35,149 bases of DNA. It comes from an uncultured Nitrospiraceae bacterium (lineage in GTDB: Bacteria; Nitrospirota; Thermodesulfovibrionia; Thermodesulfovibrionales; SM23-35). The position numbers and the translations under genes are program-made. Position 1 is the first letter of the stretch. Each line of letters begins with the position of its first letter. Shown here piece by piece: positions 1-35,149 of the stretch. The DNA lies in NCBI GenBank assembly GCA_964553535.1, contig CAZKLK010000003.1:1-35149 (forward strand), given 5' to 3'. The notes beneath the pieces are model-generated. The model was not told the origin of the DNA, ran no database searches, and saw nothing but the letters and a program-made list of their open reading frames with translations.

Positions 1-1
1 G

Positions 2-742
2 GTCGGGTTTCCGAACTCCGGCAAATCTTCATTGCTCGCATGTCTTACCAATGCCAATCCGGTTATTGCAGATTACCCAATCTCTACGCTTTTCCCTTTG
101 CCTGGCATGATGCCTTTCGAAGATATTCAATTTCAACTTGTAGATCTCCCTCCTATTGGAAATGAATCCACGGATGGGTGGGTATCAGGCATACTGCGGT
201 ATGCCGACATCCTGTTACTTGTCATTGATTTGACAGAAGACCCTGACATCCAGGCAGAACTTATCATTGATCAGCTCAACAGATGGAATATCCATCTGAC
301 AACAAAAACAGAAATCCAGAAATCATTGGGCAGAGAATCTGCTGCAGTATTTAAAAGAACTCTTATTGCTGCAAACAAAATTGACCGGGTAATGTCTGAG
401 GATGTTTTTCCGGAACTATCAAAAAAATATGGATTTATCTGCCGGTGTATTGCAGTTTCAGCAAGGGAAAAAGAAAATCTTGAGGAACTGAAAAGAGCTC
501 TTTTTGAAGTTTCAGATATTTTAAGGATTTACTCCAAGCCACCCGGGAAAGAAGCTGATTTGTCAACTCCGTTTGCCATGCCAAAAGGCTCCACAATAAT
601 TGATCTTGCAAGCTTTGTTCATAAGGATTTTCTCTCAAATCTGAAGTATGCGCGAGTATGGGGTTCTGCAAGGTTCGATGGGCAAAAAGTAGAAAAAAAT
701 TATGTTCTCAAGGACAGGGATGTAGTTGAACTGAATATATGA
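2..742 (+). CDS. Obg/DRG-family GTPase with C-terminal TGS-like domain (5'-truncated at window edge)
   Basis: The track ORF 32..742 stays open in the same frame back to nt 2, reading VGFPNSGKSSLL (P-loop G1). AANKID supplies the G4 NKxD motif. The C-terminal ~75 aa (RIYSKPPGK...DRDVVELNI) look like a TGS domain. Confidence 0.75.
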   Translation, partial: VGFPNSGKSSLLACLTNANPVIADYPISTLFPLPGMMPFEDIQFQLVDLPPIGNESTDGWVSGILRYADILLLVIDLTEDPDIQAELIIDQLNRWNIHLTTKTEIQKSLGRESAAVFKRTLIAANKIDRVMSEDVFPELSKKYGFICRCIAVSAREKENLEELKRALFEVSDILRIYSKPPGKEADLSTPFAMPKGSTIIDLASFVHKDFLSNLKYARVWGSARFDGQKVEKNYVLKDRDVVELNI

Positions 743-770
743 GAGCCACCTATATTTGTCATGAAAAATA

Positions 771-810
771 ATAATTAATAATAACTAATAATAAGCAATA
801 TTAAGCAATA
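771..810. repeat. Four tandem degenerate 10-bp units (ATAATTAATA / ATAACTAATA / ATAAGCAATA / TTAAGCAATA) inside a ~155-bp AT-rich spacer
   Basis: Read directly from the sequence. The period is 10 bp, about one helical turn, and the repeats lie 25 bp upstream of a TTGACA hexamer. Confidence 0.7.
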
Positions 811-834
811 ACTTTAATTAACATTAATTTTTAC

Positions 835-863
835 TTGACAATAAAAAATAATTCTGATATTTA
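835..863 (+). promoter_or_regulatory. sigma70-type promoter candidate with extended -10
   Basis: TTGACA (835-840), a 17-nt spacer ending in TGa, then TATTTA (858-863). It sits ~35 nt upstream of the ATG at 898. Confidence 0.5.
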
Positions 864-897
864 ATTAACCATTGGCAATAAGCGCTTTTAAATATTA

Positions 898-1104
898 ATG
901 AACATAAATAGTGCTAAAAATCGAGTGAAAGAACTCAGAGAACTCAATGCATGGAGTATCGCCGAACTTGCGAGAAAAGCAGAAGTTGTTCCTCAAACCG
1001 TTTCAAAGATGGAGAGAGGGATTGCTACGAGCAGGAATTCCAAGCTGAAAGTTGCAAAAGCACTTGAGAAGAAGTTCGAAGAGGTTTTTCCCTTTGATGA
1101 ATAG
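898..1104 (+). CDS. XRE/Cro-CI family helix-turn-helix transcriptional regulator (68 aa)
   Basis: WSIAELARKAEVVPQTVSKMERG has the typical HTH_3 helix-turn-helix pattern. The protein is small and single-domain. Confidence 0.75.
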   Translation: MNINSAKNRVKELRELNAWSIAELARKAEVVPQTVSKMERGIATSRNSKLKVAKALEKKFEEVFPFDE

Positions 1105-1107
1105 GAA

Positions 1108-1136
1108 TTGTCACAATATTTTCCCCCTGTTATTCG
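1108..1136 (+). promoter_or_regulatory. Weak sigma70-type promoter candidate upstream of the first EBP gene
   Basis: TTGTCA (1108-1113), a 17-nt spacer ending in TGt, then TATTCG (1131-1136). The architecture matches the 835 candidate, but the -10 hexamer is poor. Confidence 0.25.
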
Positions 1137-1196
1137 TTTTTAAGCAGGGTGATCGTTTAAACCTGTCAGCACATCAGGGAAAGGTCTTTCTCTGAA

Positions 1197-2561
1197 ATGG
1201 GCACAAGTGAAATAAGCGTGAAAGAAAATACATCTGCCCTTGCAACAATTGGCTTAATAGCCACAGGGGATGGTTCACCGAATAAAAAAGAACCGGACAT
1301 GATATCAGATTTTGCGAGGGAGGTACAAAACCTTATTTCAAGTTCAGGAGGAATATTGTCAAGACTTTATGAGGAACCTCAAATTCTACACTCGGCCAGC
1401 GCAACATACCTTGAATCCCTAAGAAAAGATCTGAGTCAGATGGAAAATTTAATAGCTCAGTTCCTCGAGTTCTCGAAAGTTGGAGACGGAGAATGCGGGA
1501 CGATTGGAAAAGAGAATATCCTGCTGAAGAAAAGATTCAAGAAGAATAATTTTAAGGGAATCATTGGTGATTCATCAATAATGCAAAGCTTATATGAAAT
1601 GGTCGAAAAAGTTTCGGATACTGATACAACCATTCTCATAACAGGAGAGAGCGGGACGGGTAAGGAACTCATAGCAAAAAATATACATATCACCGGCAGA
1701 CGCGCTCAGGGTGCTTTTGTTCCATTGAATTGCGCTGCTATACCAAAGGATCTCCTTGAATCGGAACTATTTGGCCATGAGAAGGGGGCTTTTACCGGGG
1801 CACTCAACATGAGAGTAGGTCGTTTTGAACTTGCTCATGGGGGGACTTTGTTCCTTGACGAAGTCGGAGAATTAGAACCGTCTCTGCAGGTTAAACTGCT
1901 AAGAGTTCTCCAGGAACGTGAATTTGAGCGCGTAGGAGGCGTTAAGACAATAAAAGTAGATGTAAGAATTCTTGCTGCGACCAATAAGGACCTCGAACAG
2001 GCAATAAGGGATAACAGGTTCAGAGAGGATTTGTACTATCGACTTAATGTAATACCCCTCTCTATTCCGCCTCTCAGGGATAGGACTGAAGACATCCCGC
2101 TTCTCATCGATTATTTTAACCGTAAATATGCTTACAGTCGCGGGCGTGAGCCCCTCAAGTTTACACCTGATGCAATGAAATGCCTCATGAAATTTAGCTG
2201 GCCCGGCAATGTAAGGGAACTGGAGAATCTTGTCGAGAGATTGGTAATCCTTACAAGCGGCGCTTTTGTTAAAACTGCAGACCTGCCCGAGAAATTCAGT
2301 CAATATGCAGATTCCAAAAAACTATTAATTGCCGAGGCCCCCGAGTTGCATGATATTGCCATCCCGGAATTCGGCATAGATATCAATGCAATGGTGGGCA
2401 ACATGGAGAGGAATCTTATCCTCAAGTCCCTTGAAAAAACGGGATGGGTCAAAAACAGGGCAGCTAAACTGCTGGGTCTGAACAGAACTACACTCATTGA
2501 AAAGATGAAAAAAATGGGGATCGATCTCCAGAAAACAGTAACAAACACGCCAAATTATTAG
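1197..2561 (+). CDS. sigma54-dependent transcriptional activator (AAA+ EBP with Fis-type HTH) lacking a receiver domain
   Basis: Walker A GESGTGKE, the sigma54-contact loop GAFTGA, Walker B LFLDEVGE, the arginine-finger region, and a C-terminal HTH (RAAKLLGLNRTTLIEKMKKMGI). The N-terminal ~125 aa show no REC signature. Confidence 0.9.
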   Translation: MGTSEISVKENTSALATIGLIATGDGSPNKKEPDMISDFAREVQNLISSSGGILSRLYEEPQILHSASATYLESLRKDLSQMENLIAQFLEFSKVGDGECGTIGKENILLKKRFKKNNFKGIIGDSSIMQSLYEMVEKVSDTDTTILITGESGTGKELIAKNIHITGRRAQGAFVPLNCAAIPKDLLESELFGHEKGAFTGALNMRVGRFELAHGGTLFLDEVGELEPSLQVKLLRVLQEREFERVGGVKTIKVDVRILAATNKDLEQAIRDNRFREDLYYRLNVIPLSIPPLRDRTEDIPLLIDYFNRKYAYSRGREPLKFTPDAMKCLMKFSWPGNVRELENLVERLVILTSGAFVKTADLPEKFSQYADSKKLLIAEAPELHDIAIPEFGIDINAMVGNMERNLILKSLEKTGWVKNRAAKLLGLNRTTLIEKMKKMGIDLQKTVTNTPNY

Positions 2562-2562
2562 A

Positions 2563-2582
2563 CATGTCAGATAACTGACATG
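2563..2582. promoter_or_regulatory. Perfect 8-bp inverted repeat CATGTCAG-ATAA-CTGACATG
   Basis: Read directly. It begins 2 nt after the EBP stop codon, has no T-tract after it, and lies ~45 nt upstream of the sigma54-like element at 2625. Confidence 0.5.
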
Positions 2583-2624
2583 GCCGCAATCCTGAATATC
2601 TTTTAGAATCAATAAATTATGTAT

Positions 2625-2639
2625 AGGCATGGTTGTTGC
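2625..2639 (+). promoter_or_regulatory. sigma54 -24/-12 promoter candidate (AGGCAT-GGTTG-TTGC)
   Basis: Matches TGGCAC-N5-TTGC in GG, CA, spacing and TTGC. It sits directly upstream of the TPR gene. Confidence 0.6.
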
Positions 2640-2646
2640 TTAGAGC

Positions 2647-4452
2647 GTGTTTATGACAAAGGTGTTACTTGCGTTTCTAATCCTGTTCACCTCGTCTGCT
2701 TACGGGGTTGAAAAAACCGTTTATCATCCACTCGAAAAAGCGAAAGAATATATTGATGCAAACAAGCCTGCAGATGCAATAAAGGTGTTGTCTGCATATT
2801 CCCCCCCGGTCGACGAACTCCCCCTGTACCACCAGTATTATGCCAGGGCCTACGAGTTGTCCAAAAGGAGATTTGATGCTATTGCACATCTCCGATTGGC
2901 ATATCTTTATTCCCCTAAGGGAACGATGAAGGAACTACTGCTGATCGAGAGGGCTGAGGCCTATTATCATATGGGGTTTTATGATGAGGCTGCTATAAGT
3001 TTCAGAATAGCTCTCAGACAATTCCCGGGTTCTGATTCTGCTAATAGGGCGTATCTGGGTCTCGGGGATTCCCTTTACAAGCTTGGCGACTATAGCGAAT
3101 CAAAAGCGTTTTATGAAAAAGCAGGCACCTCGTCGCGTGCTCTCACCGGGATAGCAAATGCTCTAAACGCAATGGGAAGATATCATGATGCATATTTCTT
3201 GTATCAAGAGATAATCATAAAAGAAAGAGGATATCTCCAGTCTTCACAGGAGACACTTTATAGAATTGGCGAGAACTTCATGGAGAACGGGGAATTTTCA
3301 AATGCAAAATTCTATCTGATGTCTGTTACTGATCGCTCCCTGAAATACAAAGCCGCTTTTCTGCTCGGCAGGATTGCATTGCAGGAATCGCAAACAAATG
3401 ATGCTGTCAAATATTTCAATCAGGCATTACTGTCACCGGAGAGATACATCAAGCGTCTGGCGCTTCTTTCCATCGCTGACGTGTACATAAAACTCGGGAA
3501 ACAAGGGGAAGCAAAGTCCAGGCTTCTGGAGGTGCGGAATAAATACCCATACGGGAAAGCATATGATAAGGCTCTGCTTACGCTGTTCCGGTTATACAAA
3601 AAGGAAGGGAATGCTCATGAAGCGGGAGCCATAATAAAGGAACTTGTTTTGAGACGGTTTCCCGAACCGGAAGCCCTTGACGAATTCGAAAGTATGGTTC
3701 TCGAGGCAAAGGAACAAAACAAGCATGAATTCCTGAGACTCTGGAGGGCGGGGGGATATTCATTGCTTGACCCCGGGCGTTCTGATACGCTCTTGAAGAT
3801 TGCTGCCGGATTACGGGATTCCGGGAAACCATTCCTTGATCTGTGCACATGGCTTTCACAATACGGTATGGGCGATTCGGCAGTGCAGAGCCGTCTTTTC
3901 CTTGCAGATATCTATGCGGATTTAGGCGATGTGGGGAATGCTTCAAGGCATCTGCAAAAAATAAAGGGCGCTAGTGATGAGATAACCCGGATTAAGGCAA
4001 AAGTAATCTACACTAACAAAGATTATCCGCGCGCACTTGAGGCAATTCTCTCGATCAAGGATATAAGGCCGGAAGATATTTTGCTCCTTTCCCATCTGTC
4101 GCAGTTGATACCGGATAACCGGAGGGCACTCGATTTCTATGAGAGAGGATTGATCGTGTCGGATTCCTACCCAAGGACATACGTCCGTTTCGCAGATATA
4201 CTCTATGACGGAGGCAGAAAAACGGAAGCGCTGCAATATTATAAGACGGCTGTTTTGTTGCATCAGAAAGGGAAGGAACTCGCACGAAGTGAACTCGAAT
4301 GGTCTCTTTACAGAATTTCAATGCTTGCCCGGGATGAAGAATCTGCTGATGCGCTGAAGAGCATGCAAACAGGGAATGGGATATTCAGCAGGTTTTCAGT
4401 GATCGGACTCAAAGAGTCGAACATAACCAGAATGATGAAAAGGATGTTTTAA
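2647..4452 (+). CDS. Secreted/periplasmic tetratricopeptide (TPR) repeat protein
   Basis: N-terminal signal peptide (KVLLAFLILFTSSAYG|VEK). At least 10 TPR-like 34-aa units, e.g. AEAYYHMGFYDEAAISFRIALRQFPGS and AYLGLGDSLYKLGDYSESKAFYEKA. An ATG at 2653 is an alternative start. Confidence 0.8.
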   Translation: MFMTKVLLAFLILFTSSAYGVEKTVYHPLEKAKEYIDANKPADAIKVLSAYSPPVDELPLYHQYYARAYELSKRRFDAIAHLRLAYLYSPKGTMKELLLIERAEAYYHMGFYDEAAISFRIALRQFPGSDSANRAYLGLGDSLYKLGDYSESKAFYEKAGTSSRALTGIANALNAMGRYHDAYFLYQEIIIKERGYLQSSQETLYRIGENFMENGEFSNAKFYLMSVTDRSLKYKAAFLLGRIALQESQTNDAVKYFNQALLSPERYIKRLALLSIADVYIKLGKQGEAKSRLLEVRNKYPYGKAYDKALLTLFRLYKKEGNAHEAGAIIKELVLRRFPEPEALDEFESMVLEAKEQNKHEFLRLWRAGGYSLLDPGRSDTLLKIAAGLRDSGKPFLDLCTWLSQYGMGDSAVQSRLFLADIYADLGDVGNASRHLQKIKGASDEITRIKAKVIYTNKDYPRALEAILSIKDIRPEDILLLSHLSQLIPDNRRALDFYERGLIVSDSYPRTYVRFADILYDGGRKTEALQYYKTAVLLHQKGKELARSELEWSLYRISMLARDEESADALKSMQTGNGIFSRFSVIGLKESNITRMMKRMF

Positions 4453-5612
4453 TGTCTGTCAAACTGCTCAATGAAGCGTTTCAGCATTTTACAGATGCAT
4501 CAAAGAGTCTTGAGACATATTATTTGACACTGCAGGAAAACGTTGAGCATCTCGCGAGCGAACTGGAAAAGGCCAACAATGAACTGAAAAGAGCCTTGTC
4601 AGAAGCAGAGAGAAATAAAGATTACCTCAACGCGGTGCTCCAGAGTCTTGAGGAAGCAATCATAACAGTCGACTCAAATGACAAAATAACGGTCATGAAT
4701 AAATCTGCGGAAGATCTTTTCGGAGTGCATCTCAGGACCGCTTTGGGCATGCCTTTCGATGATCTTGAATGTTCAATCGGAAGTGAAGAATCTGAAACAA
4801 TACTCTCTGTCAACGGCAGGAGGTACTCCATTATTCTCTCCCGTTCACCAATAGTTGATGTAAATAATAACTTGAGGGGAACGGTAATCCTGATTAAGGA
4901 TGTAACCCGGCTTAAGGAACTGGAGATACAGCAGGAAAGAAATCAGCGACTGATCGCCATGGGTGAGATGGCAGCGAAGATCGTTCACGAGATACGAAAC
5001 CCCCTCTGCAGCATGGAATTATTCGCCAGCATGCTCGCAGGGGAGCTTGACAGGGAATCCCACAAAGAACTTGCGGGAGGCATTTCGATTGGCATAAGCA
5101 ATCTCAACAATATACTGAAAAATATGCTCTTCTTCGCAAGGCCACATAAACCATCAATGCAATGGATACAAATCGGGAGAGTAGTGGATGACTCGGTCAG
5201 GATTTTTGTTCCGCTTATGGAAACCCGAAGGGTTAAAGTGGAAAATTCAGCTACGAGCCATGAAATTTTCGGCGATTCAGAGCTTCTGAAGCAGGTCATA
5301 ATCAACATAATCAGTAACGCCATTCAGTCGATGACGGACGGCGGCAAGGTGGTCATTAAAACAAGGCGTGAGCCGCAATTTGTTGTGGTTGATATTTGTG
5401 ATAGCGGGGAAGGAATACTCCATGATGACATGGAGAAGATTTTTAATCCGTTCTTCAGCCGAAAAGATACCGGTACAGGACTCGGGCTTACTATCGCTTC
5501 GACCATAATGCAGGCCCACGGGGGATATATCAAGGTAAGCAGCGAAAAAGGAAAGGGAAGCATATTCAGCTTGTATTTCCCCTCCCATAAGTGGATCAGG
5601 GATACGGGATGA
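4452..5612 (+). CDS. Soluble PAS-domain sensor histidine kinase (FlrB/FleS/FlgS-like)
   Basis: N-terminal coiled coil and a PAS-like segment (LEEAIITVDSNDKITVMNKSAEDLFG). H-box HEIRNPL, N-box IISNAIQS, G1 DSGEGI, G2 GTGLGL. No transmembrane segment. Its start overlaps the TPR stop (TAATG). Confidence 0.9.
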   Translation: MSVKLLNEAFQHFTDASKSLETYYLTLQENVEHLASELEKANNELKRALSEAERNKDYLNAVLQSLEEAIITVDSNDKITVMNKSAEDLFGVHLRTALGMPFDDLECSIGSEESETILSVNGRRYSIILSRSPIVDVNNNLRGTVILIKDVTRLKELEIQQERNQRLIAMGEMAAKIVHEIRNPLCSMELFASMLAGELDRESHKELAGGISIGISNLNNILKNMLFFARPHKPSMQWIQIGRVVDDSVRIFVPLMETRRVKVENSATSHEIFGDSELLKQVIINIISNAIQSMTDGGKVVIKTRREPQFVVVDICDSGEGILHDDMEKIFNPFFSRKDTGTGLGLTIASTIMQAHGGYIKVSSEKGKGSIFSLYFPSHKWIRDTG

Positions 5613-6898
5613 AACCGGTGCTTGTTGTGGATAATGATCCGCAGATGGGGGTGGCTCTTATGAATGCCATCCAGCGTTTGGGTTACGACGTAGTTGTGAG
5701 CAACAGCGGGCATGATGCTATGTCTAAACTGCACCAGTACAATTTCTCATTAGTTGTGACCGACATGAGGATGCCCAAGATGGATGGCTTAATGTTACTG
5801 AGGGAGATACGAAGAACCGTCGGAAACCTTCCTGTTATTGTCATAACAGGTTTTGGAACAATCGAGAATGCAGTGGAGGCTATGAAAGAAGGGGCGCAGG
5901 ATTACCTGATGAAACCCTTTTCATATGATATCCTCAAGAAAGCCATTGAGGCAACAATGATGAGAACAGAATATGGGAGGGAGATCCTCACTGCAAGCAC
6001 TGAGATGAAAAAGATTATCACTGTTGCAGGAAATCTTGCAGCCAGTGATATCACTGTACTCATCCAAGGGGAGAGCGGAACCGGCAAAGAGCTTCTTGCA
6101 CGTTATATCCATAGATTGAGCAGCAGGTCAAAAAGAGCTTTTATTGCAGTAAATTGTGCTGCCATACCTGATACGCTTCTCGAATCTGAACTTTTTGGTC
6201 ATGAGAAGGGATCATTCACCGGAGCAGTAGACAGGAAAATAGGCAAATTTGAACTCGCTCAGTCAGGAAGTATTCTTCTTGATGAGATTGGGGAAATGTC
6301 GATGATACTTCAGGCGAAACTCCTCAGGGTGCTGCAGGAGAGGGAAATAGACAGGGTCGGGGGAAGAGAGCCTATACCTGTAGATGTACGGATAATAGCG
6401 ACAACGAATAAAGATTTGCTCAAAGAGTGCAAGGAAGGTCGTTTCAGGGAAGATCTTTATTACAGGCTCAATGTTTTCCCCATTAAAGTCCCTCCCCTCA
6501 GGGAACGCCCGGGTGATATATCACTTCTTACAGAGCACTTTATCGAGAAGTTTTCCGGAATTTCAGGAAAAGCGATAAGGGGAATCACCTCCGGTGCATT
6601 CACCCATCTCAAGGGGAAACAATGGCGCGGTAATGTGAGGGAACTTGAAAATGTTATACAGAGAGCTGTATTCCTCTGCAAAGGTGCGGAGATAGAATCA
6701 GACGATCTTCTGCTGGAAGGCGAGAGTGCTACAGATGCAATAAGAGGGAAGATAAGGGATATGGAAAAGGAATTAATCCTGCAGACACTCAAAGATATGC
6801 ACGGGAACAAGTCAAAGGCCGCGAAGGTCCTTGGTGTAAGTGTCAGAACTATACGGAACAAACTGCATGAATATGGGAAAAATTTTCCTGCGGGATAA
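5609..6898 (+). CDS. NtrC-family sigma54-dependent response regulator (REC-AAA+-HTH; FlrC/FleR/FlgR-like)
   Basis: REC domain with DND and VVTDMRMPKMDG. AAA+ domain with GESGTGKE and GSFTGA. C-terminal HTH KAAKVLGVSVRTIRNKL. The ATG at 5609 forms an ATGA overlap with the kinase stop. The track ORF starts at a GTG at 5591. Confidence 0.9.
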   Translation: MKPVLVVDNDPQMGVALMNAIQRLGYDVVVSNSGHDAMSKLHQYNFSLVVTDMRMPKMDGLMLLREIRRTVGNLPVIVITGFGTIENAVEAMKEGAQDYLMKPFSYDILKKAIEATMMRTEYGREILTASTEMKKIITVAGNLAASDITVLIQGESGTGKELLARYIHRLSSRSKRAFIAVNCAAIPDTLLESELFGHEKGSFTGAVDRKIGKFELAQSGSILLDEIGEMSMILQAKLLRVLQEREIDRVGGREPIPVDVRIIATTNKDLLKECKEGRFREDLYYRLNVFPIKVPPLRERPGDISLLTEHFIEKFSGISGKAIRGITSGAFTHLKGKQWRGNVRELENVIQRAVFLCKGAEIESDDLLLEGESATDAIRGKIRDMEKELILQTLKDMHGNKSKAAKVLGVSVRTIRNKLHEYGKNFPAG

Positions 6899-7015
6899 AA
6901 GGCAGAATAATTTGAACTCATGGAAGGAGACGGGAAAACATCAGTAGGAACCGGATTTCCTCAATAATTTCAGGGACATAGTGTCTATTCTGGGCACAGT
7001 GAATATAGACGATAC

Positions 7016-7030
7016 TGGTATGATAATTGA
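7016..7030 (+). promoter_or_regulatory. sigma54 -24/-12 promoter candidate (TGGTAT-GATAA-TTGA)
   Basis: GG and TTG are at the correct spacing, 18 nt upstream of the flgB ATG. It shares the 10-mer TTGATAGAGG with the fliL candidate. Confidence 0.45.
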
Positions 7031-7047
7031 TAGAGGTGATGGTATAG

Positions 7048-7419
7048 ATGGGTGACGGATTTAATATCTTAGAGCGGCTTTTACAGGCAACAAAAATCAG
7101 GCATGGGGTAATCGTATCCAATATAGCCAATGCCGATACCCCCGACTACAAGGCAAAGGATGTAAGATTTGACAGGATGCTCAACAACGAAATCATTGAA
7201 CTGAAAAAGACCAGCCCTATGCATATTACGTCGCATCATTTTGGACAGTCAGGAAACACTGCGGTCGAGTCAACAAACCATTGGGGTGACAGAAACAATG
7301 TAGAGCTCGACATGGAGGTTGCCAAAATGACAGAGAATTCACTCCTGTACCAGGCGGCGATTCAAATGCTTTCAACAAAGATAAGAATGTTTAAAAATGC
7401 ATTGAGGAGGCAGGCATGA
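7048..7419 (+). CDS. flgB: Flagellar basal-body rod protein FlgB
   Basis: SNIANADTPDYKAKDV rod-protein N-terminal motif, ~120 aa, first gene of the rod / MS-ring block. Confidence 0.93.
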   Translation: MGDGFNILERLLQATKIRHGVIVSNIANADTPDYKAKDVRFDRMLNNEIIELKKTSPMHITSHHFGQSGNTAVESTNHWGDRNNVELDMEVAKMTENSLLYQAAIQMLSTKIRMFKNALRRQA

Positions 7420-7829
7420 ACGCTTTTGGCATATTTGAGGTGAGCGCATCAGCGCTCGAAGCGCAAAGACAGAGAATGAACGTGATAGCATCAAATATGG
7501 CGAATGTCCATTCAACAAGGACCGAGGAGGGTGGACCATACCGAAGAAAGGACGTGGTTTTTTCTGCCCTGACAGTAGCGTCAAATCCCGGGATGCTTGA
7601 AGGGGTCAAGGTGGCTGATATTACGATAGATGCCTCGCCGTTGAAGGCCGTTTACGACCCGGGACATCCGGATGCCGACAAAGAAGGCAACGTATCCATG
7701 CCTAACATTAATATCATTGAAGAAATGGTTAACATGATGATGGCCTACAGGGCATATGAAGCGTCGGTATCAGCTTTCGCCATGTCAAAGGCGATGTTCA
7801 TGAAGACCCTGGAACTGGGGAGGGTATAA
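7416..7829 (+). CDS. flgC: Flagellar basal-body rod protein FlgC
   Basis: ASALEAQRQRMNVIASNMANVHSTR and C-terminal EEMVNMMMAYRAYEA. ATGA overlap with flgB. Confidence 0.95.
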   Translation: MNAFGIFEVSASALEAQRQRMNVIASNMANVHSTRTEEGGPYRRKDVVFSALTVASNPGMLEGVKVADITIDASPLKAVYDPGHPDADKEGNVSMPNINIIEEMVNMMMAYRAYEASVSAFAMSKAMFMKTLELGRV

Positions 7830-8116
7830 TGGCTGACGCAACGATTACAGGACTGAATGCGGCGAAAGGGTTTTCTTCCCACATAAGCAAGAATGAAGCA
7901 TCAAAGGGCTTTGACAGGATAATGCAGGACACCATAGGGAAACTGTACCAGATACAGAACGATGCCGAGAAAGCTGTGCAAGACCTTGCCTCGGGCACGG
8001 ATGTAACACAGGCTATTATTGCGATGGAAAAGGCGGACATGTCGTTTCAGCTGATGGTAGAGGTGAGGAACAAACTACTGAGCGCGTATGAAGAAGTCAT
8101 GAGGATGCAGATATAG
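7829..8116 (+). CDS. fliE: Flagellar hook-basal body complex protein FliE
   Basis: 95 aa with the C-terminal motif MEKADMSFQLMVEVRNKLLSAYEEVMRMQI. Confidence 0.93.
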   Translation: MADATITGLNAAKGFSSHISKNEASKGFDRIMQDTIGKLYQIQNDAEKAVQDLASGTDVTQAIIAMEKADMSFQLMVEVRNKLLSAYEEVMRMQI

Positions 8117-9648
8117 TGTTGAACATAGCTGCAGTCAGCGACCAGTTCAAGACTCTCCCGATGAAGAAAAAGCTGATGGTGCTCGCCGTGCTTGTCTTTG
8201 CGCTCACCTCAATGATCCTAATATTTACCTGGGTTCAGCGGGCTGACTACCAGGTGCTCTATTCTCAATTAAGCGAAGAGGATGCAGGGTTGATCATCCA
8301 GAAGCTGAAGGAACAGAAAATTCCTTATAAGACTGAAGTCGGGAAGATATTGGTTCCCTCCGACAAGGTTCATGAAATCAGGCTCAACCTTGCAAGCCAG
8401 GGACTCCCCCAGGGTGGTGGGGTTGGGTTCGAGCTTTTTGACAAGACAAGCTTCACAATGACGGACTTTGTCCAGAAACTGAACTACAGGAGGGCATTGC
8501 AGGGAGAGCTCTCACGGACTATAAGGGCATTTTCCGAAGTTGAACAATGCAGGGTGCATATATCAGTACCCGAAAAATCTCTTTTTACAAGAAATGACGA
8601 AAGGCCAAAGGCATCTGTGCTTGTCAAGTTCAAACAAGGGAGGAGCCTCACCCAGGGGCAGGTTCAGGGGATAGTGCATCTTGTTGCCAGCAGCGTTGAA
8701 GGTCTCAATGCAAAAGATGTCGCGGTGGTTGATAACCGCGGTGAAATGCTGACAGCACATGCCGACGAAACTACCGGCATTACCAGCAGCCAGATCGAAT
8801 ATCAGCGGAATATCGAGAAAGACCTGGAGAACAGAATCATGGGAATTCTGGAGCCGGTAGTCGGAAAGGAAAAGGCGAGGGCAAAGGTTGCCGCAGAGAT
8901 TGATTTCACAAAGATAGAAAAGACTGAAGAACGCTATGATCCCGACAGTCAGGTGGCAAGGAGTGAGCAGAAGACTGTTGAGAAGACCATGAATGGCAAC
9001 AGGGGAGGAGTGCCGGGAGTTTCATCCAACCTGCCGGGCAAGACAACAACACAGGTTGCCGCATCACAAGGGGAGTCAGAGAAAAAGAGTGAAACAATCA
9101 ATTATGAGATCAGCAGGATAACAAGCCATATCGTCGGCGCCTCGGGAGAGATTAAAAGACAATCTGTCGTAGTTCTCGTAGACGGGATCTATGCTGCGCA
9201 ACAGGGAACCAAGGAAAAAACCTATACCCCGCGCACAGAGGAGCAGATGAGCCAGCTGGAGGAAATGGTGAAAAAGGCTGTTGGCTTCAAACCGGACAGG
9301 GGTGATGAGGTGAGGGTAGTCAATATGCAATTTGAGGCTTCAGGTCAGGAAGAACTGCCTGCGCCCAGGAAAGAGCTGGTACCCCTCGTCCTCACGATCG
9401 GGAAGTACCTCGTGCCGGTTGCAGTCCTGGCACTCCTGATACTCCTAATTGTGCGGCCGCTTATCAAGGCGATTACGATCCCGTCTCTTACACAGCAACC
9501 CCACCTAAACTTCCCCCAGACTGTCTCCGAGATCGAGAAGAAGATGGAGATTTCCGGCACCCCTTCTATTGAAAATATTATCGAATGGACGAAGAAGAAC
9601 CCGAAAGAAGCAACGAATCTTGTGAAGAACTGGCTGGAAGAAAGATAG
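8116..9648 (+). CDS. fliF: Flagellar MS-ring protein FliF
   Basis: N-terminal TM segment, YQVLYSQLSEEDAGLIIQKLKEQKIPYK, LPQGGGVGFELFDK, a second TM near the C-terminus. GTG start at 8116, with an alternative ATG at 8161. Confidence 0.95.
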   Translation: MLNIAAVSDQFKTLPMKKKLMVLAVLVFALTSMILIFTWVQRADYQVLYSQLSEEDAGLIIQKLKEQKIPYKTEVGKILVPSDKVHEIRLNLASQGLPQGGGVGFELFDKTSFTMTDFVQKLNYRRALQGELSRTIRAFSEVEQCRVHISVPEKSLFTRNDERPKASVLVKFKQGRSLTQGQVQGIVHLVASSVEGLNAKDVAVVDNRGEMLTAHADETTGITSSQIEYQRNIEKDLENRIMGILEPVVGKEKARAKVAAEIDFTKIEKTEERYDPDSQVARSEQKTVEKTMNGNRGGVPGVSSNLPGKTTTQVAASQGESEKKSETINYEISRITSHIVGASGEIKRQSVVVLVDGIYAAQQGTKEKTYTPRTEEQMSQLEEMVKKAVGFKPDRGDEVRVVNMQFEASGQEELPAPRKELVPLVLTIGKYLVPVAVLALLILLIVRPLIKAITIPSLTQQPHLNFPQTVSEIEKKMEISGTPSIENIIEWTKKNPKEATNLVKNWLEER

Positions 9649-9649
9649 A

Positions 9650-10633
9650 ATGCCACTCGGCGGATATGAAAAAGCTGCTATTTTCCTGAGCTCCATCGGA
9701 GAGGACGCAGCTTCTGAGGTTCTGAAATACCTTGATGAGAAGGATATAGGCAAGATTTCGATGCATATGACAAGAATGAAGACAGTCAAGCGAAGCAGCG
9801 TAAACGAGGTACTCAAAGAGGCGGTTGAGATCATCTCAAAGGGCGACATCCATATTGAAGGCGAAGAATTCGTCAGGAAAGTTCTTTCCAGAAGGCTCGG
9901 TGAAGAGGAGGCAAAAAAAATCCTTGAGATGGCAACTGCCGAGAGCCCGCTCGATGCCATTAAGTGGATTGACTCAAAGACTCTATCAAACTTTCTTGTC
10001 GGGGAACATCCGCAGACGATAGCACTCATCATATGCCTTCTTGAACCCTTTCAGGGGGCCAGGGTGCTCAGCTCACTGCCTGCAAAACTCATGGCTGATG
10101 TTGCAATGAGGATTGCAACAACGGAGAGGATACCGCAGAGTGCAATCGAAGAGATAAACGAAGTTATAAGGGATCAACTGGATATCGGCAGAGGCAAGGA
10201 CAGGCAACTCGGGGGTGTAAAAACGATTGCCGAGATTCTCAATCAATGCAGCAAGACACACGAAGAGATGATTTTTGAGAAAATTAGCTCACAGAACAAT
10301 CCTCTCGCAGAATCCATCAGGCAACATATGTTCGTCTTTGAAGATCTTGTTAATGTGGATGACAGGGGCGTCCAGGCGATTCTGAAAGAGATAAGCACCG
10401 AAGACCTCACACTTGCACTCAAGACAACATCCGAGGCACTGAAGGGAAAAATATTCAAGAACATGTCCCAGCGGGCAGTGCAGATACTCAAGGAAGAGAT
10501 TCAGGCAAGAGGACCTGCGCGGGTATCCGATGTGGAGAAGGCCCAGCAGAATATAGTAAATATTGCCCGGCGCCTGGAAAAAGAAGGCAAGTTATTCCTT
10601 TCCGGCAAAGGGGGTGAAGACCTTGTTGCCTGA
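9650..10633 (+). CDS. fliG: Flagellar motor switch protein FliG
   Basis: GYEKAAIFLSSIGEDAASEVLKYL, EHPQTIALI, MFVFEDL, and a C-terminal torque helix region. Confidence 0.96.
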   Translation: MPLGGYEKAAIFLSSIGEDAASEVLKYLDEKDIGKISMHMTRMKTVKRSSVNEVLKEAVEIISKGDIHIEGEEFVRKVLSRRLGEEEAKKILEMATAESPLDAIKWIDSKTLSNFLVGEHPQTIALIICLLEPFQGARVLSSLPAKLMADVAMRIATTERIPQSAIEEINEVIRDQLDIGRGKDRQLGGVKTIAEILNQCSKTHEEMIFEKISSQNNPLAESIRQHMFVFEDLVNVDDRGVQAILKEISTEDLTLALKTTSEALKGKIFKNMSQRAVQILKEEIQARGPARVSDVEKAQQNIVNIARRLEKEGKLFLSGKGGEDLVA

Positions 10634-11243
10634 GAGCAGGCGACTCGCCCTGAAAAACGTAGAACCATACCGCATGCCAAGCCTTGAGCAGACAGCTCCG
10701 AAAAAACCCGAAGAAGACTCACTTTCATCAATTCACAAGGCCGAGGCTATCGAGCGTGAGGGATACGAAAAGGGATTTGCGGCTGGGGAAAAGGCTGGAT
10801 ATTCCATCGGGGAGCAGAAGGCACAAATTCTTGTCGAGAAACTTGAAACAGTCCTCAATGAGTTGGCTGACATGAAAAAAAACCTGGTCAAAGAGCTGGA
10901 GCCTCAGCTGATTGCATTGGCTTTCGGCATAGCCCGGAGAATTATCCTCAGAGAATTGACATTTAATCCCGATGAAATTGTGCATATAACAAGAGAAGCA
11001 CTCAAAAAGGTGAGCAGGACAGGCCGGATTACGATTACAATCCATCCATCCATCTATGACCTTTTCATGGCTCACAGGCCTGAACTGCTTTCCGTCCATC
11101 CTGACATCGTCTTTGATACAGATCCGTCGGTTCCGGCAACCGGCTCTGTGGTAGTCGGACAAGCTGAAGCCGTGGTGACTGATATTGAAGAGCAGTTGAA
11201 TAACCTTTTCCGCGATCTGGAGAATGAACATGGCGGAAATTGA
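10623..11243 (+). CDS. fliH: Flagellar export assembly protein FliH
   Basis: REGYEKGFAAGEKAGYSIGEQKA plus a FliH/YscL-like C-terminal domain, positioned between fliG and fliI. The start is ambiguous: TTG at 10623/10626 (after GGGGGTGA), ATG at 10674, or the track start at 10563. Confidence 0.8.
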   Translation: MLPESRRLALKNVEPYRMPSLEQTAPKKPEEDSLSSIHKAEAIEREGYEKGFAAGEKAGYSIGEQKAQILVEKLETVLNELADMKKNLVKELEPQLIALAFGIARRIILRELTFNPDEIVHITREALKKVSRTGRITITIHPSIYDLFMAHRPELLSVHPDIVFDTDPSVPATGSVVVGQAEAVVTDIEEQLNNLFRDLENEHGGN

Positions 11244-12558
11244 CCTGCTTCCCTATATAAAATCACTCCCGGATATTGACCCGTTGAAAGTGTATGGCAG
11301 GGTGGTAGAAATTACAGGGATCATCATCAAGGCAACAGGGGTAAAAGCAAGCATTGGTGAATCGTGCAGAATATTCTCTGATAGGACTATTGCCATCGAT
11401 GCAGAGGTTGTGGGATTCCGTGATGATAAGGTTCTGCTTATGGGTATAGGAGATCTTACAGGAATAGGCATAGGAAGCAGGGTTCTTCCTGTTCACAATA
11501 AAGTCTGTGTGACAGTTGCTCCCTCGCTCAAGGGCAGAGTAATCAATGATAAAGGGGAGCCCCTTGATGGAAAAGGTCCTGTTGAAGGAACCGGTTGTCC
11601 TCTCCTTTCAGGCTCTCCGAATCCTCTCAAGAGGCAACGGATTTCTGAACCTCTTGACCTCGGGATCAGGTCTATCAACGGTCTTCTGACATGCGGAAAG
11701 GGGCAGAGGTTGGGAATCATGTCAGGCTCCGGTGTTGGCAAGAGTGTCCTGCTCGGAATGATTGCAAGGTATTCATCAGCCTCGGCAAACGTTATTGCAC
11801 TTGTTGGCGAAAGAGGAAGGGAGGTCCGGGAATTTATCGAAAAGGATCTCGGTGAAGAAGGGCTGGAGAAATCAGTAGTGGTTGTCTCAACGTCGGAACA
11901 GCCGCCTATCGCAAAGGTCAGGGCTGCGCTTGCCTCAACAGCCATAGCAGAGTATTTCCTTCGTAGAGGGGAAGACGTGCTGCTCCTCATGGACTCCCTG
12001 ACCCGCGTTGCACAGGCACAGCGTGAAATAGGGCTTGCTATAGGAGAGCCGCCAACCTCCAAGGGGTATACTCCATCAGTCTTTACACTCCTTCCGAAGC
12101 TCCTTGAGAGGGTTGGGAGATCGGAACATAGCGGTAGCATTACAGGAATTTATACAGTCCTTGTTGAAGGCGATGATCTCTCGGATCCGGTAGCGGATGC
12201 GGCGAGAGCGCTGCTCGATGGACACATAGTATTGTCAAGAGAACTGGCTCTTGAAAATCATTACCCGTCTATCGATGTGCTCCAGAGCATTAGCAGAGTG
12301 ATGCCTGATATCGTAGAGGAAAGGCACAAGGAATATGTCTCAAAATTCATTGAGACACTTGCTGTATACAAGAAATTCGAAGATATGATCAATCTCGGCG
12401 CATATAAGGAAGGTACAAATCCCAAACTTGATTATTCAATGAAGATGCTCGAGAGGCTGAGAAAATACTTAAAACAGGGAGTGTCAGAGAGAGTGGATTT
12501 ATCGGACAGCCTTCAGGATCTCTATCTTATTTTTGATGAAGCAAAGAACCCCGAATGA
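11224..12558 (+). CDS. fliI: Flagellum-specific ATPase FliI
   Basis: Walker A GSGVGKSVLLGM, Walker B LLLMDSLTR, and F1/T3SS ATPase architecture. Confidence 0.96.
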   Translation: MNMAEIDLLPYIKSLPDIDPLKVYGRVVEITGIIIKATGVKASIGESCRIFSDRTIAIDAEVVGFRDDKVLLMGIGDLTGIGIGSRVLPVHNKVCVTVAPSLKGRVINDKGEPLDGKGPVEGTGCPLLSGSPNPLKRQRISEPLDLGIRSINGLLTCGKGQRLGIMSGSGVGKSVLLGMIARYSSASANVIALVGERGREVREFIEKDLGEEGLEKSVVVVSTSEQPPIAKVRAALASTAIAEYFLRRGEDVLLLMDSLTRVAQAQREIGLAIGEPPTSKGYTPSVFTLLPKLLERVGRSEHSGSITGIYTVLVEGDDLSDPVADAARALLDGHIVLSRELALENHYPSIDVLQSISRVMPDIVEERHKEYVSKFIETLAVYKKFEDMINLGAYKEGTNPKLDYSMKMLERLRKYLKQGVSERVDLSDSLQDLYLIFDEAKNPE

Positions 12559-12992
12559 AAAAAGATATCTTAAAAAAAGTTCTCGATTTGAAAGGGTTTA
12601 CAAAAAACCAGCTCGAAATATCGGTCAAGAGCAGCAAGGAGGCACTGGAGATCGAAAGCGCAAAACTCGATTGCACGGTCAGCATTTTTGACAGGACGGT
12701 TGAGGAATTCAACAGCAAACAGGGCAGCGCTGTGGTTAATGCTCAGGAACTTGATTACTTCTACAATTATTTTGCTTATCTTAACAGGCAGATAGAGCAG
12801 CAAAAGCATACCGTCACAGAGAAGATCACCGAGGTTGAACTCAGGCAAAAGGCGTTGATGAATGCGCACAGGGAAAAGCGTCTCTGTGAGGTTCTATACG
12901 AAAAAATTGCAGATGACAGGGTAAGGGAAACACTGAAAATTGAACAGAAAGAGGCAGACTTCAAGTTCATTTCCCGAAAGTCCAGAAGATGA
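12555..12992 (+). CDS. fliJ: Flagellar export chaperone-like coiled-coil protein FliJ
   Basis: 145-aa predicted coiled coil immediately after fliI, with ATGA overlaps at both ends. The call rests on position and composition. Confidence 0.65.
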   Translation: MKKDILKKVLDLKGFTKNQLEISVKSSKEALEIESAKLDCTVSIFDRTVEEFNSKQGSAVVNAQELDYFYNYFAYLNRQIEQQKHTVTEKITEVELRQKALMNAHREKRLCEVLYEKIADDRVRETLKIEQKEADFKFISRKSRR

Positions 12993-13501
12993 GGGGAGAA
13001 GCATATAAGATGCGTTGCCCAATAAACTCCGGCTTCCTCATGCTTTTTGTTCTTCTGTTCACATTGATTTCTTTTTTCCATGCCGGGCCGGTCCTGGCAC
13101 AGGACGATATGATACTCTTTATACAGAAGAAGCAGCGGGAACTGAAAGAGAGGGAGGAGTCGCTGGAAAGAAATGAAGAGAGGCTCAAAGCTTTCAAGAA
13201 AGACATCGATGAAAGAATAGACAAATATGAAAAGCTTCTAACCCAGCTCGAAGCCGCCTTGAAGAAAATAGAGCAGGTTCAGGAAGAAAAAATCGATAAT
13301 GTTGTGAAAGTTTACGAAGTGATGCCACCTGAGGAGGCAGCAACAAGGCTGTCTGATTTGCCCGAGGGTACCGCAGTGAAAATCATTCATAAAATGAAAC
13401 CGAAAAAGGCGGGGCCAATCATGGCTTATATGGACTCAAAAAAGGTTGCTTCACTTACCGAACGCATGACAACGTTAGAGAAATATTTTCCTGCTCAATG
13501 A
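12989..13501 (+). CDS. MotE/YlxF/FlbB-family flagellar protein (MgtE_N-like domain) with N-terminal signal/anchor
   Basis: Hydrophobic N-terminus (FLMLFVLLFTLISFFHAGPVLA|QDD), a coiled coil, then KVYEVMPPEEAATRLSDLPEGTAVKIIHKMKPKKAGPIMAYMDSKKVASL. It occupies the same slot as ylxF in Bacillus-type fla operons. Confidence 0.7.
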   Translation: MRGEAYKMRCPINSGFLMLFVLLFTLISFFHAGPVLAQDDMILFIQKKQRELKEREESLERNEERLKAFKKDIDERIDKYEKLLTQLEAALKKIEQVQEEKIDNVVKVYEVMPPEEAATRLSDLPEGTAVKIIHKMKPKKAGPIMAYMDSKKVASLTERMTTLEKYFPAQ

Positions 13502-13591
13502 AATATTTTCACCTTTTTCCGCTATTTCAATAGAAGACAAAAATATCCCCAATTCATAAACAAGATCATCCCGTCAAGCAAGTCGATCGCG

Positions 13592-13616
13592 GATCAGCAT
13601 TAGAAGCCGATCAGCA
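13592..13616. repeat. Direct repeat GATCAGCA ... GATCAGCA (17-bp register) in the ylxF-fliK gap
   Basis: Copies at 13592-13599 and 13609-13616, ~60-80 nt upstream of the sigma54-like element at 13674. Confidence 0.4.
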
Positions 13617-13673
13617 GGGGTAACTTATCCACTCCGTCATCGGGGGAAGCATCTTAACCGGTGATTTCTAACC

Positions 13674-13688
13674 TGGCATATTACTTGT
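13674..13688 (+). promoter_or_regulatory. sigma54 -24/-12 promoter candidate (TGGCAT-ATTAC-TTGT)
   Basis: TGGCA and TTG are at consensus spacing. It lies in a 199-bp non-coding gap, 13 nt upstream of the fliK GTG. Confidence 0.55.
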
Positions 13689-13700
13689 TTTAGTACCGGC

Positions 13701-15365
13701 GTGAACGTATTGCTGTCTATGATTTCTGAAACCGCTGATATGGTTGAACCGGCAGTTCAGCAATATCCTCACATATTCGAATCGCGGGCTGACCTCGTAG
13801 AATTCAGAAATCTGCTTGAAAAGTCACTTATTACCTCAGCGGGTGACAGACCGGCAACTTCTCCGGCACCAGTTTATGGAGCTGGAATGGATACCATCTC
13901 TGCTCTTTTGGAAAAAGGGGAATCGGCTTCCAAAGAAGGGGCTGCCAACCCGGGAATTTCTAAGACGGCTATAAATAATAACGATACATGTTCTAACACG
14001 TCCCCCTTTGTCCCCTCCTCTCCCCGGCGGGCCTGCGACTTTCAAGGGATGAGCGATTATCTTGTCCCTCCTCCCCCGGAGGGAGAGAGCAAGGGTGAGG
14101 GTGGACGCAGTCTTCCCCTCCTTAGTATCCCGGATGAGGCACCGGAAAAGCTGCCGGGGGGAACAGATACTGATCATATCCCCGCAGACAAACATCATTC
14201 CGGCGGGGTTTATACTGCTCCAGGGAATGAAATGCTTCACGTCTTGTTCCCTCAGTTCGAGTCTGACAATCAGGAAAGCGTTGAGGATGATATAGTGCCT
14301 GCGGATGGACTGAAAAGAGTGAACGATCAGACCGGCAATGAGCTTGAGCATGCTCCTGCTGACAGCGGCAAGAAAATGAATGTATCCCTGCCTGATCCGG
14401 GGATCGCCGATAATTTTTCAGGACAGCACCCGCAGTACAGCAGGGATAATGTCCAGCAGCAGACGGGTGTTGTTGGTCAGTCCTTACGAACATACCCGGA
14501 AGCAGGAATCCGGAGTTCCTTTGCACCTGAACCGGAAAATACTCAAATTCTTATTCGTGACAGTGGGAATGTTTCAGAGATATATCAGCCTGCCCTGGAA
14601 AATAACTATATGCTCATTTCACGATATTCAGAGCAGGAGGAGACAGAGATAACAAAAGTCGGCACCCTCTGCAATGCAACCGGGGATAACAGACTGTTGT
14701 CCGGGGAAGAACGGAACAAACCACTTGTTGTATCAGAAGAACCAATAACACCAATTCCTGCTAATAAACTGAGTGAGTCATATCCCGGCGCCCATATAAC
14801 ATCAATGTTTGTCCGCAGATTGGCTGTATCCGCCGGTGAGTTGTCACCGGACAATTGGCAACATGGCAATGAAAACAGGAGATTGCCAATAACCACTGAG
14901 GCAGCTCCTTCTGAAAATGTGATCCCCTATATTGAAAAAGCGGGCGGCCAGGAGAATGCTCAGGAGGTAAGCCCATTACAGGAACCTCCACGTATTTCCC
15001 ATGCTGAAGAGAATATACAGTCCATATTCAAAAAAGGCGATGCATCAATTGAGATCACTCTCGATACAGATGGCGCTGGGGAACTCAGGATTGACCTAAT
15101 ACTCAACAGGGGTGTGATTAATGCACAGATACAGACATCCGATGAGACCGGAAAGAATCTGATAGAGAGAAACCTCAGCGGATTACTCCAGTCGTTGATT
15201 CATGAAGGTCTCCAGGTTGGAAGCTTTTCGGTTTTCCTGAGAGGAAAAAGGGGCGGGATGAATGATGCCATGAGACAGGACGATTCAGGGATCATAAAGA
15301 TGTCACCCTTGGTCAACACGCAATATCACGCTCCAGCAAACGGATTAGTAAGCATCTTTGTCTGA
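13701..15365 (+). CDS. fliK: Flagellar hook-length control protein FliK
   Basis: Long, low-complexity, Pro/Glu/Ser-rich N-terminal two-thirds. C-terminal Flg_hook-like domain (ASIEITLDTDGAGELRIDLILNRGVINAQIQTSDETGKNLIERNLSGLLQSL). Located before flgD. Start uncertain: GTG 13701, ATG 13719 or ATG 13740. Confidence 0.8.
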   Translation: MNVLLSMISETADMVEPAVQQYPHIFESRADLVEFRNLLEKSLITSAGDRPATSPAPVYGAGMDTISALLEKGESASKEGAANPGISKTAINNNDTCSNTSPFVPSSPRRACDFQGMSDYLVPPPPEGESKGEGGRSLPLLSIPDEAPEKLPGGTDTDHIPADKHHSGGVYTAPGNEMLHVLFPQFESDNQESVEDDIVPADGLKRVNDQTGNELEHAPADSGKKMNVSLPDPGIADNFSGQHPQYSRDNVQQQTGVVGQSLRTYPEAGIRSSFAPEPENTQILIRDSGNVSEIYQPALENNYMLISRYSEQEETEITKVGTLCNATGDNRLLSGEERNKPLVVSEEPITPIPANKLSESYPGAHITSMFVRRLAVSAGELSPDNWQHGNENRRLPITTEAAPSENVIPYIEKAGGQENAQEVSPLQEPPRISHAEENIQSIFKKGDASIEITLDTDGAGELRIDLILNRGVINAQIQTSDETGKNLIERNLSGLLQSLIHEGLQVGSFSVFLRGKRGGMNDAMRQDDSGIIKMSPLVNTQYHAPANGLVSIFV

Positions 15366-15376
15366 AAGGAGGACAT

Positions 15377-16036
15377 ATGCAGATATCAGCAACCGGTGAC
15401 AGGAGCACGTTGTCGCAGGGCATGCCCGGGGACAAGACTCTTGGCAAGGATGATTTCCTGAAGCTGCTTGCAACGCAGTTGCGTTTTCAGAACCCACTCA
15501 ATCCTATGAACAGCACAGAGTTCACATCGCAGTTGGCACAGTTCAGTTCTCTCGAGCAGCTGTACAATGTCGGCGAGAAGTTAAATGATCTTCTCCTGTA
15601 CCAGAATTCCCTCCAGAATACGCTGACGGCCGGCCTTATCGGAAAAGTTGTAAGAATATCGGGCAACAAAGTTCTTCTGCAAGGAACTGCGGAAATAGGG
15701 TATTCTCTCGCACAGGAAGCTGTGAAAGGAACAATCCGCATACATGATCCCAGCGGAAGGCTCGTGAGGGAAATTTCACTGGCACATCAGGCGGCAAAGA
15801 ACCAGAGTGTCCTGTGGGACGGGAGGGATTCTTCGGGGAATACTCTTCCGGATGGCCAGTACTCATTCTCAATTGAAGCATTTGATGCGTCAGGGAATCA
15901 GGTCAGTGCAGAAACCATGACTTTCGGGACTGTTACAGGGATCACATTCGAAAACAACCTTACCTATCTCATCATTGATGAGCGGGTCAAGGTTCAGCTC
16001 AGCGATATTCAGGAAATAAAAGGAGGAGGTGTGTAA
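15377..16036 (+). CDS. flgD: Flagellar hook capping/assembly protein FlgD
   Basis: LGKDDFLKLLATQLRFQNPLNPM motif, a strong RBS (AAAGGAGG), and a C-terminal Ig-like region. Confidence 0.95.
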   Translation: MQISATGDRSTLSQGMPGDKTLGKDDFLKLLATQLRFQNPLNPMNSTEFTSQLAQFSSLEQLYNVGEKLNDLLLYQNSLQNTLTAGLIGKVVRISGNKVLLQGTAEIGYSLAQEAVKGTIRIHDPSGRLVREISLAHQAAKNQSVLWDGRDSSGNTLPDGQYSFSIEAFDASGNQVSAETMTFGTVTGITFENNLTYLIIDERVKVQLSDIQEIKGGGV

Positions 16037-16037
16037 T

Positions 16038-17321
16038 ATGCTTACATCATTGTATTCAGCAGTAAGCGGCTTGAGTGCCAACGGGGTATCCCTATCGGTT
16101 ATCGGAGACAATATCGCAAATCTCAATACCATAGGTTTCAAGGGGAGCAGGGCTACGTTTGGCGATGTTTTGGCCGGAACCACCGGTTCCCTGCAGATAG
16201 GGCGCGGGGTTCTTGTGAGCAACGTCTCCCCGCTTTTCACGCAAGGATCTTTTCAGAGCACTGCGAACGCCCTTGACATGGGGATTGAAGGAGACGGATT
16301 TTTTATTGTCAGCGATGGTGGGGCGAAGTACTATACAAGGGCCGGCAATTTCTCCCTCGACAAGGACGGCAACATTGTCAATCCTGATGGGCTTGTGCTC
16401 CAGGGATACCTCGCTGACACGGCGGGCAATATCACCGGGACAATAGAAAATTTAACAATTGAGAGCAGGCAGAGCCTTGCGCGGGCAACGACAAATGTTA
16501 GCGTCGCCATCAACCTTAATGCGGTTTCGGATGCTCAGGCAACTCCATTCACTCTGGATGGTAATGGCGACGGAACAAACAATGATCCGGCCAACTATAA
16601 TTTTTCCCATACGATAGCGGTATACGACTCGCAAGGCGGGGCCCATCAGATAACGCTCTATTTTGAGAAGACCGCAGATAATGCCTGGACTGTTCATTAT
16701 ACTCATCAGGATGCCGCCAATCCTTCACAACTTGTTGATGCTGGGACACAGATGCTCACATTTGATCTGAATGGCGCGCTGATTAATGATAACGGCGGGA
16801 CGGCGATAAATTTCAATTTCGGCGTTGCGGTTGCTGCACAATCCATTTCTTTCAATTATGGTTCGGGGACTGGAGAGTCACTGGCAGGGAGCGGCCTTGA
16901 CGGTACAACGCAGTTTGCGTCGGCATTCGGGGTTCTGAACTTGAATCAGGACGGATATGCGGCGGGTAATTTGAGGAATATTGCCATATCTGAAGAAGGG
17001 ATAATAACGGGCATATTTACCAATGGTCAGATGAGGGCTTTAGGACAGATTGCCATGGCAAAATTTATCGCTCCCCACGGGCTTTCCAAATTAGGAAGAA
17101 ATCTCTACGGGGAGTCTTTTGATTCGGGCCAGCCCGTTGTAGGGAAGGCAGGCTCTTCCGGATTGGGAAGGGTACTTTCCAATACCCTCGAACTTAGCAA
17201 TGTTGACCTTGCTGAGCAATTTGTAAAAATGATTTCTGCTCAGAGGGGATTTCAGGCAAACTCAAGGGTCATAATGACTACCGATGAGCTGATGCAGGAG
17301 TTAGTAAACCTGAAACGGTAA
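16038..17321 (+). CDS. flgE: Flagellar hook protein FlgE
   Basis: MLTSLYSAVSGLSANG...IGDNIANLNTIGFK N-terminus and C-terminal VDLAEQFVKMISAQRGFQANSRVI. The ATG at 16038 is preferred over the track GTG at 16029. Confidence 0.95.
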   Translation: MLTSLYSAVSGLSANGVSLSVIGDNIANLNTIGFKGSRATFGDVLAGTTGSLQIGRGVLVSNVSPLFTQGSFQSTANALDMGIEGDGFFIVSDGGAKYYTRAGNFSLDKDGNIVNPDGLVLQGYLADTAGNITGTIENLTIESRQSLARATTNVSVAINLNAVSDAQATPFTLDGNGDGTNNDPANYNFSHTIAVYDSQGGAHQITLYFEKTADNAWTVHYTHQDAANPSQLVDAGTQMLTFDLNGALINDNGGTAINFNFGVAVAAQSISFNYGSGTGESLAGSGLDGTTQFASAFGVLNLNQDGYAAGNLRNIAISEEGIITGIFTNGQMRALGQIAMAKFIAPHGLSKLGRNLYGESFDSGQPVVGKAGSSGLGRVLSNTLELSNVDLAEQFVKMISAQRGFQANSRVIMTTDELMQELVNLKR

Positions 17322-17340
17322 CTGACACTGTTTCTTGGCA

Positions 17341-17370
17341 GGGGCGAACGCCCGTTCGCCCCTTTTCTTT
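17341..17370 (+). terminator. Rho-independent terminator after flgE
   Basis: 9-bp GC-rich stem GGGGCGAAC/GTTCGCCCC with a 4-nt loop, followed by TTTTCTTT. Confidence 0.85.
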
Positions 17371-17435
17371 CACATCCAATCCACTTTTTGTTGAAAAACT
17401 ATCACTGAGTCATTTCTTTGACGGACAACAACCTG

Positions 17436-17445
17436 TATACGTATA
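17436..17445. promoter_or_regulatory. Perfect 10-bp palindrome TATACGTATA upstream of the fliL promoter candidate
   Basis: Read directly. It lies ~42 nt upstream of the -24 element at 17487. Confidence 0.3.
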
Positions 17446-17486
17446 ACGCAGGAAAAAATAATGTTATTTATCAATAAGATACATAT

Positions 17487-17501
17487 AGGCATACTCCTTG
17501 A
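17487..17501 (+). promoter_or_regulatory. sigma54 -24/-12 promoter candidate (AGGCAT-ACTCC-TTGA)
   Basis: Same TATAGGCAT context as the 2625 site and the same TTGATAGAGG as the flgB site. The predicted TSS of ~17513 leaves a 35-nt leader with a GGGGG Shine-Dalgarno before the fliL ATG. Confidence 0.55.
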
Positions 17502-17547
17502 TAGAGGAAGGTCGAATCTGTAATACTGACGAACAGGGGGCTTAAAC

Positions 17548-18042
17548 ATGGCGGACGAGAAACCCGAAATTGAGTCGGAAGAACCTCAACAGGTAAAACC
17601 TCGGAAGGGGAAAAAGCAATTGCTCCTCGTCATAGCAGGCATCATTCTGGCCCTTTCAGCGAGCGGTTTTATCACTTATACATTGCTGACAAAAGGCAAA
17701 GGGGGCGGTGAAGAGGGAAGTAAGAAAAAGGAGGAACATCTTGAGAAGGCTGTGCTTGTTGCGGTTGACCCTTTTGTTCTCAATCTCGCTGAACACGGAC
17801 GATTTCTGAAGGTGAACATTCAGTTCGAGCTCACAGACGCTTCATACCAGCAAATAGTAACCGAAAAAATCCCCCAGATAAAAGATGCAATTATTATCCT
17901 TATAAGCAGCAAATCTACTGAATCGATAGCGAGCCCTGAAGGCAAGCTTCAGCTCAAGGATGAAATTATCCTGAGAGCAAACCAGGTGATCGGCAAGAAT
18001 GTTATTAAAAATATTTATTTTACCGAGTTTGTAATGCAATGA
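17548..18042 (+). CDS. fliL: Flagellar basal body-associated protein FliL
   Basis: Single N-terminal TM segment, then DPFVLNLAEHGRFLKVNIQFEL...IPQIKDAIIILISSKS, which is typical of FliL. Confidence 0.9.
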   Translation: MADEKPEIESEEPQQVKPRKGKKQLLLVIAGIILALSASGFITYTLLTKGKGGGEEGSKKKEEHLEKAVLVAVDPFVLNLAEHGRFLKVNIQFELTDASYQQIVTEKIPQIKDAIIILISSKSTESIASPEGKLQLKDEIILRANQVIGKNVIKNIYFTEFVMQ

Positions 18043-19007
18043 ATGAATTACTGTCCCAGGATGAAGTTGATGCGCTGCTTAAAGGCGTACAGTCGGGTGA
18101 CATAGATACAGAAACAGCGCGGGATAAAATACTCTCCGGGATAAGGTCCTATGACCTTACGAGTCAGGAGCGCATCATTCGCGGGAGGATGCCCGGTCTG
18201 GAAATCGCGAATGAACGGTTTGCCCGCTTCTTCAGAAATTCTGTCTCTACCCTCATTATGAAATTTGTCGGCATCGGAACCCAGAGCGTCCAGACAATCA
18301 AATTCGGGGAGTTCATGAATACAATCCCTTATCCCTCGAGTATCAATATATTCAAGATGGAGCCATTGAAGGGATATGCTCTCCTTGTGATAGAAGCGCC
18401 CCTTGTATTCGCATTTGTGGAGTTCTTTTTTGGGGGTGCGTCGGCTCAATATGTTAAATCCGAGGGGAGGTCTTTCACGCCGATAGAGCAGCGGGTAAAC
18501 AAGAAGGTTGTGACTACCGCACTGGGTGATCTGGCCATGGCATGGAACAGCATAGCTCAGATCAAACCTGAGTATGTCGGTTCTGAAATGAATCCCCAGT
18601 TTGTAACCATTGTTACCCCTAGTGAGATTATCATCAAGATAGAGGTTCATGTCGAAGTCGAAGACTTTACGGGGAAGCTTTTTTTCTGCATACCCTACTC
18701 CATGATAGAACCTGTAAAAGAAAATCTCTATTCAGGGATCCAGAGTGACAAGGTTGAGGTTGATCAGCGGTGGGTTGCACAACTCAAGGAGATGATTATG
18801 GATTCCAGCGTCGAAATTGCAGCTGAAATTGGAGAGGTGGAGTTGCCCTTTGGCGAACTGATGAATCTCAATATCGGGAGCGTTATTCCACTTGGCAAAT
18901 TCATTACCGATGAACTTATCGTCAAAGTAGAAGGTATACCCAAGTTTTTCGGAGTCCCGGGATACAGCAGAAGCAATCAGGCAATAAAGGTTACGAAGAC
19001 AACTTAA
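18039..19007 (+). CDS. fliM: Flagellar motor switch protein FliM
   Basis: N-terminal CheY-P binding motif LSQDEVDALL. The middle domain and C-terminal SpoA-like domain are present. Confidence 0.95.
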   Translation: MNELLSQDEVDALLKGVQSGDIDTETARDKILSGIRSYDLTSQERIIRGRMPGLEIANERFARFFRNSVSTLIMKFVGIGTQSVQTIKFGEFMNTIPYPSSINIFKMEPLKGYALLVIEAPLVFAFVEFFFGGASAQYVKSEGRSFTPIEQRVNKKVVTTALGDLAMAWNSIAQIKPEYVGSEMNPQFVTIVTPSEIIIKIEVHVEVEDFTGKLFFCIPYSMIEPVKENLYSGIQSDKVEVDQRWVAQLKEMIMDSSVEIAAEIGEVELPFGELMNLNIGSVIPLGKFITDELIVKVEGIPKFFGVPGYSRSNQAIKVTKTT

Positions 19008-19019
19008 AAAGGAGGCAGC

Positions 19020-19355
19020 ATGACTGATAAGCCCGAGGCGGCTGAAGAACCGAAATTCCAGGAGTTAAAGACAGAAAAAGTTGAGCCTTCCCCTCAACGG
19101 GATATCGAGTTCCTTATGGATATACCGCTCATGATTTCCGTGGAACTGGGAAGGACGAAGATGCTTATCAAGGATCTGTTGCAGCTTGGGCAGGGTTCAG
19201 TAATCGAGCTTGAAAAACTCGCAGGCGAGCCGATGGAAATATTTGTCAACAATAAACTGGTCGCCAGGGGAGAGGTTGTCGTAGTCAATGAAAAGTTCGG
19301 GGTAAGGCTGACGGATATTATTAGTCCGACAGAGAGGATCAAGCAGCTCAAATGA
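19020..19355 (+). CDS. fliN: Flagellar motor switch protein FliN
   Basis: SpoA domain: [72 protein letters not shown]. Confidence 0.95.
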
Positions 19356-19669
19356 TCGACGCATACCTGCAGATGGCGGTAGCGCTCATTGCGGTAGTCG
19401 GAATCATTGCAGTTGCCGGGTATATTCTCAGAAAGAGGCATGCAAAGTCCTCTCTCATGAATGTGCTTTCCTACCAGTCCTTTGGCCCCCGGAAAGGTAT
19501 TGCTGCTCTCAAGATCGGTCCCGAAATCCTGCTTGTCGCAGTTACGTCGACAGACATCAAGTTGTTGAAGACAATGAGTGAGCATGAGCTGGGAACACAA
19601 TTCACAGAGGAAATTGACCAAAAGCTGCACAAACTGAGAACTATAAAACGACACCTTGACAAGCAATGA
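19352..19669 (+). CDS. fliO: Flagellar biosynthesis protein FliO/FliZ
   Basis: 105 aa with a single N-terminal TM and a conserved [22 protein letters not shown]-type core. Located between fliN and fliP. Confidence 0.75.
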
Positions 19670-20298
19670 ATATAAATAGTCCACTTGTAGAAGTCTTCCT
19701 GGTAATAAGCTTTCTATCGCTTATCCCGGCAATTCTCATCATGTTCACCTCGTTTACGAGGATTGTGGTTGTCCTCGCTTTTCTGCGTCAGGCGCTTGGA
19801 GGACAGCAGATACCGCCAAACCCCGTCATAATAGGCCTCGCCATTTTCCTGACTCTCTTCATCATGTCTCCAACGATCGATATCATTACAAAAGACTCGG
19901 TCATTCCATTCATGAACAAGGAGATCACGATGCAGGAAGCCTTCAACAGGGCTGAACCATCTATTAAAGGTTTCATGCTCAAACAGACGAGAGAGAAGGA
20001 TCTGGCTCTCTTTTTGAACATAGCGAGGGAGAAGGGTCAAAACCAGCCTGAAGAGATCCCGTTGAAAATTGTTGTGCCTGCTTTTGCTATCAGTGAACTG
20101 AAGACCGCCTTCGAGATCGGCTTCCTTATCTATCTGCCGTTTCTTGTGATCGATATGGTCGTTTCGAGCATATTGCTCTCTATGGGAATGATGATGCTTC
20201 CACCTGTACTCATATCGCTTCCCTTCAAACTCCTCCTCTTTGTGCTCGTTGACGGGTGGAACCTCATCGTTGGATCCATAGTAAGGAGCTTCCAGTGA
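19666..20298 (+). CDS. fliP: Flagellar export apparatus protein FliP
   Basis: FTRIVVVLAFLRQALG, AFAISELKTAFEIGFLIYLPFLVIDMVVSSILLSMGMMMLPP. Confidence 0.95.
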   Translation: MNINSPLVEVFLVISFLSLIPAILIMFTSFTRIVVVLAFLRQALGGQQIPPNPVIIGLAIFLTLFIMSPTIDIITKDSVIPFMNKEITMQEAFNRAEPSIKGFMLKQTREKDLALFLNIAREKGQNQPEEIPLKIVVPAFAISELKTAFEIGFLIYLPFLVIDMVVSSILLSMGMMMLPPVLISLPFKLLLFVLVDGWNLIVGSIVRSFQ

Positions 20299-20564
20299 CA
20301 CTGGATGTAGTTAAGGAAATTTCTTCGGAAGTTTTCAAGACAATCCTTTTTGTCTCAGGGCCTGCACTGCTTGTCAGTATGCTCGTAGGTCTGGTGATCA
20401 GTCTTTTTCAGGCAGTGACACAGATACAGGACTTCACGCTTACATTTGTTCCGAAAATTATCGCCGTATTCCTCTGCCTGTTCATATTCTTCCCGTGGAT
20501 ATCGAGAGTACTGATCACCTTTACTACCGGTCTCATTGAGAAGATACCCGTATATGTGAAGTGA
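20295..20564 (+). CDS. fliQ: Flagellar export apparatus protein FliQ
   Basis: 89 aa with two TM segments (LLVSMLVGLVISLFQAVTQIQDFTLTFVPKI). GTG at 20295, preceded by TAAGGAG. The track ORF begins further upstream at 20256. Confidence 0.9.
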   Translation: MTLDVVKEISSEVFKTILFVSGPALLVSMLVGLVISLFQAVTQIQDFTLTFVPKIIAVFLCLFIFFPWISRVLITFTTGLIEKIPVYVK

Positions 20565-20654
20565 CCAAGCCCCTTTCATGGCCGGCATGTGAAAAGAAAA
20601 AAGCCATGTGCGGAAAGAGGGGAGAAGTTTGAAGCTGTTATTCGACAGGATCAG

Positions 20655-21407
20655 ATGGACATTATAGGACCATATATTGCTAATTTTATGTTCATATTCC
20701 TGAGGGCAGGAATTGTTATTGGCATGCTCCCTTTTTTGGGGAGCAGGAACGTTCCCGCACAATTCAAGATAGGTTTGGTCGTTGCCATTGCCCTTGTCCT
20801 GGCTCCGGTTATTGATTTCAAGGTGGCACAGGCAGATATTCCATCCCTGGTTATGCGTGAGATCATCTTGGGGATAGCGCTTGGCCTTGTGGCACGATTT
20901 GTTTTTTTGGCAGTTGATATGGCAGGCCAGGTAATGAGCAATGCAATGGGGCTCTCACTGGCTACCGTTTTCAATCCGGAAGTGGGGCATTCCACCGAGA
21001 TAGCACAAGTGTTCGGGATCATCACGATGCTCATCTTTCTCGCAATGGATGCACACCATGATCTCATCTATATATTTGTCAGGAGCTATGAATGGCTTCC
21101 TGCCGGGCATGTGGCAATAAGCAACATCGCTGCAGAGGTGATTTCGATCGGCGGAATGATCTTCCTCCTGGCAGTGAAGATAAGCGCACCCGTAGTAATA
21201 TCCATGCTCATCTCGAGCCTGCTTCTCGGTTTTCTCTATAAGGCAGCGCCCCAGATGAATATTTTTTTTATCGGATATCCTATTTATCTGTTTGTCGGGT
21301 TTATAGTCATTCTCATGAGCATGCCTGTCATGGTGACCGTAATCGGGAATCATTTCAGTGTCATGAAAGATGAGATGGTGAAGATCATCTCACTCGCGAG
21401 AGGGTAA
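20655..21407 (+). CDS. fliR: Flagellar export apparatus protein FliR
   Basis: Polytopic membrane protein in the fliR slot (FMFIFLRAGIVIGMLPFLG...). The ATG at 20655 is preferred. The basic 22-aa extension from 20589 looks unnatural. Confidence 0.88.
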   Translation: MDIIGPYIANFMFIFLRAGIVIGMLPFLGSRNVPAQFKIGLVVAIALVLAPVIDFKVAQADIPSLVMREIILGIALGLVARFVFLAVDMAGQVMSNAMGLSLATVFNPEVGHSTEIAQVFGIITMLIFLAMDAHHDLIYIFVRSYEWLPAGHVAISNIAAEVISIGGMIFLLAVKISAPVVISMLISSLLLGFLYKAAPQMNIFFIGYPIYLFVGFIVILMSMPVMVTVIGNHFSVMKDEMVKIISLARG

Positions 21408-21409
21408 CC

Positions 21410-22444
21410 ATGTTCGAATACGAAGAAAAGACAGAACAGGCAACACCCCGAAAGCGGCAAAAGGCGAGGGAGAAGGGGCAGATTGCCCGGAGCAGGGAGC
21501 TCATCTCAATGGCTTCGATGGCCGGGGTCATCATATTTTTCTATTTTGCGGGAAACATCTTCCTCAAGAAGCTCTCCCTATTGACGGGCAATCTTCTCAG
21601 CCTCCGGTACGGAAGAGACCCGGTTACCGTAATGCAGGTCGCTGCATCAGAATCCATGTTGCTTATGATGCCATTGCTGGGGCTGGCCTGTACATTCGCC
21701 GTTCTGACCGGTGCAGCACAGGGAGGGATATTATTGAAGCCCATAAGCATCGAGGTTGAGATGCTTAATCCGTTGAAGGGAATACAGAGGATCTTTTCCC
21801 GGCACGGACTTATACAATTTCTGAAAAGCCTTCTGAAATTCATTCTGGGCGGAATGATTTTTTTTTACATTATTAAGAAGTCCCTCCCGGTCTTCCCTGC
21901 CACTGCGGCTCTGGATATCGTTCAGATACAGGCTGTCGCGGGCGGCATCATCGCAAAAACTGTTCTCATTGCCTTTGTCGTTTTTCTCGCAATCGCGGTC
22001 GCTGACTATATCACCGAACGGTGGAAATTCGAGAACTCCCTGAAAATGACGAGGGAAGAGATGAAGAAAGAGTACCGGGAAACAGAAGGTGATCCGATCA
22101 TAAAGGCAAGGATAAAAAGCATTCAGAAAGAGTTGGCACGGCGCCGGATGATGCAGGAAATACCTAAAGCAACGGTTGTCATCACAAACCCCACTCATAT
22201 TGCGGTTGCCTTGAGATACAAGAAAGACGAGATGTCGGCTCCGAAGGTAATTGCAAAAGGGGCTGGGTTCATAGCCGAGAGGATAAAAGAGCTGGCAAGG
22301 AAATATGGTATCCCTGTTGTAGAGGATAAGCCGCTTGCGAGGGTCCTCTATAAACTGAAACTCGATTCTTATATACCGGAAGCATTGTATAGGGCTGTTG
22401 CAAGAATACTCGCATATATTTACACGCTTAGGGGAGTTGCGTGA
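21410..22444 (+). CDS. flhB: Flagellar export switch protein FlhB
   Basis: EKTEQATPRKRQKAREKGQIARSRE N-terminus, four TM segments, and the NPTH autocleavage site (VVITNPTHIAVAL). Confidence 0.96.
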   Translation: MFEYEEKTEQATPRKRQKAREKGQIARSRELISMASMAGVIIFFYFAGNIFLKKLSLLTGNLLSLRYGRDPVTVMQVAASESMLLMMPLLGLACTFAVLTGAAQGGILLKPISIEVEMLNPLKGIQRIFSRHGLIQFLKSLLKFILGGMIFFYIIKKSLPVFPATAALDIVQIQAVAGGIIAKTVLIAFVVFLAIAVADYITERWKFENSLKMTREEMKKEYRETEGDPIIKARIKSIQKELARRRMMQEIPKATVVITNPTHIAVALRYKKDEMSAPKVIAKGAGFIAERIKELARKYGIPVVEDKPLARVLYKLKLDSYIPEALYRAVARILAYIYTLRGVA

Positions 22445-22544
22445 ACGGAGTGAACTTGGAAAATAATTTTCCGTCACCGGACAGAAACAGAGACGGATCC
22501 CCGGATACCGGGGAGACCGGCTGCCAAATGCGAAGGAGTATTTT

Positions 22545-24575
22545 TTGAATTTCCCCGGTTATATTCAGAATAAAGGGGATATCTTTGTCGCCTTAGGCGT
22601 TCTGGTCATCTTGGGTGTGATGGTGCTTCCACTCCCGCCTTTTGTGCTCGATATTTTCCTCTCCCTGTCCCTGTCTGTTTCGATCGTGATACTCATAACG
22701 AGCATATACATAAAAAAGCCCCTTGATTTCTCGGTATTCCCGTCGATTCTTCTCATAACAACGCTGTACAGGCTTTCCCTCAATATTGCATCAACAAGGC
22801 TCATACTCCTGAAGGGGAATGAGGGTATCGATGCTGCGGGGCAGGTCATCAAATCCTTTGGCAGTTTTGTCGTCGGGGGAAACTATGCGGTAGGCCTGAC
22901 CATATTTCTCATACTTGTAATAGTAAACTTTGTCGTTATCACAAAGGGTGCAGGAAGAATTGCAGAGGTCGCCGCCCGGTTCATACTCGATGCAATGCCC
23001 GGAAAACAGATGGCCATCGATGCCGACCTCAACTCCGGCCTCATTGATGAATCAGAGGCGAGAAAAAGGCGGGCGGATATTGCCCGTGAAGCAGATTTTT
23101 ACGGGGCTATGGATGGCGCGAGTAAATTCGTCAGGGGTGAAGCGATCGCAGGGTTATTAATTACCGCAATCAATATCATTATAGGTTTTGTCATCGGCAC
23201 CCTGCAAAGAGGGATGACAATTTCCGAGGCTGCAACAACATTTACCATATTGACGATTGGTGACGGCCTTATATCCCAGATGCCCGCCCTCCTTGTTTCA
23301 ACCGCTGCAGGTCTTGTTATAAGCCGCGCGGGGAAAGAGACGGATCTGAGCAAGGATATATCACGTCAGATACTCCTGAATCCAAAGACGCTTGGTACCG
23401 CTTCAGCGGTTATGATAATCCTTGCAATGGTTCCCGGACTTCCCCATCTGCCATTCTTTCTCTTATCTGCAGCATCAGGCGTCCTCGCATATGTGCTGTC
23501 CAAGCCTTCTGCTGAAAAGGAGGAGGAAGAGCAGCCGGCAAAGGTCCCGGAACCGTCTATAGAATCATTCATGGAGATAGACCCGCTCACTTTTGAGATC
23601 GGGTACGGGCTTATACCCCTTGTCGAGTCCGGGAAGACGGAGCTCCTGAATAAAATAAAGGCGATGAGAAGGCAGCTTGCCCATGAAATCGGCTTCATTA
23701 TCCCGGCCATCCATATCAAGGACAATCTTCAGCTCCGTCCCCACGAGTACAGCTTTCTCATACGCGGTATGGAGATGGGAAAAGGTGAGGTTATGATGGA
23801 TCACTTTCTGGCTGTCGCTTCCCAAAAGGCGGAAGCGATAGAGGGGATACCGACTAAAGAGCCGGCATTCGGTTTGCCGGCATTCTGGATAAGCGGCAAG
23901 GATGTAGAACATGCTCAGATGAAAGGATACATGGTGGTGGATCCCGCAACGGTCATTATTACACATATCACCGAGCTGGTTAAATCCCATGTCTGGGAAC
24001 TCTTAACGAGGTCAGAGGTCCAGAATATTCTTGATGCGGTTTCAAAAATATATCCGAAGATTGTCGATGAACTCATTCCGACCCAGATGACCCTGGGGAG
24101 TGTACAGCGCGTGCTTCAAAATCTGCTGAAGGAGAGGGTTGCTATAAATGACAAAATTACAATCCTTGAGACACTCCTTGATTATGCTCCGTCCACGAAG
24201 GACCCCGATATGCTTACCGAGCATGTGAGGCAGGCCCTTTCACGGTACATTACCAAACAATATATCACGTCCGGGCAGGACATAAAGGTTATTACTCTCG
24301 ACCCAAGGTATGAGAAGGCTCTCGCACAGGCCTTGGAGGCGAATGGCGCGATAAGCCCCGACATAGTCAGCAAGCTGCTGAAGGCAACCGAGAGGATTAT
24401 TACCGACAATGCTGCAAGAGGTATCCAGCCGATCATCCTCTGCTCTGCGCAGGTCAGAAAATTTCTCCGCAAGATCACCGAGAGGTTTCTCCCCTCTCTG
24501 GTTGTTCTGTCAAATGCAGAAATATCCCCGTCAGTAAAACTTCAGGTAACAGGAGTGGTGAGGTATGAAGATTAA
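22545..24575 (+). CDS. flhA: Flagellar export gate protein FlhA
   Basis: FILDAMPGKQMAIDADL and GAMDGASKFVRGEAIAG motifs, plus a large cytoplasmic C-terminal domain. TTG start 6 nt after GAAGGAG. Confidence 0.96.
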   Translation: MNFPGYIQNKGDIFVALGVLVILGVMVLPLPPFVLDIFLSLSLSVSIVILITSIYIKKPLDFSVFPSILLITTLYRLSLNIASTRLILLKGNEGIDAAGQVIKSFGSFVVGGNYAVGLTIFLILVIVNFVVITKGAGRIAEVAARFILDAMPGKQMAIDADLNSGLIDESEARKRRADIAREADFYGAMDGASKFVRGEAIAGLLITAINIIIGFVIGTLQRGMTISEAATTFTILTIGDGLISQMPALLVSTAAGLVISRAGKETDLSKDISRQILLNPKTLGTASAVMIILAMVPGLPHLPFFLLSAASGVLAYVLSKPSAEKEEEEQPAKVPEPSIESFMEIDPLTFEIGYGLIPLVESGKTELLNKIKAMRRQLAHEIGFIIPAIHIKDNLQLRPHEYSFLIRGMEMGKGEVMMDHFLAVASQKAEAIEGIPTKEPAFGLPAFWISGKDVEHAQMKGYMVVDPATVIITHITELVKSHVWELLTRSEVQNILDAVSKIYPKIVDELIPTQMTLGSVQRVLQNLLKERVAINDKITILETLLDYAPSTKDPDMLTEHVRQALSRYITKQYITSGQDIKVITLDPRYEKALAQALEANGAISPDIVSKLLKATERIITDNAARGIQPIILCSAQVRKFLRKITERFLPSLVVLSNAEISPSVKLQVTGVVRYED

Positions 24576-25752
24576 GAAATTCAAGGCAAGGAATTTTACG
24601 GAAGCGCTGCGGTTAGTGAAACAGGAATTGAGCGAACACGCAGTTATTTTAGCTACTGAGGAGAAAAAGGGTCTCAGGCCATATGTCGAGGTAACCGCCG
24701 CGATCGATTACGAGCTTCATCAGTCCCGCAGCCTGTCTGCGCACATAGGCAACGGCGGCATGGCAAAGAGCACGGACATTGAAAACAAGAACTATGTGCA
24801 TGAGAGAATCAATGGTTTTGGCTCACACGGGATCAATCCTCCTTTTACAGTGTCGGTGAAACGTGAACACCCTTATCATTCCGCCGGTAATCAAGGGGGA
24901 GGGGTATTCCGGACATCCAACAAGGAGACGGCGTACATGGATGACAGAAGGCATGTTATGTCCCTGCCCTTGAACAAGAGGATAATACTGAACTTCCTCA
25001 GGGAGAGAGCACTCAGGGAAGAATTTGCACTCAGACTGTGTGAAACAGCCCGGGACTTGGATGATATTCCTTCCCTGCTCTCATCCGATATCAGAGTAGC
25101 CGACCACGATGTTTTCAGTGCGGTTTGCACAGGAATGCAGGATTCTCAAATTCAGGCAAGGGCCCTCATGTTCATCGGACCGACAGGTGTGGGGAAAACT
25201 ACAACGATTGCAAAACTCGCAGCCCGTGCAATGAAGAACGGCAAAAGGGTTGCAATAGTCTCTCTCGATACCTATCGTATCGGTGCAATCGAGCAGGCAA
25301 GGATATATGCAAAAATCCTTGGAATACCGCTTTCCGTCGTCTCGAACGGGAAGGAACTGAGAAACAGTCTTTCAGGATTTGCAGGTGCCAGAGACATTAT
25401 CCTGATCGATACGTCGGGGAGGAACCCGAACGATGAGGAGCATATCAATGAGCTGCTCCACCATTTTCAGATCGGCTTTCCTCTCGAACTCCACCTTCTC
25501 ATGAGCGCGAACTATGATGATGAATTTATGACAGAGACGTTTCGCTATTACAGAAAATTGCCTGTTGATTATCTGTCCATTACTAAAGTCGATGAATCCG
25601 TGAGATTCGGATCACTTTATAATCTCTTGCTAATCTACCAGAAGCCTGTTGCTTTCCTCACAACCGGACAGAAAGTGCCCGATGATATAGAACCCGCTTC
25701 AGTCAACAGGATTGTAAATCTAATTCTCAAGAAAAGGTGCTACGAATGTTAA
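24565..25752 (+). CDS. flhF: Flagellar SRP-type GTPase FlhF
   Basis: MKIKKFKARNFTEALRLVKQELSEHAVIL N-terminus. G1 GPTGVGKTTT, DTSGR, and a KVDE-type G4. Confidence 0.93.
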   Translation: MKIKKFKARNFTEALRLVKQELSEHAVILATEEKKGLRPYVEVTAAIDYELHQSRSLSAHIGNGGMAKSTDIENKNYVHERINGFGSHGINPPFTVSVKREHPYHSAGNQGGGVFRTSNKETAYMDDRRHVMSLPLNKRIILNFLRERALREEFALRLCETARDLDDIPSLLSSDIRVADHDVFSAVCTGMQDSQIQARALMFIGPTGVGKTTTIAKLAARAMKNGKRVAIVSLDTYRIGAIEQARIYAKILGIPLSVVSNGKELRNSLSGFAGARDIILIDTSGRNPNDEEHINELLHHFQIGFPLELHLLMSANYDDEFMTETFRYYRKLPVDYLSITKVDESVRFGSLYNLLLIYQKPVAFLTTGQKVPDDIEPASVNRIVNLILKKRCYEC

Positions 25753-26585
25753 AAGAAAAACATGGCAGAAAGAAATACGTCAAAACGATTGCAGTTGCCA
25801 GCGGAAAGGGAGGTGTGGGGAAAACCAATGTGGTTGCAAATCTTGCTGTTGCAATGAGAAAGCTCGGCAAGGAAGTGCTCGTTATGGATGCTGATCTCGG
25901 TCTGAGCAGTATTGATGTTTTGCTCCAATTGGCACCTGCCCACACCATTCAGCACGTATTCAAAGGGGAGATGAGTTTGAAGGACGTCATCATCGATGGT
26001 CCGCAAGGCATCAAGGTGCTCCCAGCCGGTTCCGGTATCCAGGAATTGACCTCGCTCAATGAATTCCAGAGGTTGAGGATACTGGAAGAATTTGATGCCT
26101 TTGACTCCGATATCGAGGTCATGCTCATTGATACAGCGCCGGGCATATCGGAAAATGTTGCTTTTTTCTGTATCGCCGCGCAGGAGATTATTATCATCAC
26201 CTCATCGGAACCGACTGCGCTTACCGATGCCTACGCACTGATAAAGGTGCTTTCAACCAGGTATCAGGAAAAGGAGTTTTTCATCCTTGTCAATTCCGCG
26301 AAGCATGCCGAAGAGGGGGTTGAAGTATTCAGGCGTTTGTCCGTTGCAGCAGATAAGTTTCTGAATGTATCTCTTGATTATCTTGGCTATATCCCATGTG
26401 ATGCAGATGTAAAGAAAGCAGTGAAGGCACAGAAGGCGTTTGTTGAAATATTTCCGCATAGCCCGGCGTCAAAGCAGATTATGCATGTCGCGTCGAAAAT
26501 GCTGACCCCCAGAGACACGGTAAAAGGAACTTTGCAGTTTTTCATAGGAAATCTTCTGTCTGCCGTACCTGCTTCAGCGCAATGA
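25746..26585 (+). CDS. flhG: MinD/ParA-type flagellar number regulator FlhG (FleN/YlxH)
   Basis: Deviant Walker A SGKGGVGKT, MDADLGL, and a C-terminal amphipathic helix (GTLQFFIGNLLSAV). Follows flhF. Confidence 0.9.
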   Translation: MLKEKHGRKKYVKTIAVASGKGGVGKTNVVANLAVAMRKLGKEVLVMDADLGLSSIDVLLQLAPAHTIQHVFKGEMSLKDVIIDGPQGIKVLPAGSGIQELTSLNEFQRLRILEEFDAFDSDIEVMLIDTAPGISENVAFFCIAAQEIIIITSSEPTALTDAYALIKVLSTRYQEKEFFILVNSAKHAEEGVEVFRRLSVAADKFLNVSLDYLGYIPCDADVKKAVKAQKAFVEIFPHSPASKQIMHVASKMLTPRDTVKGTLQFFIGNLLSAVPASAQ

Positions 26586-27328
26586 AGGGAGTGACCGGGG
26601 GAAAGAATATGCTTAACGAGGAAGACAAAGAAAAGATCATCAACGACTTTCTCCCCTTCATAAAGTATACCGCATACAGATTAGCATGGAGATTACCTCC
26701 CCATCTTACTGTCAAGGATCTCATGAGTGTCGGAATCATCGGCCTTCTTGAAGCCCTCAACCGGTACCGTGAAGGCGAGGTTAAGATCAATACCTTTGTA
26801 GAATACCGGATACGGGGCGCCATGCTCGATGAACTCAGGGCTCATGATCCCCTGTCAAAGACCATGAAAAAGAAAATAAGCTCTGTCAAAAAAACGTACG
26901 AGGACATTGAAAAAAAACTCGGCCGGGCCCCGGAACCTGAAGAAGTGGCAGAAGCTCTCGATATCGACCTCGATGAACATTACAGGATCATGCAGAGTTC
27001 GCATACCGGCGTCACGTTGAGATTTGAGGCATTTGCTAAAAGCAGAGAAGAAGACCATGACTCACGCATCATGGAATGCATCCCTGACGAGAGTGCCAGA
27101 ACCCCACTTGAGATATATGAGCAGAATGACATGATGAAGGCACTGACCCGGCTGATAGATAGACTTCCGGAACGGGAGAGGCTTATCCTTTCCCTGTATT
27201 ACCGGGAAGAGATGACCATGAAAGAGATTGGCAAGGTGCTCAATCTTACTGAAGGGAGAGTATGCCAGCTGCACAGCCAGGCGATTACCCGCCTGAAGGC
27301 AGGATTTGAAGCACATTCCGCAGTCTAA
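26582..27328 (+). CDS. fliA: Flagellar sigma factor sigma28 (FliA)
   Basis: Region 2 (DLMSVGIIGLLEALNRY, FVEYRIRGAMLDELR) and region 4 HTH (MKEIGKVLNLTEGRVCQLHSQAITRLK). ~240 aa, directly after flhG. Confidence 0.92.
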   Translation: MKGVTGGKNMLNEEDKEKIINDFLPFIKYTAYRLAWRLPPHLTVKDLMSVGIIGLLEALNRYREGEVKINTFVEYRIRGAMLDELRAHDPLSKTMKKKISSVKKTYEDIEKKLGRAPEPEEVAEALDIDLDEHYRIMQSSHTGVTLRFEAFAKSREEDHDSRIMECIPDESARTPLEIYEQNDMMKALTRLIDRLPERERLILSLYYREEMTMKEIGKVLNLTEGRVCQLHSQAITRLKAGFEAHSAV

Positions 27329-27352
27329 AGTGCGGATGACATGTTCCGATAA
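27326..27352 (+). promoter_or_regulatory. sigma28 (FliA)-type promoter candidate TAAA-N15-TCCGATAA
   Basis: TAAA (27326-27329, which includes the fliA TAA stop), exactly 15 nt, then TCCGATAA (27345-27352). This matches the TAAA-N15-GCCGATAA consensus at 11 of 12 specified positions. Confidence 0.6.
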
Positions 27353-29249
27353 GATTGATAAAGACATGACTCTCACAGCAAAAAGACTTTTTCGATTGAT
27401 CAAAGACCTTGCGCATGCTGATGCATCGCGGAGAAGATCGGCGGCGGAAGCTTTGTCAGGAGCCGATGAAAGGGCTATCTATCACCTTATCAAGCTGCTG
27501 AAGGATGAAAACCCAGGCGTTCAGGATGCAGCAATGCATTCCATCATCTCCATAGGCGGCGAGGTGACTGCATATATGATTCTGCCGCTCCTGAGGGGGG
27601 AGCCGTATCTGAGAAATACTGCAGTGATCATCCTGAAAGAGATAGGAACAGCGGCTGTCCCTATGCTTCAGGAACTCTTTTCCGATAAAGACAATGATGT
27701 CCGCAAGTTTGCCATTGACCTCATCTCGGAGATAGGATACTGCACCGATCACGCTCATCTCCTTGCGATACTCAGGGGCGACCCTGATGTTAATGTGAGA
27801 GTCGCAGCGGCAAAGGCGATCGGGTCTCTCCGCTACAATGATGGAGCACCACATCTGATCGAGGCCCTAAGGGATGAAGAATGGGTTTGCTTCGCAGCTC
27901 TCGAGTCACTTGCTAAAATCGCAGATGAATCAGCAATTGAAGAGATAACATCACTGTTGATGATGCAATCAGAAGCAGTGAGATATGCCGCAATCAATGT
28001 CCTCGGCACAATAGGTTCATTTCAGGCGTGTGATGCCCTTGCAAGGCATGCAGAACAGGCGGAGGGCATCGAAAAGATGGCAGCCATCAGGAGCCTCATA
28101 CAGATCGGCTTTATACCGAAGATGCCGGGGATTTCCGATTCCCTGATTGAATTGTTTACCGATGGTGATTGGGATGATCGTATCATTGCCCTGCGTGGAT
28201 TGGTTGAAATCAAGGAAGACCGGGCACTCCCACACATCATTGATATTGCCGGATCGCTCGATCAATCAGAGCCGGAGAGTGAAGAAAGATTGCATATTAT
28301 TAGGGATACCCTCAGAAAATTCGGATGCACCGTGGGTTTCACGGATATTCTCCACAATCCGTCACTCAGGTATCGTGGCAGAACACTCGCAATAGACATA
28401 ATCGGTGAGATGGGATGTAAGAACACCGTACCCTCCCTCATGAAATTGATAAATGACAGATTGAGCGGCGTCCGTTGCGCGACTGTCAGGGCGCTCGGGA
28501 AAATGAAAATATACGAGGCGAAGCGGGAGATTATAAATGCCATCCAGGACGGTGACGGGCATGTCAGGAGGGAGGCGGTTACAGCATTGGCTCAGATCGG
28601 TGACGCGGAATCCGTTGAACCCCTCTTGAAACTCCTTGAATCGGAGAAATATAACGATGTCCTTGAAGAGGCGGTGAAAACACTCCTTACGATTGATCCG
28701 GCATCCCTGTTCTCAAATCTCGACAGATACAGTGATACCGTAAAGGAAATAATCGCCATGTACTCACAGAACCGAGATGTTCTCCTCAGACTCTCAGAGG
28801 ATATGAACCTCGGTGTAAGAATAGCAGCGCTTTCGAGAATCGGTACAATCCACGACGAAAGTGCATATATAAAGCTTAAAGAGGCCCTGCACGATTCGCA
28901 ACCGGAGGTCAGAAGTGTTGCTATACGGGGGATGGCTGATCTGCACCGCTATGAGGAGTTAACGCCGGTTCTGAAAGACACCAACGACTGGGTAAGGCTT
29001 CAGGCAGTAAAGGCATTCGGACGATCCTCAAACGAGGATATGCTTGGTGTGCTTGCATCCTCCCTCGATGACGGCGCACTCCCGGTTGTCCTTTCAGCGA
29101 TTGAGGCGATCGCTAACATCGGCAGTGAGAAAGCACTCGATCTCATTACTCCCCTTCTCCAGCATCATGACCAGGAAATACGGGAAAAGGCGTCCGAGGC
29201 AATCCGTTTCATTCAGAATGCAGAAACAATCGGGAATCAGACGTGGTAA
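27336..29249 (+). CDS. HEAT-repeat (PBS-lyase HEAT-like) protein, ~630 aa
   Basis: Roughly 15-20 tandem ~31-aa units of the form D..VR..A..ALG.IG...A...L..LL.D, e.g. DGHVRREAVTALAQIGDAESVEPLLKLLESE and DPDVNVRVAAAKAIGSLRYNDGAPHLIEALRDE. No other domain was seen. The start could be GTG 27330, ATG 27336 or ATG 27366. Confidence 0.85.
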   Translation: MTCSDKIDKDMTLTAKRLFRLIKDLAHADASRRRSAAEALSGADERAIYHLIKLLKDENPGVQDAAMHSIISIGGEVTAYMILPLLRGEPYLRNTAVIILKEIGTAAVPMLQELFSDKDNDVRKFAIDLISEIGYCTDHAHLLAILRGDPDVNVRVAAAKAIGSLRYNDGAPHLIEALRDEEWVCFAALESLAKIADESAIEEITSLLMMQSEAVRYAAINVLGTIGSFQACDALARHAEQAEGIEKMAAIRSLIQIGFIPKMPGISDSLIELFTDGDWDDRIIALRGLVEIKEDRALPHIIDIAGSLDQSEPESEERLHIIRDTLRKFGCTVGFTDILHNPSLRYRGRTLAIDIIGEMGCKNTVPSLMKLINDRLSGVRCATVRALGKMKIYEAKREIINAIQDGDGHVRREAVTALAQIGDAESVEPLLKLLESEKYNDVLEEAVKTLLTIDPASLFSNLDRYSDTVKEIIAMYSQNRDVLLRLSEDMNLGVRIAALSRIGTIHDESAYIKLKEALHDSQPEVRSVAIRGMADLHRYEELTPVLKDTNDWVRLQAVKAFGRSSNEDMLGVLASSLDDGALPVVLSAIEAIANIGSEKALDLITPLLQHHDQEIREKASEAIRFIQNAETIGNQTW

Positions 29250-29280
29250 CGGCGGTTCACATAACTTAACAGGATTGAAC

Positions 29281-30090
29281 ATGATACTTCGTGATTCGAC
29301 ATTCAAGCAGCTCAGGGATTTAATCTATCAGAAGTGCGGGATTTTTGTCACCGATTCAAAGAAGTATTTTATAGAAACCAGACTGACTAAAAGACTTCAG
29401 GAAAACGGTCTTTCGAATTTTGAAGATTACCTGTATCTGATCCAATACAGCCTGAACGGAAAAGAAATTGACCGGCTGTTCGATGCCATAACGACAAACG
29501 AGACATTTTTTTTCCGGGAATCCCAGCAGACCGACCTTTTCATTGATGTTATCGCGCCGAAAGTTATAGAGCAGAATGGAAAGAAGGATATAAGGGTATG
29601 GTCGGCAGCTTGTTCAACCGGAGAAGAGCCATATACCCTCGCAATGCTTCTTAAGGAAAAACAGGTTGCTGTCCGTTCCGAGGTGAGCGCTTCTGATATC
29701 AGTAAAGGCGTTATCGAATCTGCCAGACGGGGAGTCTATAATCTATATTCCGTAAGAAATGTGCCTGGAGCATATCTCAATAAATATTTCACCGCACATG
29801 GGCAGACCTTCGAACTTTCTCCATCTATTAAAAATCAGGTCAACTTCCAGCAGATCAATCTCCTGGATGAGAAAAAGATGATGTTAATGACAGGAAAGGA
29901 CGTCATTTTCTGCCGCAATGTGCTTATCTATTTTGATGATAAGGCAAAGCAGAAAGTTGTATCACTTCTGTATAACTGTCTGAAGCCGAAGGGATTTCTC
30001 TTTATAGGAGCATCGGAGAGTCTCCACAGCATCACGAGGGCATTCAGGCCTGTCATTATAAACAAAGTCATTGTGTACCAGAAGGTGTAA
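29281..30090 (+). CDS. cheR: Chemotaxis protein methyltransferase CheR
   Basis: FKQLRDLIYQKCGI, TTNETFFFRE, and the SAM site IRVWSAACSTGEEPYTLAMLL. The ATG at 29281 is preferred. The track ORF from 29044 overlaps the HEAT gene. Confidence 0.93.
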   Translation: MILRDSTFKQLRDLIYQKCGIFVTDSKKYFIETRLTKRLQENGLSNFEDYLYLIQYSLNGKEIDRLFDAITTNETFFFRESQQTDLFIDVIAPKVIEQNGKKDIRVWSAACSTGEEPYTLAMLLKEKQVAVRSEVSASDISKGVIESARRGVYNLYSVRNVPGAYLNKYFTAHGQTFELSPSIKNQVNFQQINLLDEKKMMLMTGKDVIFCRNVLIYFDDKAKQKVVSLLYNCLKPKGFLFIGASESLHSITRAFRPVIINKVIVYQKV

Positions 30091-30092
30091 TC

Positions 30093-30485
30093 ATGAAGAT
30101 TATGATTGTAGACGACTGTCAGACGACGAGAAAGATTCTCAGCCTTTACCTCAAGTCCAAAGGATTTGAGGTGATAACTGCGGATAACGGTCTTGATGCA
30201 ATAGAGAAACTTGCCACCAATACTGTTCAAATGATCCTGACGGACCTCAACATGCCTTACATGGACGGCGTCGAGCTGGTAAGAACCATACGGGCTGATC
30301 CCAACTGGGCCTCACTGCCGATGCTCATGGTAACGACGGAGGCTGATCCTGAAGAGCGCACAAGGGCTTTCCAGGCTGGTGCAAATGGCTATATTGTAAA
30401 ACCCGTAACTGCTGAAAATGTGACACATAATATCAAGACCATCCTGCGGGAGTTCTTTGCAAGGGAGGGAAGGGACAATGCCTGA
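30093..30485 (+). CDS. CheY-like single-domain response regulator (first of two)
   Basis: [19 protein letters not shown] and YIVKP supply the full set of REC catalytic residues. No output domain. Confidence 0.9.
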
Positions 30486-30867
30486 TTATAAGATGAAGAT
30501 TCTCGTAGTGGATGATTTTTCGACAATGAGGCGTATCACCAAGAATATACTCAAGCAGATCGGCTTTGAAAATATCGAGGAGGCAGAGGATGGCGCTCAA
30601 GCATATGCGAAACTGAAAATGGGCGGCTTCGGTTTTGTCATATCTGACTGGAACATGCCCAACATGGACGGATTAGATCTTCTCAAGGCTGTCAGGGCTG
30701 ATCCGGCCCTAAAGAATATTCCCTTCCTCATGGTTACCGCTGAGGCGGAAAAGGATAAGGTGATTGAGGCCATCAGATCGGGTGTGAACAATTATGTTGT
30801 TAAACCTTTTACTGCTGAGGTACTGAAGGAGAAGATGGACAGGATATTCGAGAAACTCGGCAAGTAG
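30478..30867 (+). CDS. cheY: Chemotaxis response regulator CheY
   Basis: [38 protein letters not shown] and [12 protein letters not shown] closely match canonical CheY. The ATG at 30478 follows GGGAGGGAAGGGA and overlaps the upstream stop by 8 nt. Confidence 0.93.
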
Positions 30868-30908
30868 GGCCATGGAGCACGGGACAACGATTATCGGAGG
30901 AGTTCATT

Positions 30909-32645
30909 ATGCCTGATGAGATGGAAGAGATAATCGGGGAGTTCATCACAGAGGCTGAGGAGTCTCTGGACAGGATAGACCCGCTCTTTATCGGGCTCGA
31001 GGCAAAAGGATATGACAAGGATATCCTGAACGAGATATTCAGGAGCATGCATACAATCAAAGGGGCTGCAGGGTTTCTTGGTTTCCAGTCTATCGTTGAT
31101 GTTGCGCACAGCTCTGAGAATATCCTCAAGAAACTCAGGGACGGGAACATCCCCCTTACAAAAAACCTCATTGACGCAGTTCTCAAAAGTGTGGACATGA
31201 TCAGGCTGCTTATTAAACGCATAAAGGACAAAGACCCCGAAAAGGAAGATATCACTTCCGTACTCAAAGAGCTTGATCATGCACTCACCGCATCATCGGA
31301 ACCGGCAGAGGCATACTCTGCATGTCCACCTGATACAATCATGCAGGAAACCGAAGATTTCGGTGATAGAACGGCTCTTCATGATTCCCAGGAACCTTGC
31401 AGTGAGAGGGGCGCACCGGAGCGTAAAGAACTGCTTCATACACTGCGGGTTGATATAAATAAAATCGACAAAGTGATGGATCTGGCAGGCGAAGTCGTGC
31501 TTGTGAGGAACAGGCTTGTAAACATCGTAAACGATCTCGGAAAGAGAGAGACGGAATTCCCGTTTGCGGAGAGCCTTAACGAAACAGTCGCTTTCCTCGA
31601 TCTCGTCACCACGGATATGCACCTTTCAATTGTGAAAATGCGCATGCAGCCCATTCAAAAGGTCTTCAGCAAATTCCCACGACTCGTGAGGGACATATCA
31701 GGCAATCTCGGGAAAGAGGTCAACCTCAGCATCTCCGGTGAGGACACCGAGGTTGACAAGTCGGTGATCGAACAGATTGGCGATCCGATGGTGCATATAA
31801 TACGGAATTCCATAGATCACGGCCTTGAATCCCCTGAGGAGAGGGAGGCAAAGAAGAAGCCGCGTAAAGGGAACATCGCGATCAGCGCCTATCAAAAAGG
31901 TAACCAGATTATTATCGAGGTATCTGATGACGGAAGAGGTATTGACATTGAGCGTGTCAAGAAAAAGGCAAGAGAAAAGTTGCTGATAACAGAAGAGGAA
32001 GCACAGCGCTTGACAGACGAAAGTGCCATAAATCTCATATTCGCCCCGGGGTTTTCGACTGCTGATTTTGCGACTGAACTGAGCGGCCGCGGTGTCGGTA
32101 TGGACGTGGTAAAGACCAATGTTTCCAAGCTCAACGGGTATGTCGAGGTAACAACCAGAAAAGATATCGGAACGACATTCAAAATAACCATTCCACTTAC
32201 ACTGGCTATCATCCAGGCCCTTATGGTCAAAACAAGCGGTTCCCACTACGCAATCCCCCTCTCTCCTGTAGAAGAAATACTCAAGGTATCGAATAGGGAT
32301 ATCACGGATGTGATGGGGCAGAAGGTTCTCGATATCAGGGGGAAAGTCTGTCCGTTTGTGGAACTGTCGGATATACTGGCGAACGGGGGGCCAAATCATA
32401 CAGATTTCCGCTACGCGGTTGTCGTATCGGTAGGAGAGAAAAAATTCTGTCTGGCAGTCGATGAACTCCTCGGGTTGGAGGAGGTATTTATAAAGGCAAT
32501 CAAGGGAATCGATGCAGTTTCACCCTATACACTCGGCGCAACGATAGCGGGAGATGGCAAGGTCGTTCTGATACTCGATCTTGCGGGGATATCGAGAAAC
32601 ATATTCGGGAGGATGAAAATAGAACACTCAGGGAGAACAATATGA
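30909..32645 (+). CDS. cheA: Chemotaxis histidine kinase CheA (P1-P3-P4-P5, no P2)
   Basis: HPt FRSMHTIKGAAGFLGF. A ~45-aa linker leads straight into the dimerisation region LRVDINKIDKVMDLAGE. N-box HIIRNSIDHG, G1 DDGRGID, G2 GRGVGMD, and a CheW-like P5 domain. Confidence 0.95.
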   Translation: MPDEMEEIIGEFITEAEESLDRIDPLFIGLEAKGYDKDILNEIFRSMHTIKGAAGFLGFQSIVDVAHSSENILKKLRDGNIPLTKNLIDAVLKSVDMIRLLIKRIKDKDPEKEDITSVLKELDHALTASSEPAEAYSACPPDTIMQETEDFGDRTALHDSQEPCSERGAPERKELLHTLRVDINKIDKVMDLAGEVVLVRNRLVNIVNDLGKRETEFPFAESLNETVAFLDLVTTDMHLSIVKMRMQPIQKVFSKFPRLVRDISGNLGKEVNLSISGEDTEVDKSVIEQIGDPMVHIIRNSIDHGLESPEEREAKKKPRKGNIAISAYQKGNQIIIEVSDDGRGIDIERVKKKAREKLLITEEEAQRLTDESAINLIFAPGFSTADFATELSGRGVGMDVVKTNVSKLNGYVEVTTRKDIGTTFKITIPLTLAIIQALMVKTSGSHYAIPLSPVEEILKVSNRDITDVMGQKVLDIRGKVCPFVELSDILANGGPNHTDFRYAVVVSVGEKKFCLAVDELLGLEEVFIKAIKGIDAVSPYTLGATIAGDGKVVLILDLAGISRNIFGRMKIEHSGRTI

Positions 32646-33826
32646 TGCAGCATATAGGATTCAAGCTCAAAGGCAATGAATACTCAATTCCTGTAATGAA
32701 AGTCCGGGAAATCATTCATGTCCCGCCAATCACGAAAATACCGCAAGCCCCTTCGTATATTGAGGGGATCACCAACCTCAGGGGGAATATTATCCCGGTT
32801 GTCAATCTCAAGAAGCTCGTGGGTATTGACCATGATGGAGACAAAGGGGATAAAGTGATTGTTATCTCATCAGGGAATGTCATCTATGGTGTACTTGTTG
32901 ATGGGGTGACAGGGGTTATCGATATCGAGGAATCTTCCATAGAACCAACCGAAGGGTTTTTAAATGGACACCGTGAGCAGGTCAGCGGCGTTGCCAGGGT
33001 TTCTGACAGGCTCGTCATTCTCCTGAATACGAGAACTCTGATACCGCATGAGGACACGAATCTCTTCGGGGGTTTCATAGATGTTCTGCCGGGCAACGAG
33101 GAGGGTGAAATGGTGAAAACCGCCCGGTCAATGTCAGGAGAAGCGAAGGGAGGGGAATTGCACGCCATAAAGGATTTTTTCGAAAAACAGGGCATATCCA
33201 TCAATGACCCGCGCTACATTGTATTTGATGACATGATCGCCTTCATGAATGCACTGGCGGTCCATGATTATGAAAGAGCTCATGTCTCAATTCAGAATAT
33301 CATAAAGAAGGGGCAGCATGACCTCTTTCAGGAAATAGGGAAGATTACAAGAAAGCTTCATGATGCCCTTAGCGGGTTCAAGGAGGTTATTGATCCGAAG
33401 TTCAAAGAGATAGCCACTGTAACAATGCCCCATGCTATTGATAGTCTCCAATTCGTTATTGACAGGACGGAGGAGGCAACACACAAGACCCTGGAGATAG
33501 TTGAAAAGTATATTCTGATGATGGATGACCTCGCTTCCCATATAAGAAATATAAAAGAGCCGGAAGGTTCGGTGAAATATCTGCGGGATTTTAAGAATAA
33601 TCTTGAAGACGATCTGACAGAGGTACTTACAACGCAATCCTTTCAGGATCTTACCGGTCAGACAATAAAAAAGGTCATTAACCTTGTGGGAGACCTCGAG
33701 GAAGAGTTAATGCGTCTGATTACTACTTTCGGAGTGAAGGGGGAGCAGGCTAAAACAGAAACAAAAGAACCTGAAAAGGTATCCCAGGCTGGTGTTGATG
33801 ACCTTTTAAAGGACTTCGGATTTTAA
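32642..33826 (+). CDS. CheW-domain / CheZ-like phosphatase fusion protein
   Basis: Residues 1-~137 form a CheW domain (FKLKGNEYSIPVMKVREII...IEGITNLRGNIIPVVNLKKL...LVILLNTRTL). The C-terminal ~200 aa align by eye with E. coli CheZ: IGKITRKLHDAL, the catalytic QSFQDLTGQTIKK (D and Q retained, nt 33647-33661), and a terminal VDDLLKDFGF that resembles the CheY-binding peptide VDDLLDSLGF. Confidence 0.85.
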   Translation: MMQHIGFKLKGNEYSIPVMKVREIIHVPPITKIPQAPSYIEGITNLRGNIIPVVNLKKLVGIDHDGDKGDKVIVISSGNVIYGVLVDGVTGVIDIEESSIEPTEGFLNGHREQVSGVARVSDRLVILLNTRTLIPHEDTNLFGGFIDVLPGNEEGEMVKTARSMSGEAKGGELHAIKDFFEKQGISINDPRYIVFDDMIAFMNALAVHDYERAHVSIQNIIKKGQHDLFQEIGKITRKLHDALSGFKEVIDPKFKEIATVTMPHAIDSLQFVIDRTEEATHKTLEIVEKYILMMDDLASHIRNIKEPEGSVKYLRDFKNNLEDDLTEVLTTQSFQDLTGQTIKKVINLVGDLEEELMRLITTFGVKGEQAKTETKEPEKVSQAGVDDLLKDFGF

Positions 33827-33829
33827 CCG

Positions 33830-34882
33830 ATGATAAAAGTCCTCATTGTTGACGATTCCGCCTTCATGAGAAACGCCATCTCCAGCATGCTTTCTTCAGA
33901 ACAGGAGATAATGATCGTCGGTACAGCGAAGGATGGAATTGAAGCGCTGGAGAAGGTGGCAAGCCTAAAACCGGATATTGTCACTATGGATATCGAGATG
34001 CCGAGGATGGATGGCATCTCGGCATTAAAGCAGATAATGCAAAAGGATCCTGTTCCGGTGATTATGATAAGTTCATTGACATCGGAAGGCGCAAAGGCGA
34101 CACTGGATGCACTCGAACTTGGCGCTGTCGACTTTATCCCCAAAAACCTGTCTGACCTCTCCATCAATATTGTCAAGATAAAGGAAATTCTTATCAGCAA
34201 GGTAAAGCAGATAGCAAAAAGAAATATAATAAACAAGGGGATAAGGATATCTCCCGTCCAGAGGAGTCAGGAGGCGCCTCAGCGTATTGCGCCGGTCATA
34301 ACTTCTGAGCGGAGGATAGGCATCGTCTCCATAGGAACCTCTACCGGGGGGCCAAAGGCTCTCCATGAAATACTGCCGAAAATGCCGAAAGATTTTCCTG
34401 TACCGATCATCATAGCCCAGCATATGCCCCCGGCATTCACCGGACCATTTGCCGAACGCCTGAACCAGATTTGCAATATTGTTGTCAAGGAAGCTGAGGA
34501 GGGGGAGCCCGTAAGACCTGGTATTGCCCTGATAGCACCGGGCAGAGGAAACATGAGAGTGAGAAGGCAGCGCGCGATAGAAACCGTCGTAACGATTTCT
34601 GAAAACAGGGAGGATTTTATTTATCGGCCTTCTGTTGATGCCCTAATGCTTTCTGTTGCTGAATGTTTCCCCGGAAGAGCCCTCGGCGTCATACTCACCG
34701 GAATGGGTAACGACGGACTGAAAGGGCTTACCGCCCTGAAAAAGACAGGCGGAAGGATTTTCGCGCAAAACGAGGAGACATGCATTGTGTATGGAATGCC
34801 GAAGGCTGTCGTAGATGCAGGAATTGCAGATAAAGTCCTGCCGGTTGGAGAGATGGCGGGAGAGATCATAAACTCGGTCTGA
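33830..34882 (+). CDS. cheB: Chemotaxis protein-glutamate methylesterase CheB
   Basis: REC (KVLIVDDSAFMR, VTMDIEMPRMDG) plus an esterase domain with GTSTGGP (Ser), AQHMP (His) and GMGNDG (Asp). Confidence 0.95.
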   Translation: MIKVLIVDDSAFMRNAISSMLSSEQEIMIVGTAKDGIEALEKVASLKPDIVTMDIEMPRMDGISALKQIMQKDPVPVIMISSLTSEGAKATLDALELGAVDFIPKNLSDLSINIVKIKEILISKVKQIAKRNIINKGIRISPVQRSQEAPQRIAPVITSERRIGIVSIGTSTGGPKALHEILPKMPKDFPVPIIIAQHMPPAFTGPFAERLNQICNIVVKEAEEGEPVRPGIALIAPGRGNMRVRRQRAIETVVTISENREDFIYRPSVDALMLSVAECFPGRALGVILTGMGNDGLKGLTALKKTGGRIFAQNEETCIVYGMPKAVVDAGIADKVLPVGEMAGEIINSV

Positions 34883-34906
34883 TCCATCCAAAAATCCGCA
34901 GTAAGC

Positions 34907-34934
34907 CCACTTTTTGGGCATACACCCAAAAAGT
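34907..34934. other. 11-bp perfect hairpin CACTTTTTGGG-CATACA-CCCAAAAAGTG
   Basis: Read directly, 25 nt after the cheB stop. No flanking T-run on either strand. Confidence 0.6.
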
Positions 34935-34957
34935 GCAGATATTGTTCATAAAGTCAT

Positions 34958-34990
34958 TGCGACACCACAGGGCGTTAACCCTGTGGGTCG
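34958..34990. other. 13-bp GC-rich hairpin with one bulged A (GCGACaCCACAGGG-CGTTAA-CCCTGTGGGTCGC)
   Basis: Read directly. It shares the CACAGGG/CCTGTG core with the next hairpin. Confidence 0.6.
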
Positions 34991-34999
34991 CTACTATGG

Positions 35000-35031
35000 A
35001 CCTGTGCCAAGAGCACAGGGTGTTATTTTTT
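35000..35031 (+). terminator. Rho-independent terminator candidate for the che operon
   Basis: CCTGTGC-CAAGA-GCACAGG stem-loop, followed 6 nt later by TTTTTT(C)T. Confidence 0.6.
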
Positions 35032-35149
35032 CTATAAAATTATTTCTTTTGAATCTTAATCAATAATAATTCTTCAGGTCAACTGCATACGCAAGCTAAA
35101 TTTTACTGCCTCGACACCCGAATGCCGGCGCGCGATTAAATAACCATGG

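What the first reader, a model, noticed from the sequence alone, without database searches (positions are those of the whole stretch)
32642..33826. Single polypeptide fusing a CheW coupling domain to a CheZ-type CheY-P phosphatase
The N-terminal ~137 aa form a complete CheW domain. After a ~55-aa linker, the remainder matches E. coli CheZ in several ways: the N-helix IGKITRKLHDAL (versus IGSLTRMLRDSL), the active-site box QSFQDLTGQ (versus QDFQDLTGQ, retaining the catalytic Asp and Gln), and the extreme C-terminal CheY-binding peptide VDDLLKDFGF (versus VDDLLDSLGF). It is the only stand-alone CheW-type domain in this operon, and it is ATGA-coupled to cheA. In E. coli, CheZ reaches the receptor array indirectly through CheA-short. 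Here the phosphatase would be hard-wired into the array as the coupling protein itself, placing kinase and phosphatase in the same lattice. I do not know of a characterised CheW-CheZ fusion. Novelty needs a database check.
Basis: partly seen in the sequence, partly recalled or inferred. Interest (0 to 1): 0.75.

Follow-up and report, generated by a model that had tools for sequence, protein, structure and literature searches.

The report
CheW-CheZ fusion: array-tethered CheY phosphatase
This gene really does encode one protein joining a receptor-array docking domain (CheW) to an intact CheZ-type phosphatase that switches off the chemotaxis signal; the design is conserved in hundreds of Nitrospirota genomes, is already catalogued by automatic annotation, and has never been studied experimentally.

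Summary
The ORF at 32642-33826 (+) encodes 394 aa. It has a complete CheW domain (Pfam E 1e-35; fold matches E. coli CheW, TM 0.81). It also has a complete CheZ module (Pfam E 7e-32) that aligns with E. coli CheZ residues 16-214 and keeps the catalytic Asp/Gln (D336, Q340) and the C-terminal CheY-binding peptide.

It is not an assembly artefact. The same protein was assembled from two independent sequencing runs. Full-length orthologues occur in at least 80 species-level genomes (282 hits), mostly Thermodesulfovibrionales and Dissulfurispiraceae, including an isolate and closed chromosomes. Wherever upstream sequence is held, cheA lies directly upstream. Divergent members (33-50% identity) occur in other gene contexts.

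About a quarter of related loci carry a stand-alone cheW nearby.

The "55-aa linker" is really two parts: a ~32-aa tether of nearly fixed length, and a conserved ~55-aa helical extension that also occurs in stand-alone CheZ-like proteins.

Most likely it is an auxiliary array component, analogous to CheV, that places the phosphatase next to the kinase. The architecture is auto-annotated and mentioned once in the literature as rare, but it is uncharacterised. Interest is moderate.

The parts
32642..33826 (+). cheW-cheZ fusion ORF (394 aa including the first of two tandem ATGs; stop TAA at 33824-33826)
   Evidence: Searches show the ORF. One search gives Pfam CheW plus CheZ. One search lists 809 homologues, and the best 120 all carry both Pfam domains. 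One search shows an identical protein in two independent runs.
32651..33049 (+). CheW domain (aa 4-136)
   Evidence: Pfam PF01584, E 1.4e-35. phmmer to E. coli CheW 2HO9, E 5e-22; that alignment places E23, R47 and G48 opposite E. coli E38, R62 and G63. These three residues are invariant in 94 orthologues. Foldseek match to CheW in the E. coli core signalling unit 6S1K_C, E 9e-12, target TM 0.81.
33053..33148 (+). Tether (aa 138-169), predicted disordered and of nearly constant length
   Evidence: AF2 pLDDT is below 50 for aa 143-177. This is one of the two least conserved segments (0.64; the second linker is 0.63). The stretch measured from aa 137 through 169 (one residue longer than this segment) is 34-36 residues long in 89 of 94 orthologues.
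33149..33316 (+). Conserved helical N-extension of the CheZ module (aa 170-225); lies outside the Pfam CheZ model
   Evidence: AF2 predicts helices at 170-182, 190-206 and 210-223. Mean column conservation is 0.70. The same region is present at the N-terminus of stand-alone CheZ-like proteins P0207, P0212, P0219 and P0204.
33317..33727 (+). CheZ core (aa 226-362): N-helix plus long helical hairpin
   Evidence: Pfam PF04344 starts at aa 227. Aligns to E. coli CheZ. AF2 predicts helices at 227-249, 263-302 and 308-362.
33635..33661 (+). Active-site box QSFQDLTGQ (aa 332-340). Catalytic D336 is the codon at 33647-33649 and Q340 the codon at 33659-33661.
   Evidence: Aligned to E. coli QDFQDLTGQ, D143/Q147. 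Q332, Q335, D336, T338, G339 and Q340 are invariant in 94 orthologues.
33728..33784 (+). Second flexible linker (aa 363-381)
   Evidence: pLDDT below 50 for aa 363-379. Conservation 0.63. Length is 18-23 residues, measured from aa 363 through 382.
33785..33823 (+). C-terminal CheY-binding helix, QAGVDDLLKDFGF (aa 382-394)
   Evidence: Aligned with the E. coli CheZ C-terminus VDDLLDSLGF. Q382, L388, L389, G393 and F394 are invariant. AF2 predicts a helix at 382-391.
30909..32645 (+). cheA (578 aa; Hpt, dimerisation, HATPase and P5/CheW-like domains; no P2 detected). Translationally coupled to the fusion.
   Evidence: Pfam domains. The NCBIfam CheA alignments start at aa 158-161. A CheA-type ORF lies directly upstream of the fusion in every related locus that holds upstream sequence.
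30478..30867 (+). cheY, the presumed substrate (129 aa, enteric type)
   Evidence: NCBIfam PRK10610 CheY equivalog scores 197.1 bits against a cut-off of 189. phmmer to CheY 2FKA gives E 3.7e-54 over the full length, keeping the YVVKPFTA segment.
30093..30485 (+). Second single-domain response regulator (130 aa), CheY-like
   Evidence: Pfam Response_reg, E 1e-29. It falls below the CheY equivalog cut-off (110 bits against 189).
33830..34882 (+). cheB (REC plus methylesterase), 3 nt downstream of the fusion
   Evidence: Pfam domains.
29281..30090 (+). cheR
   Evidence: Pfam CheR_N plus CheR.

Best explanation
The gene encodes a CheY-P phosphatase with a built-in address label.

The N-terminal CheW domain docks into the CheA-P5/CheW rings at the cytoplasmic tips of the chemoreceptor array. 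It is made next to CheA from a translationally coupled gene. A ~32-aa flexible tether of conserved length leads to a CheZ module: an N-extension, an N-helix, a helical hairpin, a second linker and a C-terminal peptide. By analogy with E. coli CheZ, this module pairs with the CheZ module of a neighbouring fusion protein to form the four-helix bundle. The C-terminal peptide captures CheY-P made by CheA. D336 and Q340 are inserted into the CheY active site to accelerate hydrolysis.

The effect is the one E. coli achieves non-covalently through CheZ binding to CheA-short. Kinase and phosphatase are co-localised, which gives fast signal termination and a spatially uniform CheY-P level.

The fusion is most likely an additional array component alongside an ordinary CheW, as CheV (CheW-REC) is in other bacteria. 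It is probably not the sole coupling protein.

Shown here: the domain identities, the intact motifs, and the conservation of the fusion and of its linkage to cheA. Inferred: array docking, dimerisation, catalysis and the physiological effect.
For: - Both domains score far above the Pfam thresholds.
- The CheW half aligns with and superposes on E. coli CheW as seen inside the core signalling unit. E23, R47 and G48 are invariant and align with E. coli E38, R62 and G63. From my own knowledge, those E. coli positions are known to matter for CheA or receptor binding.
- The CheZ half aligns end to end with E. coli CheZ. The catalytic D and Q and the C-terminal LL..GF are invariant across 94 orthologues.
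- The predicted secondary structure reproduces the CheZ layout.
- A bona fide enteric-type CheY is encoded two genes upstream.
- The operon follows flhA-flhF-flhG-fliA inside a flagellar cluster, so the output is flagellar.
- cheA is adjacent to the fusion in every related locus with upstream sequence.
- The whole protein, including the tether length, is under purifying selection. Full-length orthologues occur at 53-73% identity, and the tether is 34-36 aa in 89 of 94.
- In a Thermodesulfobacteriota MAG the fusion sits between cheY and cheA-cheB-motA-motB. From my own knowledge of Pseudomonas and Vibrio clusters, that is the slot cheZ occupies there. This argues that the fusion plays the CheZ role.
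- Stand-alone CheWs co-occur with the fusion.
- CheZ localisation via CheA-short, and the consequences of kinase-phosphatase co-localisation, are established for E. coli: Cantwell 2003 (cited in PMC2577667), PMC2673030 and PMC1447658.
Against: - There is no biochemical or localisation data for any member.
- The AF2 monomer model is weak (mean pLDDT 60, pTM 0.35). Foldseek did not retrieve CheZ for the helical half.
- Dimerisation and docking geometry were not modelled.
- The protein scores far below the NCBIfam equivalog cut-offs for enteric CheW (79 against 260) and CheZ (69 against 257), so it is a distant relative of both.
- The hairpin is about 18 residues shorter than in E. coli.
- For the window's own genome, it is unknown whether another CheW or CheV exists.
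Confidence: 0.7

Rival explanations
1. This is the strong form of the first reader's idea. The fusion would be the only CheW-type adaptor of this pathway. Every core signalling unit would then carry stoichiometric phosphatase, and coupling and dephosphorylation could not be separated.
For: It is the only CheW-type domain besides CheA-P5 in the 35-kb window. It is always next to cheA. Most of the closest loci (L001-L019) show no other cheW within 8 kb. The CheW domain keeps residues aligned with the E. coli interface positions.
Against: The closed chromosome OY970295.1 has the identical operon and also a stand-alone CheW beside an MCP, 8.5 kb away. Of 81 loci, 20 have an extra CheW within 8 kb. 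A large stand-alone CheW family exists in Thermodesulfovibrionales; 11 of its members have a longest-contig length equal to that of a fusion-bearing contig, a proxy for shared contigs. The divergent member L085 has two CheW genes nearby. Only about 17-21 kb per genome was inspected, so the true co-occurrence is probably higher.
Confidence: 0.15
2. The phosphatase would be regulated, not merely tethered. Because it hangs on CheW inside the lattice, receptor signalling state would modulate CheZ activity or CheY capture reciprocally with the kinase. Alternatively, the CheZ C-peptide would serve as the array's CheY docking site, replacing the missing CheA P2 domain.
For: CheA here has no detectable P2 domain. 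The tether length is nearly invariant, and the 170-225 extension is conserved without a known role. The hairpin-tip region (IRN.KEPE) is conserved.
Against: This is purely inferential. From general knowledge, many CheAs lack P2 without any such compensation. A constant linker length within one order may simply reflect shared ancestry. The extension also occurs in stand-alone CheZ-like proteins, so it is not specific to the fusion.
Confidence: 0.1
3. The fusion would be an artefact: two adjacent genes (cheW and cheZ) joined by a frameshift or a mis-assembly in this contig.
For: Rare split versions exist. P0246 is a 191-aa 'CheW' that ends in out-of-frame residues. In L051 the reading frame is interrupted, although the match continues.
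Against: An identical 394-aa protein was assembled from two different runs. All 80 genome loci returned (of 282 hits) match the query full-length or nearly so (79 over residues 1-3 to 393-394; L051 is cut at 366 by its contig end), and they include closed chromosomes and the isolate Thermodesulfovibrio sp. N1. The junction region itself is conserved and of constant length. Fusion members persist down to 33% identity.
Confidence: 0.01
4. The fusion would be a degenerate relic. One half would have lost its function, for example the CheW domain acting only as a folding or dimerisation appendage, or the CheZ half acting as a non-catalytic CheY-binding scaffold.
For: Both halves score well below the enteric equivalog thresholds. 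The hairpin is shortened.
Against: The catalytic D/Q, the C-peptide and the key CheW residues are invariant across 94 orthologues and are kept in members at 33-46% identity. Both halves have high column conservation, 0.74 to 0.86.
Confidence: 0.04

Closest known systems
E. coli/Salmonella CheZ (PDB 1KMI), localised to arrays through CheA-short
   Same: The layout is the same: N-helix, helical hairpin, flexible linker and C-terminal CheY-binding helix. The catalytic Asp/Gln box (QxFQDLTGQ) and the ...VDDLL..GF end are the same. The expected outcome is also the same: the phosphatase is concentrated where the kinase is.
   Different: Identity is only 26%. The hairpin is about 18 residues shorter. 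There is an extra conserved ~55-aa N-extension. The protein falls below the NCBIfam equivalog cut-off. Localisation would be covalent, through its own CheW domain, rather than through binding to an alternative-start CheA isoform.
CheV (CheW domain fused to a receiver domain)
   Same: A CheW-like domain is used as an array-docking module that carries a second signalling activity. It co-exists with ordinary CheW.
   Different: The passenger is a CheZ phosphatase, not a REC domain, and no REC domain is present. CheV acts in adaptation or as a phosphate sink, whereas this protein would actively dephosphorylate CheY-P.
Stand-alone CheW (E. coli 2HO9/6S1K; T. maritima 1K0S)
   Same: The domain is full length. 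It is 33-36% identical to solved CheWs, with target TM of 0.8, and keeps the conserved Glu/Arg/Gly positions.
   Different: It carries a 257-aa C-terminal extension. Stand-alone CheW paralogues exist in the same lineage.
cheY-cheZ-cheA-cheB-motCD clusters of Pseudomonas and Vibrio polar flagella (gene order from my own knowledge)
   Same: The chemotaxis genes follow flhA-flhF-flhG-fliA in a flagellar cluster with sigma-54 activators. In the Thermodesulfobacteriota MAG L086 the order is cheY, fusion, cheA, cheB, motA, motB.
   Different: In the window the fusion follows cheA instead of preceding it. A HEAT-repeat gene, cheR and a second receiver gene are inserted. CheZ is fused to CheW.
Rare CheW-domain architectures catalogued by Vass, Bourret and Foster (bioRxiv 10.1101/2022.05.07.491035)
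   Same: [quoted passage not shown] This protein is an instance of the CheW+CheZ class.
   Different: The paper gives no taxonomy, context, sequence analysis or function for that class. It fell below their abundance threshold and was not analysed.

Membership tests
CheW-like domain (Pfam PF01584) | Profile match above the curated threshold over the whole domain | tested here: met
   122.3 bits against a cut-off of 23.5; aa 4-136 cover model positions 2-136 of 138.
CheW-like domain (Pfam PF01584) | Two-subdomain beta-barrel fold, as in solved CheW structures | tested here: met
   AF2 predicts strands across aa 1-128 with pLDDT mostly 62-83 per 10-residue block (two blocks dip to 55 and 58). Foldseek matches 6S1K_C, 8C5V_E and 2CH4 at E 1e-11 with target TM of 0.80-0.82.
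CheW-like domain (Pfam PF01584) | Conserved Glu/Arg/Gly positions of E. coli CheW (E38, R62, G63) | tested here: met
   E23, R47 and G48 align to these positions and are invariant in 94 orthologues. Their functional importance in E. coli is from my own knowledge.
CheW-like domain (Pfam PF01584) | Binds CheA-P5 and receptor tips and supports kinase control | not testable with these tools
   Needs binding assays or complementation of a cheW mutant.
Enteric CheW equivalog (NCBIfam PRK10612) | Score at or above the equivalog cut-off | tested here: not met
   78.9 bits against a cut-off of 260. This is a CheW-type domain, not an orthologue of enteric CheW.
CheZ phosphatase (Pfam PF04344) | Profile match above the curated threshold | tested here: met
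   111.4 bits against a cut-off of 30.7, in two stretches from aa 227 to the C-terminus. Ten divergent fusion members also pass.
CheZ phosphatase (Pfam PF04344) | Catalytic Asp and Gln (E. coli D143, Q147) | tested here: met
   D336 and Q340 align with them and are invariant.
CheZ phosphatase (Pfam PF04344) | C-terminal amphipathic CheY-binding peptide at the very end of the protein | tested here: met
   VDDLLKDFGF aligns with VDDLLDSLGF. L388, L389, G393 and F394 are invariant. A helix is predicted at aa 382-391.
CheZ phosphatase (Pfam PF04344) | Long helical hairpin that dimerises into a four-helix bundle | tested here: inconclusive
   Long helices at 263-302 and 308-362 are predicted, but with pLDDT of about 50-78. 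Only a monomer was modelled, and Foldseek found no CheZ hit.
CheZ phosphatase (Pfam PF04344) | Accelerates CheY-P dephosphorylation | not testable with these tools
   Needs an enzyme assay with D336A and Q340A controls.
Enteric CheZ equivalog (NCBIfam PRK11166) | Score at or above the equivalog cut-off | tested here: not met
   68.6 bits against a cut-off of 257. It is a distant CheZ family member, not an enteric-type orthologue.
CheV | CheW domain followed by a receiver (REC) domain | tested here: not met
   No Response_reg hit in this protein. CheV is an analogy only.

The most novel reading that the evidence does not exclude
In this reading the fusion is more than an address label. Being built into the CheW positions of the lattice would make phosphatase activity, or CheY capture by the C-terminal peptide, depend on receptor signalling state. 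One receptor conformational change would then set kinase and phosphatase reciprocally. Alternatively, the tethered C-peptide would substitute for the missing CheA P2 domain as the array's CheY docking site. CheZ dimerisation between neighbouring CheW positions might also cross-link and stabilise the lattice.
Probability: 0.1. Interest if true: 0.75.

Novelty: new variant of a known kind. Interest (0 to 1): 0.4.

Why it matters
How CheY-P phosphatases are positioned relative to the kinase is a recurring theme in chemotaxis. E. coli uses CheA-short. Other species use other partners. Modelling work argues that co-localisation shapes the gain and spatial uniformity of the signal (PMC2673030, PMC1447658).

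A lineage that hard-wires CheZ to a CheW domain is a natural experiment that supports that design principle. It also offers a simple, genetically encoded way to ask what happens when the phosphatase is an obligate array resident. In addition, it extends intact CheZ-type phosphatases, together with an enteric-type CheY, well outside the Proteobacteria, into the Thermodesulfovibrionia.

The value is tempered in three ways. The architecture is already visible in domain databases and automatic annotations. It is a recombination of two well-understood modules. And the organisms are not genetically tractable.

Tried and rejected
1. Assembly or frameshift artefact. Rejected because of the independent assemblies and the 80 full-length orthologues.
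2. 'Sole CheW of the system'. Could not be tested for the window's own genome, because the contig ends 267 bp after cheB. It is contradicted in relatives.
3. Structural confirmation of the CheZ half. The AF2 monomer was of low confidence, and Foldseek returned only CheW and P5 hits. The CheZ assignment therefore rests on sequence evidence.
4. Literature searches. 'CheW-CheZ', 'CheZ-CheW', CheZ with Thermodesulfovibrio or Nitrospirae, and CheZ with 'fused' or 'CheW domain' gave no characterisation. The only find was the one-line catalogue mention. The Geobacter che paper reports no cheZ in Geobacter and has no mention of HEAT.
5. Wuichet and Zhulin 2010. I tried to read it under a PMC id recalled from memory, but no paper is held under that id. 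I could not check whether it lists this architecture or assigns the system to a class.
6. Taxonomic spread. The genome scan returned only the best 80 of 282 hits, so I cannot say how many of the remaining 202 are fusions or which phyla they represent. A few loci labelled Smithellaceae, 'Deltaproteobacteria' or 'Alphaproteobacteria' may be mis-binned Nitrospirota contigs or real transfers. This was not resolved.
7. PADLOC and PHROGs libraries were not run, as they are not relevant to a chemotaxis operon.


Full report
**1. What is in the sequence**

The + strand ORF 32642..33826 encodes 394 aa. Its ATG overlaps the cheA stop codon (ATGA, 32642-32645). A second in-frame ATG at 32645 would give MQHIGF..., matching the MQYIGF start of the orthologues. 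An AGGGAG Shine-Dalgarno sits 6-9 nt upstream. cheB begins 3 nt after the stop. The gene is therefore embedded in a tightly packed operon.

**2. Domain assignments**

- Pfam finds a complete CheW domain at aa 4-136 (E 1.4e-35).
- Pfam also finds CheZ from aa 227 to the C-terminus (E 7.1e-32). Both scores are several-fold above the curated thresholds.
- NCBIfam equivalog models for enteric CheW and CheZ hit but fall far below their cut-offs. Both halves are therefore distant family members, not enteric orthologues.
- The CheW half aligns with E. coli CheW (2HO9, E 5e-22). E23, R47 and G48 lie opposite E. coli E38, R62 and G63.
- In the AF2 model the CheW half superposes on CheW from the E. coli core signalling unit (6S1K_C, E 9e-12, target TM 0.81).
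- The CheZ half aligns with 1KMI chain Z at the N-helix and at the active-site box. D336 and Q340 align with the catalytic D143 and Q147.
- BLASTP aligns the CheZ half with E. coli CheZ residues 16-214, through to the terminal VDDLL..GF. Identity is 26% and E is 5e-12, and the hairpin is about 18 residues shorter.

**3. Anatomy between and within the halves**

The AF2 model is weak overall (mean pLDDT 60, pTM 0.35). That is expected for a monomer model of a two-module protein whose helical half is normally a dimer. Its secondary structure is still informative:

| Residues | Prediction |
|---|---|
| 1-135 | CheW barrel |
| 143-169 | disordered stretch |
| 170-223 | three helices |
| 227-249 | helix (CheZ N-helix) |
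| 263-302 and 308-362 | long hairpin |
| 363-381 | disordered stretch |
| 382-391 | terminal helix |

In a 94-sequence alignment, the tether (138-169) and the second linker are the least conserved parts (0.64 and 0.63). The hairpin, N-helix and C-peptide are the most conserved (0.83-0.86). The tether, measured from aa 137 through 169, is 34-36 residues long in 89 of 94 sequences.

The 170-225 segment is conserved (0.70). It also occurs at the N-terminus of stand-alone CheZ-like proteins (P0207, P0212, P0219, P0204). It is therefore an N-extension of this CheZ subfamily, not linker.

**4. Is the fusion real and how widespread is it?**

- The identical protein was assembled from two different sequencing runs.
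- Of 809 homologues in the 5.8-billion-protein set, the best 120 all carry both Pfam domains. Most are 390-416 aa, and a few shorter entries appear to be truncated. Many are named 'protein phosphatase CheZ' or 'CheW/CheZ' by NCBI or JGI pipelines.
- In the GTDB species-representative genomes, 282 encode a relative. Seventy-nine of the best 80 match essentially the whole query at 53-63% identity, and one (L051) is cut short by its contig end. Nearly all are Nitrospirota of the Thermodesulfovibrionales or Dissulfurispiraceae. They include the isolate Thermodesulfovibrio sp. N1 and closed chromosomes.
- The exhaustive search of 50%-identity representatives lists at least 15 full-length fusion clusters, down to 33% identity. 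Ten of them were checked with Pfam and all have CheW plus CheZ. One belongs to a Thermodesulfobacteriota MAG.
- Rare split versions look like frameshifts (P0246; L051).

An artefact is excluded.

**5. Genomic context**

The window is a flagellar supercluster. It contains, in order:

- sigma-54 activators and a PAS histidine kinase;
- flgBC, fliF/G/I/K, flgD/E, fliM/N, flhB/A/F/G and fliA;
- a 647-aa HEAT-repeat protein;
- cheR, a CheY-like receiver, cheY, cheA, the fusion and cheB.

The cheY product passes the NCBIfam equivalog threshold for enteric CheY (197 bits against 189) and aligns over its full length with Salmonella/E. coli CheY (E 4e-54). A suitable substrate is therefore at hand.

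The same gene order recurs in two near-complete genomes. In every related locus that holds upstream sequence, a CheA-type ORF ends just before the fusion.

Two divergent members sit in other contexts:
- In a Thermodesulfobacteriota MAG the order is cheY, fusion, cheA, cheB, motA, motB. From my own knowledge of Pseudomonas and Vibrio clusters, that is the slot normally held by cheZ.
- Another member sits beside a divergently transcribed receiver gene, with two cheW genes and a cheR-TPR nearby.

**6. Is it the coupling protein?**

Within the window, the only CheW-type domains are CheA-P5 and this one. But the window stops 267 bp after cheB.

In relatives, the evidence points the other way:
- The closed chromosome with the identical operon has a 169-aa CheW next to an MCP, 8.5 kb downstream.
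- Twenty of 81 loci have a stand-alone CheW within 8 kb.
- A search seeded with that CheW finds a large family of 146-175-aa CheWs in Thermodesulfovibrionales. Their longest-contig lengths coincide with fusion-bearing contigs in 11 cases. This is a proxy for being on the same contig, and it partly overlaps the loci.

The lineage therefore generally has ordinary CheW as well. The fusion is best seen as an auxiliary array resident, as CheV is elsewhere.

**7. Mechanism**

Shown here:
- two intact modules;
- invariant catalytic and CheY-binding residues;
- conserved linkage to cheA;
- an enteric-type CheY in the operon;
- a flagellar context.

Inferred from what is established for E. coli CheW and CheZ:
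- The CheW domain inserts into the P5/CheW rings.
- Two tethers of about 32 residues allow CheZ modules on neighbouring CheW positions to form the dimeric four-helix bundle.
- The C-peptide captures CheY-P.
- D336 and Q340 catalyse hydrolysis.

The result would be covalent co-localisation of phosphatase and kinase. This is the arrangement E. coli reaches through CheA-short (Cantwell 2003, cited in PMC2577667). Modelling papers link that arrangement to signal gain and uniformity (PMC2673030, PMC1447658). I give this explanation 0.7.

The 'sole adaptor' version gets 0.15. A receptor-state-regulated phosphatase, or a P2-substitute role, gets about 0.1. That last idea is prompted by the absence of a detectable P2 domain in this CheA. 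Loss of function in one half gets 0.04, and artefact 0.01.

**8. Comparison with the known, and novelty**

The protein is a member of the CheW-domain and CheZ Pfam families. It is not an equivalog of the enteric proteins, and it is not a CheV. Functionally it should work like CheZ localised by CheA-short.

The architecture is not unknown. Annotation pipelines label it. [quoted passage not shown] I found no paper that describes its distribution, context or function. I could not read Wuichet and Zhulin 2010.

I therefore rate it a new variant of a known kind: real, conserved, mechanistically sensible and uncharacterised, but a recombination of two well-known modules that is already visible in databases. 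Interest is 0.4.

Noticed in passing
window 30909-32645 (cheA), aa ~99-176: CheA has Hpt, dimerisation, HATPase and P5 domains but no detectable P2 (CheY-binding) domain. The P1-P3 spacer is about 78 aa and looks like low-complexity linker. The NCBIfam CheA alignments begin at aa 158-161. This could be relevant if the tethered CheZ C-peptide also helps recruit CheY.
   Followed up: partly
window 30478-30867: The CheY is strikingly enteric-like for a Nitrospirota organism. It passes the NCBIfam equivalog cut-off and aligns over its full length with Salmonella/E. coli CheY at E 4e-54. Together with CheZ, this hints at a shared origin or transfer of the cheY/cheZ pair with Proteobacteria.
   Followed up: partly
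window 27306-29249: A 647-aa protein made almost entirely of HEAT/PBS-lyase-type repeats sits between fliA and cheR. A HEAT-repeat gene holds the same position in two related genomes (621 aa in L081, 355 aa in L084). Its role in the che operon is unknown.
   Followed up: partly
window 33053-33316 (aa 138-225 of the fusion): The tether length is almost invariant (34-36 aa in 89 of 94 sequences). The following three-helix segment is conserved, has no Pfam model, and is shared with stand-alone CheZ-like proteins. Its function is unexplained.
   Followed up: partly
window 33542-33565 (aa ~301-308, hairpin tip): The apical turn of the CheZ hairpin (IRNxKEPE) is well conserved. From my own knowledge, in E. 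coli the hairpin tip is the region that binds CheA-short. A retained partner-binding site is possible.
   Followed up: no
window 1197-6898: Upstream of flgB lie a sigma-54 activator without a receiver domain (FleQ-like), a TPR protein, a PAS histidine kinase and a receiver-sigma-54 activator (FleS/FleR-like). With flhF-flhG-fliA, this resembles, from my own knowledge, the regulatory layout of Pseudomonas and Vibrio polar flagella.
   Followed up: partly
L086 6203-12925: A divergent fusion (426 aa, 34% identical) in a Thermodesulfobacteriota MAG lies in the order cheY, cheW-cheZ, cheA, cheB, motA, motB. A second hybrid CheA-REC and a hemerythrin-MCP are transcribed divergently.
   Followed up: partly
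L085 7536-13756: The most divergent fusion examined (P0255, 33% identity, Lys/Glu-rich) is not next to cheA. It pairs with a divergently transcribed receiver gene and lies near two cheW genes and a cheR-TPR. The taxon was not identified.
   Followed up: no
L081 9678-9986: In one relative, a 102-aa ORF with no Pfam hit is inserted between cheA and the fusion. The cluster there continues with a periplasmic-binding-protein gene, a rhodanese gene and an MCP gene before cheB.
   Followed up: no
L068, L069 and protein P0084: A few full-length fusions come from MAGs labelled Smithellaceae, 'Deltaproteobacteria' or 'Alphaproteobacteria', yet are 53-60% identical to the Nitrospirota proteins. These may be mis-binned contigs or recent transfers. 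This was not resolved.
   Followed up: no
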